Virus record (IMG/VR): IMGVR_UViG_3300049437_000244
Coordinates: 1-56,435 of that record
Reading direction: 5' to 3' (one strand)
Length of the DNA stretch: 56,435 bases
Origin: a virus
Taxonomy: Duplodnaviria; Caudoviricetes
Position numbers and translations under genes: made by a program. How positions within the stretch are numbered: the first letter of the stretch is position 1; each line of letters opens with the position of its first letter. The notes under the pieces were generated by a model. The model was not told where the DNA came from, searched no databases, and saw only the letters and a program-made list of their open reading frames with translations. Below, in pieces: positions 1 to 56,435 of the stretch.

Positions 1-1122
1 TCACTGGGCTTTCCCTCCACGTTTGTGCTTGTTTTGGCCCCGTTCGTGGGCGGCGTACCCCGCGACCGACCGGAGCGCCGTCGCCATGTCCGAGGTCGTC
101 ACGATAGCGTACCTATCGAACGTCCGGCGGGTTCTGTGCCCCGAGATCGCCATGATGGTCCGCTCGTCGACACCAGCCTCTCGAAGGGCGCGGATCGCAG
201 AGCGGCGAAGGTCGTAGACCAGTGTCGACGCGGGCAGACCGGCGACCTCGAGCGCCCGGGCCCAGGCCCCGTACCAGCCCTTCGAGAAGCCGCCGCTCCG
301 TCTCGTCGCGGGCTTCCCGCCGTTGTGGAAGATCAGCGGCGACCGCATCCGCTTCGCCTTCCGGCGGGCGATCACGGCCGCGATCTCTTCGACGAGGGGC
401 AGCACGCGGGGGTCGCCGGTCTTCGCCCCAGCAGGCTCCAGGCAGAGGACGCCGGCCTTCTCGTCGAGGGCGCTCCACCGCAGGGAGGCGATCTCGCCGG
501 GCCGCATCGCCGTCAGGGCGAAGAAGGCGACGAAGTCACGGAGGTCGTCGTCGGGAATGGAGTCGATGAGCAGGCTCATCTCCTCGCGAGAGAGGAAGCC
601 GGTACGGACCCCAGCGTCACGGTTGCCGAGGGTGCGGATGTTCGGCTCCCACGTGATCCGCCCGTCCTTCTTCGCAAGCGCGCAGGCGGCACGGAGGATC
701 TCGAGCTCCCGGTTGATCGTGGCGACCGCCCGCCCCTTCTTCCTCCGAGTCTTGATGTACCGCGAGACCGTGTCCGAGGAGAGCAGCGTGAGACGAGTCG
801 ACCCGATCTCTTCGATGACGGCCTTCGCGTGGGACGACGATGCGCGAAGCGAGCGCAGGCCCCTCGTTTCGGCGTCGTCAAGGTACGCCTCGACGACTCG
901 CTTGACGGTCATCTTCGCCGCGGCCGGCCCGGCGTACTGGCTGCGCCCCTCGCGGTGCAGACGAACGTCCGCGAGTCGCCGCGCGAGCAGCTTCCGGGCC
1001 TCCGCCTCGGTCGCGCCGCCGGGCTCGCGTACCTGTTCGTTTCTCCCTCGGACGGGCGCGTAGTAGGCGATCCAGTAGCGGCGTCCGCGAAGGTAGACGC
1101 GACCGTCGCCGTAGGGTGTCAT
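1..1122 (-). CDS. int: Tyrosine recombinase / phage integrase
   Basis: N-terminal arm-binding-like segment (GRVYLRGRRYWIAYY). Catalytic motifs AMRPGEI, AKTG, YDLRR, ISGH and FDRY. Confidence 0.95.
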   Translation of the reverse strand: MTPYGDGRVYLRGRRYWIAYYAPVRGRNEQVREPGGATEAEARKLLARRLADVRLHREGRSQYAGPAAAKMTVKRVVEAYLDDAETRGLRSLRASSSHAKAVIEEIGSTRLTLLSSDTVSRYIKTRRKKGRAVATINRELEILRAACALAKKDGRITWEPNIRTLGNRDAGVRTGFLSREEMSLLIDSIPDDDLRDFVAFFALTAMRPGEIASLRWSALDEKAGVLCLEPAGAKTGDPRVLPLVEEIAAVIARRKAKRMRSPLIFHNGGKPATRRSGGFSKGWYGAWARALEVAGLPASTLVYDLRRSAIRALREAGVDERTIMAISGHRTRRTFDRYAIVTTSDMATALRSVAGYAAHERGQNKHKRGGKAQ

Positions 1123-1418
1123 TTCTTAGCCCTCCTGATGTGCTCTTGCACTCCCCGTGCGGAGAAACGAACGAGCCCGCCTTCGCGTTGGGCGAACGGG
1201 AGCCTGTCGGCCTTACGGTAAAGAGTCGCCGGGGACATCCTCAGAATCGGCGCGGCCTCCTGCGCCGTCAGGAGTCGGTCGGGCGGCTCGGGCCGAGAGA
1301 AGATGGCGTCGGCCATCGCCTTCAGGCGTGCGAGCTCCCCGAGGAGACGCAGGAGGCCGTCCGACGACTCCGAGAGGATCGCTTCCTCAAGCGAACGGAT
1401 GGCCTCTTCGTTGCTCAC
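1119..1418 (-). CDS. xis: Excisionase-like HTH protein
   Basis: LLTAQEAAPILRMSPATLYR is an Xis/HTH_17-type motif. Overlaps the int start (ATGA); GTG start at 1418 overlaps the upstream TAG. Confidence 0.8.
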   Translation of the reverse strand: MSNEEAIRSLEEAILSESSDGLLRLLGELARLKAMADAIFSRPEPPDRLLTAQEAAPILRMSPATLYRKADRLPFAQREGGLVRFSARGVQEHIRRAKK

Positions 1419-1627
1419 TACCGCCCTCTCCCCTTCTCCTGGCGATGGCACTCACGCGCCGTTCGCCAGAGCTCGTCGTTCGCGCGGCGGCCAGCCCGTC
1501 GCCGCTCCTTCCAGAGCCGGCGCGTCGCCTCGTCGTTCAGGTTCCAGTCGTGCGTCTTCCCGAGCGCCCAGAGGGCTCGGTACCAGCGCGCAAGGACCCG
1601 GGCGAGGGTCGGCCGACTCGTCGTCAT
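1418..1627 (-). CDS. Hypothetical protein
   Basis: 69-aa ORF coupled to the xis start within the operon. Confidence 0.55.
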   Translation of the reverse strand: MTTSRPTLARVLARWYRALWALGKTHDWNLNDEATRRLWKERRRAGRRANDELWRTARECHRQEKGRGR

Positions 1628-1642
1628 CGCGCCGGACCCGCC

Positions 1643-2515
1643 TTACCCACGGTCGTCCTCGTCCGCCCGGGGTACATGTACCTCGGGCGCCGCGGGGGCG
1701 ACCGGACGTCCGCACCCGACGCACGTCTCGTGGCCCAGCTCGCCCTCCATGGCCCGGTCGATGGTCTTCGGGCCCACGCCGCGGAGCGCGGCGACGGCGA
1801 TGACGGTCGGGCACGAACTCTTGCGCGAATACGGCGCGTTCGCCCGACACCAGCGGCAGCGGCCTCCGCGGATCTTCGGAACCGCAAGGCGGCGGAGCGC
1901 CTCCGTCGTGGCGTCGGGCGCCCCCGCGAGCGCCTTCCGAACGATTCGAAGGGTCGCGCTCCGAGACTCTGGCCGCTGAACCGCCGCGTTGAGCTCCACG
2001 TGGTGCCGCTCCACATCTTCAAGGGCGCGCCGATAGACTAGGGCCTGCGCCCCGTCTGGCAGCTCGGCCACGGCGGGCCCCTTCGCCCTCTCCATGCCCA
2101 GCTCGCGCGCCACGGCGAGGAGCCAGTTGAACGTCATCGTTTCGTCGTGGGTGAGCTTCCCGAGGAGGGCTTGGACGTCACGCGCCGGGTCCGCCGGCGA
2201 CGGTGCGACTGCCGACGCGGCCGTCAGGATGGCGCGCTCCCGCTGGACGATCTCCAGCACGGCCGGGGCCACGCGGATGCACTCGTGCCCGTCGACCCCG
2301 CACGACTCCCCGTCCTCGCCGTAGCTCTCGTGCTCGGACGACGGGCAGCCGCAGAGGCAGATGGCGTTGTCGAGGGCGAGGCCCCCCTCGAGCGTGTCGA
2401 TGGTGTCGAGCGCGTGTCGGATTGCCGCCATGTCGTTCCGCGAGAGATCCCAGGTCGGGTCGCCCTCCGCCATCAACCTGAGGCGGGACAGCATGTCGGC
2501 GGGGGTCTCGCTCAC
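1643..2515 (-). CDS. Hypothetical Cys-rich phage protein
   Basis: GTGA overlap with the upstream gene gives a start at 2515. Several CxxC/CxC motifs. Confidence 0.6.
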   Translation of the reverse strand: MSETPADMLSRLRLMAEGDPTWDLSRNDMAAIRHALDTIDTLEGGLALDNAICLCGCPSSEHESYGEDGESCGVDGHECIRVAPAVLEIVQRERAILTAASAVAPSPADPARDVQALLGKLTHDETMTFNWLLAVARELGMERAKGPAVAELPDGAQALVYRRALEDVERHHVELNAAVQRPESRSATLRIVRKALAGAPDATTEALRRLAVPKIRGGRCRWCRANAPYSRKSSCPTVIAVAALRGVGPKTIDRAMEGELGHETCVGCGRPVAPAAPEVHVPRADEDDRG

Positions 2516-2760
2516 GCGCCCCGCCTCCACTGCGCGGCCTGCGCGCAGGTCGCAAAGTGCGACGCGTGGAGATCCGGAGCGCTGCGGCGCTCGTCCTCGC
2601 GGATGAAGATCGCGAGGGGGCCGTTCGGATCCCCGGGCCGGTCCTCGAGGCGGAAGGTCCCGATCGACTCCGGGTCCGCGTCGACCGGCATCCGCTTCCC
2701 CTTCTCGGTCTCCGCCCAGATGATCTCGGCTCCGCACGTGCGGCAGTTCGACGTCTTCAT
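2512..2760 (-). CDS. Small Zn-binding phage hypothetical protein
   Basis: MKTSNCRTCGAEIIW...MPVD...SHFATC, a common phage early-gene pattern. GGAGG RBS. Confidence 0.75.
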   Translation of the reverse strand: MKTSNCRTCGAEIIWAETEKGKRMPVDADPESIGTFRLEDRPGDPNGPLAIFIREDERRSAPDLHASHFATCAQAAQWRRGA

Positions 2761-2916
2761 CGAGCCTCCTTCGCGCTGGGGAGTCGCTTCTCGAGGTGGC
2801 TCCCCACCGGGAAAGAGGCCCTCTCCGCCCGCTGCTGCGGGAGGCGGCACAGCCCGAGCGTCGGACGCTGGCGCGCGGTGCAGGCGGAGAGAGCGCGGTC
2901 ACTCATCGTTCGTGTT

Positions 2917-3279
2917 TCAGGCGTCGGCCTTCGTCGCTTCCCGGACTTCAGGGAAGAGATCGACGTTGCGCTCCTGCTCGGTCATCGGTCGGCTGTCGAC
3001 CACCTCGCCGGTGTCGACGCGGACAATCTCGACGATCCGGCGGGCATAGTTCTTCGACTCGTGAACCTCGACGGGACGAGGCTCGACCTTCTCTCGGACG
3101 ATTCGGGCGACGTCGGTGATCTCCCGGTTGAGGTCATCGAGGCGCTTCTTCATCGCCGCCTTTGCGTCCTTCTGGTCGTCCTCCTCGATTGCCAGCTCGT
3201 GCACCTTCGTCGAGAGGAGGCTCGCCTTCGTCAGGAGCTCCTCCTCGTTGAGGCGAACCGGGAGCATCCGGGTGTCCAT
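2917..3279 (-). CDS. Hypothetical coiled-coil protein
   Basis: 120-aa ORF with protein-like composition, in operon. Confidence 0.7.
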   Translation of the reverse strand: MDTRMLPVRLNEEELLTKASLLSTKVHELAIEEDDQKDAKAAMKKRLDDLNREITDVARIVREKVEPRPVEVHESKNYARRIVEIVRVDTGEVVDSRPMTEQERNVDLFPEVREATKADA

Positions 3280-3282
3280 CGG

Positions 3283-3474
3283 CTACTCGCCTCCGGAGCA
3301 GGCCGGCATCTTCTCGGTCACCGTGCCGTCGGGGAGTCGGTAGACCTGGACGGAGACCTTCTCCCCCTTGAAGCGCGGCTTCATCGAAGGCCTCCTCTTC
3401 CTCGTCGTCTTCACACGGCAGCGCGTGCAGGCGCCGGTTCCGGTCAGGTCCTTCCATTTCCACTGGTGCCTCAT
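3283..3474 (-). CDS. Hypothetical protein
   Basis: 63-aa ORF with RBS, in operon. Confidence 0.6.
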   Translation of the reverse strand: MRHQWKWKDLTGTGACTRCRVKTTRKRRPSMKPRFKGEKVSVQVYRLPDGTVTEKMPACSGGE

Positions 3475-3496
3475 CTCGGCACTCCTTCCTGGGCTC

Positions 3497-3745
3497 TCAG
3501 AGCCCTTCGAGATCGACTTCGAAGCCCTGGTCGATCTGTTCGCCCAGGGGGGTTTCCACGGGGGCCTCGCGCGGAGCGCAGCGGTCGCACCGGTGGCCCC
3601 TGAGGTCCGGAGAGGCGGACCAGCCTGCGTTCCTCGCGATGACTTCCGCTTCCACGGGAGTCAGCCCGGCCGGCGCCGGCCGGTCGCAGTGCTCGGCATC
3701 GCAGGAAACGAAGAAGACCTTCTGGTCACGAGCGCGGAGGCTCAT
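3497..3745 (-). CDS. Hypothetical Cys-containing protein
   Basis: ATGA coupling with the upstream gene. CD...C...GW...H.C..C pattern. Confidence 0.6.
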   Translation of the reverse strand: MSLRARDQKVFFVSCDAEHCDRPAPAGLTPVEAEVIARNAGWSASPDLRGHRCDRCAPREAPVETPLGEQIDQGFEVDLEGL

Positions 3746-4065
3746 TTCACGCGCTCCCAGCTCTTCGCGACGAAGGCCCACTTGAGACCGGGCTGGAAGG
3801 TGACGATGTCGGAGTGCGGATCGGCGTCCTCGTCGGTACAGGTCGCGATGCCGGCAAAGAGGGCGCCCGCGGTCAGGACGGTGAGCGCCCAGACGGCGAG
3901 GTGCGCCTTGCCGTAATTGGCCATCAGGACGGTTCCGTCGGAGCAGACGACGAGCGCGTTGGGCTGCTCGTCCTGGCGATACGCCCCGCTCTCACCCGAG
4001 ACATCTCCATCGAACTCGATCAGGTCGTCGGACGAGCCGTAGATTCGGGTACCGGTCTCGCTCAC
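3742..4065 (-). CDS. Conserved phage hypothetical protein
   Basis: GTG start coupled to the upstream stop. IYGSSDDLIEFDG motif. Confidence 0.7.
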   Translation of the reverse strand: MSETGTRIYGSSDDLIEFDGDVSGESGAYRQDEQPNALVVCSDGTVLMANYGKAHLAVWALTVLTAGALFAGIATCTDEDADPHSDIVTFQPGLKWAFVAKSWERVK

Positions 4066-4670
4066 GCCGCCCTCCCGCTCTCGCCTCGCGCGGCCGCGAT
4101 CGCCGCGTTCAGCTCGGCCATCCGTTCGTGCGAACCGCCTCGGTCGGGATGCGCGTCGCGCGCGAGCTCGCGGTAACGGAGTTCGACGTCGGCGAGGGAC
4201 GGATTCGTGCCGGGCACGCCGAGGACGTCGCGCCACGGGCGCTGGGTCACAATCGCCGGCGGGAGAGCCGCGAAGCCGCGGAAGGCGGCCTCCATCATGT
4301 CGCCGCTCCCCCAGCGCTCGATGCCCCGAAGCGCCTCGATCGTCTTCCCGATCGCGTAGAGGTTGTCGTGCGTCCGGTCCCAGCGGTCGCACGCCAGGAC
4401 GACCTGTCGGTCCTTCAGGTTGAAGTAGACGGCCGCGCCCGGGTCCGCCACCGGCACGTTCGCGCGCGGCAGACCATCCGTGCGGAGCGGGACGTTCGTC
4501 GAGATGATGAGGTTCCGCGCGTGCAGTCGGCCGACTTCGAGCTGTAGGAACTTCAGGGCGTCCCCGAAGCCGCTACGGAACTTCGAGCGGTGGCGCTTGT
4601 AGGTCGGGGTCCTCGGCCTCCCTTCGGGCCAGTAAAGGGGGAAGGCTTCGATCTTCGTCGTGTAGGCCAT
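4062..4670 (-). CDS. Phage J-domain-containing protein
   Basis: C-terminal J domain (WRDVLGV...YRELARDAHPDRGGS...MAELNAA) with intact HPD. N-terminal FPLYWPEG domain. Confidence 0.85.
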   Translation of the reverse strand: MAYTTKIEAFPLYWPEGRPRTPTYKRHRSKFRSGFGDALKFLQLEVGRLHARNLIISTNVPLRTDGLPRANVPVADPGAAVYFNLKDRQVVLACDRWDRTHDNLYAIGKTIEALRGIERWGSGDMMEAAFRGFAALPPAIVTQRPWRDVLGVPGTNPSLADVELRYRELARDAHPDRGGSHERMAELNAAIAAARGESGRAA

Positions 4671-6116
4671 CTACGCCGCCCTCCCCTCTTCCGGCGTGGG
4701 GCTGGTCCGGACGCTGAACTCCCCTGCCGTCACCCGCCCGACGACGAACTGGAGACCGGTAGCGGCCGCGGCCGCCTCGAAGGCCTCGAACGTCTCCGGG
4801 TCGAGCGCTTCCGCGTTGTCGACGACGATGAGGCCGAGCTTGCCAGCGCGGAGCTTCGCCACCTTGAGCGCGACCTGGATCTGCCGTCCCCGGTTCACCC
4901 GCTCGAACGGGATGCCGTCCACGTAGACCAGGCCGCCGCGGATCTCGAGGCCCTTGATCGGGAGCCGCTCGAGGAGCGAGGCCTTCAGACCGTCGAGGCG
5001 GTCGATCGTCGCCGTGAGACGCCCGGCCTCCTGCTCGAGACCCTCGGCCTCCTCGGCGAGACGATCGGCGAGGCGGCGCGTCTCGGCGTTCTGCGTCGCG
5101 ACGCGCGACCGTTCCTCCGCCTGGCCGATGCTCGCGGTCATCGCCTCGAGCCGCGGCCCGAAGTCCCTTTCGATCTCCTCGAGCTGCCCCTTGGCAGAAG
5201 CCGTCACCTGCTCGATCGCCGTATCGGCATCCTCGCGCGTGTCGCCGACGCGCCCCTCGTGGGCGGCCTCCTCGGCCTTGATCGCGGTCTTGGCCTCCTG
5301 TCGGATCGCCTCGATGCGCCGATCGGCGTCCACCTCGATCTCGTAGACCTTCACCTTGAGTGCTTCCCGGAGCTCCTCGAGGACCTGGTCCCGGCTCCGC
5401 TTCCGCTCTTCGATCTGAGCGTCCCTGGTCCGCTCGCTGTTCCGAGTCTTCGTCTCCTTGGCGGAGGCGAGCGCCTCCTTCTCGGCGAGGAGGTCGGCCA
5501 GGTTGTCGGCAGCCTCCTCGACGGCGGGGACCGTCCCGCGCAGCTGCACGGCCGTCGTTCGCTTGTCCTTCAGGGAACGGTTGACGCCGGTCCGCTCGTT
5601 GAAGACGAGGTCGCGGAGGATCCCGATCTGGTCCAGGGCCGATCCCTTGATCACCTCGACAGGGCGCCCGAGGGCGGCCTGGAGCTCCTCGCGCGTCACG
5701 ACCAGGGGCATCACCTCGGCGAGGTACTCGGCGCGCTTCGCCGGCGGGCAGGTCAGGATCGTGAGGGGGTCGATACCGAGCTCGTCGACGAGCGAGTCGA
5801 AGATCTTGCGGGGGGTCGAGACCTTGCCGCCAACCGGGAGTCGGACGTCGAAGGTCGATTTGACCTCGCCGTCCTTTCGCCTCCAACGGCCAAGGAACTC
5901 GGTCCCGTCTTCCGTGACGATCCTGACGCTCCCCTCGTTGGCGCCGGCGCGGAGGAGGGTCGAGTCGCCACCGCCGCGGAACGGGGCGCGGATGGCTTCG
6001 AGGGCGCTCGTCTTGCCGGAGGCGTTCCGGCCCTCGAGAACCGTCACGGCTCCGGGCCTGATGGTCAGCTTCTCGTGTCCGAGGATGTTCTCGATTTCGA
6101 TGAGAGAGACCTTCAC
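4671..6116 (-). CDS. SMC/Rad50-like (AAA_23) ATPase
   Basis: Walker A GRNASGKTS, long coiled coil, C-terminal Walker B IVVDNAE with D-loop LD. Confidence 0.85.
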   Translation of the reverse strand: MKVSLIEIENILGHEKLTIRPGAVTVLEGRNASGKTSALEAIRAPFRGGGDSTLLRAGANEGSVRIVTEDGTEFLGRWRRKDGEVKSTFDVRLPVGGKVSTPRKIFDSLVDELGIDPLTILTCPPAKRAEYLAEVMPLVVTREELQAALGRPVEVIKGSALDQIGILRDLVFNERTGVNRSLKDKRTTAVQLRGTVPAVEEAADNLADLLAEKEALASAKETKTRNSERTRDAQIEERKRSRDQVLEELREALKVKVYEIEVDADRRIEAIRQEAKTAIKAEEAAHEGRVGDTREDADTAIEQVTASAKGQLEEIERDFGPRLEAMTASIGQAEERSRVATQNAETRRLADRLAEEAEGLEQEAGRLTATIDRLDGLKASLLERLPIKGLEIRGGLVYVDGIPFERVNRGRQIQVALKVAKLRAGKLGLIVVDNAEALDPETFEAFEAAAAATGLQFVVGRVTAGEFSVRTSPTPEEGRAA

Positions 6117-6125
6117 GGCATCACC

Positions 6126-7256
6126 TCAGAGGTCGAAGGCGCCGGGCGTGGCCGCGGGAAGGGCCGGGGGCGGCGACAGGACGGCCGGAGGCGCCAGGAG
6201 GGCCTCGGGGGCCGGGCGGGGCTCGAGGTCAACGAAGCGGGGCGCGAACGGGGCATCGGGAGCGGCCTTCGGGCGGATATCGGCCGAGGACGCCTCGAGG
6301 ATCGGCAGGTAGGACCGCCGCACGCCCGAGACCTTCTTGGCGTACGGCGCCTTCACGTCGGCCGGGATGTCGTAGACGGTTCGCGAGGAGGGCTTGGCAA
6401 CGACGAGCCAGCCGCCGACCGAGGTCTCCCCCGGCTCCGTGAACGCTTCGCGGAGGTCCTCGTCGAGGTGCTCGTACTCGTGATGGGCCTCCTTCAGCTC
6501 TTCATGCCGCGCGATCTTCTCGGCGAGCTCGGCGTCGTAGAGAGCCGAGAGACCCGGGCCGAAGGCGAGGTCCGGCACGCACTTCGTCAGGAACGGGCAG
6601 TCCCGGCAGTGGTCGCCCGGCTCGGGCGGAAGGTCCTCGCCCGCGGCAATGGCCGAGTTGACGACGAGGAGCTGATCCCGCTTCAGCTCCATCGCGGCGA
6701 TGACGGCCGGGTCGTCGAGGCGGACTTCGATCGTGAAGGTCTCGAGGCTCTCCTTGTTCGCGAAGAAGAGGAGGCCTCCGGTCTCCAGGTCGAGCATCCG
6801 GGCGTAGAAGCCCACCTGCAGCGGGTAGCCGCGGAGGTACGCCTTTTCGGACTGGAGGAGCCCTTCCGCGGTGCCGGCACGGACGACCGTACGGAATCCG
6901 TTCCCACTCGCGGTCTTGAAGTCCGGGACCCAGACTCTCTTCTCGCGATCCCGGACCAGGCCGTCGATCTTCCCGGAGAGCTCGAGCTCGTCGTCGACGA
7001 GAGGCCTCTGCGTCTGCTCGACGGTGATCCCGGCGTCCTCGAGGAGCCGGACGAGAGCGGGCTCGAGCATCTTGCCGAGCCGGAACCGCCGCATGAGGCT
7101 CGGCTCGGGGAGCGCCTTCTCGGCCCAGCGCGTGCGGTTCCAGAGGAGCTGGCGCGAGCAGTCGATCCCGAGCTGAGAGGGCCAGTTCGAACGCTGCGGG
7201 TAGACGCTCCGCTCGCGCTCGAAGTAGGACGAGACGGCTTCGTCGAGGAAGCTCAT
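6126..7256 (-). CDS. PD-(D/E)XK Cas4/AddB-like exonuclease
   Basis: PSQL..C, SGKIDG, DFKT, LQV..Y, and C-terminal CxxC...C (CRDCPFLTKC) cluster. Confidence 0.8.
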   Translation of the reverse strand: MSFLDEAVSSYFERERSVYPQRSNWPSQLGIDCSRQLLWNRTRWAEKALPEPSLMRRFRLGKMLEPALVRLLEDAGITVEQTQRPLVDDELELSGKIDGLVRDREKRVWVPDFKTASGNGFRTVVRAGTAEGLLQSEKAYLRGYPLQVGFYARMLDLETGGLLFFANKESLETFTIEVRLDDPAVIAAMELKRDQLLVVNSAIAAGEDLPPEPGDHCRDCPFLTKCVPDLAFGPGLSALYDAELAEKIARHEELKEAHHEYEHLDEDLREAFTEPGETSVGGWLVVAKPSSRTVYDIPADVKAPYAKKVSGVRRSYLPILEASSADIRPKAAPDAPFAPRFVDLEPRPAPEALLAPPAVLSPPPALPAATPGAFDL

Positions 7257-7257
7257 C

Positions 7258-8247
7258 TCACCCCTCCGAGCCGGGCTCACGCTCGGCGGCCTTCGGCGGC
7301 GCGTAGAGCGGGTGCTTCTTCAGGTTCGTCCACGCCTGCGTGACCTGGAAGTCCTTCGTGATCCGGTCGAGGGAGTCGAATCCAGCGAAGTTCGGGCCGC
7401 TCGTGATCTCCCTGACGAGCTTCTTCGCAGCCCCGAGGTCTCCCCCGACGCAACGGGTCACCTCGGCCTTCAGCTTCTCGACCTCGGTCTTGATGTCGTC
7501 GGAGGTGACGGCGCCGGCGTTTCGGTCGGCCGAGCTTCCGAATCCGTGGCCCTTCCGGCAACGCTCGGTCTTCTTTCCCGAGGTGCCCCAGGCCCGCTCG
7601 AGGTCGGAGATGGGAACCCGCGTCATGCCGCAGAGGACGCGGACCGACTTCGTCAGGAGCCCGGTCAGGACCGACGAGCGGAGGTCGCCCTCGAAGGCGC
7701 CGACCTTCTTGTCCTTGTCGTGCGTGAACCTCCCGGCCTCGTCGACTGTCCGGCCGGTGAAGTCCTCGTCCGAGCGGCGGGTCATCTCGATCATCTGCTC
7801 CCGGCCGTTGATCCGGGACCAGGCGTCGCAGGCACCGCGGAAGCCGAAGATCCCGGGGCTGTAGACGACCCGCTCGGGGTCGAAGAGCCCCTGGTCGTCG
7901 CGGGGGCGGACGTTCGAGAGCTTGATCCCGTAGACCTCGGCGACGAGCTGGGCGCCGGAGGCCGCGAGCATCGCGTGGACGTTCCCCTGCGGGTCCTTGA
8001 AGAGGATCCAGTCCTCCGGACGCGTCCGGTTGATGGCGACGAGGTAGCAGGTCTCGATCAGCCTCGTTCGCCGCTCGAAGATCTCCTCGGCCTCAGCCAT
8101 CGCGGAGAGCTTCTCGACGAAGGAGCGTTCGGCACGCTCGGTCTGGCGCGACTCCTCGAGGATCTCGTCGAGAAGGCGGCTGGAGGGCTCGGCCGGGCTC
8201 GGAGACGAGGGCGAGACGTACTCGGTGACCTTGTGGATGGCGCTCAT
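7258..8247 (-). CDS. Putative single-strand annealing / recombination protein
   Basis: Directly upstream of the exonuclease, typical size, EREPG-type C-terminal tail. Family not recognised. Confidence 0.45.
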   Translation of the reverse strand: MSAIHKVTEYVSPSSPSPAEPSSRLLDEILEESRQTERAERSFVEKLSAMAEAEEIFERRTRLIETCYLVAINRTRPEDWILFKDPQGNVHAMLAASGAQLVAEVYGIKLSNVRPRDDQGLFDPERVVYSPGIFGFRGACDAWSRINGREQMIEMTRRSDEDFTGRTVDEAGRFTHDKDKKVGAFEGDLRSSVLTGLLTKSVRVLCGMTRVPISDLERAWGTSGKKTERCRKGHGFGSSADRNAGAVTSDDIKTEVEKLKAEVTRCVGGDLGAAKKLVREITSGPNFAGFDSLDRITKDFQVTQAWTNLKKHPLYAPPKAAEREPGSEG

Positions 8248-8257
8248 GTGCGGGCTC

Positions 8258-8671
8258 CTACGCGGCCCTCGGGCCGCTGTTGTTCGTGGTGGAGAGGTGG
8301 ACGAGCTCGCCGCAGGGGGCGTGCCATTCGTCCGGAAGCGGCCCGCGGGACTCGTCGGCTGGCGAGGCCGGTTCGATGGTGGCGGGATTCAGAAGGAAGT
8401 CGCGAAGAGTGGCCTCGGCGCTCGCGCGACGAGCGCGGCGCTCCGCGTCCCAGCGGTGGAGGAGTCCCGCCGCGGAGCGCGGCTCGTGGCGTCGGTAGGC
8501 GGCGCGCGCGAGGACTGCGACGAAGCACGAGGCCCCGACGCAAAGGACGACCTGGACGACCGGGTGAGTGACGATCTCGGCGAGCCCCTCGCGCGTGTCG
8601 TCCGTCCCCGTGAGGTAGAGGACGGCGAGCTCGCCACCGAAGACCACAGCGAAGAACGTGGCGCGCTTCAT
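8258..8671 (-). CDS. Hypothetical membrane protein
   Basis: Two hydrophobic segments; coupled start. Confidence 0.6.
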   Translation of the reverse strand: MKRATFFAVVFGGELAVLYLTGTDDTREGLAEIVTHPVVQVVLCVGASCFVAVLARAAYRRHEPRSAAGLLHRWDAERRARRASAEATLRDFLLNPATIEPASPADESRGPLPDEWHAPCGELVHLSTTNNSGPRAA

Positions 8672-8925
8672 GCCGCGCTCCTCGTGCGCCTGTAGGCGCG
8701 CTTCTTCGCACGAAGCTGCTCGGCGAACGGGGCCATACGATCGAGCCAGCGCGTCGCGCAGAAAAGGTCCTGCTCTTCGTGGGAGGAGAAGGAAAGCTCG
8801 TTGGCGTCGATGCGATCCCAGCCGATGGCGACGAGTCGCTTCAGGCCGCGGAGGACGCGAGCGGTCAGGAAGGGCCGGCGTATCACTCGGGGGGCCGGCG
8901 AGGAGACGGGAGCGGGCGCGCTCAC
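8668..8925 (-). CDS. Hypothetical protein
   Basis: GTGA/ATGA coupling on both sides. Confidence 0.55.
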   Translation of the reverse strand: MSAPAPVSSPAPRVIRRPFLTARVLRGLKRLVAIGWDRIDANELSFSSHEEQDLFCATRWLDRMAPFAEQLRAKKRAYRRTRSAA

Positions 8926-9317
8926 GACGCGACTCCTGCCGCGGGCCCTTCGAAGGTCGCAGCCTGCTGGTCGGCGAGGCAGGACAGCTTCAGTAGGCGA
9001 AGGTACGACTCGAGGGCGGCGACCCGCTCGAGGTCCTCGGTCGGGATGCCGGCGCAGACGGAGACACACGCGACGGCCCGGCGGGCGGTCGCGAGCGCTT
9101 CCTCGCGTTCGCCTTCGAGTTCCTGGGCCTCGCGCTCTGCCTCGAACGCCGGTTCACCCCGCTTCGCGAGAGCGGAACGCTTCTGGTCGAGGCAGCCGAG
9201 CCGATTCGAACCGATCCGATTCACGACCGCGATGCAGCGGCCGCCGGCGAGGATCTCAACTCCGACTCTGCCGTACCAGCCGCCGACCTGCCAGGACTCG
9301 AGGACGACGACGCTCAC
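8922..9317 (-). CDS. Hypothetical protein
   Basis: GTGA coupling on both sides. Confidence 0.55.
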   Translation of the reverse strand: MSVVVLESWQVGGWYGRVGVEILAGGRCIAVVNRIGSNRLGCLDQKRSALAKRGEPAFEAEREAQELEGEREEALATARRAVACVSVCAGIPTEDLERVAALESYLRLLKLSCLADQQAATFEGPAAGVAS

Positions 9318-9613
9318 GCTGCCACCTGGCCCTTCTTCGGCGCGACCCATGCGCGAGAGAAGAGAACGACGCTTCGCGACCCGCAGACGTCGCAGCTCGT
9401 TCCGTCGAGGAGCACCGTGGGGCCCTCGCAGTCCTCGCAGTGCCCGCGGTAGACGTAGGTGGGAGCCGTGCTGCGGAACTCGAGGACCTCGCGGACACGG
9501 CCGACCTCGGCGCACGAACGGGCGAGGACTTCCGCCCGTGCCTTCTCGAGATCGGGATCCTCGTTTCGCTGGTTGCGCGCCGGCCGGAGCAGGCGCAAGA
9601 TCGAGATCGTCAT
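9314..9613 (-). CDS. Hypothetical Zn-ribbon protein
   Basis: CEDC...CDVCGS; coupled. Confidence 0.6.
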   Translation of the reverse strand: MTISILRLLRPARNQRNEDPDLEKARAEVLARSCAEVGRVREVLEFRSTAPTYVYRGHCEDCEGPTVLLDGTSCDVCGSRSVVLFSRAWVAPKKGQVAA

Positions 9614-9828
9614 TTCCCCAGGTCCCCCTTCCCGGCCGGCGTTGGCGCGCCGGCCTTCGTGTTCATGGAAGGCGTGCTCCCGTTCACGGAAGACGCCATT
9701 TCGTTCGCGGATCGGGGCCTTTCGTTCCGGAGACGCTCCTTGAGCCGCCTCGCGGCGCGCTCGAGCGACGCCGCGCGGAAGGCGAGGGCCCAGAGGGTGA
9801 CGAGGGGCGGGACGGGTTCGGCCATCAC
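9610..9828 (-). CDS. Hypothetical protein
   Basis: Coupled ORF in operon. Confidence 0.45.
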   Translation of the reverse strand: MMAEPVPPLVTLWALAFRAASLERAARRLKERLRNERPRSANEMASSVNGSTPSMNTKAGAPTPAGKGDLGK

Positions 9829-10361
9829 TGCCGGCCCCCGGTCAGCGCGGAGAGGACCTCGGCATCGATCGACGCGACCTCACGCTTCAGGTGCTGAAGG
9901 AGCGGGAGTACTTCGCGGGCTTCGTCTGGGCTCAGTCCGCCCGGGAGCCGCGCGGCGATCGCCTGGCAGGCGGCGCCGACGGAGACCATGAGGCGCCCGA
10001 GCTGCTCGCCCAGGGGGCCCTCCTCGAGGGTCTTCTCGGCGGCCGGCACCGTCGTCCTCCCGTAGGTCGCGCAGAGCCGCTCGAGGTTCCGCGCCTGGGC
10101 CCCGGCCCGGACGAACCAGAGCATCGTGGCGAGGACTGCCCCGCTCGGACGGTGCGTCCCGCGGATCTGCTTGAGGACCTCGTTCTCTCCGACATGCCCA
10201 CGGAGGGCCTTCTGCAGGTCCGAAACCTGACCATGCTCGAGAGCGAGGTAGAGGTCGGCACGGAGGTCCTCGACAAGCCGGCCGAAGTCGGGGATCTCAG
10301 CGGCCTCGGCCTTCGGCCTTGCCGGAAACGCCCTCAGGGCCGAACTTGCCCGCGTGGACAT
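9825..10361 (-). CDS. Putative CII-like (CP76/YmfL-type) regulatory protein
   Basis: Lies downstream of cro. HTH-like N-half; C-terminal GLSPDEAREV helix pattern. Confidence 0.5.
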   Translation of the reverse strand: MSTRASSALRAFPARPKAEAAEIPDFGRLVEDLRADLYLALEHGQVSDLQKALRGHVGENEVLKQIRGTHRPSGAVLATMLWFVRAGAQARNLERLCATYGRTTVPAAEKTLEEGPLGEQLGRLMVSVGAACQAIAARLPGGLSPDEAREVLPLLQHLKREVASIDAEVLSALTGGRQ

Positions 10362-10984
10362 CAGGCAGCCCTCCCCTGCTCGCGGCCCACCACCTCGCCC
10401 GGGGACACGCGCCCCGGGCCGCCATCGGAGCCGGGGCGCTTACCCGGGGAGTCACAAGTGCGGGCCGGGACCACGGCCCTCTCCGCTATCGCTACTTCAT
10501 GGTTTGGGCCCTCCGTGTCGAGATGCTGTGCGGTGACGCTGTGGATGAACTCGGGCCTCGTCCCGGGAGGAGGAGCAAAGTGCCGGTCTCTCCCGGCTGT
10601 CGCGTCCTCACGGCAGGCTGGGGCGCCTACGTCGATGCGGGTCCCCTCACCATCTGTGCTGTCGGCTGACGTTGCCGCCGCGAGCGGAGTAGCCTGCTCA
10701 CGCGCCGCGGTACAAGCCCTTTCGCGGGCGTCTCGAATCTCGGTGACACATGCCGGCCCGAGCCGGAAGAAGACCTCGTGGAACTCGAAGTACCGGTCAG
10801 CGGCGGGTCGGCACCGGTACAGCCGCAGGACAGCGCCGGGGATCTCGTCACGCACCGCGCGACCCATTCGGTTCCGCCAGAACTCACCGGCCGGCCGCCG
10901 GAGGCTCAGGGTGAAGGAGCCGTCCTTGTGCGCGGTAACGTCGCCGTGGCCCGAGAGACGGAGGCGAATCGTGCGGGCGTCCAT
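10361..10984 (-). CDS. Hypothetical protein
   Basis: ORF filling the gap, with TGATG coupling. Confidence 0.5.
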   Translation of the reverse strand: MDARTIRLRLSGHGDVTAHKDGSFTLSLRRPAGEFWRNRMGRAVRDEIPGAVLRLYRCRPAADRYFEFHEVFFRLGPACVTEIRDARERACTAAREQATPLAAATSADSTDGEGTRIDVGAPACREDATAGRDRHFAPPPGTRPEFIHSVTAQHLDTEGPNHEVAIAERAVVPARTCDSPGKRPGSDGGPGRVSPGEVVGREQGRAA

Positions 10985-10985
10985 C

Positions 10986-11378
10986 TCAGGCCGCCTCTCC
11001 CGGGGCATTCGCCTCGCGGCGCAGGCCGTCCCACTCGGCTTTGTGCTCCGCCCAACGGCGGCGGTTCTCCTGGCGAGCGGCCTCGACGAGCGGGGTCAAC
11101 GCCTCGAGGGCCAGCGTCGCGTTGCTCGCCCGCGTCCAGGCGCCGGCTACGTCGTCGGACGTCGGGCCGTGAGTCGCCCGGGCCGCCGTACGGAGCTCCG
11201 CGGCGCGCTGGTAGAGCGCCGCTTGCGCCTCGAGGGCGATTCGGAGCGGGACCGCGACCATCGGCTCTTCGGGAGCCGGCGGGCCTTCGACGGGGCGCGG
11301 GACGAGGCTCACGGACTGGGGGGTCAGCGTGGCGAGCGCGGCATCGAGGGCCTTCAGGCGGGCGCGGGAGAGGGACAT
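10986..11378 (-). CDS. Hypothetical protein
   Basis: 130-aa ORF directly downstream of cro. Confidence 0.6.
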   Translation of the reverse strand: MSLSRARLKALDAALATLTPQSVSLVPRPVEGPPAPEEPMVAVPLRIALEAQAALYQRAAELRTAARATHGPTSDDVAGAWTRASNATLALEALTPLVEAARQENRRRWAEHKAEWDGLRREANAPGEAA

Positions 11379-11380
11379 GG

Positions 11381-11620
11381 TCAGGCCGCCTTCCCGTCGC
11401 CGACGAGGTCGTTCAAGGTGAGGCCTCGGCGCCGGCCGGTGCGCTCGCGGAGGACAGTCAGAACCGCTTCGACCTCAGGAAGGCTGAGATCCCGTTTCGT
11501 CTCACCGCTCAGCAGGCGGGACACCGCGCTTTCGGAAAGCCCGGTCGCCTCCGCGATGTCCTTCTGGCGGAGTCCGTTCTCTCTGGCCAGCGTCAGGATC
11601 TTCTCTGTTGTTGCGCCCAT
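11381..11620 (-). CDS. cro: Cro-like XRE HTH repressor
   Basis: LRQKDIAEATGLSESAVSRLLSGE; divergent from cI. Confidence 0.85.
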   Translation of the reverse strand: MGATTEKILTLARENGLRQKDIAEATGLSESAVSRLLSGETKRDLSLPEVEAVLTVLRERTGRRRGLTLNDLVGDGKAA

Positions 11621-11703
11621 GCAAGAAAGATAAGGCGTTAATCGCGCTAATGCAAGAACTATTTTGCAAGGACGCAATAACCCGGGGATACCCTTTCGCT
11701 GCA
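11619..11703. promoter_or_regulatory. Lysis/lysogeny switch region with putative operators
   Basis: AT-rich gap between divergent cro and cI. ATGCAAGAA at 11619 and 11650; TGCAAG again at 11665. Confidence 0.6.
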
Positions 11704-12432
11704 ATGCCTTCCGCTAGAAGCTGGCCCGAGATCGCCGCCGCTCTTCGTCCGCTCGCGAAGAAGGAACGTGGCAGCCAGAAGCGGGCTGCCCTGCGAACAG
11801 GCGCGAAGGAATACGAGATCAGCCGATTCCTCTCCGGCGAAGCCACTCCTGATCCGGTCATCGGAGCGCAGCTCGTCCACCTCTTCGGCCTCGACTTCGG
11901 GGAGCTGACCGGCATCGGTCAGGCAGGCACCGCCCAGGTCGTTTCAGCCCGATCCGGCGATGGCACGCCCAGGGAGCTTCGAGGTGTCGGTGCTCCCCTT
12001 GTCGCTATCGACGTAGCGGCTGGGGAAGGCGCCCTCACCGAGGTCGACGACGACCGGCTGTACTTCTTCGGCGAATCGTTCATGAGGAAGCACGGCTGGT
12101 CCGAGAAGGCGAAGGACCGGTTCTGCTGCGTCAAGCTCGGTTCAGCGAGGGTCGCCGAGTCCATGGAGCCGACCATCCGGAACGGCTCGCTCCTCCTCAT
12201 CGATCGGCGGCCGTCGTGGGAGCGCCTCCGAGACAAGGCACGGGAGATCTATCTCGTGCGCTTCCCTAGCGAGGCAGAGGCGGTGAAACGCTGCACACTC
12301 GAGGCCGAACTGCTCATCATCGAGTCCGACAACCCGGCGCCCAAGTACCACCCCAGGGCCTTCGCCGTGAACGGCGAGAACTGGCGCGACTTCGTTCGCG
12401 GGCGCGTCCTCTGGTGGAGCATGGACGCGTGA
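11704..12432 (+). CDS. cI: CI-like repressor (HTH + S24 peptidase)
   Basis: N-terminal HTH, VAAG cleavage site, SMEPT catalytic Ser, AVKR catalytic Lys. Confidence 0.9.
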   Translation: MPSARSWPEIAAALRPLAKKERGSQKRAALRTGAKEYEISRFLSGEATPDPVIGAQLVHLFGLDFGELTGIGQAGTAQVVSARSGDGTPRELRGVGAPLVAIDVAAGEGALTEVDDDRLYFFGESFMRKHGWSEKAKDRFCCVKLGSARVAESMEPTIRNGSLLLIDRRPSWERLRDKAREIYLVRFPSEAEAVKRCTLEAELLIIESDNPAPKYHPRAFAVNGENWRDFVRGRVLWWSMDA

Positions 12433-12477
12433 CACGCGTCGCCTGGTGGGCGACGTAACACTCCCACAGGAGGGTCG

Positions 12478-12921
12478 ATGTTTCTCGCACTCGCACTCGT
12501 TGCCCAGGCCGCTCTGGCCACACCGCCGCCCACCCCCGCTCCACTCACAGCGGACCAGCGAATCGAAGCCGCGGCCAAGGCGATCGTCGACGAGTCAGGC
12601 GCGCCCTTCATTGAACGGATCAACTGGGCTCCGGTCCCGGCGCCCCAAGGGGCGTCAGTCGTCCCCGAAATGCGGGTCGATTTCACGCCGACAGCCTGGC
12701 ACCGGGCTCCACGGAGCCTGAAGCGCGACGTCGCCGAGCGGCTCGTCAAGCTGGACTGGCGGGCATCCAGCTTCGCGACTCATCACTTCCACAAGAATGC
12801 TGGGGCGTTCATTCGGCTGTATGTCGGCGAGACGTTCCTGGGCCGCATTGAGCTCAGGGACAGTGCCGTGACCGGACGCGACGACCGCTTCCGGCCATCC
12901 AGGGCCTGGGCCGACCAGTGA
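12478..12921 (+). CDS. Secreted hypothetical protein
   Basis: Signal peptide MFLALALVAQAALA; AGGAGG RBS. Confidence 0.65.
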   Translation: MFLALALVAQAALATPPPTPAPLTADQRIEAAAKAIVDESGAPFIERINWAPVPAPQGASVVPEMRVDFTPTAWHRAPRSLKRDVAERLVKLDWRASSFATHHFHKNAGAFIRLYVGETFLGRIELRDSAVTGRDDRFRPSRAWADQ

Positions 12922-12937
12922 GAGCGGAGGGCGCTCA

Positions 12938-13240
12938 GTGCCGAGCCCGCTAAGAACCGAGCCCGCCACCGTGACCGTGGCCCTCTTCCCGCAGAGGCCG
13001 GTCGGCGGGCCGATCCTCTTCGACGTCCAGCTCGGCGGTTCTCGAGTCGAGGGGAGGATCCTCAGCAGCGACCCCGAGTACACCGCGGCCGACGAGGCGA
13101 TCGAGAAGTACGTGCCGAAATGGACGATGGCGGGCCCCACCGCCCCGACGCTCGAGCTGCCCGTCGCGCGCGTGCATGAGCTCCTCCGACGGTCGAGCGC
13201 GGCAGCCCCCGCCGACCCCTCCTCCGCCCCAATGGAGTAG
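12938..13240 (+). CDS. Hypothetical protein
   Basis: GGAGG RBS, in operon. Confidence 0.55.
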   Translation: MPSPLRTEPATVTVALFPQRPVGGPILFDVQLGGSRVEGRILSSDPEYTAADEAIEKYVPKWTMAGPTAPTLELPVARVHELLRRSSAAAPADPSSAPME

Positions 13241-13243
13241 GCG

Positions 13244-13804
13244 ATGCCGCGCATCGGTCTTCCACAGGTTCTCCTCGGGCTAGCAGCCACTGCCGCTCTT
13301 GGTGCCCTCTACTTCGTCTGCACTCGAAGGTACGGTCGAGTCAGAGGTGACACGGCATCGAAGGAGGAGATTGTGGAGGAGGTTTCGGAGAGTAAACGTG
13401 CGGTGCTAGACGAGATCGGGCTGGAGCACCGGCGTTACCTTCGAGACGCTGAGGTCAAATCGCAGGAAGAATACGACCGAACCGTCATCACGCTGTCTGG
13501 TGGCGCGATCGGCGTCTCATTCGCATTCTTGAAGGACCTGGTTGGAACAGTCTCGGAAGCCAAAGCCCTCTACCTCGCCTTCGGGGCCTGGGTCCTCTGG
13601 GGACTCGCCATCGCACTGGTGCTCATCTCGATGTATTTCGGGACTGAAGCGCTGAAGCTTGCCCGCTGCCAGTTGGACGCAGCTGACGCGTCTAAACCCG
13701 GCGGCGCGTTCGCTTCTGCAACCATCCTCCTGAACCCACTTAGCGGCACGGCCTTCATGGTCGGGCTCATTCTCATGGTCGCGTTCGTCGCGAGAAACGT
13801 GTAG
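13244..13804 (+). CDS. Multi-pass membrane protein
   Basis: Several TM segments; YDRTVITLSGGAIGVSFAF motif. Confidence 0.7.
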   Translation: MPRIGLPQVLLGLAATAALGALYFVCTRRYGRVRGDTASKEEIVEEVSESKRAVLDEIGLEHRRYLRDAEVKSQEEYDRTVITLSGGAIGVSFAFLKDLVGTVSEAKALYLAFGAWVLWGLAIALVLISMYFGTEALKLARCQLDAADASKPGGAFASATILLNPLSGTAFMVGLILMVAFVARNV

Positions 13805-13813
13805 AGGTGAAAG

Positions 13814-13948
13814 ATGGCTGAAAAACCTGGTACATGGAAGCCCGTTAGGACTGGAATAGTCCCCGCGACGCCGCCCCCGAGAGAGAAGCCGCCGGCACCC
13901 TCACCGCAGCGGCCATCTCCGAAGGACGGCGACAAGAAGAAGCACTGA
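13814..13948 (+). CDS. Small Pro-rich peptide (44 aa)
   Basis: GAGGTG RBS then MAEKPGTWKPV...KDGDKKKH; below the ORF-track cutoff. Confidence 0.45.
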   Translation: MAEKPGTWKPVRTGIVPATPPPREKPPAPSPQRPSPKDGDKKKH

Positions 13949-13998
13949 GGGTCTCAGACGCCCTCCTCCTTCCGCGACATGCATCCCAATAGCTGAAC

Positions 13999-15045
13999 AT
14001 GGATCCCCTGTCTATCGCTAGCTTCGCTGTCGGAGCCATCAGCACCGCGCTTGCAATCGCGGTGACAGTCCGCGCCCGCCAACTGACCCGGCCCCGACTG
14101 CGCGTCTCCGTTGGCCTTCCGCCGCTCTCCACGAAGACGCCGCGAGCCACCCGCGGTAGCCCAACGACTTCCCTGTTCATTGGCGCGCCAGAGGCTGTCC
14201 TACCCAGCCTGCTCGCGATTCCGGTGTTTCTTGAAAACCGCTCGAACGCTCCGATTGCGGACCTCAGCCTCCGCCTCGAGTACGCGAGCCGCTATCTCCT
14301 GAGGGATGGCACGCGAATCGCTGATCCGAAGCACAACGCTCACGCAGTCCTAACGATCGACCCGGACGCGAGGCGAGAGGCGCGCGAGTTGCTCGGAAAG
14401 GCCTTGGTGTCCGTCGACGTCGGGGTACTCCGCCCGCATGACACTGCGCTTGTGTGCGAGTTCTTCAGCATTCCCGCTCCCGATGACGCCGAGAAGAGCG
14501 AGGATCCCTCGGCCGATCCTCGAATCCTCACGGCGACGAGGAGACTGTCGCCTCTTCCAGCGTTTCGTGCCTTCTTCGTTCTCGATGTCGTCGCCCGGTC
14601 CAGCAATTGCCCTCCTCTTGCATTGACCATCAACGTCTTGCTTGGCACTGCTCCCACCTGCGAAGCCCTCGGGGATCTGGCCGGAGCCTGCGCGTCAGAA
14701 GCATGGGACGGGCTGCAACCTCGACCGGGCCTTTACGTCGACGCGATCCGGGTGTTCAGACGACCGCGGCTCCGCTCCGTTCTTCGGCAGGAACTCACCT
14801 GGCTTCTCTTCCTTGGCACTCCGGCTACCGCTGACGTCGCTGATCCTAAAGCGGTAGTGGACCGCTCGCTTTCCGCGGAGGTCGCCCCCGGAGTCCTGAC
14901 GCTCCCGCCGTGGGGCTTCACTGGCGAGGCCTTTGACCCAAAGCCGTACCTCGGCATTCGCATGCCGACATGGCGAGAGCTCCGCGGACGGCTTTCCCGG
15001 CCCACTTGGCGGAGAACGCGAGTTTCGGCACGACGATGGAAGTGA
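13999..15045 (+). CDS. Membrane-anchored hypothetical protein
   Basis: N-terminal TM helix, 348 aa. Confidence 0.7.
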   Translation: MDPLSIASFAVGAISTALAIAVTVRARQLTRPRLRVSVGLPPLSTKTPRATRGSPTTSLFIGAPEAVLPSLLAIPVFLENRSNAPIADLSLRLEYASRYLLRDGTRIADPKHNAHAVLTIDPDARREARELLGKALVSVDVGVLRPHDTALVCEFFSIPAPDDAEKSEDPSADPRILTATRRLSPLPAFRAFFVLDVVARSSNCPPLALTINVLLGTAPTCEALGDLAGACASEAWDGLQPRPGLYVDAIRVFRRPRLRSVLRQELTWLLFLGTPATADVADPKAVVDRSLSAEVAPGVLTLPPWGFTGEAFDPKPYLGIRMPTWRELRGRLSRPTWRRTRVSARRWK

Positions 15046-15254
15046 ACCCGACTCGCCACCCCCTCGTCCGCCCCTCGGACCCCTTCTGCCAGGGCCTGGT
15101 CGAGCAGCTCTTCAGGCGGGACCGGTGTGTGACGTGCCGAGCGTGCAGGGAGTGGCGGACGGGGTACGTGCCGGCCGCCGAGACGCCTTCGAGGCCGCGC
15201 GACCACCGTAGGGGTTCAGACCGCTTCGCCGAACGCGGCGAGAAGGAGGCTTAG
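15036..15254 (+). CDS. Small hypothetical protein
   Basis: ATG overlaps the upstream gene end; CxxC motifs. Confidence 0.4.
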   Translation: MEVNPTRHPLVRPSDPFCQGLVEQLFRRDRCVTCRACREWRTGYVPAAETPSRPRDHRRGSDRFAERGEKEA

Positions 15255-15256
15255 CC

Positions 15257-15514
15257 GTGGCGACCTGCCGGCGATGCAGCGGGGCTGGGAACATCCGGTC
15301 ATCTCTAAACACGACATTCCTGGGAGGCCTTGCAGATCCCCGCTATGAGGAACTGCCCTGCCCCGGGTGCGGCGGCTCCGGGGAGGTCTATGGCGTTTCC
15401 GACGAACCGTGCAGCAACTGCGATGGGCGCGGTTTCGTGATGTACGGATTCTGGCTGAGCGAGCACTCAGAGAGCTGTACCGTCTGCGGAGGGACCGGGC
15501 TCACGTCTGGTTAG
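15257..15514 (+). CDS. Stand-alone DnaJ-type zinc-finger protein
   Basis: Four CxxCxGxG repeats (CRRCSGAG, CPGCGGSG, CSNCDGRG, CTVCGGTG); AGGAGG RBS. Confidence 0.75.
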   Translation: MATCRRCSGAGNIRSSLNTTFLGGLADPRYEELPCPGCGGSGEVYGVSDEPCSNCDGRGFVMYGFWLSEHSESCTVCGGTGLTSG

Positions 15515-15713
15515 GCCGCCCGGCGCACTCCTCGGTGACCGCGCCGATGCCGCTGGCGATCGAAGTGCCTCTCCTCCGCGTGAGCGAGCTACTGAACCGA
15601 TCTAGGTCAGATCTAGGTCCTGATCGCCCGCTCGCCGACGTGCCACCCGCGAGCGAGGATGGGCGCGGCAGGAAGAGACGGCATCGCAACGTCTCCGAAG
15701 AATCTCGCGGTTC

Positions 15714-15747
15714 CCTGTAGGAAAAAGTCCGGGTTCGCGCAGCCTTG
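15714..15747 (+). promoter_or_regulatory. Bipartite motif copy 1 (CCTGTAGGAAA-N13-CGCAGCCTTG)
   Basis: Same 11-mer, spacer length and CGCAGC box as at 17255 and 47142. Confidence 0.6.
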
Positions 15748-16184
15748 TACATGAGGACGCTAATGCCCTCTGGTTTGTCGTGGCCGGTCTTTCCGATTCT
15801 CGACGAGCGCGCCCAGAAGCGACCGGGAGACATCGAACGCTATGAAAAGCGAAGTCGGGAGGCGAGGCAGCGAATGAGCTCAGGCTTCACTTCCGCGCCT
15901 TTTCGGGCGGTAGTCTGTCGCCACACGGTCTCAGGATCATCGACATCCCGTGATACGTTCACTCAAGTTCTCGACTCCGGGCGGTGGTCAGCTCACAGTT
16001 CAAGAGGGCCCCCTCGGTGCAGGTCACGCTCGCGGCCGGAACCGTGGTCAACGAGTTGCCGTGCCGTACCCACCCCGTACCGTCACGCTCCGATCGGGCA
16101 CGCAGTCGTTCGTTGAGCCTTCATGTTTGCCGGCCGTGCCCCTCCTCTCGGCCTCAGCTCTCGAACCAGAAAGGAGAGTCTCCC

Positions 16185-17042
16185 GTGAAGCGTCTCCTCT
16201 TGGTACTTGTCCTTCTTTCGGCCTCACTCCCGGGATTCGCCCAGGAAGCCCCTGCGAAGGAAGCAGCAGCTCAGTCTAAGAACGACGCCCCGTCCATCGA
16301 TCAATGGGGCTTCGGCCTCGGGATCGGTGTCGAGCAGTACCACGACACCTACATAGACAAGGCCGCCATCTACGGCACCGACCGTACCGTCAAGATCGAG
16401 AAGGAGATAGACACGAGCCCGAGTGCCTGGCTCACGCTGAACTGGAACGTCTGGCCACGTCCCATCGCCGCCAAGGAAGCCAAGGCGAATAGGCTCAGGG
16501 CGATCTCCGAGGCCGCCCAGAACGCTAAGACCGACGCTACGAAGTTGGCCGAAGAGGCCGAGAGGATCCGCCTGCAGGCCTGGGGGGCCGCAGCCGACGC
16601 CGACGCCGACAAGAAGGACAAGGCTAAACTGCGCGCCCTCAACGTAGATGCCAAGACGGCCGATAAGAACGCCCAGCGCGCCGAGAAAGACAGAACCGCT
16701 GCGGCCGAGAAGGCTGCGAAGGCCGACCTGGCCGCGGCGGTTGCAGAGGCGAAGGTGAACGATACCGACGAGATCAAGTACGGTTTCTTCGCCGGCCTGA
16801 AGGTACTCGACGCCACGGCGAACACCTTTAGCGGCTTCGCGTTCGGGCCGCAGATCTCCTTCTTCGTCGGCAAGAACAAGCGCGTCATCTCCATTGGAGC
16901 TGGCTGGGTCGCCCATGGCACAAAGACGTTCGCCTCTGGCATCGAGGATGGGAGCGCCCTCCCGACGGAGTTCACAGATATCAAGTACCGGGAGGGCACA
17001 GAACACAGCGTCATGCTGATGTTCTCCGTCCAGCTCCTCTGA
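16185..17042 (+). CDS. Secreted / putative outer-membrane protein with coiled-coil insert
   Basis: GTG start with GGAG RBS and signal peptide. Beta-strand-like segments flank an Ala/Lys-rich helix. Confidence 0.7.
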   Translation: MKRLLLVLVLLSASLPGFAQEAPAKEAAAQSKNDAPSIDQWGFGLGIGVEQYHDTYIDKAAIYGTDRTVKIEKEIDTSPSAWLTLNWNVWPRPIAAKEAKANRLRAISEAAQNAKTDATKLAEEAERIRLQAWGAAADADADKKDKAKLRALNVDAKTADKNAQRAEKDRTAAAEKAAKADLAAAVAEAKVNDTDEIKYGFFAGLKVLDATANTFSGFAFGPQISFFVGKNKRVISIGAGWVAHGTKTFASGIEDGSALPTEFTDIKYREGTEHSVMLMFSVQLL

Positions 17043-17254
17043 TCGTTCGCGGTCTCGCCTCCCTCGCAAACGAAGGCGCGAGGGGGCGGCCTTGAGGCCG
17101 CTCCCTCGCGCTGTCTCTTGAGCATCTCGCCGACCCCTGGCCCGTGGCCGAACCCGGGGTCCGCGCAGCAATCGAGGAGAGACCCATTCGCAGGTGGACC
17201 GGCTGATCCTGTGAGCCTGATGGATTCGCATCGTTTTCTGCGAATCACTCCGGA

Positions 17255-17288
17255 CCTGTAGGAAAAACCGCCTACTCGCGCAGCTTAG
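17255..17288 (+). promoter_or_regulatory. Bipartite motif copy 2 (CCTGTAGGAAA-N13-CGCAGCTTAG)
   Basis: See copy 1. Preceded by the inverted repeat GATTCGCA-N8-TGCGAATC (17223-17246). Confidence 0.6.
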
Positions 17289-17526
17289 ATAGTGAGGGCT
17301 ACAGCGCCCTTCCCGAAAGGAGGACACAGACCTGGGCCTAAGTCGAGCCCCAGACCGGTCTCCGAGGACGCTGCCGCTTCTGGCGGCCCCCAGGGCGCCC
17401 GCGAACGGAGGCCTCGCTGGGGACTCACTCCACCCGAGGTCGAAGGTGCATGCCGCACCCTCGTATCTCGGGCACTCCAGCGGCTGCTGACGACGGCGGC
17501 CGCCTGACGACTCACGGAGGAGAAGC

Positions 17527-18039
17527 ATGGCCTTGACCGTTTGCCCCGACTGCAGTGCCGAGGTCTCTGACCGCGCACCCGCATGCCCGAAATGCGGTTC
17601 GCCGATCGCCGCCGCAGCCGCAGCCCCCACTCAATCCGCACAGACCTCACCGCCGCTCCCCGCCCATGAACGCGTCCTCCTCAGCGAGGGGTACGTTTCG
17701 GTGTCCACGTCGCGCTTCGTCGTCGGGAGTCAGACCTACCCGATGGCCAACGTCTCGTCGGTGAAGTCCTTCACGGCCCCCGCGAAGACTGGCTTCCCCA
17801 TCCTTCTCCTCGTAGTCGGCATCATCGCGGGGTTCTCCGCTTTCGCGAACAAAGAAGCGCTTGTTGTCGCCATCCCTCTCATCGCACTCGGCATCTTCCT
17901 CCTGCGCGCAGCGAAACCGACCTTCTACGTGGCGCTGACCACCGCCAGCGGTGAGGTGCGTCCAGTCGGCTCGAAGGACCAAGCATATGTCGAGAGGATC
18001 ATCACCGCGCTGAACGAAGCGGTCGTCGCGCGTGGCTAG
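17527..18039 (+). CDS. Zinc-ribbon membrane protein (DUF6232-like)
   Basis: CPDC...CPKCG ribbon, PH-like segment (VSTSRFVVGSQTYPMANVSSV), 2 TM. Confidence 0.75.
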   Translation: MALTVCPDCSAEVSDRAPACPKCGSPIAAAAAAPTQSAQTSPPLPAHERVLLSEGYVSVSTSRFVVGSQTYPMANVSSVKSFTAPAKTGFPILLLVVGIIAGFSAFANKEALVVAIPLIALGIFLLRAAKPTFYVALTTASGEVRPVGSKDQAYVERIITALNEAVVARG

Positions 18040-18217
18040 GGCCTCGGAGACCATGCAGAGCTCGCCGTGGATGCCTCGCTTGGCGACGAGGGGTAGCAGA
18101 TGCCCGCCCCGCAGATGCCTCACCTCTCTAATACGCGATCCCACCTTCCTTTCAAGGGATTCGTGAGTTCCACCTTTCGGCCTGAAGGCAACCGACGACT
18201 TCATGTAAGGAGGGGTA

Positions 18218-18433
18218 ATGGCCACGACGCAGAGGTGCATCCGAATCCTAGCTAGCGGCAGGCGCTGCGATCGAACAGCCTCATCCGGCAGCCTGTTCTG
18301 CGAAGCCTGCGACCTATTCCGAGGCGCCCACAGGCGGAAGCCCGCGGTGAAGCTCGCCACGAAGCGGGCCGTGAAGCTCGCTAAGAAGCCCGCGGTGAAA
18401 GCCGCGAGGAGTTTCAAGAGGATGGCGAAGTAG
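18218..18433 (+). CDS. Small basic protein (Cys motif + KPAVK repeats)
   Basis: AGGAGG RBS. C..G..C...C..C N-terminus and histone-H1-like tail. Confidence 0.6.
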   Translation: MATTQRCIRILASGRRCDRTASSGSLFCEACDLFRGAHRRKPAVKLATKRAVKLAKKPAVKAARSFKRMAK

Positions 18434-18438
18434 ACATC

Positions 18439-18975
18439 ATGATTGACCTGATCCCTCTCTACTCAGCCGCGGTCGACTATAGCGCGAAGGAGTACGACGA
18501 TCTTTGGAAGACCTTGACGGCCCTCGACGCCAAGGCCCAGGGCACCACCGCCATAGCAGGGGTAATGACAGCGGCGTCTCTGACGATCACCGGCCGGGAT
18601 TCCTTTGCGACAGCGAATCGTCTGTTTGGTATCTGGCTCCTCCTCCCCGGCGCTCTCGCGCTGTTGCTGCTGATTCTCGCGATCATCTTCAGCGTTGTCG
18701 GCATGAAGGTTCGCGCGCTTCCAGAGGCCTTCCGGTCCAGACAAGTCGCAGCCACACTCCGCGATCTGACCGCCATCGACGAGTCAGAGCGAAACGCAGA
18801 CGCCCTACTTCGCTACTATCAGGGCCTTTTGAGTGGTTGGAAAGATACCCTCGACGAGATCGAGAGCGTGCTGTCGAAGAAGGCCATGTGGGTGGAGGCG
18901 GCCCAGGCGCTGCTCCTGGCGGGGACTATCGTCCTTTGCCTTCTGGTCGGTGGGGTCTTCCTATGCCAGGGATAG
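18439..18975 (+). CDS. 3-TM membrane protein (DxKA motif)
   Basis: LDAKAQ before TM1, three hydrophobic segments. Confidence 0.7.
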   Translation: MIDLIPLYSAAVDYSAKEYDDLWKTLTALDAKAQGTTAIAGVMTAASLTITGRDSFATANRLFGIWLLLPGALALLLLILAIIFSVVGMKVRALPEAFRSRQVAATLRDLTAIDESERNADALLRYYQGLLSGWKDTLDEIESVLSKKAMWVEAAQALLLAGTIVLCLLVGGVFLCQG

Positions 18976-19153
18976 TAGTCCGGGCCGGCACAGGAGAGGC
19001 GGCCAGCCCTTCCGTTCCTGCCGCGGCCGAAGCGGCGATCGCGAGCTGGCTCCGGAGGTGGACGATGTCGGGTGTACCGGTCCGGAATCTGGGCGCGAAC
19101 ACGCGTTTGACCCGGCTCTCCATAGTGGACGACTGCTAGAAGCGCGCCTCATC

Positions 19154-20167
19154 ATGATCATCGTCCTTGAGTTCGTGGTCGTCCTCGCGTACGCAGCTGT
19201 GATCTCCGCCGGCGTCTCATTCGTCTACTTGGCGCTTCTATATGAAGACGAAGAAGGCCGGGCGCAGGATGTCGTCGAGCGATGGTGGTGCAAGCTCGAT
19301 GATGCTGAACGCCATCTCGTGCCCAAACACCTTGCTCTCATGCGGAGAACAGCATCGCGAGTGCTGAGCATCCTCGATCGCACGTTCGGTCAGGAACGTG
19401 TCTCCTTGAGGGGTGCGATGGCCGCGCTCTTGGGACTCACCTTCGCGGCTGCGTATCGGTTTCATCTGGACCTCAAGACGTTCCGCGCAATGGGCATTGC
19501 CCTCAGCGGATACGCGGTAGCGGCCCGTGTCGTGCTCTTTCTCGTAGCCGCGCTCGGACTAGTCGCAGCCTATCGGTATCCGAAGCGCCTTGCACCGGTC
19601 CTGCTGGCGACCGGTATCGTCCTCTTTCCTCACATCCGACGATTCGCCCTCACGATCCAGACTTTCAGCGATCCCCGGCTGCACCCATACGACTTCGTTA
19701 TCCTGTTCACCTGGGGGTCCTTCTCGCCGCTCGTGATCGATGCAGTCGGCATTGCTCTCACTCTCCTCCTGCTGATGGCACACCGCGCCGTCCTCCGCAA
19801 AGCTCCCACTCTCGGAGCCATTCCTCTGGTGGCTCTGGTGGTGGCCACCTGCGCGATACCGCAGGTGTTCTGGATCGTGCCGTACTCGACCCACCTGGTT
19901 CAGCGCCTGATCGTCGACGGAATCGTGGCGGGCATGTATCTGTCCTTTCTCATCATCCCTTGGGTCGCCGCGTGGGCGCTCCTCTTCCTCCACGCTTTGT
20001 GGTGGCCCGTCCTTGCACGGCCTGTATACGCGGCTGCACGCTTCCATCTGGTCTCTAGAAAGTGGCTTCTCCTCCTCGTCGGCATCGGCCTACTGGCCTC
20101 GATTGTCCCGGGCCTCGGCCCTGGACTGCTTGCTCTTGTTCAGCGGCTTCTTTCGGTACGGGTCTGA
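19154..20167 (+). CDS. Polytopic membrane protein
   Basis: Many hydrophobic helices; likely start MIIVLEF. Confidence 0.7.
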   Translation: MIIVLEFVVVLAYAAVISAGVSFVYLALLYEDEEGRAQDVVERWWCKLDDAERHLVPKHLALMRRTASRVLSILDRTFGQERVSLRGAMAALLGLTFAAAYRFHLDLKTFRAMGIALSGYAVAARVVLFLVAALGLVAAYRYPKRLAPVLLATGIVLFPHIRRFALTIQTFSDPRLHPYDFVILFTWGSFSPLVIDAVGIALTLLLLMAHRAVLRKAPTLGAIPLVALVVATCAIPQVFWIVPYSTHLVQRLIVDGIVAGMYLSFLIIPWVAAWALLFLHALWWPVLARPVYAAARFHLVSRKWLLLLVGIGLLASIVPGLGPGLLALVQRLLSVRV

Positions 20168-20275
20168 CGGTAGATTCCGCCTGAGGGGTGCGTCACGTGC
20201 CGAGGGTGCAGGGACTGGCGGACGGGGTATGTGGCGGCAGTCGTCCTTCCGCCAGCGGATCCGAAGGAGTAGGCC

Positions 20276-20473
20276 ATGCACGAGAACGAAGAACTTCCTG
20301 AATGCGTGACCGACCTTGAGAAGCGCGTCACAGCGCTAGAGGCGACCGTCCAGGCCGAGAAGGAGCGCGCGAAGACAAATCTGCGCGAGACGCTCCGTAT
20401 TGTCTTGGAGCTCGCTGCCGCAGTAGGAATCAAGATCGAGATCGAAACCAGCGAAGACGAGCCGAGAGAGTGA
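20276..20473 (+). CDS. Small coiled-coil protein
   Basis: AGGAG RBS, 65 aa. Confidence 0.55.
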   Translation: MHENEELPECVTDLEKRVTALEATVQAEKERAKTNLRETLRIVLELAAAVGIKIEIETSEDEPRE

Positions 20474-20487
20474 AGGAGGACTACAAA

Positions 20488-20730
20488 ATGAGAAAGGCAC
20501 CCTCCACCGGGTCGACCGCGGCGAAGGCGGCGTCTCGTGTACTGAGGAGCCCGTCCACAGGCGCGGCCTCAAAGGCCGCCGCAGGCAGCGCCCTCACTCA
20601 GACGAGGTCGTCCGAGAGGACGTCAGCGAAGGCGGCCACTGCCGCCTCTCAGGTTCTCCGCGACGGGCGGACAAGCGCAGCATCGAAGAGGGCCGCGGGA
20701 AGCGCCCTCGCCCAGCGGAAGAAGGGGTAG
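20488..20730 (+). CDS. Small basic Ala/Ser-rich protein with internal duplication
   Basis: Two copies of T...AA..AS.VLR...T.AASK.AAGSAL.Q; GGAGG RBS. Confidence 0.7.
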   Translation: MRKAPSTGSTAAKAASRVLRSPSTGAASKAAAGSALTQTRSSERTSAKAATAASQVLRDGRTSAASKRAAGSALAQRKKG

Positions 20731-20783
20731 TAACGGATCGGCGCCGACGCTCGCGCTTCGCGTCGACGGACGGAGGTGACCTG

Positions 20784-21077
20784 TTGAGCCCCTGCTATCT
20801 GTGCGCAGGACCCGCCGAAATCGGCCCACTCGACGAGAACGGTCAGATCATGCTCGATCACCGAGTGGAATGCTCAACGTGTCGGACCTACAGCATCTCT
20901 CTCGAAGCGAGACGCCGCCTGGATGCTCAGCCCGCAGCGCGCGGAATCCTCTCAGCGTGGTCGAGGCGATCTTTCGTAAGCTCCACGACGTTCCTGCACA
21001 TCAGATCCGCGACGGTCGATGACGCAGAGGCCGAGGCGCAGGCTAAGGCAGTCACGGCGGACACTCCGGAGGAGTAG
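20784..21077 (+). CDS. Zn-ribbon hypothetical protein
   Basis: CYLC...CSTC; GGAGGT RBS. Confidence 0.55.
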   Translation: MSPCYLCAGPAEIGPLDENGQIMLDHRVECSTCRTYSISLEARRRLDAQPAARGILSAWSRRSFVSSTTFLHIRSATVDDAEAEAQAKAVTADTPEE

Positions 21078-21086
21078 CCTTCCCTA

Positions 21087-21473
21087 GTGTCGACCGGCCC
21101 CGCTCCTTCCGCCTACGACCTCCACAACCGCCTGAAGGCGACTGAGGCGGCCCTCCGCGCGACCGAGAAAGCCCTGCGGGCGCTCTTCCAGAGGGTGAAT
21201 GTCAACCAGCCCCGCGACCCCGAGTTCGACGCCGTCCTCGAGGCCTTCGCGACGATCCTCCACGGCCTCGAGCACGCGCGGGGGGACCGGTCGAACGAGC
21301 TTCAGCCGCCTCCGCGGCCGTACGAGCTGACGATGAGCGCTGAGGACGTACCGCCCGAGAACGACCCCTTCGGCGAGCCGACCGCGGTGAAGCTCTTCAC
21401 GCAGGACGCGGGCGAGACGAGGAAGGTCCTCGCCGCTGTCATCCGGAAGCCTGGCGACGAGCCGGACGCTTAG
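21087..21473 (+). CDS. Hypothetical protein
   Basis: 128-aa ORF with protein-like composition. Confidence 0.55.
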   Translation: MSTGPAPSAYDLHNRLKATEAALRATEKALRALFQRVNVNQPRDPEFDAVLEAFATILHGLEHARGDRSNELQPPPRPYELTMSAEDVPPENDPFGEPTAVKLFTQDAGETRKVLAAVIRKPGDEPDA

Positions 21474-21520
21474 TCGGTCAAGCATCTTGACTGCAGGATG
21501 ACGAGGGCGGAAGATGGAAA

Positions 21521-21589
21521 TGGAGGCGGGGGGAATCGAACCCCCGGCGGAAGGTCTAAAGTCTCCGGCCAGGCACCAGCCCCGCCCCC
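21521..21589 (-). tRNA. tRNA-like element (G3:U70 acceptor, UUA anticodon loop; possibly a tmRNA TLD mimic)
   Basis: Acceptor GGGGGCG/CGCCTCC-A, T arm GGGGG-TTCGATT-CCCCC, loop CTTTAGA, degenerate D arm, no encoded CCA. Confidence 0.65.
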
Positions 21590-21604
21590 AATAGGTTCCG
21601 ACTC

Positions 21605-21701
21605 GGCCCCGGTTCCTCACGCCCTGCCAAGAGATGAGGGAACCGGGGCCTAGCGTTTTCGCGTGTGAAGCTCGCGGCAGCGCCGGCCTACCGCGAGCTT
21701 C
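21605..21701. terminator. Two strong hairpins at the convergence of the accessory and late transcription units
   Basis: GGCCCCGGTTCCTCA/TGAGGGAACCGGGGCC (21605-21650) and GAAGCTCGCGG/CCGCGAGCTTC (21667-21701). Confidence 0.5.
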
Positions 21702-21730
21702 CTCGTAGTCTCACAAGCTCATCCTCCTGG

Positions 21731-22168
21731 TCATCCTGAAACCCCGGATGCCTCACCGCGGGGAACGACGAGGACGAACCTCTTCCCCGCCTTCTTGACG
21801 GTGCCCCTTTTCTTCTGCCGCCAGAGCTCCGAGTTGACGTTGCGCCTGAGTTTCTCGCCGGGGCCGAACCCCATCGATCCGAGTCGCTGCACGATCTCGG
21901 CGTTCCGAAGCCCGGAAGGGGTCGTGCGCAGCGCCTCGCGGATCGCCTCTGCCACGGAGTGCCGCGGCGCCAACGGCCGATCCCCTCCTGCTGGAGAGGT
22001 GCTTGTCACGGGCGCGGCGGTGGCTGTGCCCGTGGCGCTAGGTTGACTCTCATCATCCGGCGCCAGAAGCGCGCGGATTCCCGCGATTTTCGCGTCTATC
22101 TTCTGGCGATGAACCTCAAGCCGCTTGAGTTCGGCGGAGAGCGCGTCGCGGATAGCGTCGGTCAGCAT
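21731..22168 (-). CDS. Coiled-coil + winged-helix hypothetical protein
   Basis: N-terminal coiled coil; C-terminal SVAEAIREAL...GLRNAEIVQRL...VNSELWR. Confidence 0.6.
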   Translation of the reverse strand: MLTDAIRDALSAELKRLEVHRQKIDAKIAGIRALLAPDDESQPSATGTATAAPVTSTSPAGGDRPLAPRHSVAEAIREALRTTPSGLRNAEIVQRLGSMGFGPGEKLRRNVNSELWRQKKRGTVKKAGKRFVLVVPRGEASGVSG

Positions 22169-22253
22169 TGAGGGAATGATGATCGCACGAGATCACCATG
22201 TCAACCCCGCCGTGATCAATGCTTACTTTTCGAGAAGGATAGTTCTGGAACGT

Positions 22254-22502
22254 TTACTTCTTCCACCTAACCGCCGCGGCTCTCTTTGCGATCGCACGGC
22301 GCTTAGCTCGTGTCAGCGCCGCCGTCCGTGCCTTCCCGCCCTTCAAACCTCCCAGGCGGCCCAGGGCGACCGGGGCAGGATTCTTCTCGGGCTTCGGCTC
22401 GGCGGGTTCAGGGCCGGCCGCCCCGGTCGCCTCAGCGACGATCAGGGCAGATGGCTGGTTCGGGTCGGTTGGGCGCTTCGGTTTGCTTTCCCGCTCAGCC
22501 AC
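22254..22502 (-). CDS. Small basic protein (ALGRLGGLKGGKAR motif)
   Basis: Recognisable widespread motif KNPA.VALGRLGGLKGGKAR...IAK.AA..RW. Confidence 0.7.
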   Translation of the reverse strand: MAERESKPKRPTDPNQPSALIVAEATGAAGPEPAEPKPEKNPAPVALGRLGGLKGGKARTAALTRAKRRAIAKRAAAVRWKK

Positions 22503-22561
22503 GCCACAGGAGGGGTAGGGCGGAGCCTGGCGTCCAGGGCCTAGTGATCCAAACTGACCCA

Positions 22562-22873
22562 CTACCGCTGCCCGGGATCCGGAGGGGGAACGGCAGGGGA
22601 AGCCGCCGGGGCCGGCTCAGCGGGGGCGGTAGCGGGAGCGGCAGGTGCCCCGGCCGCCCCACCGCTCTTCTTCATCATCTCCTCGAGGAGCGTCTTCTGA
22701 CCGTCGAGCATGCCCGTGCTGTGATTGAGCGTCTGGATCGCGATCTCGCGCTCGCGGCCGAGCTCGTTCATTCGGCCTTCGATGCTGGCCATGTGCGCCT
22801 CGAAGCGGGCCTTCAGCTCCGTCCGTTCCTTCTCGATCGTGCCGAGCTTCGCTGCGATGTCGACAGGGGTCAT
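22562..22873 (-). CDS. Coiled-coil protein, putative tail-fibre chaperone
   Basis: Directly downstream of the tail fibre gene; AGGAG RBS. Confidence 0.6.
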   Translation of the reverse strand: MTPVDIAAKLGTIEKERTELKARFEAHMASIEGRMNELGREREIAIQTLNHSTGMLDGQKTLLEEMMKKSGGAAGAPAAPATAPAEPAPAASPAVPPPDPGQR

Positions 22874-22882
22874 GAGGTCTCC

Positions 22883-25800
22883 TTATGCGATCAGCCCGTG
22901 GGCGCGGCACCTGGCGAGGAGGAGGTTGAGCTGGGCCTGGACGCTGGCGATCGTTGCGGAGGCATCGGCAACGGCGGCACCGCGGGCGCCGACGACCTTC
23001 GTCCCGCCGACCATGTAGCTGGTCTCGCAGTCGATGTTGCCGAGCGAGACGGCGGCGTTGCGGGTGGTGAACCCGGTAAGACACTGGACGTAGCCCCCGG
23101 TGAAGGCGGCGAGGTTGAACTGGTTGGAGAACTGGAGTGACGGCTTCCCCGCGGCCTCGCACCCAACGTAGATGTCGTTCCCGCTTCCGTACAGTCCGCC
23201 CTTGTGAACCCCGCCGTTCGTGAAGCCGTAGGAAGACGCCGACGTGATGCCCCCCGCCGGGATCGTGATTCCTCCGGAGTCAAGCGTGACGTTCCCGGCC
23301 TTCACGACGAGGGTCGTCCCGTTCCAGGTAAACCGGTCCTTCAACGAGAACCAGCCGGCACCGTTGGCATAGAAGCCGGTGTCCGTGCTGCCCCAGTTCC
23401 CGGCCCCGACGTAGATGGCGTTTGCAGCCGGCGTCGCGCTCGCGAAGAGGTGGATTCCGCCGGAGGAGAGCTCACTCGCCCCGATCGTCCAGCTGCCGAT
23501 CGCGCCCGAGCCGGCGGTCACCGCTCCGGCAAAGCTTGCGTTCCCAGAGGCGTCGATCTGGACCTTCGTCGTCACGTTGTGGCCGAGCCTGATCCCGTTC
23601 GTCGGGTCGACCTTGAGCCAGGCGCCGGAGGGGACTCCGAAGGCTGCGCCGTACGTCGTCGCCGCGTAGCCGTAGAGCCCGTTGAGATTGCCCACCGCCC
23701 AGCGGGGGCTCCAGTCGTTGAACGTCGCGCTGTTCCTGACGTTGCCGACGATGGTCGGGCCGACCTCGGAAGACGCCTTCGTGCCGTGGACGCTGTAGAG
23801 GTCGATGAACCCGTCACCCGCGGCTCCCGTGTTGAAGGCCGCGTCGCCAGCGGCCCAGGCGTTCGCGCCCGTGCCGTCGAGGTTCCTCGTGACGGTGTAG
23901 GAGTACGGGCCTGCCCCGGTCGGCCCCGCGGTGACAGCCATAAACTCGACCTGCTGAACGCCGCCGGGAGCTGTCTCGAGGTAGATCCTGTCCCCGATCG
24001 CCATCTCGTTGTGCTTGACGGAAATCGACGTAGCGCCGGCGGTGAGGTCCGCCGTGAGCTGCGTCGTCGGGCCGACAAGGATCCTCCCGCCGATCGTGGC
24101 GATCGTGTCCTGGGCGACGAGGGTCTCGACGCGGAGCTCGGCGGCGTAGAGCGAGCGCCAGCGGGTTGCGGCCGAGCCGAGGTCGTAGGCGAAGGTCGCG
24201 TCGGGCCCGGCGTTCCCGAACATCTGGATATTGAAGAGGTTCGTGTTCGTGGTCCGGATGCCGACGTTGCCGATCCCGGTGCCGTTGATGGAGATGGGCC
24301 GCCCGCCGCCGCCCGTCCCGTACTTGAAACAGTCAATGCGCCCGTACGTCTGCGCCGCGCTCGGGGAGGTGATGATCGTGACGACGCGCTCCGCGGCGAG
24401 TCCGTCGCTGACGATCATTCGGCCCGTGGCACCGCTGACACCCGCGACCTCCAGCTGCTCGTTCGGAGCCTGCGTCGCGATGCCCACGTAGCCGTTCGTG
24501 TGAACCCGCATCCGCTCGGTGAACGTCACACCGTCCGCCGTGCTCACGTGCCCGAAGGCAATGTGTCGGGACGTCGGCGTGTAGATCTGGTGGCTCGCCG
24601 AGGCCGAGTCCATCCCGAAGCCGAGCCGGATGTTCCCCGACGTGTAGAGGTTGATGATCTGCCCGTCGTTCGTGGAGGCGGTCCCGAAGTCGATCGCCGT
24701 CAGGGGCGAGGGCGTGCCGACGCCGAACGCGGGGGCCGTGACGCGCACGGTCGCGGCGATGTCCCCGACGACGTCGACCGTCGCGGCGGGCGTCGCTTTG
24801 TTTACGCCAACCCGCTTGTTCGCCTCGTCCCACGTCAGAACGGAGGTGTGCGTCAGCTTCTGGGCGACGGTGTCCCAGATGGCGATGCGCCCGCTCGCCG
24901 GTGCCGGGTCGACGGGGACCACGACGACGACATCGTCGGCGGGCGTGCTGTTGCTCGTCGAGTGCGCGGCCTCGTTGATGGAGACGCCGGTCGAGAGGTT
25001 CAGCGCGAGCGACCGGACGCGGAGAATGGCGGCGAAGCCGGCCCCGTTGTTCGTGACGAGCGTCTGGTTCCCCAAGGCGTCGAAGGTCTTCACGTCAGTG
25101 TCCCAGACGATCGGCCGGCAGCTCCCCTTCCAGACCGGGTCGGCACCGAACCGGGGGTCGCCCTGGGGCGTGAACGGGAACTCCGTGTAGCCGGGCGTGT
25201 CCCAGGTGGGACCCGTGCCCGCCGGCCAGACGCGGACGAGGACGTCCTTGATCCACGCGAACGAAGGGAGCTGCCACTGGAAACCGAGGTACGTGACCGT
25301 CGTCTTCGAAGTCGGCGTGACGGAGGTGATCTCGACGTCGGGGCCCGAGCGAGCCGCGCCCACGAGATTCCCGGGCGTGTCGAAGTACCCGTCATCCGGG
25401 AGTGCCCCGGCCTCCCCCGCCGGCGACGATGTCGCGTCGTATCGCTGCGCCGCGATCTTCACCCGGTCCGTCTCGTAGGAGCGCTTCGTCACCCGGAAGT
25501 CGACGCCGGGGAGGCCGAGGCTCGGGAGGTTCACGGTGACGCGCGAGTTCTCCTGGAGATGAATCATCTCGGTCGTCAGCTCGCACTCGAGCGTCTGCTC
25601 CGACCAGATGTCGTGCGCGATCCGCCAGAGGGCCCGGAGGGCCATTGCCTCGCTCTGGAAGCCGTGCAGCTTGTAGACCTGGGCGTCGCGGATCGGCGCG
25701 CCGGCCTCGACCTCGGGGTGCCGGACCTCGACGGTGCGGATCGTCCAGTTACTCGCCGGGTCGAGCCACTCCGCGCGGAACCGATTCGGGCGGTCGGCCA

Positions 25801-26737
25801 GTCCGGCGCCGCCGCCGAAGGTGACGCTAGGCTCCGTCCCCTCGACGACATGGTCGTCCGTGATCGTGGCCGAGACCGAGAGAATGCCGGCGGCATAGTC
25901 GAGCTTGTACAGGCCCCCGTCCTCGCGCCAGCGCATTCCGCAGTGCAGGCCGATCGTGTCGAGCCAGCCCTCGGCCGAGTCCGCGCTCGTGACCCAGAGG
26001 CCGCCCAGCGCGTAGCGCTTCTCCCCCTCGACGAGCTCGTCAGAGTAGTTCGCCGCGGCGATCACAGACGACCAGTCGACCTGCGTCGGCAGGAGGTCCC
26101 CGTACTGAGGGAACGTCCGGAGGTCGGCGAAGATGAGAGCCGGGTTCGTAGCGTGGCCGGAAGCCCACGTGCGGCACTTCGTCGGGTCCGGGTAGGCCCC
26201 CGCACCCCAGGCGCCGAGCCGCGGGTCGTAGGGTTTCCGGCCGCGGAAGATCCCCGCCGGCGTCCAGGGCTTGCTGTTCTTCGTCTCGATGTACGCCGCG
26301 GCCAGGCCGACCGTCCCCGCGAGGTTCGCGGCAGGCGTCGCGAGCGTGCCGAGGGTCGTCGCGATGACGGTGAAGTCGTTCGTCGTCGCGCCTTCCCAGC
26401 TCTCGATCGCGTCGATCGGCCCCTCGGAGATGACGACGCGGAACTTCCCGTAGCGCATCCCGGAATAGGAGCCCTGCTGGGCCATGACGCAGTCGGGCGA
26501 CAGCCTCATCCGGCCGTAGAGGATCGGGACGCGGTGCGCCGGGCCGACGAGGGAGTTCCCCGTCAGCGCCGCGCTGCCTCCCCGGATCGTGACGCCTCCG
26601 CCCGAGGTCGGCGGAATCGGCGACGGGAGCGGCGGGGGCTCCCACTCCGGGAAGATCCGTTCCGGGTCGCCGCTCGTGGCCTCGCCGCCGCCGCGAGGGG
26701 ATGCCACCCCTCCGCCACGCCTCGGGGTCGCGCTCAT
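22883..26737 (-). CDS. Tail tip / central fibre (host-specificity) protein
   Basis: VPILYG, GRKPYDPR, TNPAL, phage-tail_3-like hub, then Gly/Thr-rich fibre repeats (RVGVNKATPAATVDVVG). Confidence 0.85.
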   Translation of the reverse strand: MSATPRRGGGVASPRGGGEATSGDPERIFPEWEPPPLPSPIPPTSGGGVTIRGGSAALTGNSLVGPAHRVPILYGRMRLSPDCVMAQQGSYSGMRYGKFRVVISEGPIDAIESWEGATTNDFTVIATTLGTLATPAANLAGTVGLAAAYIETKNSKPWTPAGIFRGRKPYDPRLGAWGAGAYPDPTKCRTWASGHATNPALIFADLRTFPQYGDLLPTQVDWSSVIAAANYSDELVEGEKRYALGGLWVTSADSAEGWLDTIGLHCGMRWREDGGLYKLDYAAGILSVSATITDDHVVEGTEPSVTFGGGAGLADRPNRFRAEWLDPASNWTIRTVEVRHPEVEAGAPIRDAQVYKLHGFQSEAMALRALWRIAHDIWSEQTLECELTTEMIHLQENSRVTVNLPSLGLPGVDFRVTKRSYETDRVKIAAQRYDATSSPAGEAGALPDDGYFDTPGNLVGAARSGPDVEITSVTPTSKTTVTYLGFQWQLPSFAWIKDVLVRVWPAGTGPTWDTPGYTEFPFTPQGDPRFGADPVWKGSCRPIVWDTDVKTFDALGNQTLVTNNGAGFAAILRVRSLALNLSTGVSINEAAHSTSNSTPADDVVVVVPVDPAPASGRIAIWDTVAQKLTHTSVLTWDEANKRVGVNKATPAATVDVVGDIAATVRVTAPAFGVGTPSPLTAIDFGTASTNDGQIINLYTSGNIRLGFGMDSASASHQIYTPTSRHIAFGHVSTADGVTFTERMRVHTNGYVGIATQAPNEQLEVAGVSGATGRMIVSDGLAAERVVTIITSPSAAQTYGRIDCFKYGTGGGGRPISINGTGIGNVGIRTTNTNLFNIQMFGNAGPDATFAYDLGSAATRWRSLYAAELRVETLVAQDTIATIGGRILVGPTTQLTADLTAGATSISVKHNEMAIGDRIYLETAPGGVQQVEFMAVTAGPTGAGPYSYTVTRNLDGTGANAWAAGDAAFNTGAAGDGFIDLYSVHGTKASSEVGPTIVGNVRNSATFNDWSPRWAVGNLNGLYGYAATTYGAAFGVPSGAWLKVDPTNGIRLGHNVTTKVQIDASGNASFAGAVTAGSGAIGSWTIGASELSSGGIHLFASATPAANAIYVGAGNWGSTDTGFYANGAGWFSLKDRFTWNGTTLVVKAGNVTLDSGGITIPAGGITSASSYGFTNGGVHKGGLYGSGNDIYVGCEAAGKPSLQFSNQFNLAAFTGGYVQCLTGFTTRNAAVSLGNIDCETSYMVGGTKVVGARGAAVADASATIASVQAQLNLLLARCRAHGLIA

Positions 26738-27330
26738 TCCTCACCGAACCTTTCGACGAGAGGAATCGCCATCCCGCCGTAGACGAGGGAGGCGACGATG
26801 TACTCGATCGTCAGGACGTCCGTGTCGAAGCGGACGACGAAGGACCGCTGTCCCGTGAAGTCGTAGGTGATCACCTCACCGCCGACAGCTCCCACGTTCA
26901 GGGTGAACCGGTCGCGGCCGTTCGCGCCGCCGAGTGCGAGGAACGTCCCGGACTTCGCGACCCCATTCAGCTTCACCGTGACGCTGTTCGCGAGTCGACT
27001 CGGGAGGTCGATCGTCGTCTGGGCGGCCGTCGCGATGCCGACGCGGACGCCGGTGTAGGAGCGCCACTGGTCGCAGTCGAAGACGACGAAGGCCTCGAAC
27101 TTGCCGCCCCGCGCGCAGAAGAACGCATAGAGGGTGTTCGCCTTCGCGAGCGTGTCCTCGCCACCCGAGAAGTCCATCTCGAGGAGGTGCTCTGGGTAGG
27201 GCCTCACCTTGCGGCGCTTCTCCCTGCCTGAACGGGCCCGCGTGACCTCCGTCAGGAAGGCCGCGCTGACCCTCATGCCGACGCGCGGCGAGTCCTCGGG
27301 GGTCACCCAGGGGAAGGTCGGGAGAGGCAT
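26734..27330 (-). CDS. Distal-tail / DUF2460-like minor tail protein
   Basis: RSGREKR...FFCARGG...VRFDTD pattern; position after tape measure. Confidence 0.7.
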   Translation of the reverse strand: MPLPTFPWVTPEDSPRVGMRVSAAFLTEVTRARSGREKRRKVRPYPEHLLEMDFSGGEDTLAKANTLYAFFCARGGKFEAFVVFDCDQWRSYTGVRVGIATAAQTTIDLPSRLANSVTVKLNGVAKSGTFLALGGANGRDRFTLNVGAVGGEVITYDFTGQRSFVVRFDTDVLTIEYIVASLVYGGMAIPLVERFGEE

Positions 27331-28035
27331 CTAGACGTCCCTCCTTCGCAGCGTGAGGGTCGCGGTCTTGTAGCCAAGGTTCGCGACGTTCCACTCCCAG
27401 GAAATGGTCAGGTCTTCCGGCGGGAGCTGCCGCTGGCCACCGAAGCGGGCCTGATTTCCCAGCGCCACACAGGCCTCGTAGGTCCGCTCCGGAGCGACGC
27501 CGTTGCCGCAGGTCGCCGCGAGGCCGGTGTGGCCGCAGACGCCGTCCTTGAAGCGGCGGACGGTACAGGTGCCGGAACCGTACTCGCGGAGCGGGATCCG
27601 CCCCAGGCCGGCGTCGACGCCCGGGCCGAGGGTGATCTTCGCCTCGAGGGGCGTCCACCGCGCCGACTCGAGACGCAGGGCCGTGACCGTCCGGACGGCG
27701 GCCGGCGTCCAGGTCGCGGCGGCGGGGTCGAACCAGGCCTCGAAGAGGATGACCTCCGGGTGCCGTTCGTCCTCTGCGAGGGCCGCGAGGAGGGTCGGCC
27801 AGTAGTCATCCCCCGAGCCGATCGAGAGGCCTCCGGATCCGGAGCTCGCTCCCGAGACGTCGGAGGTGACGCCCTCAACGGTGAGGGCCGCCGGCGAGAA
27901 CGAATGCCCGCCGTAGACGATCGCGTCGGGCGCGTCCGTAAGCCGCTGCACGACCGGGAACCTGATCTCGACGAGCCAGTAGGTCTCCCGGCCGACGTCG
28001 GTCCGATGGGCCTCGATGTATGGGTCGAGCGCCAT
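27331..28035 (-). CDS. Minor tail protein (gpL-like hub with Cys cluster)
   Basis: C-terminal C...CG...C...C..LGN..RFGG. Confidence 0.7.
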   Translation of the reverse strand: MALDPYIEAHRTDVGRETYWLVEIRFPVVQRLTDAPDAIVYGGHSFSPAALTVEGVTSDVSGASSGSGGLSIGSGDDYWPTLLAALAEDERHPEVILFEAWFDPAAATWTPAAVRTVTALRLESARWTPLEAKITLGPGVDAGLGRIPLREYGSGTCTVRRFKDGVCGHTGLAATCGNGVAPERTYEACVALGNQARFGGQRQLPPEDLTISWEWNVANLGYKTATLTLRRRDV

Positions 28036-28036
28036 C

Positions 28037-31000
28037 TCAGGCCACCCTCGGGGTCAGGGAGCGCGAATAGCGGCGCACCGTCGAGACGATCTGGGCGGAG
28101 GAGGTCCTCGATGACGAGGCCTGGGTGACGTTCTGGGAGACCTGGGGCGTCCCGCCGCCCCCCACCGCCGCCAGGCGCTCGAGGTTCGTTGCCGCTCTGC
28201 CAGCGGCGTCCGAGAGGACGTTCATGCGGGCCGTCGTCTGCTCGAGGGCGGGGTCCAGGCCCGTGGGCGCCGTGAGGGCGTTGGCGGCGTCCTGAGTCGC
28301 TCCCTTGAAGATCTCGGCTGCCCCCTCCATCGCCGTCCGGAGGGGCTCGAGGGAGTCGAGGGCGCCCTGCCCGAGTCGTTCCATCGCGTCCCGCATCACG
28401 CGGTCGAGCTCGCCCAGGGTGAACGAGAGCTGGCCGATCACCGACGAGGCCTCGGTCACGTTCCCCGAGATCAGACCCGTCGCCGTCGCGAGAGTCGTCT
28501 CGAGCTCCTGCGCCATGGCCTCGGCCCGCTCGCGGAGCACGTCGAGAGTCGTCTGGGCCAGCCCCCGGGCCCGCTCGAGCTGCTCCTGCGCCCAAGCGAT
28601 CGCCTCCTCTCTCTTCACGTCGTCCTTCCCGAAGGTACCGACGTAGCGGTTCGTGAGGCTCTGGATCTCCGCGGTGATCGCTGCGATCTCGGCCGGCGAC
28701 GTCGCCGCCTTCAATTCCTCCTGGAGCTCCTTGACCCGCTGCGTGATCGCGTCCGCCTGGCCCGTGGCGTCCATCTCCCCTACGCCGAGCTCCCATATCT
28801 GGGAGTCGATCGACTTGTTGATCGAAGCCGACGTCGAGGCGATGTCCGCGAGGAAGGTCTTGAGGTTCCCGTACATGGTCTCGGCCGAGTCCGCCACGCC
28901 CTCGATCGCGGCGATCTGGTCGAGCCCGCTCTTCTGCGCGGCCGCGGAGACGAGCGCCGAGATGCCGACGACCTCGGAGCCCCACGCGGCGAGCGGGTTC
29001 TCCGCTGCGAAGGCCTCCGAGGCCACGGACCCGCTGATGCTCCCCAGCTTTCCGCCTAGGCCCGAGAGCCTCTCGAGGAGAGCCTTCCCTCGCGTGACCC
29101 TCTCGGCCATCGTCCGGAACAGCGCGTCGATCGCCTCCTGGGCCTCGGCGACGGCGGCCTCAACGACAGCCGGGTCGACGGCGTTCCGGATTCTTCCCCA
29201 GACTCCAGCGATGGCCCCCCACTGCGAGCTGTTCGCCTCCTCCTCGCCGAGCGGCCGGAGGAAGTCCCGCATCGCGCCGCGCTGGGCCTGGATCGAGGCC
29301 GACATCTTCTCGACGGCGATCTGGAGCTTCCGGAGGTACTCGAGGACCGACTCCCAGAGCTGAGAGGAGAGCGCCTGGGCCTCCTTCGTCTTCTGGAGCT
29401 GGACGTCGCCCGAGTAGGTACCGAGAACGTCGAAGAGGTCGGCGATGTCCTGCGCGGCGCCCCCGAAGCCGGCCGCCGCTGACGTGCTCGCCTCCTCGCT
29501 GAAGGTCGCCCAGGTCTCCTCGACCGTCTTCCCCATGGCGGTACCGAGACGTTCGAACTCGAGGAGGACGCCCACGAGGCCCTCGATGTAGGCCAGGATC
29601 TTCTCCGGGTCCTCGTACGGGATCATCGCCGCGAGGTCGGCGATCTTCTGTGGGATCACGCCGAGGTCTCGGAGCATCGCCGGGATCGGCGCCTCCGGGT
29701 CGAAGAGGAGCTTCGTCAGGTCGAGATTCGGGGCGTTCCAGTCGATTCCCGGGATGCCGCCCGGCGCGTCGCGGTCGAAGGCGGGGAGGTTTCCCGTCTG
29801 CCCGAACATCGCCGCCAGGGTGATCCTCGGAAGCATCTTCTTCAGGAAGACCTCGGTGTCCTTCTGGATGTCCGCGTCGGACCCAGCGGCGATGTCGATC
29901 CTCGCGCCGGCGAGCGAGTCGCGGAGGGTCTTCTGGTAGGCGGCGAAGAGCTCGGCCGCCTTGTCCTTCGCGCCGAGGCGGAGGAGGTCGAAGAACCTGC
30001 CGCCCTGGACCTCGAAGACGTCGCGCGCGTCGCGCTCGATGTCGGACGTCGGGGCGCCCAGTCCGCCGACCCACTCGCCGTCCTCGAGGCCGCCGCCCTT
30101 CTTCGTGACCCACTTCCCGGTCACGTTCCCGAGCATGTTGTCGAAGGCGGCGCGGAGGTGCGTCTCGGTGTTCGGGGAGGCGAGGGCCCCAGCGATCAGG
30201 CCGACGACCGCCCCGACGAGGGCCCCGACGAGCGTCCCGAGCCCGGGGATGATCGAGCCAATCGACGCCCCGATCATCGCCCCCGTCTGGTTGTACTTCC
30301 CGCCGCCGAACTGGCCGACGAGGGAGCCGAGTCCGAGGCCGACCCCGACGCGAGCGCCAGCGTTCGCGATACCGCCCCCGGCCGGGTTCGCCATGTCGCC
30401 CCACCCCTGGGCAACGCCGAAGACGCCGCCGGAGGTGCCGCCGGCGAGGGAGGTGGGCGGCCCCATCTCGTCGGGCCCGAGCGCCGTTTCCCCCATCTTC
30501 GCCTGCGTCGCGATCCACCGTTGCAGCATGTCCGAGAGGTAGCGCGAGAAGGTCTGGAGGATCGACTCCCAGAGGTTCCGGAAAACGTCCTTGAGGTCAT
30601 CGAGCCGGCCCGAGATGACGGTGAAGAAGGTGTCGTCGAAGGACTGAGCCATGGACCGCCAGACGTCTCGCACGGCCGTCGCGGCGGACTCAGCGGCGCT
30701 CGGGAGCGTCGCGAAGATCGAGAGGAGACCCGCCTTGACGCCGGCCCTTTCGTCGTCCGGGTTGAACCGCAGGAGGTCCTCAGCGTCCCTCTGCCAGTCC
30801 TTCCGGGCCTGTTCGAGGATGCCGACGAACTCCTCGACGGCCGCCTCGCCGGTACGGAAGAGGGCCAGGCTCTTCTGCTCCCAGGTCTGGACGAGAGCGA
30901 TGTAGGACCGCCCTTCTTCCTTCGCTGCCGCGAGGAATCGCTTCGTGCTGTCCTCGGCCTTCGCGTTCGTGGTCTCGATCACCTCGAGCTGGCTGATCAG

Positions 31001-32668
31001 GCCGACCAGGGGACCGACGTCCTGCGTCCACTGGCTCGTCCCGGTGTCGAAGAAGGTCTTCCTGAGCTCGTCCTTCATCTTCCGGGCCTTCTCGGCGATC
31101 TCCGCGAGCTTCTTCTCGAGGCCTGTCAGTCCGGCGAGCTTCACCTCCCCGCGCAGCGTCGCGAGGAGCTCCGCGTACTTGCCCTTCGCCTCCTCCTGTT
31201 TCTGCGCGAAGGCCGAGGCGGCGTTCTTCGCCCGCATCGTCTCCTCGGTCATCGCGGCCATCGCCGAACGGACCTCGTCCTGGGTGACGAGTCCGTCCTC
31301 GTCCAGCTGGAAGACGCGAAGCATGATCGCCTCGCGCTCTCTCATCGAGACGTTCAGGAGCTCCTCGGCCGCGTTCGCCTCGATCGTGAGCGCGTACTTC
31401 TTCCCAAGGACCTCGATGAACTTGACCTGGGTATCCGCGGCGCGCTTCCAGGCGTCGTCGGCCTTGGCCTCGAAGTTCCACTTGATCAGGTAGCCGACGG
31501 CGGTGGCGATAGCCGCACCGAGGGCGACCCAGCCGAGCGTCGCGATGGAGACCGTTCCGATGAGCGCGGCAACCGCCGTGTCCGTCGCCGCGGACGCCCC
31601 GATGACGGCGTAGAGCCCCTTCGTCGCGAGGCCAGAGAGCTTCGAGAACGCCAGGCCGCCGGCGATGGCCGTTAGGCCCACGGTGCCGAGGTTGTCGACG
31701 AGCGAGGTGAGCCCGCCCGTGATGGCCGTGAGCGCCGGAACGATCGGCGCGAACGCCGCGAGGAAGTCGGTACCCGCCTTCACGGCGACGACGCCGAGCC
31801 CGGCGACGGCCTGGACGAGGGGCCCGACCGCACGGAGCGCGTCCGCGAGGCTCTGGCCGATGGCTCCGAGGCCTTCCGTGAGTCCCCCGAGCGCCCCTCC
31901 CATCCCCGCGGCCTGGGCCTTGATCTCGCGGAAGAGCGGAGCGAAGGCCTCGCCGCTGATCTGGTCCATGGCGTCGCCCAGGTTTGAGACGACGGTCGAG
32001 AAGTTTCCCAGCGACTGCGCGGCCACGTCGGCGAACGGCTTCAGCTTGGAGATGAAATAGTCCCCGAGGTCCCCTCCGCTCTTCCGGACCTCGTCGAGCT
32101 CCTCCTTGTTGATCTTCAGCGTGCGCGTGAGCGTGTTGTCGGGCCCCTGCTCGCCAGTGAAGAGCGCCCGGAGCTCCTGGCTCGTCTGCCGGCTGTCGAG
32201 CCCGAGGGCCGCGACGGCCTGGGAGGCCGAGACGGTGATCTCCCGGATCTTCGAGAGCGAAGTGATGCCCGCGGCGGTAGCCGGGCCGTAGGCCGTCTGG
32301 AAGCCCTTCACGAGCTCCTGGTAGCTCGCCGCCGTCGTGAGGGCCGCCTTCCGGAGGTCTCTCTGGACACCCTCCGCGATCCTGAAGGCCTGGGTGAGCG
32401 AGGCCGCAGGTCCGAGCGCCCTCCCGTAGGAATCCGTGAGCGTGTTGTTCGCCAGGACGAGGGATGCGATGCCGGAGCGCGAGTCCTCCAGCGTCTTCTG
32501 GAAGTCGATCCCCTGTTTGATCAGCGCCCCGAGGCCTGCGGCCCCCGCCGTCAGCCCCGCCATCGCGAGGAACTGGCCGATCAGCGAACGCACGGCCCCA
32601 GAGACGCCGTTCACGACGGACGATGCCTTGTCGTGCGCCAGGAGCGTCAGCTCGACCGTGTTCGCCAC
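28037..32668 (-). CDS. Tape measure protein
   Basis: 1543 aa, Ala/Gly-rich and helical; follows the tail chaperones. Confidence 0.9.
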   Translation of the reverse strand: MANTVELTLLAHDKASSVVNGVSGAVRSLIGQFLAMAGLTAGAAGLGALIKQGIDFQKTLEDSRSGIASLVLANNTLTDSYGRALGPAASLTQAFRIAEGVQRDLRKAALTTAASYQELVKGFQTAYGPATAAGITSLSKIREITVSASQAVAALGLDSRQTSQELRALFTGEQGPDNTLTRTLKINKEELDEVRKSGGDLGDYFISKLKPFADVAAQSLGNFSTVVSNLGDAMDQISGEAFAPLFREIKAQAAGMGGALGGLTEGLGAIGQSLADALRAVGPLVQAVAGLGVVAVKAGTDFLAAFAPIVPALTAITGGLTSLVDNLGTVGLTAIAGGLAFSKLSGLATKGLYAVIGASAATDTAVAALIGTVSIATLGWVALGAAIATAVGYLIKWNFEAKADDAWKRAADTQVKFIEVLGKKYALTIEANAAEELLNVSMREREAIMLRVFQLDEDGLVTQDEVRSAMAAMTEETMRAKNAASAFAQKQEEAKGKYAELLATLRGEVKLAGLTGLEKKLAEIAEKARKMKDELRKTFFDTGTSQWTQDVGPLVGLISQLEVIETTNAKAEDSTKRFLAAAKEEGRSYIALVQTWEQKSLALFRTGEAAVEEFVGILEQARKDWQRDAEDLLRFNPDDERAGVKAGLLSIFATLPSAAESAATAVRDVWRSMAQSFDDTFFTVISGRLDDLKDVFRNLWESILQTFSRYLSDMLQRWIATQAKMGETALGPDEMGPPTSLAGGTSGGVFGVAQGWGDMANPAGGGIANAGARVGVGLGLGSLVGQFGGGKYNQTGAMIGASIGSIIPGLGTLVGALVGAVVGLIAGALASPNTETHLRAAFDNMLGNVTGKWVTKKGGGLEDGEWVGGLGAPTSDIERDARDVFEVQGGRFFDLLRLGAKDKAAELFAAYQKTLRDSLAGARIDIAAGSDADIQKDTEVFLKKMLPRITLAAMFGQTGNLPAFDRDAPGGIPGIDWNAPNLDLTKLLFDPEAPIPAMLRDLGVIPQKIADLAAMIPYEDPEKILAYIEGLVGVLLEFERLGTAMGKTVEETWATFSEEASTSAAAGFGGAAQDIADLFDVLGTYSGDVQLQKTKEAQALSSQLWESVLEYLRKLQIAVEKMSASIQAQRGAMRDFLRPLGEEEANSSQWGAIAGVWGRIRNAVDPAVVEAAVAEAQEAIDALFRTMAERVTRGKALLERLSGLGGKLGSISGSVASEAFAAENPLAAWGSEVVGISALVSAAAQKSGLDQIAAIEGVADSAETMYGNLKTFLADIASTSASINKSIDSQIWELGVGEMDATGQADAITQRVKELQEELKAATSPAEIAAITAEIQSLTNRYVGTFGKDDVKREEAIAWAQEQLERARGLAQTTLDVLRERAEAMAQELETTLATATGLISGNVTEASSVIGQLSFTLGELDRVMRDAMERLGQGALDSLEPLRTAMEGAAEIFKGATQDAANALTAPTGLDPALEQTTARMNVLSDAAGRAATNLERLAAVGGGGTPQVSQNVTQASSSRTSSAQIVSTVRRYSRSLTPRVA

Positions 32669-33063
32669 TATTCCCCCGCCTTAGCCGGCTTCCAGGCCTC
32701 GAGCTGGTCCGCTTCGAGGACTCTGAGGTACAAGAGAACCTCGGCGTCGACCTCGATCTTCAGGATCCTGCCGGCGAGGTCGACGATGCCCGGGTAGTCC
32801 AGACCGATCGGGCTCATTCCCACTCGCCACTGCGAGAAGAACGTGTCGAAGACCCGTAGCGCGAGGAGCGCCGAGGGATTCGTGAGAGCCGCGGCAGCCT
32901 TCGCCACCGCGGCCTCGCGTGCGCATTCCTCCGAGCCGGACTTCGAGCAGAGGGCGGACAGCCCCTGGGTCATCAGCCTTCCGACTCCCCGGCACTCGAC
33001 GCACGTGTCCCCCTTCTTTCCGCGCAGCGCGCGCCTGGCCTGCGCGAAGGCGGTCAGTTTCCC
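32668..33063 (-). CDS. Tail assembly chaperone, -1 frameshift extension (gpGT-like)
   Basis: Frame entered at the slippery G GGA AAC. SQWRVGMSPIGLDY...LRVLEA is DUF1799-like. Confidence 0.75.
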   Translation of the reverse strand, partial: GKLTAFAQARRALRGKKGDTCVECRGVGRLMTQGLSALCSKSGSEECAREAAVAKAAAALTNPSALLALRVFDTFFSQWRVGMSPIGLDYPGIVDLAGRILKIEVDAEVLLYLRVLEADQLEAWKPAKAGE

Positions 33064-33416
33064 GAGGTCACCTCGACCTCGTCCTTCTCCGTCTCGTCGA
33101 GCGCCTTCGCCAGCTTCGCGATCGCGCCCACGAGCTTCTCGTGCTCCCGCAGGCGGAGGAACTTCCGGGCCGCCTCCGGAGGCTTCCCGAGGAGAGGCCG
33201 CGTGCCGTCGGCCATCGTGAGCGACTCGATGACGAGACGGGCGCACTCGGCGCCGAACTCGGCGAGATCCTCGAAGTCCATCTCCCCGGGGATGAACTTC
33301 CGGCTGTGCTCCTTCCGGAGGTTCTTCGAGGCGCGCTCGAGGACGTCCTTCCCGAGCGGAGCGATCTCGACGGTGCAGAGGGGCTGACCGTTGACGTTGA
33401 AGGTCGTAGTGGCCAT
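33054..33416 (-). CDS. Tail assembly chaperone (gpG-like)
   Basis: Between tail tube and TMP; ends at the GGGAAAC heptamer. Confidence 0.75.
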   Translation of the reverse strand: MATTTFNVNGQPLCTVEIAPLGKDVLERASKNLRKEHSRKFIPGEMDFEDLAEFGAECARLVIESLTMADGTRPLLGKPPEAARKFLRLREHEKLVGAIAKLAKALDETEKDEVEVTSGN

Positions 33417-33433
33417 GGGCCTTTCCTTTCAGC

Positions 33434-34402
33434 TCAGATGTACTCGGTATCGGGGTCGACGCCGATGCTGGATTCGAACTCGACGCCGGTGCCGGTGGCG
33501 GGGTCCTCGAAACCCTGGAAGGTGACGGGGACGTTGATGAGCCCGTCCTTGATGGCCGGGCCGGTGGGCTCGAGGACCACGTGGTAGGTGACGCCCCAGC
33601 TCCGGCCGACCGCGACCTGCCAGACGAACTCGAGGTCGGTCACCCCGCCGCCCGTGACGAGCGTCAGAGCTCCGACGGACTCGAGGGCGATATCGAGGTT
33701 CCCACCGAGGCCGTGGGTCATCGGGACGAGCGAGCCGTTACCGAGCAGCCCGGCCCGGGGGTCGTCCTGGAGCTTCGCGTCGCCCGTGAGCTGGCCGCCC
33801 TTGACGTAACCGACGGTGACACCGCCGACCTTCACGGCGCCCGTGATGAGGAACGCCTGGTCGATCGGGTCCTCGATCGTCCAGTCGTCGAGCGCGGCGT
33901 CGTAGGCGACGTCCTCGTACGTGACGTTCTTCGCCTTCACGCCGAGATTCAGGAGGAGCGGCCCCTCGTGGGCGATCGGGATCGTCCAGTTGTTGACCCT
34001 GACGCCCGTCGCCCGGGCGTACTTCATCGTCCCGTTGATGTCGAGGCTCCCCTCGATGATCGCGCTCGCGGGCATCGTGTTCCCGAGCTCCGAGGTGGCG
34101 AGCCACGGGGCCGCCGCGCCCGTCTTCACGAGCGTGCCCGTGATGAGCTTCTGGAAGAAGGGCAGGACCTGGACGTTCGGGACGATCTGGATGGTCCCGG
34201 CCGGCTTCGGCGCGCCCGGGAACGGCTTCGCCGGGTTCCAGCCCGAGCGCAGCGAGGGGTTGGGGATGAGTCCCCGGTTCGGCAGGATGCTGCACTCGAC
34301 GATCGAGATCTTCCGGCCCTTCGGAACCGCCTTCGCGACCCCCCAGGACTGCTCGAAGTCGACCACGACGACCGATCTGTTTCCGATGGCGGGATCGCCC
34401 AT
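33434..34402 (-). CDS. Major tail (tube) protein
   Basis: 322 aa, beta-rich, EQSWG motif, canonical position. Confidence 0.75.
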   Translation of the reverse strand: MGDPAIGNRSVVVVDFEQSWGVAKAVPKGRKISIVECSILPNRGLIPNPSLRSGWNPAKPFPGAPKPAGTIQIVPNVQVLPFFQKLITGTLVKTGAAAPWLATSELGNTMPASAIIEGSLDINGTMKYARATGVRVNNWTIPIAHEGPLLLNLGVKAKNVTYEDVAYDAALDDWTIEDPIDQAFLITGAVKVGGVTVGYVKGGQLTGDAKLQDDPRAGLLGNGSLVPMTHGLGGNLDIALESVGALTLVTGGGVTDLEFVWQVAVGRSWGVTYHVVLEPTGPAIKDGLINVPVTFQGFEDPATGTGVEFESSIGVDPDTEYI

Positions 34403-34423
34403 GACGTGCTCCTTTCTGCTGAG

Positions 34424-34882
34424 CTACTCGTTGCCGAAGTACGCGAACGTCTCGAAGCGCGCGATCAAGATGACCGCGCTCTGGCGCGGGTGGCGCACGG
34501 TCGCGAAGTCCATGAAGATGAACGGGAAGTTGAAGGGGTTCTGGTGGAAGTCGAGGACCTTGTTGATCAGCCCGAGGACCTTCCTCACCTCGTCACGGCC
34601 AGCGACGGAGCCCTCTCCTTCCGCCGCCGCGGCGACGGAGATCTCGTAGCCAATCCGGCCCTTGAACTTCTTCTGACCGATGCCGAGGTCTTCCGGCTTT
34701 CCCGCCCGCACCATGTCAACGTCGGCCACGCCCACCGCCGGAAGCTGTCCCTCGAGGTCACGCGAAAGGAAGTCCTCGCCCCCGACGGAAGGGAGGATTC
34801 GCCCGACGCCGAGCGACTCGGGCGTGCCGAGGGCCGCCACGATGTCAGCGTTGAGGGCCTCGAGGACCTCGTCGTCTCTCAC
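34424..34882 (-). CDS. Tail terminator-like protein
   Basis: Position upstream of the tail tube; LPAV motif; GTGA coupling. Confidence 0.55.
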   Translation of the reverse strand: MRDDEVLEALNADIVAALGTPESLGVGRILPSVGGEDFLSRDLEGQLPAVGVADVDMVRAGKPEDLGIGQKKFKGRIGYEISVAAAAEGEGSVAGRDEVRKVLGLINKVLDFHQNPFNFPFIFMDFATVRHPRQSAVILIARFETFAYFGNE

Positions 34883-35625
34883 GCGAGCTGCCCTCCACGA
34901 GGGCCCTTGTCGGGGTTGCCGCCGGACGCTGGTGCGGAGGACGGTAGGCGGCCGTCGACGAGGTACCGACCGGTCATGTCGATCAGGTCCGGCATCCACT
35001 CCTGCCGCCAGTGGCCGAAGTGGTAGCCCTTCTGGTTGATCTGCCGGCGCGCGGCCGCGATCCGCTCGATACCCCTCGTCCGGCCGGCGTAGCGCGCCGT
35101 CCTGGACCGAAGGTTCGAACCGGTCCTGACCCTGCTCTTCCGGTAGATCCCCGGCCCTTCCGGTCCGTGGAAGAGGAAGAACGACCCGGGGTAGCGCGCC
35201 GCGATCGCGGACCGCCCCCGGGGCCAGCCCCGCGCCTCCGTCATGCTCAGCGGCGGGCTGAGCGGGATCAGGAGGAACCTCCCGCGCGGTCGGATTGGGC
35301 CGCCCCTGTCGAGCTGCATGGCGTACCTGACGCCGGTCCAGACCCGCACGTCGCTCGAGGTCGCCCTCCACGCCCAGGAGTTGACGAGGCGCGCAGTGTC
35401 GACGAGCGGCCGCCCCCCTGACCGCCACGCCCGGTAACGCGCCGACGGTGCCGACCACCCGGGCCGGTTCTCGCGAATCGTTGCCGGCATGTGCCGGAGC
35501 GCGACCCTCTGGCCGATCGCCGAGAGAAGTCGACCCCGCCCTGGTGGGGTGGTCCTCTGCACGATCCCCCGCAGGGTCGCCGTGACCTCCTTGTCGCCGG
35601 CGACGCGGCCCATGAGCTGCAGCAC
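34879..35625 (-). CDS. Virion morphogenesis / tail completion protein (Mu G-like)
   Basis: PLVDTARLVNS...VWTGVRYAMQL..GG.IRP. Confidence 0.7.
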   Translation of the reverse strand: MLQLMGRVAGDKEVTATLRGIVQRTTPPGRGRLLSAIGQRVALRHMPATIRENRPGWSAPSARYRAWRSGGRPLVDTARLVNSWAWRATSSDVRVWTGVRYAMQLDRGGPIRPRGRFLLIPLSPPLSMTEARGWPRGRSAIAARYPGSFFLFHGPEGPGIYRKSRVRTGSNLRSRTARYAGRTRGIERIAAARRQINQKGYHFGHWRQEWMPDLIDMTGRYLVDGRLPSSAPASGGNPDKGPRGGQLA

Positions 35626-35627
35626 GG

Positions 35628-36275
35628 CTACCAGTCCCCCGTCGGGTCGTTGGGCGGGCCGAAGACGGCCGGCTCCGAACCGGTGAGGGCTTCGGCCTCA
35701 GCCTCGAGCTCGGAGTCGCTCTCGCTGAGGTTCAGGACGATGTCCCCCCTCGCGACGTCCTCGAGCCAGCGAATCGCAGCCCGGTACTCCATCTCGACCG
35801 GGTCGACGACGTCGAGGTTCCGACGGCCGCGCAGCCGGACCGTGGCGACGAGGAGCCCCTTGTCCTTCAGGGTCTCGAGGAGGCCGGTGTCGGAGATCGG
35901 CTCGTTGGCACGGACGTAGCCCGAGAGGAACGAGGAGACGCTCGCGCAAACCTTGTCGAGGACGTCGGCGTTCTTGGCCCCGGCGTCGACGGTGACGGAC
36001 ACGACCGTCCCGACCGGAGGAGGGGCGCCGAGGATGATCTGGTCGCGCTCGCCTGTGCCGGTGCCCCTCGAGAGAGTCGGCGCTGGTGCCGTCACCACGT
36101 CGCCGTTGAGGTAGCCCTTGATCGAGGTCACCTCGACGAAGGGCGTGTTCCAGGTCGTCCTGACGCCATCGCCGGTGCCGACCACCCAGCGCCTCGCGGT
36201 GTCAGTCGTCAGCTTCGCCTGCGAGTCGTGCGACAGCGCGGCGAGGAGGTCGGCCCGGGAGAAATACGTGGGCAT
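35628..36275 (-). CDS. Head-tail adaptor (Mu gp36/DUF1320-like) with inserted domain
   Basis: MPTYFSRADL N-terminus and YRAAIRWLEDVARGDIVL C-terminus. Confidence 0.7.
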   Translation of the reverse strand: MPTYFSRADLLAALSHDSQAKLTTDTARRWVVGTGDGVRTTWNTPFVEVTSIKGYLNGDVVTAPAPTLSRGTGTGERDQIILGAPPPVGTVVSVTVDAGAKNADVLDKVCASVSSFLSGYVRANEPISDTGLLETLKDKGLLVATVRLRGRRNLDVVDPVEMEYRAAIRWLEDVARGDIVLNLSESDSELEAEAEALTGSEPAVFGPPNDPTGDW

Positions 36276-36817
36276 CAGAGCCCCACGGCCTTGTAGCCAG
36301 CGGCCCAGCGCATAACTGGCTGGACGTAGGACTCGAAGTTCTTCGGGGACGGGTGCCCCCAGTTGTAGGCCGACACCGCGTCCTCGACGTCGTTGCGCGC
36401 GAGGAGCCAAGCGAAGTGACGGCACCCGTGCTCGAGGCCAGCCTCTGGCTCGCAGAGGTCGGTGAAATAGACGCCGCGGAAGCCGTGCTCTCGAGCGACA
36501 GCGCCCATGACCTGGATGAGCCCCCAGGACGCCTGCTGCCCCCACCACTCCTGGTCGAGCGGTCCCCCGAGCTTCGAGAAGTCCGCGGGAGGCACCTCGG
36601 AAGCGATCTCGACCGCCGTCTGCTCGCGGAACGGCTTCCCCTTCGCCACGTCCCAGAGGTACCGGTACTTCGGCTCGGGGTTCCAAGCGTGCGGGACGAA
36701 CGACGACTCCTTCGCAGCGATGGCCGCGAGGAGGTGCACCGGGATCGCATGCCGGTTCGCCGCGGCGACGATGTACGCGGCGATGGCGGGCGGGACGGCG
36801 GGGAGGGCGGCACTCAC
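36275..36817 (-). CDS. Endolysin, SLT lytic transglycosylase
   Basis: AIAAKESSF, SWGLIQVM and AVSAYNWG. Confidence 0.9.
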   Translation of the reverse strand: MSAALPAVPPAIAAYIVAAANRHAIPVHLLAAIAAKESSFVPHAWNPEPKYRYLWDVAKGKPFREQTAVEIASEVPPADFSKLGGPLDQEWWGQQASWGLIQVMGAVAREHGFRGVYFTDLCEPEAGLEHGCRHFAWLLARNDVEDAVSAYNWGHPSPKNFESYVQPVMRWAAGYKAVGL

Positions 36818-37200
36818 CGGCCGCCCCTCCGGACCTGCGCCTCGAGCCGGATCACCGCGTCGTGCGTCTCGCGGACGTCCTTCGCGAGGGCGTCGAGCTG
36901 CTGCTGCAGGCGGGCCTTCTCGGCGTCGTCGACAGCCGAGCTCTGCTCGACGAGCTTCATCGCGAGGACGAGGGCGGCGTGTGCCTGGGGGTCCTTGTTG
37001 TGCTCTTCGACGACCTCCTTGGCGGAGGCGCGGAGGATCTGGTTCGCGGGGACGTAGACGCCGCCCCCTCCAGCGACGAGCCCTCCGACGAGTCCGAGGA
37101 CCGCGTAACGCTGAGAGACGACGCGCGGAGCGCGACCAGAACGGGAGCGAAGGAACTCCCCTTCGCTCCCGTCCGCCAGTGTCACGCGGTCGCCAGCCAT
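36814..37200 (-). CDS. Membrane protein (holin/antiholin-like)
   Basis: One TM plus coiled coil; upstream of the endolysin. Confidence 0.5.
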   Translation of the reverse strand: MAGDRVTLADGSEGEFLRSRSGRAPRVVSQRYAVLGLVGGLVAGGGGVYVPANQILRASAKEVVEEHNKDPQAHAALVLAMKLVEQSSAVDDAEKARLQQQLDALAKDVRETHDAVIRLEAQVRRGGR

Positions 37201-37466
37201 CAGCCCCCCCCGCCGCCGTTCTTCGGCCGGTCGAAGAACGAAAGACCGGTCTGGACGCTCTCCTTCCGGGCCGTCAGCCAGGCCCAGCCGTAGAGCGCTC
37301 CGAGGGCGAGGAAGTAGCCGGCGACGGCCTGCCAGTCACCCGCGAAAGTGAAGCTCTCGGAGGTCAGCTTCGCGACGAGGAGGCCGAGAACGAGGGTCCC
37401 GCCGCCGGCGCCGACGGAAACGCCGGCGGTCGCGAGGGCGGGCTTCTGAGGAGGCTGCGTGCTCAT
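37200..37466 (-). CDS. Putative holin (2 TM)
   Basis: 88 aa, two TM helices, lysis cluster. Confidence 0.55.
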   Translation of the reverse strand: MSTQPPQKPALATAGVSVGAGGGTLVLGLLVAKLTSESFTFAGDWQAVAGYFLALGALYGWAWLTARKESVQTGLSFFDRPKNGGGGG

Positions 37467-37480
37467 GCTCGGCGCCTCCG

Positions 37481-37810
37481 TCAGGAAGGGTCGACGGGCG
37501 CCTCCGGCCCGTAGAAGGTCGCCATGTCGATCGGCTCGAGCTTCCCGCCCTTCCTCTCGATCGCTTCGGCGAGCATCTCGTCGGTGATCTCGACGCCGTC
37601 CGGCAGGATGTCGAGGACGTTCGCGAGGGGGCGGAGGCCCCAGGTCCGGATGAGCTTCCCGACGCCCTTCCCGATGACCGGGATCTTGTCGAGGAGCTCC
37701 GACCCACCCGGGAGGCCGGCGATGACGAGCACGACGCCGAGGACGTCCCGGGTGATCTTCAGGATCTTCGAGCCGAGGCTCGGCTTGGTGGGGGTAGGGG
37801 CAGCGCTCAC
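37481..37810 (-). CDS. Small membrane protein
   Basis: Hydrophobic segment; coupled ORF. Confidence 0.55.
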   Translation of the reverse strand: MSAAPTPTKPSLGSKILKITRDVLGVVLVIAGLPGGSELLDKIPVIGKGVGKLIRTWGLRPLANVLDILPDGVEITDEMLAEAIERKGGKLEPIDMATFYGPEAPVDPS

Positions 37811-38328
37811 GGTCCAGTCCTCCCGTTCCAGTAGTCCGCGAGCTTCCGAAGCTCGCTGTCATCGAATGGGACGCCGGCTTCCTTCACCGCCGAGGCCAGG
37901 TCGACCATGCCGGCGATGGCGTGGCCGACTGCTCCGATGAGGTCAGCTGGCGCCGCGCTTCCTTTCTTCACGGCGAGGCGGATCTCGTTCCCTCCTCGAA
38001 TCGCGTCCTTGGCCGTGTTGCTCACGGTGATGGCGCGGTTCACGGCCTCGGGGTCGAACGGGATCGGAACGCCCAACGCCTTGCAGGCTTCGAGCGAAGG
38101 CGTGACGGGCGGCGCCTGTGCGCGAGCGACCTCGCCGCACCTCAGGCCGGCGGCCACGGATTGCGCGCGCGCGTCCTTCAGCGCGTTGTAGCTCGCGTCC
38201 TGGAGCTCGTTGAGCCCGAAGAGGACCTTCTTCGCGACGCTGTCGAGGTCGCAGGCGCCGAGGATGAGGACGAGGAAGAGGGCGAGCGGGGCCGCCAGGC
38301 CCCGCCCGCGGAGGAGGCGGGGGCTCAC
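37807..38328 (-). CDS. Lipoprotein (possible spanin component)
   Basis: Signal peptide with lipobox LGAC. Confidence 0.6.
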   Translation of the reverse strand: MSPRLLRGRGLAAPLALFLVLILGACDLDSVAKKVLFGLNELQDASYNALKDARAQSVAAGLRCGEVARAQAPPVTPSLEACKALGVPIPFDPEAVNRAITVSNTAKDAIRGGNEIRLAVKKGSAAPADLIGAVGHAIAGMVDLASAVKEAGVPFDDSELRKLADYWNGRTGP

Positions 38329-39092
38329 GCCGCACCTCCCCACTTCGGCGAGCCGGGGAAGGGGCGCTGCGCCGTCCACTGCGCGAAGAGCCAGGCCTCG
38401 AGCGTGTCCTTCGGGTCGGCCCCGTTGAAGGAGTAGCTGCCGACCGGGCGGGTCCGGCCCAGCGCGCCACCCAGGACGAGGACCCGGAGGAGCCTCGGGT
38501 CGACGAACTCCTTCCACTCGGTGATGAATCGGGCATCCCTCGGCCCGTTGGCGAGAATCTCCTTCCGGAGCGCGAGCTCCTCGGGGGAGATCGCCGTGCC
38601 GCGCCAGGAGATGCCGCGCTCGGCGCGCGCCAGGACCTCGGGGACGAGCGGCGCCATGTCGACCGAGCTGGTCGCCATCGAGACGCCCGCGAGGAGGTTG
38701 CCCTCGGGGTCGTACGAGACGCCAGCGCTCGGCATCTCGCCGGTCGCGAGGAGGTGGGTGACCCGCGACCATCCCATGTGGCTCTGGACGGTCTCGGCGT
38801 AGGCAGCCGCCTCGCGCCAGTCGGCTCCGGGGCTCGGGGTGGGCGCTGCCGGGTGCTGCGCGTGGTCGGCCGAGAGCAGGAGAACCTGGTTGACGGCGGC
38901 GACGACGGCCTCGGTCGAACCTGCGAGCGCGAGCCACTTCTCGACGACGTACGCCGTCGGAACGTAGCGCCCGCAGAACGAAAGGGCGTCCAGGGTGGCG
39001 ACGACGACTCCCGGGGCTGCAGCCGCTCCCGTGGCAGCCGTCTTCCCCGTGAGAAGAGCGAGGATCTGGTCGAGTTTCTGGCTGTCGTTCAT
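38325..39092 (-). CDS. Hypothetical protein
   Basis: AGGAG RBS, start MNDSQKLDQIL. Confidence 0.65.
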   Translation of the reverse strand: MNDSQKLDQILALLTGKTAATGAAAAPGVVVATLDALSFCGRYVPTAYVVEKWLALAGSTEAVVAAVNQVLLLSADHAQHPAAPTPSPGADWREAAAYAETVQSHMGWSRVTHLLATGEMPSAGVSYDPEGNLLAGVSMATSSVDMAPLVPEVLARAERGISWRGTAISPEELALRKEILANGPRDARFITEWKEFVDPRLLRVLVLGGALGRTRPVGSYSFNGADPKDTLEAWLFAQWTAQRPFPGSPKWGGAA

Positions 39093-39152
39093 GCTGTCTC
39101 CTGGGCGGCGGAGCGCCCGGCGACCGTGTCGGCCGCCGGGCACCCGGCGCAG

Positions 39153-39371
39153 CTACTTCTTGCCCTTGTCCTCGGCCTTCGAGTCGGCCTCGGGCTTGGG
39201 CGGCTCCGTGGGCAGGACCGGCACCGTGGCGATCCGCTTCCTCGCGAGGAGACGGTCGACCTCGAGGGGGGTCTTCTCCTTCTTCCCGAACGTGTCGGCG
39301 TCCGAGAAGACGAGACCGACGGGCAGCTCCTGCCCGTTGTGGGTGATCGGGATGAGGGTCTGGTACTTCAC
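39153..39371 (-). CDS. Small head-associated protein
   Basis: MKY...ITHNG...LL..K.I pattern typical of the gene after a Mu-like capsid. Confidence 0.6.
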   Translation of the reverse strand: MKYQTLIPITHNGQELPVGLVFSDADTFGKKEKTPLEVDRLLARKRIATVPVLPTEPPKPEADSKAEDKGKK

Positions 39372-39382
39372 CGGCGCACCTC

Positions 39383-40417
39383 TCAGTTGCAGTCGAAGAA
39401 CGTGAAGCCCGCGCTCTTCATCCCCGAGTAGGTCCTGTAGCAGTCGGCGTAGACGACCTTCTGGCCGCCGCTGAGGCCCTTGTCGGAGACGTGGTACTTG
39501 ACGGTCGGGAAGTCGGGCGAGACCGCGGTCATGGCGAAGCGCGGGAACGAGATCGACGGGCTCCCCTCGTCGCCGACGTAGACCATGTGGACGTTGTCGC
39601 CCCAGACGTCGAGCGTCGCGGTGCCGGTCGCGGTCTTGTGGATCTTGTCGCCGACGACGACGTTGACGTTGAGGAGCTGGGCGATGATCTGCGCCGTCAC
39701 GGGGATGCCCCGCCCGAGCGTCTGGGCCTTCGCCAGCAGGTCGAGGACCTTCGGGTGCCAGGCGAGCGTGTTCATCACGGTCGCCCCCAGCCCGACGTAG
39801 TCGGCCCGCGCGCCGCAGGCGGTGCGGAGAAACTCGATCTTGTCGGACATCGCCTTCAGCGGATCGCTCGTCGGGTCGCTGAACTTCGAGGCGCCCGAGA
39901 GGACCGTGTAGTGCGACGCGCTGGCGTAGTTTGCGATGTCGGCGAAGAAGGCGGCCCCGTTGACCTCCTTGTTCAGCTCGACGACGCCTCGCGGCGTGAT
40001 CGTCGCCTCCATGGCGAGGTTGATGCCGCTAGAGGCGGCGATCTTCAGCTCGTCGTTGTCGACGAGCTCGCCCCAGCCGTGCGGCTCGACGGACTCCTCG
40101 ACGAGCTTCTTGGCCTGCTGCGACGTCCGGACCTCGCCGTTGAACCCGACGATGTCGTTGCCGCTGACGAGCGGCTCGTCGCCGAAGACGCGGTGAACGA
40201 GGCGGCGGTCGGCCCCGGCGACGACGTCCGGCGCGAGGTAGCCGAGGATCGACGGCGCCTGGATGTACCCGATGGCCTTCCGCTGGACGGTCGGGGCGGT
40301 CGGCTGGATGCTCGAGATCGCGCCGAACCTCGCGATCATCTCGGGGTGCGAGCGCGCGATGGACTCGAGCGCCTCGCGGACGTCCTTCTCGATGGGGTTG
40401 AGGGCGGGCATCTTCAT
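39383..40417 (-). CDS. Major capsid protein
   Basis: About 344 aa; KFSDPTSDPL...LAWHPKV...VWGD; follows the decoration gene. Confidence 0.85.
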   Translation of the reverse strand: MKMPALNPIEKDVREALESIARSHPEMIARFGAISSIQPTAPTVQRKAIGYIQAPSILGYLAPDVVAGADRRLVHRVFGDEPLVSGNDIVGFNGEVRTSQQAKKLVEESVEPHGWGELVDNDELKIAASSGINLAMEATITPRGVVELNKEVNGAAFFADIANYASASHYTVLSGASKFSDPTSDPLKAMSDKIEFLRTACGARADYVGLGATVMNTLAWHPKVLDLLAKAQTLGRGIPVTAQIIAQLLNVNVVVGDKIHKTATGTATLDVWGDNVHMVYVGDEGSPSISFPRFAMTAVSPDFPTVKYHVSDKGLSGGQKVVYADCYRTYSGMKSAGFTFFDCN

Positions 40418-40428
40418 GGTCGTCGGCC

Positions 40429-40779
40429 TCACTTCCCGTAGACGACGCGGGCGATCGCCCCGGGCGCCGCGGCGCCTCGGATGACCTTGCCGAGGGTGTT
40501 GAGGGTCTTGGCGGCCTCCTTGGCGGCGACGCCGTTGGCGCCGCAGGCGAAGAGGTCGTCGGGGATCAGGACCTCGCCGGCCTCGATCTCGGCCTCCTTG
40601 CCGCACTCGATCGACTCGGGCGAGACGATCGAGCCGACGGGGAACGTGTTGTCGGGGGCCCCCTCCTGGAGCGAGCCGACCGCCATCCCGCCGGCGCCGC
40701 AGTAGCCGAGCTGGCCGGCGGCGACGGTGACGATGCGGTAGCGCTTGAGGGCCGCGGTGAGCTTGTAGCCGCTGGGCAT
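40429..40779 (-). CDS. Capsid decoration / cement protein (DUF2190-like)
   Basis: 116 aa, Gly/Ala-rich; between protease and MCP. Confidence 0.7.
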   Translation of the reverse strand: MPSGYKLTAALKRYRIVTVAAGQLGYCGAGGMAVGSLQEGAPDNTFPVGSIVSPESIECGKEAEIEAGEVLIPDDLFACGANGVAAKEAAKTLNTLGKVIRGAAAPGAIARVVYGK

Positions 40780-40789
40780 CGCGACCTCC

Positions 40790-42079
40790 TCAGTTCACCC
40801 GAAGAGCGGCGCGGGCCGCCTCGGGGGTGATGCCGTTCCGGCGGGCGTACTGGTAGACCTCGGTGGCCTGCTGGCACATCTCCGCGATGGAGCCCGTGCC
40901 GCCGGACGGCTGGCCGAGGAGGGAGGCGTCGTCGCCCGGCTGGAAGACGGGCCTGGTCGGCGAGTTGACGGAGAAGCGCGAGAGCGTCTTCTTCAGGCGC
41001 TCGGGGCCGAGGAGCTGGGCCTGCGAGGGCTCGCCCTTCTCGGACTTCTTCCACTCGTCGCGCTCGAACGCCGTGATCCGGCCGGCGTTTTCCGCCTCGA
41101 GGAGGACGGTGTCGATCTGGCGGTCGCGCTCGCGCGCCTCGAGCTCGGCCCGGATCTCGGAGGCCGACTTCTGGCGGTCCTCCTTCCGGATCGACTCGAG
41201 CATCTCGAGCATTTCGCCGCGGGTGAGGGGCTTCTCCCCTCCCTCGGCCGCCGGCGGATCGGGCGGCGCCGCGGCCCTGGCGTTGAGCCGCTCCTTGAAG
41301 GCCTTGTCGATCAGCTCCTGGGTGGGCTCCGCGCCTTCGTCGAAGCCCAGGAGCTTCAGGGTTTCGGCAGAGAGTTTCATCTCCTGCTCCTTTCCGTGGC
41401 TCGCCTCGGCGGGCGAGGTGCTGGGCTGAGAACTGCCGCCGGCCGCGGCGTGCGGCGCTTGCCCCTCCGGGGCGGCCGCGGGCGCGGCGGCCAGGTGTTG
41501 CGGGACGAAGAGGCTTCCCATCGCGACGAAGGTGCGCGAGCTGAAGCGCTGCTCGAGCTGCGCCATCGACTCGACAGCACCGAGACCCTTCATCGCCGGG
41601 AAGTTCGTGAAGGACCCCTCGAAGGGGTCGGTGCAGCGGATGTAGCTTTCCTCGTCGATCCAGCCGAAGAAGCCCGCCGACCGGCTGAACCAGCACAGGC
41701 CGGGATCGACGGCCTCCTCCCAGGTCCGCTCGTCGAGGAGGACGTGGTACCAGATGTCCCCGCCCTCTTCGTAGACGTCGAGGGCGTACCCGCCGGCCTT
41801 GCCGCCGTACATCCCCCAGCCGTGCTCGAAGAGTTGAGGAATGCCCCCCTTCGGCCTCGCCGTGAGGCGCTTCCGGGCGTTCGTGAGGATGAGAGGGATG
41901 TCCTCCGGCGGCATCCGGAAGCGCCGCGAATCGTTCATCGCGGGTTCGCCGCCGAGGAGGTACGGCATCCGGCACTGGCGGGGCTTGTCCTTCTCGAGGC
42001 GGATCGCCGCGCCCGTCGCGAACGTGAACGCGAACTCCTCGAGACGGTGCTTCGAGGCGTCGAAGAGGCCCGTGCTCAC
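40790..42079 (-). CDS. Prohead protease / scaffold (Mu I-like)
   Basis: FEH..., KAGGY, SFTNFPAMKG and a helical scaffold C-terminus with GRIT. Confidence 0.75.
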   Translation of the reverse strand: MSTGLFDASKHRLEEFAFTFATGAAIRLEKDKPRQCRMPYLLGGEPAMNDSRRFRMPPEDIPLILTNARKRLTARPKGGIPQLFEHGWGMYGGKAGGYALDVYEEGGDIWYHVLLDERTWEEAVDPGLCWFSRSAGFFGWIDEESYIRCTDPFEGSFTNFPAMKGLGAVESMAQLEQRFSSRTFVAMGSLFVPQHLAAAPAAAPEGQAPHAAAGGSSQPSTSPAEASHGKEQEMKLSAETLKLLGFDEGAEPTQELIDKAFKERLNARAAAPPDPPAAEGGEKPLTRGEMLEMLESIRKEDRQKSASEIRAELEARERDRQIDTVLLEAENAGRITAFERDEWKKSEKGEPSQAQLLGPERLKKTLSRFSVNSPTRPVFQPGDDASLLGQPSGGTGSIAEMCQQATEVYQYARRNGITPEAARAALRVN

Positions 42080-42234
42080 GGCCGACTCCCCCTCTCCCGC
42101 TCCCGGGCCCCAGCCCTGGGGATGTCCATGAAGAAGGGCTGCCGAGGCCGCTCCGCCCCCTCCTGGCGTTCCTGGCGCTCGACGGCGGCGGCGTCCGGCT
42201 GGACAGGTGGCTTGGGCTCGCGCGGGTTGTTCAT
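42076..42234 (-). CDS. Small hypothetical protein
   Basis: ATGA/GTGA coupling on both sides. Confidence 0.4.
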   Translation of the reverse strand: MNNPREPKPPVQPDAAAVERQERQEGAERPRQPFFMDIPRAGARERERGSRP

Positions 42235-43064
42235 GCGGCACCTCGGGGAAGGAACTTCAGCGTTCCGGGGACGAGCGACTCGACGCGATCGGCGTCCCAT
42301 CCGCGCGGCGGGAAGAGGTCGCGCGAGAGGCTGTCGGCCTCGGTGATCTGGTGCTCGCCCTCGTCGACGTCGCGCTGGCGGTACTCCACCGCGAGGCACC
42401 GGCAGTTGTGCTCGGAGGGAGGGAGGAGCCGGCGAGCAGACGTGTCGTCCTTCCGGAAGACCTTCCCGTCGAGCGCGGCATGCGCCGGGCGCGTCCTCGA
42501 GTCGTTGACGGCGTCGTACAGCCAGAAGGGCGCCAGGCCGATCCAGGTCCTCGAGAACATCTCAGCGTAGCGGCCTCCGGCCGTTGCCGCCTCGTTCGCG
42601 TTCCGGAAGACGAGCTCCGCGTACGACGGGGACCACTTCTCGCCGGAGAAGATCCGGACAGCCTGGTCCGCCCCGAACCGGTCGAGGAACGCCTGTGCCT
42701 CCGGGATCCAGTCGGAGAGCGTCGCGCCGCTCGCGATGACGTCGAAGAGCGAGCCGTAGATCAGCTCTACGAACCGGGTGTTCCAGACGTCGACGAGGCG
42801 CCCCGCCTGGCCCTTCAGCTCGTCGACGAGCCGGTCGAACGTGTCGGAGTCGAGGATCCGACGCTTCTTCCAGCTCCGGAGGGTCTCCTTCAGGGGCGGG
42901 ACGTAGGCCCACTTGTCCCGGACCGGGGTGAGCTCGAGGAACTCCTCGGCCCAGTCGTCCGACGTGTGGCCGGCGAGGAGGTGCGTGAAGAGGCCGGTGA
43001 AGGCGGCCTCCGGCCCTGCCGTGACAGTGGCGCCGATCCAGACGAGGGCCGGGCGCGCGATCAC
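42231..43064 (-). CDS. MuF / SPP1 gp7-like head morphogenesis protein
   Basis: YDAVNDSRTRPAHAALDG...PPSEHNCRC. Confidence 0.9.
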   Translation of the reverse strand: MIARPALVWIGATVTAGPEAAFTGLFTHLLAGHTSDDWAEEFLELTPVRDKWAYVPPLKETLRSWKKRRILDSDTFDRLVDELKGQAGRLVDVWNTRFVELIYGSLFDVIASGATLSDWIPEAQAFLDRFGADQAVRIFSGEKWSPSYAELVFRNANEAATAGGRYAEMFSRTWIGLAPFWLYDAVNDSRTRPAHAALDGKVFRKDDTSARRLLPPSEHNCRCLAVEYRQRDVDEGEHQITEADSLSRDLFPPRGWDADRVESLVPGTLKFLPRGAA

Positions 43065-44719
43065 GCGTCCTCCCGCGAGTCCCGGACGGACTCGATGCCG
43101 TGGCCGGTCGAGGCGAGGAGGACCGACGCAAGCCGGTCCGTGAGCACCTTGGCCTCCGGCCGCTTCCGGGCCCGAGTCACGACCCGGTCGAGGGCGACGA
43201 GAGGCGAGACGCCCTCCCGAATGGCAGAGACGAAGATCTGCCGGTAGGGGGCGAGGAGGTCCTCGGCGACGCCGTCGGGAGCGCCGTCGGCTCCCAGGAC
43301 GGGCGGCTTCTCCTCCTTCTCGAGCCGGGTCCGGAAGGGGATGACGTCGGCGAGCTTCTCCCCCGCCGGCGGCACGGGCGCCGCGGTGGCCTTCCGGATC
43401 GCCTTCGACGGGTCCTTCGCGACCTTCAGGCCGCACTGGAGAATCGCGTCCTCCTCGTCCATCGAGGCGACGCCCGCGTTCGAGAGGTTGAGGACGACCT
43501 TCGAGAGCTTTTCCGGGTCCTTCCGCTCGACCGGCTCAATGACGACGACGGGCGTGAAGCGAGCGGCGACCTCCTCGCCGCGATTCCGGCGGACGTAGGG
43601 CTCGAAGAAACCCGTCCGGAGGTCCGAGGCGAGCTCGGCGCAGCGAGACGCGTAGAGCTCGCGGGACTGCGCCCCTGCTTCCTCGGTCGACGTGCGGCTG
43701 CCGGCCCCGACCTCGACGTTGGAGGCCTGGGAGTGCCCGTGGAAGACCTGGTCGTAGGTCTGGTTCGCGATCCGGAGGAGCCGCTCGTGGATCTCGCCTG
43801 CCCCCGCACTCGTCGAAAGGGCGTTGATGAGCTGCGGCACCATCCCGAGAGGAAGGGCGGCCCATCCGGACGTCCCCATCCGCTTCAGGACTCTGGCTGC
43901 GAGTTCCTTCTGGCCCTTCTTCGACGAGTCGTAGTTCAGGAACCGGAACGGGATGCCGCAGAGTTCGGCGAGCCTCGCGAGCCAGCGAAGGCCGTAGGTC
44001 GCGAGCCCCCAGACAATCAGACACTGGAAGAAGAGTCCCCGCTGATCCAGCGGGACGACCCCCTTCCCGGTCTCGAGAAGGACGATGTTCCCGGACTCGA
44101 GGAAGGGCGCCAGCGGGACGGAGTCCAGCCGGTTCGCGAAGGGCCGGTACCGCCACTCCTGCGTGACCGGGTCCAGCTCGAAGCGCCTCGCAGGGATCTG
44201 CTCGATCCGAAGGACCTGCTCCCGGTCGCCTTTCGCGCCGCGCGCCTTCGTGACGATGTGCAGCCCGATCAGGCCGTAGGGGAACTTCTCGAAGGCTGCG
44301 GCGAGCGCCCCGACCAGGTGCGGCCGGAACTGCGCCTCGACCTCCTGGACGATCTCGAGCGCGAGCTTCCCTTCGGGGGTCTTCTCTGCGTCTCCCCGGA
44401 ACTCCTCCGGCGGGTGGAACGTCACCCGGGCGGAGGTGACGGCGAGCTGGGCCTTCGAGATCTGCGGTCCCGGCCCGAACCGGAGCATCTCCTGGAAGAT
44501 CTCGAAGAGCCGCTGGGGACGGCCGGCGCGCGCCTCGCGCCGCGCCATCACGATCTCGTCCGGCGAGACGTCGCGACCGAGGGTCAGGGAGCTGCCGACC
44601 AGGTCCGGTTCGTACGGGACGTCTCCGAGATCGGAAGCCGTCTCCTTCCGCGCGAGGGCCCACTCACTCGACATCTCGAGGGCGAGCTCCGGAAGGCCGA
44701 GGGTGACGACGCCGCTCAT
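43061..44719 (-). CDS. Portal protein (Mu gp29 / DUF935-like)
   Basis: WL..AELCGIP...Y, WAALPLGM; position after TerL. Confidence 0.85.
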   Translation of the reverse strand: MSGVVTLGLPELALEMSSEWALARKETASDLGDVPYEPDLVGSSLTLGRDVSPDEIVMARREARAGRPQRLFEIFQEMLRFGPGPQISKAQLAVTSARVTFHPPEEFRGDAEKTPEGKLALEIVQEVEAQFRPHLVGALAAAFEKFPYGLIGLHIVTKARGAKGDREQVLRIEQIPARRFELDPVTQEWRYRPFANRLDSVPLAPFLESGNIVLLETGKGVVPLDQRGLFFQCLIVWGLATYGLRWLARLAELCGIPFRFLNYDSSKKGQKELAARVLKRMGTSGWAALPLGMVPQLINALSTSAGAGEIHERLLRIANQTYDQVFHGHSQASNVEVGAGSRTSTEEAGAQSRELYASRCAELASDLRTGFFEPYVRRNRGEEVAARFTPVVVIEPVERKDPEKLSKVVLNLSNAGVASMDEEDAILQCGLKVAKDPSKAIRKATAAPVPPAGEKLADVIPFRTRLEKEEKPPVLGADGAPDGVAEDLLAPYRQIFVSAIREGVSPLVALDRVVTRARKRPEAKVLTDRLASVLLASTGHGIESVRDSREDA

Positions 44720-46359
44720 CAGACCTCGCTCCACGAGGGGGAATCGATGTCGCCGAGCTCGCTCTCCCCCATGACGATCGACTCCTCGGTCAGGAGCGCC
44801 GGCTCATTCGCCACGAACGTGACCGCGACGGCGTCGCCCTTGTCCGGCGAGCGCCCGAGCCGCTGGCGGATGCGCTCCTTGTCCTCGATCAGGATTCGGC
44901 CGTTTCGGACTTCGAAGTGCGGAGCGGTCAGGTCGCCGAAGAGCTCCGGATCGTCCGGGAGTGCGATCGGCTCGGGATTCCGCTCGGGGTCCGGGTCCAG
45001 GGCATCACGGACCGTCCAGTACGCGTAGGCGCGAAGGTTGGCGAACTGGAGAAGTCCCGAGCGGTCGGTCGCATCTCTCGGGGCTCCCATCGAGAAACGA
45101 ACGGGGACGACAGGGACCTCAGCCTGCCGGAGGGAGTCGTAGGGCGAGGCACCGACGCCGTCCGCGTCGATCGCCGCGAAGCCGCCCTCGGCGAGGATCG
45201 GGAGGACCTTGGCCGCAACCTCCGGCCCTGTGCGCGTGGCGGCGCCTTCGAAAGCGAGGATCGGGTCGAACCACCATGCGAATCGAGGAGCGATCGCCGT
45301 GCGGTCCTTTCCCCCGCGCGCGACGTCGACGCCGACGCAGGTCTGCCGGATGGGAGGCCGGGAGCCGGCCTTCCAGCGCCCCATAGCGGCGCGGATCCAG
45401 GCCGTGGGGATGACCTGGTAGGCGTGGTCCTCGAGGCCCGCCTTGAAGTCGCCGAAGAGGAGCTGACTCCGGAGGGGCTCGGGGAGGCCCTGGAGGTTCC
45501 GGCGGTAGCCGGTCCGGACGAGGCTCGGGTTGTCGTCGAGGTGCGCCGGGATGAAGGTCCGGCTCCGGGGGTACACGAGCTCCCCGCCGTCGGGGATCGG
45601 CTCCGGGCCCGGGACCGCGATCTCCTGTCCCCTGATGACCGCGTACCAGCGCAGCTCGCCCGGGAGGGCGGGGTTCGGATGGCCCTCCCGGAGCCAGGGC
45701 GCCCAGTGCTCGATGACCCAGAGACCGTCGGAGTGGGAGGGGGGGTTGCCGCAGCAGATCGTCCGGCACCGCTGGCCCGGGACCGTCGTCCGGTTCCAGG
45801 CGTTGAGGAACAGGTACTGCGACCTCGAGAACTCGGGGATCTCGTCGAAGGCCTTCAGGTCGTGCGGCCGGCCCCGGTACTTCTGCTTGTCCTCTTCGTA
45901 CTGGACGCCGCCGAACTCGATCGACCGGATCGGCTCCCCGGGCCTCCGGACCTTGAAGACGTGGGTCTGGCCGTTGTAGCGGCCGAAGCGACCCGCGATG
46001 GCGTGAAGACGCTCGACCGCATCGTTCAGCTGGGAGAGCTCCCGCCGGAAGACGATCGACTTCCGGTGCTGCGTGAGGCCCGCCCCGAGGAGGAGATCGG
46101 TCTTCCCGCCCCCGGCGGCGCCGCCGTAGTACAGCTCGTCGGCAGTGGAATCGAGAGCGAGGCGCTGGGGGTTGATCCCGCCACGCTCCTTCGGGGGGTT
46201 GGGGAGCCAGACCGGGAGGAGCCGGTCCAGCTCGGCGCGTTCGGCCGCCGTCAGGTACGGGAGGAGGGTCTCGAAATCGGCCAGGGCGCCGGGGGTCGCA
46301 GGCGCGACGAGGGGGGCCGCCATCACGGCCAGCGCGAGGAAGGCGACGGCGCCAATCAC
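44719..46359 (-). CDS. terL: Terminase large subunit
   Basis: YYGGAAGGGKT, AFDEI, CGNPP, GVDVARGGKD and RSPDKGDA. Confidence 0.95.
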   Translation of the reverse strand: MIGAVAFLALAVMAAPLVAPATPGALADFETLLPYLTAAERAELDRLLPVWLPNPPKERGGINPQRLALDSTADELYYGGAAGGGKTDLLLGAGLTQHRKSIVFRRELSQLNDAVERLHAIAGRFGRYNGQTHVFKVRRPGEPIRSIEFGGVQYEEDKQKYRGRPHDLKAFDEIPEFSRSQYLFLNAWNRTTVPGQRCRTICCGNPPSHSDGLWVIEHWAPWLREGHPNPALPGELRWYAVIRGQEIAVPGPEPIPDGGELVYPRSRTFIPAHLDDNPSLVRTGYRRNLQGLPEPLRSQLLFGDFKAGLEDHAYQVIPTAWIRAAMGRWKAGSRPPIRQTCVGVDVARGGKDRTAIAPRFAWWFDPILAFEGAATRTGPEVAAKVLPILAEGGFAAIDADGVGASPYDSLRQAEVPVVPVRFSMGAPRDATDRSGLLQFANLRAYAYWTVRDALDPDPERNPEPIALPDDPELFGDLTAPHFEVRNGRILIEDKERIRQRLGRSPDKGDAVAVTFVANEPALLTEESIVMGESELGDIDSPSWSEV

Positions 46360-47024
46360 CCGCCGGCCTCCCCACCGGTTCGCGTGGCCCGCTCGTCAGC
46401 CCGTGCCCGGGCGGCCGCGAGCAGGGCCTCGATCCGCTTCGCCCGGTCCTCGTCGGTCAGGTCGATGGAGTCCCAGGCCTCCTTCCCGTCAGGCGTGGTC
46501 GGGGCGACCTTCGTGGGGGCGTAGAGGCCGAGGACCTTGGCCCGGTGCTCCTTTACCTGCAGGCGCCGGAAGATCCAGAGGGCCCGAAGCGCCCCGGCCT
46601 CGGCGTCGTCGTCTACGACCGCCTGGACGCTGGAGAGGACCGCCTTCAGGGGCTTCTCGGGGAATCCCTCCTGAGCGAGCCCCCGGAGGGAGGAGAGGAC
46701 CGTCTGCAGGGCCGCGGAGGCGGACGACCGGGCTTCATCGAAGCCCCGGATCGTCTTGAGCTCCATGTCGTCGAGCTCGGCCAGCTCCCGGGCCTTCCAC
46801 TCCTCGATGGAGACCCGGGACTCCTCCTTCCACCGGTCGATCAGGAGGTAGATGTCCCGGTAGACCTGGGAGCGGTTGCAGTCGAACTTCTCGACGACCT
46901 GCCGGATGATCTCGTCGCGCTCGACTCGGGCCTTCAGGAGGCCGGCGACGGCGGCGCGGCGCTTCTCGGCCTTGGCCTGCCGCGTCTTCCGCTCAGCGGT
47001 GAGCTGTCCGGGCTCTTTCGCCAC
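46356..47024 (-). CDS. terS: Terminase small subunit
   Basis: N-terminal HTH, RAKVLGLYAP; upstream of terL. Confidence 0.75.
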   Translation of the reverse strand: MAKEPGQLTAERKTRQAKAEKRRAAVAGLLKARVERDEIIRQVVEKFDCNRSQVYRDIYLLIDRWKEESRVSIEEWKARELAELDDMELKTIRGFDEARSSASAALQTVLSSLRGLAQEGFPEKPLKAVLSSVQAVVDDDAEAGALRALWIFRRLQVKEHRAKVLGLYAPTKVAPTTPDGKEAWDSIDLTDEDRAKRIEALLAAARARADERATRTGGEAGG

Positions 47025-47141
47025 GCTGACAGCGTGGAGAGCCCGCTAGCCGGTGTCGACGGCCTCCGCACGGTAGGCCGTGCGGTCGAACCGACACGTC
47101 CAGGGCTCGTCAGTTCGACAGGCATCGAAATCTCCTCAAGG

Positions 47142-47175
47142 CCTGTAGGAAATCTGGGCGGTTCACGCAGCTTAG
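47142..47175 (+). promoter_or_regulatory. Bipartite motif copy 3 (CCTGTAGGAAA-N13-CGCAGCTTAG)
   Basis: Both boxes identical to copy 2, same spacer length. Confidence 0.6.
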
Positions 47176-47520
47176 TAGTTATGGGACCCGGGTCGCGCTC
47201 TCACGCGCCGACAATGTCCCGCCGCCAGCGGGCACTGAGTGTCGGCATCGGCAGTCCTCGGTCGGGTCAAGCTGTCGTCGCCATTTCCTTGCCGGCCCTA
47301 CGACCTCGGCCCCCCCCCCGCGAGGCCCAATGCGGGAACGTCGTGGACTCGTTCCGCTCGCCGCAGATGCCAGGCGGAAGACGTCATCCCCAGAGGTGAT
47401 GGTGGAATACAGACAGGCTACGGCACGCACCGATTCAGGGGGGCTCGGGTGGCGTCCGGCTGAGGCGGCCGCGCCGTCCGGGCGTTTCAATGCGCCGCGT
47501 CGGCGCATAGGAGATTCAAA

Positions 47521-49689
47521 ATGAGGAGATGCGCAGGTCCTCAGGAGCTAGGCCAGGCGGCAGCCGAACGACGCCGCCGGGCAGCGCTCCGGACGTTGGC
47601 CCTGGTGGCCGCAGGAACAGCTTCATTGCTGGCCGTTAACTCGCCGCTTCGGGCGGCAGTCGTGGAGCGTGTGGATGTTCGCGAAGCGCTCAACCCCCAT
47701 CGAAGTCTCTACGTTACGTTCTCGGGGCTCGTGCTCGGAACGGCTGGTAGGCCGGTGGCCCAGGCCACTGTCGCGGTCGAAAAGACCACGGTTCTGACGG
47801 ACGCACGAGGCTTCTTCCGTTTGACGGTCCAGAGTCCACCGGAGGGGCGTGAACGGCGATTCGTACTGAGCATCCGCAAAGAGGGATACGGCTTGCTGTC
47901 TCGGGTCTACGACGCGGGAATCGAAAAGGGCCGTTGGATCCTCACCGAGGCCACCACGACGCGCATCGACCCCCGCCAGACGAACGTCATACGGGACACG
48001 AGACGGCTGGTCACGTGCACCGGGACATTGAGCAGTCAGGTCGACTGGTCGGCGTACGAAGAACGGAGACAGCCCCGCCGCATCGATGCGCAGGGTACGT
48101 ACGTCGGCGAAGCATCCAGTGCCGTCAAGAGCGCCATGCTCTTCGCGGAAAATGCCAGAGACTGTAACGAGGGCATTACCCTCTCCATCCCCGCCAACAC
48201 GCTGGTGGATCGCGAGGGCAGGCTCCCCGGTGGCAAGGTCTCGATCACCCTGTCGACCGTGGACATCTACTCTCCCTCGTCGATGCCTGGCGACTATGGA
48301 GTGAGCCTCCCCGACGGGAGCGGGTACATGCTCACTTACGGTGCGGGGACGATCACCGCGACCGCCCAGGGCCGCAGCTATCAGCCGCGAACGGGCGCCG
48401 CCACGACGCTGACCATCCCCGTGAACCGTGCTCAGCTCGGTCACGCGAAGCTACCCGCCGCCGTTCCGCTATTGCTCTACGATGAGGAACGGGGACTCTG
48501 GCGGCAGACCGGTCAGGCCCGATTCGACTCCAAGCAAGGTGCCTTCGTCGCCCAGGTCGAGCACTTCTCGGCATTCAACATGGATCTGGTGAAAACGGAT
48601 CAGGCCTGCGTCCGCGTAGACAGCACAGGCATCACGGATGACTATGATCTCGAGGTCACCGTTCCGTCGGACACAGGTACGGTCGTCCGCACCCACCCAA
48701 TCGACAATACGCCCGAGAAGATCCACGTCGTCTACAACTTGCCGAGTAACACCGACATCGGCCTTCGGGCCCTCCGTTCGCAGGGCATCCTGGTTGTGCC
48801 CGTCTCCGACACCGTCTCCGTCAACACCCATGCGCCACAGTCTCCCGCGACGCCCAACGCTCCTGCCTATCCGTATGACATCTGCAACGGTAAGGCCGTC
48901 ATCTCGCAGCGCCCGCTCGCCCCCGTCCTCAGCGGTCCGGCGACATCGACCGGCACATTCGTGCTCCATTGGGAGTACCACTGGGCAGGACTCGCCAGCA
49001 ACAGCGACGGGTTCATCCTCGAGGAATCGAATTCCTCTTCAAGCAGTGGCTTCTCCGTGCTCGCTTCGACCGTGAACCAGAATGACCACCGAGCCGCTGT
49101 GGACTATCAGGTCGCAAAGACGGTGAATGGAACGTACTGGTACCGAGTCCGCGCGAAGACCGCGATGGGCTACTCGCCCGACAGCAACATCGCGGAGGTT
49201 CTCGTCGACACCGGTAACCAGACGCCTATGCCGACGACGCTGAGAATCCACAATGACCTCTACGGGGCAGGCGACTGGGACATGTGGAACGGACTGATAC
49301 GTGTCCGCATTGCAACAACCTGCGAGGCGGCAATGGCCGGAGCCGGCGAGCGTCTCTTCCCTTACGAGTCGACGACCGATGTGGCGAACCTGGAGCGAAT
49401 CGCCCCGAACGAGACCCGGGATTATGACGTGAGCACGGTGCAGCTCGCCTCCGGAAATACCTACTGCCTCTTCATCCAGGCCGGTTGGTGGGACTACTTC
49501 TGTTTCGGTTCCTGCGCTTGGACCAAGCATGACACGGAGGTCATAGGCTGCCACGGACAAGTCGACACCAAGTCCGCGCCAGTCAGGATCGAAAGACCGT
49601 TCCGCGATCCCGAGTACATCAGGGTGAGCGATTTCCTACCGAACCTCTCGAGCTGGGAAGGACATCCCGGGTGCGCATATAGGCCTTGA
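47521..49689 (+). CDS. Secreted multi-domain beta-sandwich protein (carboxypeptidase-regulatory-like + FN3-like), moron
   Basis: Signal peptide, G.V....GRPVAQATV...TDARGFF, VEHFSAFNMD, YWYRVRA. Opposite strand to the neighbouring genes. Confidence 0.75.
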   Translation: MRRCAGPQELGQAAAERRRRAALRTLALVAAGTASLLAVNSPLRAAVVERVDVREALNPHRSLYVTFSGLVLGTAGRPVAQATVAVEKTTVLTDARGFFRLTVQSPPEGRERRFVLSIRKEGYGLLSRVYDAGIEKGRWILTEATTTRIDPRQTNVIRDTRRLVTCTGTLSSQVDWSAYEERRQPRRIDAQGTYVGEASSAVKSAMLFAENARDCNEGITLSIPANTLVDREGRLPGGKVSITLSTVDIYSPSSMPGDYGVSLPDGSGYMLTYGAGTITATAQGRSYQPRTGAATTLTIPVNRAQLGHAKLPAAVPLLLYDEERGLWRQTGQARFDSKQGAFVAQVEHFSAFNMDLVKTDQACVRVDSTGITDDYDLEVTVPSDTGTVVRTHPIDNTPEKIHVVYNLPSNTDIGLRALRSQGILVVPVSDTVSVNTHAPQSPATPNAPAYPYDICNGKAVISQRPLAPVLSGPATSTGTFVLHWEYHWAGLASNSDGFILEESNSSSSSGFSVLASTVNQNDHRAAVDYQVAKTVNGTYWYRVRAKTAMGYSPDSNIAEVLVDTGNQTPMPTTLRIHNDLYGAGDWDMWNGLIRVRIATTCEAAMAGAGERLFPYESTTDVANLERIAPNETRDYDVSTVQLASGNTYCLFIQAGWWDYFCFGSCAWTKHDTEVIGCHGQVDTKSAPVRIERPFRDPEYIRVSDFLPNLSSWEGHPGCAYRP

Positions 49690-50072
49690 CTTCGTCTGAC
49701 AACGGACTTGAGCGGTCCGGTCGTCCCGGTCGCTTGACTCTTTCCTCCTAGACCACCCAGAGTCCGCGCTGATCTCTTCGGGGTGAGCTCCGGCGGCCTC
49801 GAGGCCGTTCTGAGGTTCGCTGTGCTTGGGCACGCGCCGCACATATTGGCCGGTGGCCGCGCGACGGCTATAGGCCCAGGCCAACCCGGACGCACCCCTC
49901 AGCGATGAGCTGGCGGCGCTCGCTGGCCACGCCCCAGGGGTTGGCGGGCTAGACGGCGGAGTCGAGGGAATGAACCAAGCGGGCGGGGTCCTCGCTGATG
50001 CGAGCCGCCGCCATCTTAGCCCTCTCCTACAAGCGGCGCCGACCTCGCATAGGCCCTGCCCCGGATTGCCCG

Positions 50073-51341
50073 TCACTCCTCTTGCCGGACGACACGATCA
50101 TTCTTCGATCGCTCGCGCGCAAATTCGTGGGAGATTCGGGCTGAGGAAATTCCCTGAAGAACCACGTAGGCGGACATCAATGGGCTGCGGAAGCGGAACC
50201 TGAACCGGTGCTTCGCCCCTGTCTTCTGAAGCACCGACGCACGGCTCGCCTCACAGAACTCCTTAATGTGTCGCGCGAAACTAGGAATATCGAGGGTTCT
50301 GCCCGTGATCTTACGGAGAGGATCTCTCACACCTGCTGCCTGGAAGTAACCCAGGTCATCGGACTCAGCGAGTGCACACGCCAGTAGAACGTCCGGATAG
50401 AGGCTTGCCTTCTTGGGGCTGCTCACGGCACGTACGTAGTCCTTCCGAACAGACTGCTGCGCGTCCTGGATGGCCTTCTCGACAGCGCGGTCTACATGGC
50501 CGGTATTACAGACCTCTTCGCCCGCAAGGATCGCTGCTGTTGCGGAGTTTAGACCGAGGAGGTGCGTGAAATGAGGGAGACCGACCGAGAGGAAGCAGAC
50601 CTGGTCTGCCGCGTCTGGTTCAATCCTCATCCCGAGTCTTGAGAATCCCCTTTCGAGAATTTCAGATAGCTCTTGCGTTGACATTCTTGGCATCTGCACC
50701 TGTACGAGCGCTCGCTCCACTGACTGATGTTCCGCGATGAGTTCCTCGACGGTATCCGCAACGCCGACCAGCATCAGCATCGCGCTTACGCCAAGATCGG
50801 AGAGGATCTTGATGGTATCGGCGAAGAGCCGCCTATCCCTTGAGGCAGAAATCCGATCGAACTCGTCGATGATCACGAGTACCACGAGCGCTTGGGACGA
50901 GAGCGATTCAAGCGCTCGTCGCACGTCGTCCGGCGATATCACATCTGGCAACAGGTCGAGAATCGGGACCTTCGCGGGAACAGGCGGCTTCGACTCAAAG
51001 CCCACTGGAGTCGGCTGCTGCTGGAGGACGTGGATGCTCGAAAAGACCTTTCGCCAGACAGACGAAAAGGTGTCGCTCGAATCACAGACGACATGCGGTG
51101 CTATGGTGTTCGCCCGGCTGAACACCCCCCTCACGATGTTCGCGAGGGAGGTCTTTCCGACCCCTCGCTCGCCATAGACGATGACGTGCCTACCTCTCTG
51201 CATCAGGGTATCGACGACGGTCTGCAGCTTCTCGACTCGTCCCGCAAACAACGCCTGTTCGTTCACGGGAGCCGCCGGAGTGAAAACCCTTCCCGCTTCC
51301 ATTCGTTTCTTGATGATCTCGTCGTTGTCGCTCATGCGCAT
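50073..51341 (-). CDS. AAA+ / STAND-like ATPase (Cdc6/Orc1-like fold), moron
   Basis: FAGR, Walker A YGERGVGKTS, Walker B VIIDEFD, GLPH. Visibly lower GC. Confidence 0.8.
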   Translation of the reverse strand: MRMSDNDEIIKKRMEAGRVFTPAAPVNEQALFAGRVEKLQTVVDTLMQRGRHVIVYGERGVGKTSLANIVRGVFSRANTIAPHVVCDSSDTFSSVWRKVFSSIHVLQQQPTPVGFESKPPVPAKVPILDLLPDVISPDDVRRALESLSSQALVVLVIIDEFDRISASRDRRLFADTIKILSDLGVSAMLMLVGVADTVEELIAEHQSVERALVQVQMPRMSTQELSEILERGFSRLGMRIEPDAADQVCFLSVGLPHFTHLLGLNSATAAILAGEEVCNTGHVDRAVEKAIQDAQQSVRKDYVRAVSSPKKASLYPDVLLACALAESDDLGYFQAAGVRDPLRKITGRTLDIPSFARHIKEFCEASRASVLQKTGAKHRFRFRFRSPLMSAYVVLQGISSARISHEFARERSKNDRVVRQEE

Positions 51342-51430
51342 ACTATACAGTGAGTCGCGCAACTTGCGAGCTTATTAGCGCTACCGTGCACAACACTTGT
51401 GTGCGGTCCGCCTCGAAATCCGATCGATCA

Positions 51431-52150
51431 CTACCTCACCGCCACCCACCCCGCGAAGTTGAACCACCGCCAGAAGCACTCCACCCGCGAGAACCCGGCC
51501 TCGCGGAGTAGCTCCTCGTTCCACTTCGCCGTCACCGGCACGAGCACCCCCTCGAGCGAGAGCGCCTTCCGGAGGATCGCCTCTTCCGAGTAGCCGTTCG
51601 CCTTCTTCAACTCGCGGTAGAGCTTCACGAACAGCGCGTCGAGCTCGGCGTTCGGGACGAGGATCTTCTCCACAAGGATCAGCGCTCCTCCCGGGGCCGT
51701 CGCCTCGAACATCCGCCTCACGATGTGAGGCCGGTGCTCGATCGGCGTGAACTGGAGGGTCAGCACCGACAGCGTCACCGAGGCCCGGACCGGCGGGTAC
51801 TCGTTCCGGAGGTCGAGGTCCTGGACCCGCATGATCCCCGCCTCGATCCACCCGCAGAACCGCTCGCGGACGGCCTCGAGCATTGGCCTCGAGGTGTCCA
51901 CAAGAACGAACTGGTTTCGGGCCCCGAAGCGGTCCACGAATGGCGCGATGCCCTCCCCTCTCGAGCAGCCTACGTCCACGATCGAAGTCGCCTTCTGGAC
52001 GAAGCGCGCGCCCATGTCGAAGACCGCGCTCCTCATCCCGCGGTAGTCCGGGACGGAGCGCTGGAGCATGTCGTCGAAGGCGTCCGTCACCTTCCGATCG
52101 AAAGCCCACCTGCCCTCGGGCATCGTCTGGTCGATCACGTTCTCGGCCAT
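51431..52150 (-). CDS. cmoA: CmoA-like carboxy-S-adenosylmethionine synthase
   Basis: WAFD..V...FDDMLQRSVP.Y, DVGCSRG, LTLQF, PGGALILVEK, KKANGYSE and WFNF all match CmoA. Confidence 0.85.
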   Translation of the reverse strand: MAENVIDQTMPEGRWAFDRKVTDAFDDMLQRSVPDYRGMRSAVFDMGARFVQKATSIVDVGCSRGEGIAPFVDRFGARNQFVLVDTSRPMLEAVRERFCGWIEAGIMRVQDLDLRNEYPPVRASVTLSVLTLQFTPIEHRPHIVRRMFEATAPGGALILVEKILVPNAELDALFVKLYRELKKANGYSEEAILRKALSLEGVLVPVTAKWNEELLREAGFSRVECFWRWFNFAGWVAVR

Positions 52151-53250
52151 CAGCTCCTGACCTCCTTCAGAACCTCGTCTCGGATCGTCCTGGCGACGCA
52201 GGCCATCATCACGGGAGGTACCGAGCGCCCGAGGCGCTCCCATTGCTGGTCGTAGGTCCCCGTCAGCTGGAAGTCGTCGGGGAACCCGCTCATCCTCTTC
52301 AACTCGGCGATCGTGAAAGTCCGCGGCACGGCCCAGTGGTAGAGCACCGGCCGCGCCTGCAGCACGGTGTGACTCGGCTTCTCGGGCGAGAGTCGGAAGT
52401 GGGTCATGAACGCCTCGCGCCCATGCCGGCGAAGGAAGGCGCGGCCCAGCCCCATCGTGTCGCCCGGGACCGACTCCTCCCAGAGGAGCCGCGTCATCGT
52501 CCCCTTCGGCAGGATCTTCAGGAGCCTAGTCTTCGAATCTCCCGTGTCCCACCGAAGGTCAGGCGGCGCCAGCCCTTCAAGGGCCTCTCCCATCGAGTAG
52601 CGGTACGGCAGGGGCCGCGGGAAGGCGGGCGGGCGCTCGAGGTCCTCGCGGACCCCCACGAAGATCAGTCGCTGCCTCATCTGCGGTACCCCGAGCCACT
52701 GAGCGTCGAGGAGCCGCGCACCGACGCGGTACCCGCAGCTCCGGAGCTCGGCGAGGATCCGCTTGAAGTAGCCCTTCGCCGTCCCCTTCACGAGGCCCGA
52801 GACGTTCTCGGCGACGAACGCCCGCGGCTGCAAGCCGCGCAGGAGCCGGGCGTACTCGAAGAACAGGTCGTCGACGCGTTGCGACGTCTCGGAGTAGGCC
52901 TTCACCTTCCCCCAGCTCGCCTCGCGCTTCCCCGCCGTGCTGAAGGCCGCGCAGGGAGGGGAGCCGTCGAAGAGGCCGATCTCCCCTTCCCGGAGTCCCG
53001 TCGCCTCGAGGATGTCGGCCGGTCGCACCGTCCGGATGTCGCGGGTGTCGAGGATCGTCCCCGGGTGATTGAGCCGGTAGACCTCCTGAGCCGACTCGAT
53101 GAACTCGGAGGCCCAGGCAACCCGGAAGCCGGCCATCTTGTAGCCGAGCGAGGATCCCCCGCAGCCCGAGAACGTCGACACCACCGTGAGCCCGTTCCAC
53201 GGCAGTTCCGCGATCTCGCGCATGGAGCGGACGCGGTAGGGAGGCCTCAT
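52150..53250 (-). CDS. C5-cytosine DNA methyltransferase fold, predicted carboxymethyltransferase
   Basis: Motif I FSGCGG, IV GSPPCAAFS, VI AENV, VIII PQMRQR, IX ELKRMSGFP, X LGRSVPP (R in place of N). Confidence 0.9.
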   Translation of the reverse strand: MRPPYRVRSMREIAELPWNGLTVVSTFSGCGGSSLGYKMAGFRVAWASEFIESAQEVYRLNHPGTILDTRDIRTVRPADILEATGLREGEIGLFDGSPPCAAFSTAGKREASWGKVKAYSETSQRVDDLFFEYARLLRGLQPRAFVAENVSGLVKGTAKGYFKRILAELRSCGYRVGARLLDAQWLGVPQMRQRLIFVGVREDLERPPAFPRPLPYRYSMGEALEGLAPPDLRWDTGDSKTRLLKILPKGTMTRLLWEESVPGDTMGLGRAFLRRHGREAFMTHFRLSPEKPSHTVLQARPVLYHWAVPRTFTIAELKRMSGFPDDFQLTGTYDQQWERLGRSVPPVMMACVARTIRDEVLKEVRS

Positions 53251-53501
53251 CACGGCTCCCACCTCGCCTTCCCCGTCTCGATCACGGCAGCGATCGCGAA
53301 CTCGACGTCGGGGCCGTACCCGATCGCCCGGCAGAGGATCTCCTCCTCGCGATCGAAGTCCTCGAGGGGGAGCCCGCTCTCGAGCTTCACGGCGCGAATC
53401 CGCCCGACCAGATCGAACCTCCTCCGGAGCCGGACGAAGAGCTCGTCGTCGACGGCGTCGACCGCGTCGCGCAGCTCAGCGAGGCTTTCCGGACCACTCA
53501 T
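53250..53501 (-). CDS. AroQ-type (type II) chorismate mutase
   Basis: LAELRDAVDAVDDEL...RRRFDLV..I..VK...GLPLEDFDREEEIL matches CM_2. ATG at 53501; stop overlaps the methylase ATG. Confidence 0.8.
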   Translation of the reverse strand: MSGPESLAELRDAVDAVDDELFVRLRRRFDLVGRIRAVKLESGLPLEDFDREEEILCRAIGYGPDVEFAIAAVIETGKARWEP

Positions 53502-54012
53502 AGCCGCACATCGGACAGTGGTAGTCGGTCGGGATCGACTGGTCGTACTGGTGGAACTCGGTCGGGGGCGTCGGCTCGGGCTGGGCCTTCGGGTCATCCT
53601 TCGCGCGAGGGACCGGCGGCTCGAGACCGCGGAGCATGTTCCGGACCGCGGCGCTCTGGAACTCGATCCCCTCGAGGAGGGACGCGAAGGCGGTCCCGTC
53701 CCTCTCCGCCATCCCCGCGAGCGGGTCGACCGTCGCGAGGAGCTTGGCGGCTTCATCCTCGGTCACGTCGAGGACGAGGACCGGCACGAGCTGATCCGGG
53801 GTCGTCTCGGCCCGGAGGTGGCCGTCAATGAGCTCGAGGGTCCCGTCCGGGAGCTCGCGCGCCAGTAGGGCGTCGGCGTAGCCCACCTCGGCGAGGACGC
53901 CCTGGAGGGCCTCACGCTGCGCCTTCGGGTGAACGCGCCAGTTCCTCGGATTCGGCCGGAGATCCGCGGCGCGCACACGCCGCAGGTCCTTGATGCGATC
54001 TCTGACTTGCAT
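53476..54012 (-). CDS. ParB/Srx-like N-terminal domain protein with C-terminal Zn ribbon
   Basis: DLRPNPRNWRVH...LIDGHLR; HCPMCGYEW. Confidence 0.85.
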   Translation of the reverse strand: MQVRDRIKDLRRVRAADLRPNPRNWRVHPKAQREALQGVLAEVGYADALLARELPDGTLELIDGHLRAETTPDQLVPVLVLDVTEDEAAKLLATVDPLAGMAERDGTAFASLLEGIEFQSAAVRNMLRGLEPPVPRAKDDPKAQPEPTPPTEFHQYDQSIPTDYHCPMCGYEWSGKPR

Positions 54013-54013
54013 T

Positions 54014-54259
54014 TCAGGCTCCTACTCGCAGGCTTCGTTTCGGGTAGCAGGTGCCGGCGGGACCCACCTCGGTCTCCACGGTCAACGTCCTGTGGCCGCA
54101 GGTGGCGCACCCCCAGAGCCGGAAGAACCGGTCCTCGGCGGGCGTCAGGTCCTCGGCTCCGTCCAGCCACTCCGTCATCGGCGGTGCCACGACCGTCCGG
54201 GGATCCGCCCCCGCCTCGATCGCCCTCTTCTTGCAGGCCGGGCAGCGCGGCCACGCCAT
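54014..54259 (-). CDS. Zn-finger protein (NrdR-N / Ogr-like), possible late regulator
   Basis: CPAC...CATCGHRTLTVE. Confidence 0.55.
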   Translation of the reverse strand: MAWPRCPACKKRAIEAGADPRTVVAPPMTEWLDGAEDLTPAEDRFFRLWGCATCGHRTLTVETEVGPAGTCYPKRSLRVGA

Positions 54260-54849
54260 CAGCGCGGCCCCCCGGCGACGGCGAACAGCGGAAGGTCCTC
54301 CTCCAGGCCTACGACAGCCCGAGAAGGCGCAGGCGGCACCAGGCCGGAGCTCGGCCCGCCCCCGGCGAGCAGCTGGGCCGAGAACCGCTCGAGGCCGGGC
54401 GGAGCCGCGTCGACGACGACGATCGCCCCCGCGGGCTCCCCGTAGACCTTCCCTACCCACTGCTCGACGACCTGCGCGTCGTCGCGCCAGAGGATCCCCG
54501 TGAGGGCGTCCTCGAGGGCACGGAGCAGCTTCGTCGCGTCGGGCTTCGTCGCCGGGTAGGGAGGCGCCGACGGGAGGAGACCCCGCTTCCCGAGGTGCCC
54601 CTTGAGCCGCGGGAAACGGAACAGCACCCGTAGCGAGAGCGGCCCATCGAGGAGTGTCCCCCGGTAGACCTCCCGCGCAGCCGCGACGACCGCCACGCGC
54701 CAGTCCTTGACCCGCGGGTTGGCGTCGCTGACGACCGTCGCCTGGCTGCCGTTCTCCCGGAGCACCGGGGAACCGTCCTTGTGCCGTAGCGGGAAGGCGC
54801 TCTTCGAACCGCCCGGCTGAGGAACGCCGATCACTTCGAATCGAATCAC
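54259..54849 (-). CDS. rusA: RusA-family Holliday junction resolvase
   Basis: G.PQPGGSK, KPDATKLLRALEDALTGILWRDDAQVV. Confidence 0.9.
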   Translation of the reverse strand: MIRFEVIGVPQPGGSKSAFPLRHKDGSPVLRENGSQATVVSDANPRVKDWRVAVVAAAREVYRGTLLDGPLSLRVLFRFPRLKGHLGKRGLLPSAPPYPATKPDATKLLRALEDALTGILWRDDAQVVEQWVGKVYGEPAGAIVVVDAAPPGLERFSAQLLAGGGPSSGLVPPAPSRAVVGLEEDLPLFAVAGGPR

Positions 54850-56132
54850 GCCGTCACCTCCGCTTCCTCCACGAACTGGATCGGCACCTGGACTCCACAG
54901 GCACGGCACGCCGAGGCGACTACCTCGCCGTATTCCCCTGCCGCGTACCCGAGAAACAGCGGGGCCACGGAGACCCGGAGGACTCCGTTCACCTCGCCGA
55001 CCTGGCGAGTCCCCCGGAACCAGGTCTCGAAGTCGCGTTCGTCGACGAGAGGCCGGAGCTGCTCGAGGACCCGCGGCCAGACGCCGCCCCCAGGTGGTGG
55101 GGGGGCCAGGGCCTCCGTCGGCGCTGCCGCCTTCCGTCGGGGGGCCGGCGGGTGGGCCCCGACGAGGGCGGGGGCCGGCGCCGAGTCCCGGAACGGTCGG
55201 TCGTACCGGCCCTCCTCGATTCGCGTCAGCGAGTCCGGCTTGAGCAGGAAGTCCAGCGTGACCCAGGCCTGCCCTGCGAGGTGCGGAAGTGCCGCGAGGT
55301 GCCGTACGGCGGCCATCCAGCGCTCGAGGTCGGGCACCGCGCGAAGCCGGGCCCTGGCGGCGCGTTCCCGGCCCGGTGGGAGGGCCTTGGCCTCGGGCAA
55401 ACGGCCGCGGTTCGAGTTCCAGACGGCGAGGAGCTGGCGCGGGGAAGGGGGGCGCGGCGCCCCCGCGGCAGTGGGGGTTCCACTCCCCTCTCCTTCCTGC
55501 TCCTGCTCCTGCTCCTGCTCCTGATTCCTGGAACGCTTCCTCGAACCGTTCATGGAATCGCTCCCATCTCCGTTGTCGGAGCCGTTCTCGGACTCGTCCC
55601 CGGAGCCGTTCCCGGAGGGACCACCGGAACCACTCCCGGACGAGTTCTCGGGAGGGTTCTTGGAGCCCTTCCCGGAACCGAACCGGAGACGGCCCCGCTC
55701 GTCCTCCTCCATCCCCAGCTCGAACACTTCCGGGAACCCCGAGGCGTTTCGCAGGACAACCGTCGCTTCGTCGCGGAGGGCGCACTCGGGGATCTCGGCG
55801 ATCGCACGTCGCCAGGCCTTGACCGTGTTCGGGTTCTCCGCGGGGTTGTACTTGACGGCTTTGGGGATCCAGACGACGCGCGCCTGCCAGTCCGCCTTGA
55901 CCATGTCGGCCGTCGAGAGCTCCGCGAAGCACCGACGGAACGCCGGCAGGGGCCAGTCGAGCATCTCCGCCAGGGCTGCTTCGCCAGCCGAAAAGAGGCC
56001 GGGCGCAGCCGTCGTCTGGGGGCCCGTGAGGAGGAACACCCAAAGATACCGAGCGTTCGGCTTCGGGCGCGAAAGGGCGACGAACTTCTCGTCACCCCAC
56101 ATCTTCACGTCGATCTTCCGGTGCCGCGCCAT
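54846..56132 (-). CDS. Phage replication initiator (N-terminal wHTH, C-terminal DnaA_N-like domain)
   Basis: MWGDEKF..LS...LW.FLLT, (EQ)n linker, TLDFLL...RIEEGRYD, W..VL..L.....DFETWF. Confidence 0.8.
   Translation of the reverse strand: MARHRKIDVKMWGDEKFVALSRPKPNARYLWVFLLTGPQTTAAPGLFSAGEAALAEMLDWPLPAFRRCFAELSTADMVKADWQARVVWIPKAVKYNPAENPNTVKAWRRAIAEIPECALRDEATVVLRNASGFPEVFELGMEEDERGRLRFGSGKGSKNPPENSSGSGSGGPSGNGSGDESENGSDNGDGSDSMNGSRKRSRNQEQEQEQEQEGEGSGTPTAAGAPRPPSPRQLLAVWNSNRGRLPEAKALPPGRERAARARLRAVPDLERWMAAVRHLAALPHLAGQAWVTLDFLLKPDSLTRIEEGRYDRPFRDSAPAPALVGAHPPAPRRKAAAPTEALAPPPPGGGVWPRVLEQLRPLVDERDFETWFRGTRQVGEVNGVLRVSVAPLFLGYAAGEYGEVVASACRACGVQVPIQFVEEAEVTA
55531..55684. repeat. Degenerate 12-bp-period repeats inside the initiator gene (candidate iterons/ori)
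   Basis: GAACCGTTCATG, GAGCCGTTCTCG, GAGCCGTTCCCG, GAACCACTCCCG and GAGCCCTTCCCG in 12-bp register. Confidence 0.55.
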
Positions 56133-56135
56133 GGG

Positions 56136-56435
56136 TCAGCCCTCCTTCGCCTTCTGGAGGGCTGCTCGCGCGTTCAGCCGAGCGAGCCGGAGGAGGGTTC
56201 CGAGGGTTGGGGGCGGGTTCCACGGGTCCGAGCCGTTCGCCCGGACGTATGCGGCAAGCTGGAGCTCCTCGAGGAGCACCCCATGCCCGGCCGAGGCCTC
56301 TGCCGACCTGCAGGCGTGCGTCACCTGACCCCAGGCCGTCATCGGCAAGTCGGCGCCCGGGCTGGCGAGGAGGCGCTCGACCTCGTCCAGCGCTGCCCTG
56401 AGAGTTGGGAGGGAGCGCGCGCGGCCGCGGGTCAC
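56136..56435 (-). CDS. Hypothetical protein
   Basis: 99-aa ORF upstream of the initiator, at the window edge. Confidence 0.55.
   Translation of the reverse strand: MTRGRARSLPTLRAALDEVERLLASPGADLPMTAWGQVTHACRSAEASAGHGVLLEELQLAAYVRANGSDPWNPPPTLGTLLRLARLNARAALQKAKEG

What the first reader, a model, noticed from the sequence alone, without database searches (positions are those of the whole stretch)
51431..54012. Self-supplying DNA carboxymethylation cassette: chorismate mutase + CmoA + C5-cytosine transferase (+ ParB-like)
Seen: four overlapping minus-strand genes: ParB-like (53476-54012), AroQ chorismate mutase (53250-53501), C5-MTase fold (52150-53250) and CmoA-like (51431-52150). The last three are joined by TGATG overlaps. 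Established: chorismate mutase makes prephenate; E. coli CmoA makes carboxy-SAM from SAM plus prephenate; a motif-X Asn->Lys C5 MTase (engineered M.MpeI N374K) transfers carboxymethyl from Cx-SAM to give 5-carboxymethylcytosine. Inference: the phage encodes the whole route chorismate -> prephenate -> Cx-SAM -> 5cxmC in DNA, tapping the shikimate pathway for a bulky, charged base, probably against restriction. I recall a natural phage CmoA/carboxymethyltransferase pair being reported (to be verified). A dedicated chorismate mutase in a temperate phage cassette is the part I do not recognise as described. No CmoB or tRNA-modification gene is in the window.
Basis: partly seen in the sequence, partly recalled or inferred. 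Interest (0 to 1): 0.95.

Follow-up and report, generated by a model that had tools for sequence, protein, structure and literature searches.

The report
Phage carboxymethylcytosine operon with chorismate mutase
A temperate phage carries the enzyme pair published in 2025 for putting carboxymethyl groups on DNA cytosines, plus a tiny chorismate mutase that most likely makes the prephenate this chemistry consumes, an add-on that recurs in other phages and that I could not find in print.

Summary
Four translationally coupled minus-strand genes sit at the stated coordinates: ParB-like, an 83-aa AroQ chorismate mutase (CM), a C5-cytosine transferase and a CmoA homologue.

The transferase is a CmoX-type DNA carboxymethyltransferase. 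Its best solved relative is SpCmoX (8YF3, E 4e-65), and it keeps the SPPC motif and the motif-X Arg. CmoA+CmoX(+ParB) is already published (Yang et al., Nat Commun 2025, PMC12783734).

That paper's main text does not contain 'chorismate' or 'mutase', and it names prephenate availability as an open question.

In my survey, 14 of 133 de-duplicated CmoX+CmoA cassettes carry a CM, always inside the cassette. The CM takes two different positions, and cassette GC ranges from 46 to 71%. In three Verrucomicrobiota MAGs, 14 of 14 fetched further mini-CM genes also lie in such cassettes.

The CM keeps R11, R28, K39, D48, R51 and E52, folds as AroQ and models as a dimer. Its helix 3 is short, so Q88/S84 equivalents are unresolved. 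The window has no CmoY-type ligase, so plain 5cxmC is the predicted product.

All function is inferred. Earlier notes of this scan describe the same CM add-on on other DNA. Verdict: a new variant of a known system, of moderate interest.

The parts
53476..54012 (-). ParB-like protein (178 aa) with a C-terminal CPxCGYxWSG zinc-ribbon-like motif; first gene of the cassette
   Evidence: ORF. It matches PHROG 620/723 (ParB-like) at about 1e-8 and has no Pfam hit at E <= 0.01. A homologue stands directly upstream in 110 of 132 surveyed CmoX+CmoA cassettes (69 of 80 viral, 41 of 52 genomic). Yang et al. also report ParBc proteins beside CmoX, with function unknown.
53250..53501 (-). 83-aa AroQ-class chorismate mutase ('mini-CM'), the predicted prephenate supplier
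   Evidence: Pfam CM_2 scores 37.9 bits against a cut-off of 27. The protein aligns without gaps to E. coli CM over residues 1-63, with R11, R28, K39, D48, R51 and E52 in place. These residues are invariant or nearly so in 17 cassette CMs. The AF2 model has pLDDT 91.5 and three helices. The top Foldseek hits are AroQ mutases, TM 0.75-0.84. The homodimer model scores 0.83 against 0.02 for the best control.
52150..53250 (-). CmoX-type DNA cytosine C5-carboxymethyltransferase (366 aa)
   Evidence: Pfam DNA_methylase scores 1.2e-52. The best PDB match is 8YF3 SpCmoX at 4.2e-65. SPPC is kept, and 'ERLGRSVPP' aligns to SpCmoX 'ERVGRMVPP', which holds Arg350. All 129 surveyed homologues have SPPC and Arg at this position; none has GN(S/A)(V/I).
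51431..52150 (-). CmoA-type carboxy-SAM synthase (239 aa)
   Evidence: Full-length matches to H. influenzae YecO (1IM8, 1.5e-34) and E. coli CmoA (4GEK, 7e-33). TIGR00740 scores 157.6 bits; the experimentally active phage SpCmoA scores 115.6. PHROG 4752 scores 1.9e-72.

Best explanation
This is a four-gene lytic-cycle operon of a temperate tailed phage that most likely converts cytosines in phage DNA to 5-carboxymethylcytosine and makes its own cofactor precursor.

Proposed steps:
1. The 83-aa AroQ dimer rearranges host chorismate to prephenate.
2. The CmoA homologue uses prephenate and SAM to make carboxy-SAM.
3. The CmoX-type C5 transferase attacks C6 with the Cys of SPPC. Its motif-X Arg holds the cofactor carboxylate, and it transfers the carboxymethyl group to C5 of target cytosines.
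4. The ParB-like protein is a conserved partner of unknown role, perhaps DNA loading.

No CmoY-type amide ligase is present, so 5cxmC itself should be the end product.

The CM is an optional booster. It gives an unfused source of prephenate, presumably free of feedback control. The surveyed host genomes carry their best-scoring CM_2 domain inside long, probably bifunctional proteins. Genome-wide modification of many progeny genomes would need one prephenate per modified base.

Shown here: the genes, motifs, folds and the recurrent gene linkage. Inferred: every activity, the product, the target sequence, and the benefit against restriction.
For: CmoX identity:
- The best solved relative is SpCmoX 8YF3 (4.2e-65), with SPPC and the Arg350 equivalent kept.
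- Yang et al. show that wild-type SpCmoX accepts only Cx-SAM and that R350N accepts neither cofactor.

CmoA identity:
- Full-length homology to the solved CmoA/YecO structures.
- It scores higher on TIGR00740 (157.6 bits) than the biochemically active SpCmoA (115.6 bits).
- The missing Arg199 is also missing in SpCmoA (Glu) and in two other phage CmoAs.

CM identity:
- Pfam CM_2 above its cut-off.
- R11, R28, K39, D48, R51 and E52 are aligned without gaps to EcCM. The active-site list comes from PMC5526877.
- R11, D18, R28, D48, R51 and E52 are invariant in 17 cassette CMs whose pairwise identity ranges from 20 to 62%.
- AF2 pLDDT 91.5. The top 34 listed Foldseek hits are AroQ mutases or PchB.
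- The dimer model scores 0.83 against a best control of 0.02. That mark was reached by 20 of 30 proteins solved as pairs and 1 of 23 solved as single chains. The runs agree in at least 95% of contacts, and partner pLDDT is at least 86. AroQ dimers are solved, so this pass may be from memory.

Linkage:
- PF01817 was found in 7 of 156 CmoA- or CmoX-seeded IMG/VR records.
- 14 of 133 de-duplicated CmoX+CmoA cassettes carry a CM. Every CM lies inside the cassette: 12 between ParB and CmoX, and 2 directly after CmoA, one of these with a GTGA overlap.
- 14 of 14 fetched further short CM genes in three Verrucomicrobiota MAGs lie in such cassettes.
- Median dN/dS is 0.22 over 65 pairs.

Context:
- TGATG coupling of the genes.
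- No CmoB in the record.
- Yang et al. name prephenate availability as an open issue.
Against: - No activity, cofactor or modified base was measured for any protein of this cassette or of any CM-bearing cassette.
- 119 of 133 cassettes work without a CM, so it is dispensable.
- In vitro, CM could be left out of a chorismate-CmoA cascade because the spontaneous rearrangement sufficed (Herbert et al. 2020, PMC7496830).
- The CM matches only positions 1-59 of the 80-position Pfam profile.
- hhalign stops at residue 63, so equivalents of EcCM Ser84 and Gln88 cannot be assigned.
- The CmoA homologue is below NCBI's equivalog cut-off and has Ala where E. coli CmoA has the carboxylate-binding Arg199.
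- The host is unknown and the record is 74% complete. Host CM status and a ligase elsewhere in the phage cannot be fully excluded.
- CM-less cassettes occur in Verrucomicrobiota genomes with the same kind of long-frame host CM. Host CM type therefore does not explain which phages carry the gene.
Confidence: 0.66

Rival explanations
1. The 83-aa protein is not an autonomous chorismate mutase. With its short helix 3 it would be weak on its own and need a partner (CmoA, CmoX or a host protein) to complete or activate the site. Alternatively it does a related pericyclic reaction, such as a PchB-like isochorismate-pyruvate lyase.
For: Only profile positions 1-59 of 80 match. Helix 3 cannot be aligned to EcCM, so Ser84/Gln88 equivalents are unassigned. 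Many cassette CMs end about 26-30 residues after Glu52. [quoted passage not shown] MtCM and PchB chains are among the fold matches. The CM is translationally coupled to CmoX or CmoA.
Against: Six of the seven EcCM active-site residues listed in PMC5526877 are kept and conserved across 17 divergent copies. Three cassette CMs (L085, L113, L158) match CM_2 to profile position 76-77. BsCM_2 also has Gly at the Ser84 position. No binding to CmoA or CmoX was tested.
Confidence: 0.13
2. The main job of CM plus CmoA is to drain the host's SAM, and perhaps chorismate, as a counter-defence or metabolic takeover. DNA carboxymethylation would be secondary.
For: Yang et al. themselves ask whether CmoA-mediated SAM depletion affects SAM-dependent defences. 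A prephenate booster would speed SAM consumption.
Against: In 14 of 14 CM-bearing cassettes, and in 13 of the 14 fetched Verrucomicrobiota copies, the CM comes with both CmoX and CmoA. All 129 CmoX homologues keep the Cx-SAM-binding Arg. This fits a cofactor made for use, not for waste.
Confidence: 0.08
3. The transferase is an ordinary 5-methylcytosine methylase or acts on another substrate (host DNA in the lysogen, or RNA). The CmoA-like protein would make a different SAM derivative.
For: Arg199 of E. coli CmoA is replaced by Ala. The CmoA homologue is below the TIGR00740 cut-off. The target sequence is unknown. The phage is temperate.
Against: The validated SpCmoA has the same deviations. 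SpCmoX, with the same Arg, rejects SAM. No homologue in the set has the canonical Asn. No CmoB is present. The cassette lies on the minus strand between the replication gene (54846-56132) and the packaging genes further downstream on that strand; an nSTAND-type NTPase gene, a plus-strand 722-aa ORF and a 222-aa ORF lie between the cassette and TerL.
Confidence: 0.08

Closest known systems
CmoA-CmoX-CmoY system of Synechococcus phage S-B43 (Yang et al., Nat Commun 2025, PMC12783734; CmoX structure 8YF3)
   Same: It has a CmoA homologue next to a C5-MTase homologue with SPPC and the Arg at HhaI Asn304, and a ParB-type neighbour. The predicted chemistry is SAM + prephenate -> Cx-SAM -> 5cxmC.
   Different: The window adds a chorismate mutase. 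'Chorismate' and 'mutase' occur 0 times in that paper's main text; its supplements could not be opened. The window lacks the CmoY ligase. It sits in a temperate 68% GC phage, not a lytic cyanophage. CmoX identity is about 36-39%.
Streptomyces phage TurkishDelight cassette (closest cultured phage; annotated only)
   Same: ParB-like, CmoX homologue (55% identity) and CmoA homologue in one row.
   Different: It has a glutamine-amidotransferase ligase between CmoX and CmoA, and no CM is annotated. The local CM search also found none in that locus.
E. coli CmoA/CmoB tRNA cmo5U pathway
   Same: The same cofactor synthase family (31% identity, full length) and the same use of prephenate.
   Different: The acceptor enzyme is a DNA C5 transferase, not CmoB (none in the window). 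Arg199 is not kept.
In vitro chorismate mutase + CmoA + methyltransferase cascade (Herbert et al. 2020, PMC7496830)
   Same: The same three-step logic was designed on the bench: chorismate -> prephenate -> cxSAM -> carboxymethylated product.
   Different: It is artificial and has small-molecule acceptors. CM proved dispensable there.
AroQ chorismate mutases: EcCM (1ECM), P. furiosus 1YBZ, T. thermophilus 2D8D, M. tuberculosis MtCM (2W1A)
   Same: The three-helix fold (TM 0.75-0.84) and the residues R11', R28, K39, D48, R51 and E52.
   Different: It is 83 aa with a short helix 3. No Ser84/Gln88 equivalent can be aligned. It is encoded in a phage DNA-modification operon, not in aromatic amino-acid synthesis.

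Membership tests
CmoX (DNA cytosine C5-carboxymethyltransferase, Yang et al. 2025) | 'SPPC' catalytic motif (S95-C98 of SpCmoX) | tested here: met
   The window has 'DGSPPCAAFS', aligned to SpCmoX 'DGSPPCSAFS'. The motif is invariant in A5 and present in 129 of 129 homologues.
CmoX (DNA cytosine C5-carboxymethyltransferase, Yang et al. 2025) | Arg at the position of HhaI Asn304 / SpCmoX Arg350 (binds the Cx-SAM carboxylate) | tested here: met
   'ERLGRSVPP' aligns to 8YF3 'ERVGRMVPP'. None of the 129 homologues has GN(S/A)(V/I).
CmoX (DNA cytosine C5-carboxymethyltransferase, Yang et al. 2025) | C5-MTase fold with the ENV Glu and QxRxR Arg | tested here: met
   Pfam DNA_methylase scores 1.2e-52 over profile positions 2-322 of 324. 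E148, R192 and R194 are invariant in A5.
CmoX (DNA cytosine C5-carboxymethyltransferase, Yang et al. 2025) | Transfers carboxymethyl from Cx-SAM and rejects SAM | not testable with these tools
   This needs an enzyme assay or nucleoside LC-MS.
CmoA (carboxy-SAM synthase) | Full-length homology to solved CmoA/YecO | tested here: met
   1IM8 at 1.5e-34 (query 13-239) and 4GEK at 7.3e-33.
CmoA (carboxy-SAM synthase) | NCBIfam TIGR00740 equivalog cut-off (193.3 bits) | tested here: not met
   The window protein scores 157.6 bits. As a control, the biochemically active SpCmoA scores 115.6 and E. coli CmoA 455.3. The cut-off therefore excludes a proven phage enzyme too.
CmoA (carboxy-SAM synthase) | Arg199 salt bridge to the cofactor carboxylate (E. 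coli; PMC3663124) | tested here: not met
   The column holds Ala in the window, Glu in SpCmoA, Ala in TurkishDelight and Glu in Mcat8. The neighbouring Lys198 is invariant. The role of Arg199 is described.
CmoA (carboxy-SAM synthase) | SAM-binding residues Tyr39, Asp62, Gly64, Asp89, Asp117 and Glu164 (E. coli numbering; PMC3663124) | tested here: met
   Y39, D62 and G64 are invariant in A2. The window also has D at the Asp89 and Asp117 columns and E at the Glu164 column (read from the alignment).
AroQ chorismate mutase (Pfam CM_2) | Pfam gathering score | tested here: met
   37.9 bits against 27, but only profile positions 1-59 of 80. The genome search gives 37 bits.
AroQ chorismate mutase (Pfam CM_2) | Active-site residues Arg11', Arg28, Lys39, Asp48, Arg51 and Glu52 (EcCM) | tested here: met
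   Alignments to 1ECM and to E. coli PheA residues 1-63 are ungapped. The residue list is from PMC5526877. Conservation is seen in 17 cassette CMs.
AroQ chorismate mutase (Pfam CM_2) | Helix-3 residues Ser84 and Gln88 | tested here: inconclusive
   hhalign ends at residue 63. The model has a helix 64-79, but no residue-level match could be made. Candidates are G77/T76 and E82/W81/R80.
AroQ chorismate mutase (Pfam CM_2) | Three-helix fold forming an intertwined homodimer | tested here: met
   AF2 pLDDT is 91.5 and Foldseek TM to AroQ structures is 0.75-0.84. The dimer model scores 0.83 against a best control of 0.02. That mark was reached by 20 of 30 solved pairs and 1 of 23 single chains. The pass may come from likeness to solved AroQ dimers.
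ParB N-terminal domain (Pfam PF02195) | Pfam match | tested here: not met
   No Pfam family matches at E <= 0.01. Only the PHROG ParB-like families 620/723 match, at about 1e-8.

The most novel reading that the evidence does not exclude
The short 'mini-AroQ' mutases (about 80-100 aa, helix 3 cut short) would be a dedicated, repeatedly recruited accessory of phage carboxy-SAM cassettes. They would be a first case of a phage auxiliary metabolic gene that taps the shikimate pathway solely to feed a DNA-modification cofactor. Their role would be to bypass the host's fused, feedback-controlled chorismate mutase, and they may be completed or activated by CmoA or CmoX in a channelling complex. On the CmoX tree the trait needs at least 4 gains or losses.
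Probability: 0.25. Interest if true: 0.7.

Novelty: new variant of a known kind. Interest (0 to 1): 0.55.

Why it matters
The authors who discovered natural 5cxmC wrote that prephenate availability in different hosts needs investigation. The CM-bearing cassettes suggest that some phages solve this themselves. That makes the question testable: same cassette, with and without CM, under Phe/Tyr repletion.

If the window's CmoX had the GC specificity of SpCmoX, the 5,994 GpC sites would mean about 12,000 prephenate molecules per genome copy (the specificity is an assumption).

A compact three-gene set running from chorismate to carboxymethylated DNA could also serve as a tool for orthogonal DNA labelling in hosts that lack CmoA.

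Tried and rejected
CmoA-CM fusion. I first read the L016 chorismate mutase as fused to CmoA, because the open frame is 331 aa. Reading the DNA showed two genes in different frames joined by a GTGA overlap.

Hidden CMs. CM-less cassettes with a ParB-to-CmoX gap of 150 nt or more might have hidden a divergent CM. Unfiltered hmmsearch of the gap ORFs of 17 CM-less cassettes, plus the ParB-CmoX gap of L016, gave nothing better than E 0.6.

Single or multiple origin. The question could not be settled. On the CmoX FastTree the CM label needs 10 changes, of which 4 are forced by starred branches; the shuffled mean is 13.5 and 1 of 500 shuffles is as low. On the CM tree (15 cassette CMs and 21 cellular CMs; I left out one short Streptomyces row), one clade is not rejected (p-AU 0.37) and most forks are unsupported. 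By BLASTP, cassette CMs outside the Verrucomicrobiota group are about as close to cellular CMs as to each other.

Host CM type as an explanation for CM carriage was rejected. In 17 of 18 cassette-bearing genomes the best CM_2 match lies in a 226-515-aa open frame, whether or not the cassette has a CM.

Cultured phages. tblastn with three cassette CMs against 50,697 phage records found no match for two queries. The third found one weak match (E 1e-3) in an unannotated 4.3-kb faecal 'Bacteriophage sp.' record. tblastn with 83-100-aa queries is insensitive.

Close relatives. The 5.8-billion-protein search found only three full-length relatives of the window's CM (80-89% identity) and one 46-aa fragment.

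Promoters and terminators. The consensus scan gave nothing above shuffles.

Host of the window. It was not identified. The window's CmoX sits on an unresolved branch.

Not done: a complex job for CM with CmoA or CmoX, a full census of IMG/VR, and any look at sequencing reads.

Literature. These searches found no paper linking the CM to the system:
- 'chorismate mutase' + CmoA + phage: 0 papers.
- 'chorismate mutase' with Cx-SAM, cxSAM or carboxy-SAM: tRNA papers and the in vitro cascade paper (PMC7496830, opened). The one 2026 row holding both 'chorismate mutase' and 'carboxy-SAM' (PMC13185646, an EHEC tRNA-reprogramming paper) was seen in the listing only.
- 5cxmC + chorismate: no paper with both terms heads the list (that search was badly set, with min_terms 1).
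- CmoX: one relevant paper.


Full report
OBSERVATION.
- The CM stop and the transferase start share a TGATG at 53250.
- The transferase stop and the CmoA start share a TGATG at 52150.
- The CM start at 53501 lies 26 nt inside the ParB-like gene.

The window is the whole of an IMG/VR provirus record of 56,435 b, estimated 74% complete. It has an integrase at 1-1122, terminase large subunit, portal, protease, major head protein, a tail protein and a DnaD/O-like replication gene just upstream of the cassette. It is therefore a temperate tailed phage. No host genome is available.

THE TRANSFERASE IS A CmoX. Pfam DNA_methylase matches at 1.2e-52. Against all PDB sequences the best hit by far is 8YF3 (4.2e-65; next HaeIII at 8e-23). 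That entry is the Synechococcus phage S-B43 enzyme named CmoX by Yang et al. (Nat Commun 2025, PMC12783734). I read its abstract and sections 10, 13 and 14.

That paper defines candidate CmoX by the SPPC motif and Arg350, which replaces HhaI Asn304 and contacts the Cx-SAM carboxymethyl group. It reports that wild-type SpCmoX accepts only Cx-SAM and that R350N accepts neither cofactor. The window protein has DGSPPC, and its ERLGRSVPP aligns to ERVGRMVPP. In 129 homologues from my survey, all have SPPC and Arg at that position, and none has the canonical Gly-Asn.

THE CmoA HOMOLOGUE. It aligns over its full length to H. influenzae YecO (1.5e-34) and E. coli CmoA (7e-33).

- It scores 157.6 bits on TIGR00740, below the 193.3-bit equivalog cut-off. 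The biochemically active SpCmoA scores only 115.6, and E. coli CmoA scores 455.
- E. coli Arg199 salt-bridges the cofactor carboxylate (PMC3663124, passages read). It is Ala in the window. The same column is Glu in SpCmoA, Ala in phage TurkishDelight and Glu in phage Mcat8, while Lys198 is invariant.

The deviations are thus those of a proven phage Cx-SAM synthase. They lower the claim only a little.

THE CHORISMATE MUTASE. Pfam CM_2 is met (37.9 bits against 27), but only over profile positions 1-59 of 80. Alignments to 1ECM and to E. coli PheA residues 1-63 are ungapped, so numbering is shared. R11, R28, K39, D48, R51 and E52 are all present. These are six of the seven charged EcCM active-site residues listed in PMC5526877.

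In an alignment of 17 cassette CMs, which are 27-89% identical to the window's, R11, D18, R28, D48, R51 and E52 are invariant. K39, D15 and R58 are nearly invariant.

AlphaFold2 with this alignment gives pLDDT 91.5 and helices 7-41, 49-60 and 64-79. The top 34 listed Foldseek matches are AroQ mutases or the related PchB, with TM 0.75-0.84 over 73-83 columns for the top 15. E-values are only about 5e-3 because the protein is small.

A two-copy model scored 0.83, with the best of 3 controls at 0.02. That mark was reached by 20 of 30 proteins solved as pairs and 1 of 23 solved as single chains. The runs agree in at least 95% of contacts, and partner pLDDT is at least 86. AroQ dimers are solved, so this pass may be from memory.

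One point is unresolved. Helix 3 is short and cannot be aligned to EcCM, so equivalents of Ser84 and Gln88 are not assigned. BsCM_2 also has Gly at the Ser84 position.

IS THE CM LINKED TO SUCH PAIRS ELSEWHERE?

- A CmoA alignment retrieved the best 80 of at least 508 IMG/VR relatives. A CmoX alignment retrieved the best 80 of at least 555, of which 76 were new records.
- Pfam CM_2, searched over the whole records, was found in 2 of 80 and 5 of 76. One more record was found by a CM-seeded scan.
- A CmoX-seeded scan of 185,579 species genomes kept 80 of 123 relatives.

I mapped CmoA, CmoX, ParB, three ligase queries and a CM profile on all loci and then removed duplicates. This left 80 viral and 52 genomic cassettes with both CmoX and CmoA. 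Seven and six of them, respectively, carry a CM. With the window, that is 14 of 133.

Every CM lies inside the cassette:
- 9 are ParB-CM-CmoX-CmoA, like the window.
- 3 are ParB-CM-CmoX-ligase-CmoA.
- 1 is ParB-CmoX-ligase-CmoA-CM, with a GTGA overlap between CmoA and CM.
- 1 is ParB-CmoX-CmoA-CM.

The viral CM-bearing loci and the window span 46-71% GC; the genomic ones are 60-66% GC. A truncated contig (L225) adds ParB-CM-CmoX.

The six genomic CM-bearing cassettes are in Verrucomicrobiota MAGs. In three of these genomes CM_2 found 15 further short matches besides the long housekeeping frames. I fetched 14 of them. All 14 lie next to ParB and CmoX homologues, and 13 also have CmoA. One (L264) has CmoX in pieces. 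Two of the 14 re-fetch the already counted cassettes L196 and L197. Two short CM matches in a Streptomyces genome are not in cassettes.

Among 12 Verrucomicrobiota copies, median dN/dS is 0.22 (65 pairs, median dS 0.81), so the gene is kept by selection.

Gap ORFs of CM-less cassettes hold no hidden CM. The closest cultured phage, TurkishDelight (CmoX 55% identical), has ParB-ParB-CmoX-amidotransferase-CmoA and no CM.

MECHANISM. The best reading is chorismate -> prephenate (mini-AroQ dimer); prephenate + SAM -> Cx-SAM (CmoA); and Cx-SAM + cytosine -> 5cxmC (CmoX, with the Cys of SPPC as nucleophile and Arg holding the carboxylate).

The window has no Asn_synthase-type ligase and no hit to three ligase queries. 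5cxmC itself, not an amide, should be the product. There is no CmoB.

The CM is optional: 119 of 133 cassettes lack it. In vitro it can be left out because chorismate rearranges spontaneously (PMC7496830). I therefore read it as a booster.

In 17 of 18 cassette-bearing genomes the best CM_2 match lies in a 226-515-aa frame. I infer that these are bifunctional, regulated enzymes; this was not tested. A free phage CM would raise the prephenate pool. If the target were GC, as for SpCmoX (an assumption), the window's 5,994 GpC sites would cost about 12,000 prephenate per genome copy. Host CM type does not, however, separate CM-bearing from CM-less cassettes.

ORIGIN. The CmoX tree scatters the CM-bearing cassettes. 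The label needs 10 changes, at least 4 of them forced by well-supported branches, and 1 of 500 shuffles is as low. The CM tree is too short to resolve, and one clade is not rejected (p-AU 0.37). Repeated gain, loss and transfer between cassettes all remain open.

WHAT IS KNOWN. CmoA-CmoX-CmoY and the ParBc association are published. The main text of that paper holds 'chorismate' and 'mutase' 0 times. Its discussion asks for study of prephenate availability. My searches found no paper linking a phage chorismate mutase to Cx-SAM or 5cxmC. Supplements were closed.

Earlier notes of this scan describe the same CM add-on on other DNA. I did not use them as evidence.

VERDICT. The system is a new variant of a known kind: the published carboxymethylcytosine pathway with its own prephenate supply and without the ligase. 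All biochemistry is inferred.

Noticed in passing
window 47521-51362: A lower-GC island (about 0.60-0.63 against 0.69) lies just downstream of the cassette. It holds a plus-strand 722-aa ORF and a 429-aa STAND-type NTPase (Pfam nSTAND1 1.7e-11; PHROG 6841), perhaps a moron or defence gene.
   Followed up: partly
L029:3266-6723 and most of L019-L072: Of the 80 CmoA-seeded IMG/VR loci, 64 have no CmoX homologue in the fetched flank. In L029, a ParB_N protein and a 530-aa ParB_N-fused protein with an unassigned C-terminal part stand between the ParB-like gene and CmoA, just before the terminase. This may be a different Cx-SAM-using system. Earlier scan notes describe a similar ParB-fused variant.
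   Followed up: partly
G159, G160, G161 (loci L254-L267): Single Verrucomicrobiota MAGs hold four to seven separate ParB-CM-CmoX-CmoA cassettes. This suggests many related prophages, or mixed strains in the bins.
   Followed up: partly
L264:6261-7585: In one Verrucomicrobiota cassette copy, CmoX is split into four pieces and no CmoA was found, while the ParB and CM genes look intact.
   Followed up: no
window 53476-53530 and the ParB-like genes of the surveyed cassettes: The ParB-like proteins end in a conserved Cys motif, H/QxCPxCGYxWSG. It is seen in the window, L016, L085 and all nine gap translations printed. It looks like a zinc ribbon specific to this cassette family.
   Followed up: no
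gap ORFs of L186, L202, L213 (upstream of CmoX): Several CM-less cassettes have N-terminal extensions of CmoX with a repeated 'D(L/V)EPCP(T/V)(V/I)' motif of unknown meaning.
   Followed up: no
window 54014-54460: A 148-aa ORF with CxxC...CxxC motifs lies between the ParB-like gene and the replication gene. It has no family match.
   Followed up: no

Follow-up and report, generated by a model that had tools for sequence, protein, structure and literature searches.

Which group does a DNA cytosine C5-transferase hand over when the conserved asparagine of its motif X is an arginine and a cmoA-type gene follows it directly? The question is raised by a gene on the minus strand of the window, by which we mean the whole 56,435-nt IMG/VR record IMGVR_UViG_3300049437_000244, a temperate provirus judged 74% complete with a GC content of 67.8%. 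Sequence comparison and a predicted fold indicate that the gene at 53250..52150 (-) very probably encodes a CmoX-type DNA cytosine C5-carboxymethyltransferase of a temperate phage, which would make 5-carboxymethylcytosine (5cxmC) with carboxy-SAM (Cx-SAM) from CmoA. Enzymes of the CmoX kind were published in 2025, and the window gene is a further example.

An arginine at motif X of a C5-transferase

The cmoX-type gene (52150..53250, minus strand) has 366 codons from ATG 53250 and ends with TGA at 52152..52150; an alternative start, GTG 53262, would give a 370-aa reading frame (53262..52150), and ATG 53250 is the likelier of the two. A Pfam search matched the product to PF00145 from end to end (E 1.2e-52, profile positions 2-322 of 324), and motif I FSGCGG, the PPC cysteine, ENV and QxRxR are all present, being invariant or nearly so across 49 aligned relatives. 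The best PDB sequence match was 8yf3_A (E 4.4e-65, the next chain giving 8.6e-23), which belongs to SpCmoX of Synechococcus phage S-B43; tblastn identity to SpCmoX was about 36%. An AF2 model of the product (pLDDT 91.1) likewise had 8yf3 as its top match in a fold search (E 2.7e-30, TM 0.85 on the target), and with the full-length PF00145 match this assigns the protein to the C5-cytosine methyltransferase fold. No M.MpeI chain was among the matches listed in either the PDB sequence search or the fold search.

Direct translation of the minus strand at 52201..52242 gives WERLGRSVPPVMMA, in which the codon CGC at 52225..52227 places arginine where G-N-(S/A)-V has asparagine, so that the motif reads G-R-S-V-P-P just as an earlier note on this DNA had read it. 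The residue is R342 counted from ATG 53250 and R346 counted from GTG 53262. Alignment with M.HaeIII sets the motif X Asn opposite the window Arg ('miGNavp' versus 'rlGRsvp'), and alignment with 8yf3_A sets GR against GR ('rvGRmvpp' opposite 'rlGRsvpp'). When the S-B43 protein is translated from the phage record, the aligned arginine is number 350, and the same index check returns C98. In the crystal structure of SpCmoX (Yang et al., Nat Commun 2025, PMC12783734), Arg350 takes the place of M.HhaI Asn304 and touches the Cx-SAM carboxymethyl group directly. The claim that the window Arg occupies the motif X Asn position was borne out by these alignments; its mapping to M.MpeI follows a statement in the discussion of the same paper that Arg350 mirrors M.MpeI N374K. 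The further proposal of the earlier note, that a natural Arg salt-bridges the cofactor carboxylate, draws support from the homologue's structure, and the window Arg would by analogy do the same.

Functional data are also in print for the homologue. Cx-SAM is reported as a product of m/z 443; wild-type SpCmoX accepts it as its sole cofactor and yields 5cxmdC, and the R350N mutant is active with neither Cx-SAM nor SAM (PMC12783734), which is the outcome, on a homologue, of the Arg-to-Asn assay that had been proposed for the window enzyme. The suggestion that the arginine could serve as a diagnostic for such enzymes has been anticipated too, as SPPC plus R350 was used as a search filter that returned 5,615 candidates (PMC12783734). 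The window gene carries arginine at the R350 position, and this IMG/VR provirus is probably within that candidate set. The arginine is widely conserved: it was kept in 119 of the 127 readable loci among 131 related ones (set 1, in which 4 loci were unreadable at motif X) and was found at motif X in 73 of 150 cluster representatives, and it is therefore neither a chance replacement nor a sequencing error.

The cofactor pocket and the company of cmoA

The statement that all other C5-methyltransferase motifs are intact does not stand. Motif IV, at 52942..52965 on the minus strand, reads G-S-P-P-C-A-A-F; the catalytic cysteine (codon 52953..52951, C100 counted from the ATG) is followed by an alanine (52950..52948) that replaces the conserved Gln of P-C-Q, M.HhaI Gln82. 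This motif aligns with the SPPC of 8yf3 (S95-C98 in SpCmoX), the other half of the published filter. Where a canonical pocket would combine motif X G-N with motif IV P-C-Q, the window protein has G-R and P-C-A. Both positions, Gln82 and Asn304, lie against the transferred group in M.HhaI, and the Q82A change lowers methyl transfer about 16-fold (PMC3526304). In set 1, 115 of 116 Arg-type loci have A, S, C or V directly after the cysteine, and 7 of 7 Asn-type ones have Q there. The same division appeared in the 150 cluster representatives, with Gln after the cysteine in 1 of 73 Arg-type proteins versus 46 of 58 Asn-type proteins. At a threshold of E 1e-30 the enzyme has 1,164 relatives. As judged from these sequences, loss of the motif X Asn goes with loss of the Gln that follows the catalytic cysteine. 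The words 'Gln' and 'PCQ' are absent from the main text of PMC12783734, whose Fig. 8e weblogo or supplements may show the motif IV position.

The cmoA-type gene, encoding a predicted carboxy-SAM synthase of 239 aa, lies at 51431..52150 (-), and its ATG (52150..52148) has one base in common with the cmoX stop (TGATG), so the two genes adjoin within a single element. The earlier note had asked whether GR at motif X travels with a neighbouring cmoA, and it does. When a CmoA match was counted at E below 1e-5 in the flanks, 117 of 119 Arg-type loci in set 1 had one, the other two having just 308 and 88 nt downstream, versus none of the 8 Asn-type loci. Set 2 comprised 130 unique homologues, of which 118 were Arg-type and 11 Asn-type; CmoA was found in the flank of 108/118 and 0/11, respectively. 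Ten Arg-type members had no flanking CmoA. In four of them, among which are the two with a completeness of 90% or more, TIGR00740 matched at another place in the record; the other six are fragments 5-46% complete. No TIGR00740 match occurred in the 10 Asn-type records searched whole. Of 14 control genomes, 8 also matched this model at E 0.001, so the weaker of the whole-record matches, at 52 and 68 bits, may come from generic methyltransferases. In a sample of 12 isolated phages, cmoA was carried by all 3 Arg-type phages and was in the flank of none of the 4 Asn-type phages.

Relatives with Asn and Gln and without cmoA are interleaved with Arg-type genes, the close ones being about 50% identical. 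On a combined tree of 229 loci, about 4 changes between Arg and Asn suffice. A first tree had omitted L009, L028 and L123 (a stop inside the match), L048 (a short match), exact duplicates and the 4 loci whose motif X could not be read; for the CmoA trait on the combined tree, 8 Arg-type fragments were set aside (L010, L043, L152, L193, L209, L226, L289 and L297). Raw Fisher p values for association (7e-23, 3e-11 and 1e-10) look stronger than the evidence is, since states are shared among related sequences. The tree-corrected tests had 2 supported independent Arg/Asn pairs each, both concordant on the combined tree (sign test p 0.5), and with only two well-supported independent switches these tests are underpowered.

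A broader reading, which we offer tentatively and hold to be possible without favoring it, is that a two-residue switch sets the cofactor in this branch of C5-transferases. Gln with Asn would specify methyl from SAM, and Ala or Ser with Arg would specify carboxymethyl from carboxy-SAM, the switch having been thrown several times along with gain or loss of cmoA. Such a switch, if true, would account for the dead single mutant R350N of SpCmoX and predicts that a double change interconverts the two activities. Phages of Flavobacterium, Bacteroides, Cellulophaga, Bacillus and Methylophilales show a third natural state: their enzymes have Met or Leu in motif X and either Ser or Pro following the cysteine, and cmoA is absent. 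On the switch reading, this state would hint at a further kind of transferred group.

Carboxy-SAM supply, the final base and rival readings

Upstream of cmoX lies a gene for a predicted small AroQ-type chorismate mutase of 83 aa (53250..53501, minus strand), whose stop TGA (53252..53250) overlaps the cmoX ATG by a single base; TGATG junctions thus join chorismate mutase to cmoX and cmoX to cmoA. The 83-aa protein matched PF01817 (CM_2) at E 1.1e-8 with 35.7 bits, above the cut-off of 27, and fell under every NCBIfam cut-off (35 versus 71.2 bits). It aligned to 1ecm over residues 5-63, and R11, R28, K39, D48, R51 and E52, which match the catalytic residues of helices 1 and 2 in that E. coli enzyme, are invariant in 17 relatives. 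An AF2 model has three helices, and its best 17 fold matches are all chorismate mutases, with TM 0.76-0.87 to AroQ mutases and E values of only 6e-3 or weaker. The active-site residues of helix 3 in the E. coli enzyme are Ser84 and Gln88. Helix 3 of the window protein was unaligned with the solved enzymes in phmmer and has no conserved polar column in the 17 relatives. HMM and pattern searches turned up relatives in uncultured viral contigs; tblastn against 50,697 phage records gave no match at E 0.01, a search of low sensitivity for an 83-aa query. We infer that the enzyme supplies prephenate for CmoA. Weighing against this role, CmoA cascades in vitro could do without a chorismate mutase, since the rearrangement of chorismate also happens spontaneously (PMC7496830). 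Our literature search found no report linking a phage chorismate mutase with CmoA or Cx-SAM, and the word 'chorismate' is absent from the main text of PMC12783734.

The chorismate mutase gene overlaps by 26 nt the end of a ParB-like gene of 178 aa (53476..54012, minus strand) that heads the cluster. Its product matched PHROG 620 and 723, 'ParB-like partition protein' (E 1e-8 and 4e-7), and had no Pfam match at E 0.01. Most related loci likewise have a ParB-like reading frame on the upstream side of cmoX, and an association with ParBc is noted in section 13 of PMC12783734. Downstream of cmoA, a STAND NTPase gene at 50073..51362 was considered as a member of the module and rejected, as it had no match in the 131 related loci; its GC content is 57.6% versus 67.8% for the window, and its PADLOC matches are weak. 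A promoter scan of 49500-56435 returned no promoter-like sites, and a terminator scan of the same interval returned 4 terminator-like sites versus 3.0 expected; both results are uninformative for the operon limits.

Taken together, these genes suggest the following route. The chorismate mutase would turn host chorismate into prephenate, and CmoA, by homology with the S-B43 enzyme for which the step has been shown, would convert SAM and prephenate into carboxy-SAM. CmoX would flip out the target cytosine, C100 would attack C6, and C5 would accept the carboxymethyl group of carboxy-SAM. In the pocket, the motif X Arg (R342/R346) would pair with the cofactor carboxylate, as in the homologue's crystal structure, and Ala in place of the motif IV Gln would make room for the larger group. 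The outcome would be 5-carboxymethylcytosine in phage DNA, and in the published case carboxymethylated DNA resists the restriction enzyme HhaI (PMC12783734).

Is 5cxmC the final base? Probably so, since the record has no CmoY-type ligase gene: a tblastn search of the window with SpCmoY and with the amidotransferase-type ligase of TurkishDelight gave no match to either at E 0.01. The alternative, that 5cxmC is an intermediate which a phage or host enzyme that escaped recognition, or a ligase, converts further as CmoY does in S-B43, draws on the ligase found beside cmoX or cmoA in 54 of 119 Arg-type loci of set 1 (30 CmoY-type and 24 amidotransferase-type), and on the 74% completeness of the provirus, whose missing quarter may hold such a gene. 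However, the other 65 loci are likewise without a ligase, 28 of them with at least 3 kb on both sides, and none of the 23 loci that bear a chorismate mutase, most of them from one clade, has one. We consider a further conversion unlikely here and retain 5cxmC as the probable end product.

A second alternative concerns the cofactor, namely that the Arg serves an anionic SAM derivative other than carboxy-SAM, made by a CmoA-like enzyme, so that the base is not 5cxmC. The window CmoA matched TIGR00740 over positions 11-238 of 239 (E 4e-46), with 157.6 bits, below the equivalog cut-off of 193.3. In addition, E. coli CmoA Arg199 salt-bridges the cofactor carboxylate (PMC3663124), and the window CmoA has Ala in that column ('RKA' versus 'QKR' in E. 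coli and H. influenzae). Nevertheless, it aligned at full length with the solved CmoA chains 1im8 (E 1.5e-34) and 4gek (E 7.3e-33). The Arg199 column holds Glu in most of 98 aligned phage CmoAs and in SpCmoA, which is experimentally active; Arg199 therefore does not define phage CmoAs, and the objection from Ala is weakened. The chorismate mutase in the operon also fits a prephenate-dependent CmoA reaction. A different SAM derivative is thus quite improbable, and carboxy-SAM is kept as the predicted cofactor.

Least credible of all is an ordinary SAM-dependent 5-methylcytosine methyltransferase in which the Arg is a tolerated variant and cmoA serves, for example, tRNA modification: all C5-methyltransferase catalytic motifs are indeed present, the PADLOC and NCBIfam models that match it are those for type II or dcm-type methylases, and the engineered M.MedI-N377K still methylates with SAM (PMC12015181), but the nearest characterised homologue accepts only Cx-SAM, cmoA accompanies the Arg in nearly all Arg-type loci and was in the flank of none of the Asn-type ones, TGATG joins cmoX to cmoA, and motif IV has lost the Gln on which efficient methyl transfer depends.

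Significance and comparison with known systems

A December 2025 publication already described the Arg-for-Asn signature, explained it structurally and filtered searches with it, so the reading of the motif made in the earlier note, which our analysis supports as right, is not new and carries little weight as a discovery. Three points still make the example useful. Close Asn-type relatives that keep the Gln and have no cmoA form a natural control that the main text of PMC12783734 does not contain. The second pocket residue, changing with the Arg, bears on the dead R350N mutant. Finally, a system in a temperate, high-GC phage, with no ligase and with its own chorismate mutase, bears on the question of prephenate supply that the paper left open.

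SpCmoX is the nearest known system, sharing with the window protein the fold, the SPPC motif, the motif X Arg and a cmoA gene in the same cluster. It also has no Gln after the cysteine, reading SPPC-S where the window protein reads SPPC-A. The target-recognition part (query residues 209-288) is unaligned between the two proteins, and the GC specificity of SpCmoX is consequently not transferable to the window protein. Phage S-B43 has the CmoY ligase, whereas the window has no CmoY but carries a chorismate mutase and a ParB-like gene in the operon; S-B43 is a lytic cyanophage, and the window is a temperate provirus of 68% GC.

Wang and Kohli are said to have given the original report of an engineered M.MpeI, N374K, that uses carboxy-SAM. 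M.MpeI N374K and M.MedI N377K likewise replace the motif X Asn by a basic residue, with a proposed salt bridge to the carboxylate (PMC12015181, PMC12783734), but the residue is Lys rather than Arg, SAM activity is kept, and both are laboratory mutants of CpG enzymes made to use carboxy-SAM. Lukinavicius et al. (NAR 2012, PMC3526304) built M.HhaI Q82A/N304A, with or without Y254S, for extended SAM analogues; the first two changes fall on the pocket positions that also differ in the window protein. In that mutant, Ala at both positions provides room only, whereas in the window protein the Arg at motif X would add a counter-charge to the room. The canonical C5-methyltransferases (M.HhaI, M.HaeIII and PF00145) have the fold, the catalytic Cys, ENV and QxRxR in common with the window protein and differ from it in having G-N and P-C-Q in place of G-R and P-C-A. 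In the CmoA/CmoB pathway to tRNA cmo5U in Gram-negative bacteria, carboxy-SAM likewise comes from SAM and prephenate through CmoA, and CmoB recognises the carboxymethyl group by means of basic residues, the residues named being Lys91, Tyr200 and Arg315 (PMC7496830). CmoB is not a C5-methyltransferase and its acceptor is tRNA ho5U, whereas the predicted acceptor of the window CmoX is a cytosine in DNA.

A predicted CmoX with arginine at motif X

The open reading frame at 53262 to 52150, on the minus strand, matches the C5-cytosine methyltransferase family over its full length (Pfam, E value 1.2e-52) and the NCBIfam dcm superfamily (E value 4.6e-47). By far the closest solved chain is 8yf3_A (E value 4.4e-65; the second chain follows at 8.6e-23), which is SpCmoX, the DNA cytosine C5-carboxymethyltransferase of Synechococcus phage S-B43, to which the window's protein is about 36% identical. 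An AlphaFold2 model built on a 49-sequence alignment reached a pLDDT of 91.1 and gave 8yf3 as its top PDB fold match (E value 2.7e-30, TM-score 0.85 on target). By sequence and model, the protein is a predicted, divergent CmoX of the kind published in 2025. In phage S-B43, CmoX makes 5-carboxymethylcytosine from carboxy-SAM (Cx-SAM) supplied by the phage CmoA (Yang et al., Nat Commun 2025, PMC12783734). The wild-type enzyme is described there as accepting only Cx-SAM and the R350N variant as accepting neither cofactor, and carboxymethylated DNA as resisting HhaI (PMC12783734).

Translation of the minus strand at 52201-52242 reproduced both the motif X sequence claimed in an earlier note, WERLGRSVPPVMMA, and its Arg codon at 52225-52227. 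This Arg is residue 346 of the 370-amino-acid frame. We think that the gene starts at the ATG at 53250, which would make it R342, since that ATG has one base in common with the upstream stop (…CCG TGATG AGG…), GGGAG lies ahead of it, and relatives align from residues 2 to 6 on. A phmmer alignment placed the Arg opposite the motif X Asn of M.HaeIII. Motif X of 8yf3_A reads ERVGRMVPP, and translation of the S-B43 gene as given in GenBank numbers the aligned Arg 350 and the Cys 98. The 1.9 Å CmoX structure has Arg350 in place of Asn304 of M.HhaI, in direct contact with the carboxymethyl group (PMC12783734); the proposed contact between the Arg and the cofactor carboxylate is thus supported. It had already been published, as had the use of the Arg as a diagnostic for such enzymes: SPPC plus R350 retrieved 5,615 candidates from IMG/VR, UniProt and MGnify, and their contigs also held 4,257 CmoA, 2,251 ligase and 1,660 ParBc genes (PMC12783734). 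The statement that all other C5-methyltransferase motifs are intact fails at motif IV, which reads G-S-P-P-C-A-A-F, with Ala where the usual P-C-Q has Gln.

The provirus and its modification cluster

The window is a provirus record from IMG/VR, 56,435 bases long and with an estimated completeness of 74%. An integrase lies at 1..1122, a terminase at 46359..44719 and a replication gene resembling DnaD or O at 56132..54846; a Cas4-type exonuclease and tail, head and protease genes are also present. The modification cluster, all on the minus strand, consists in order of a ParB-like gene (54012..53476; PHROG 620 and 723), an 83-amino-acid chorismate mutase (53501..53250), cmoX (53250..52150) and cmoA (52150..51431), with TGATG overlaps at both inner junctions, chorismate mutase/cmoX and cmoX/cmoA. 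Searches of the window by tblastn with SpCmoY, the S-B43 ligase, and with the ligase of Streptomyces phage TurkishDelight, which is of the amidotransferase type, gave no hit. A lower-GC island (47521-51362) separates the terminase genes from cmoA and holds a plus-strand 722-amino-acid frame that has a signal-like N terminus (62.5% GC) and a minus-strand STAND/AAA NTPase (57.6% GC; nSTAND1, E value 1.7e-11). Nothing of the kind was seen in the related cmoX loci, and the island resembles a moron or defence cargo.

The 83-amino-acid product scored above the Pfam CM_2 cut-off (35.7 bits versus 27) and below every NCBIfam cut-off. Positions 5-63 align residue for residue with E. coli 1ECM, and R11, R28, K39, D48, R51 and E52 are conserved and are invariant among 17 relatives. 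Its fold model has three helices (pLDDT 93.5), and the top 17 PDB matches are all chorismate mutases, with TM-scores of 0.76 to 0.87 and weak E values. The gene at 53250-53501 is a predicted AroQ chorismate mutase translationally coupled to cmoX. In 21 Verrucomicrobiota-type loci a relative is flanked by the ParB-like gene and cmoX; in one further locus (L130) it directly precedes cmoX, and in another (L103) it directly follows cmoA. Across other loci, at least four arrangements of the mutase with cmoX and cmoA were seen. The order ParB-CM-cmoX-cmoA was found in all seven viral contigs retrieved with the chorismate mutase (CM) alignment, which all belong to a single clade. Among 119 loci of a first homologue collection (set 1) with the motif X Arg (Arg-type), 30 had a CmoY-type ligase, 24 an amidotransferase-type ligase and 23 the mutase, and none had ligase and mutase together; a second collection (set 2) held further mutase-bearing loci. 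The CmoX paper flags prephenate availability as needing investigation, its main text never mentions chorismate (PMC12783734), and our literature search found no publication linking a phage chorismate mutase with CmoA or Cx-SAM. In vitro cascades are reported to have formed Cx-SAM from chorismate equally well without the mutase (PMC7496830), which counts against a strict need for it. The window adds, modestly, a temperate, ligase-free CmoX context with its own predicted prephenate supply.

The window's CmoA matches TIGR00740 over its full length (E value 4e-46) at 157.6 bits, below the equivalog cut-off of 193.3. Among solved structures it matches the CmoA chains 1im8 and 4gek, with E values of about 1e-34. 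In E. coli CmoA, Arg199 is reported to salt-bridge the carboxylate (PMC3663124). The corresponding column in the window (region 51541-51600, minus strand) is Ala, which does not disqualify the protein, since the column is Glu in the biochemically active SpCmoA of S-B43 and in most of 98 aligned phage CmoAs; one subgroup only retains Arg. Judging from this alignment, the product carboxylate in phage CmoAs must presumably be held some other way.

Several variants were seen in other loci. In one metagenome-assembled genome (MAG) copy of ParB-CM-cmoX-cmoA (L046:4678-7080, plus strand), CmoX is a single 801-amino-acid open frame, and its interruption falls precisely on the catalytic Cys ('...GSPP|C FRAGTLV ... 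LIVHN|C ASF...'). Pfam matches in it are Hint_2 (E value 7e-8) and, under its cut-off, Intein_splicing (E value 1e-4), and the interruption reads as a putative intein with the catalytic cysteine at its +1 position; a second copy (L047, around 6040) has the same C-terminal junction and a broken frame upstream. Within single MAGs the module occurred four to six times, each time on a different contig (L004, L009, L012, L021, L025 and L029 in a Verrucomicrobiota MAG; L027, L045, L046 and L047 in another), pointing to numerous related prophages or to a mobile element present in several copies. Jumbo phages of Erwinia, Dickeya and Yersinia have a 2,130-nt Arg-type transferase gene (e.g., 2642-4771 of L142, Erwinia phage vB_EamM_Y3) that matches the window's CmoX from the Cys onward only, has a long N-terminal extension, and lies about 18 kb from cmoA.

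Co-occurrence of the motif X arginine with cmoA

Set 1, collected with the window's CmoX, comprised 131 loci (49 from species-representative genomes, 80 from IMG/VR and 2 phage records), and motif X was readable in 127: Arg in 119, one of them A-R, and Asn in 8. At E < 1e-5, 117 of the Arg loci had a flanking CmoA match; the two without one have just 308 and 88 nt downstream. No such match flanked any of the 8 Asn loci (downstream flanks of 1.2 to 6 kb). Set 2, collected with three Asn-type cluster representatives, comprised 130 unique IMG/VR homologues. CmoA was in the flank of 108 of its 118 Arg-type loci; in 4 of the remaining 10, including both records at least 90% complete, TIGR00740 matched at another place in the record, and the other 6 are fragments, 5 to 46% complete. 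None of 11 Asn-type loci had CmoA in the flank, nor was there a match in the 10 of these records searched whole (3 of them at least 90% complete). In a sample of 12 from 152 matching isolated-phage records, cmoA is present in all three Arg-type phages, Mcat8, PaBG and Erwinia Y3; it adjoins the transferase gene in Mcat8 and PaBG and lies about 18 kb off in Y3. Four Asn-type phages had none in the flank. The co-segregation of G-R with cmoA that the earlier note wished to see checked therefore appears in both sets and in the phage sample, with phylogeny as the caveat. The first tree groups the 8 Asn loci, all of them Acidobacteriota, in a single clade (SH-aLRT 99). The combined tree of 229 loci has about 4 R/N changes on its best topology and 2 independent R/N pairs on supported branches, CmoA being concordant in both (sign test, p = 0.5); with two such pairs, significance is out of reach for this test. 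The Asn/Gln control group without cmoA is a modest addition to the published work.

The Acidobacteriota MAG loci (L017, L018, L019, L034, L036, L037, L038 and L049) have G-N at motif X, no cmoA, and PC-Q at motif IV in all seven that are readable (L049 is unreadable). They share about 50% identity with the window's CmoX and nest among Arg-type genes under midpoint rooting. The clade may represent a reversion to methyl transfer.

A second pocket residue at motif IV

Of 116 Arg-type loci in set 1, all but one (115) have A, S, C or V directly after the catalytic Cys, whereas the seven Asn-type loci all have Q there. A search of 1.84 billion cluster representatives with the window's CmoX gave 1,164 relatives at E 1e-30. 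Among the best 150 of these, 73 had Arg, one of them with Gln after the Cys, and 58 had Asn, 46 of them with Gln; the remainder had other residue pairs. A FastTree phylogeny of the 150 had at least 8 R/N changes and 2 supported independent pairs. Ala or Ser at motif IV would give room and Arg at motif X would give the counter-charge. We infer that a cofactor switch would need both changes, and the inactivity of R350N alone would then follow. 'Gln' and 'PCQ' are absent from the main text of the CmoX paper, whose weblogo figure and supplements may cover motif IV (PMC12783734), and the paired loss of the Gln is a modest addition to it.

A third pocket state was seen in the methyltransferases of five phages. 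Motif X is G-M-S-V-P-P, with SPPC-S and hence no Gln, in Flavobacterium phage FPSV-S2 (L143), Bacillus phage BMBtp14 (L144), Bacteroides LoVEphage (L145) and Cellulophaga phage phi18:3 (L146), and G-L-M-V-A-P, with SPPC-P, in Methylophilales phage Melnitz (L150). None of the five has cmoA in the flank. Since both methyl-pocket residues are replaced, these enzymes may transfer a group other than methyl.

In M.HhaI, Gln82, Tyr254 and Asn304 are reported to abut the transferred group; Q82A lowered methylation about 16-fold, and N304A opened the pocket to larger groups (PMC3526304). This engineering agrees with the natural changes at motif IV and motif X in the Arg-type enzymes.
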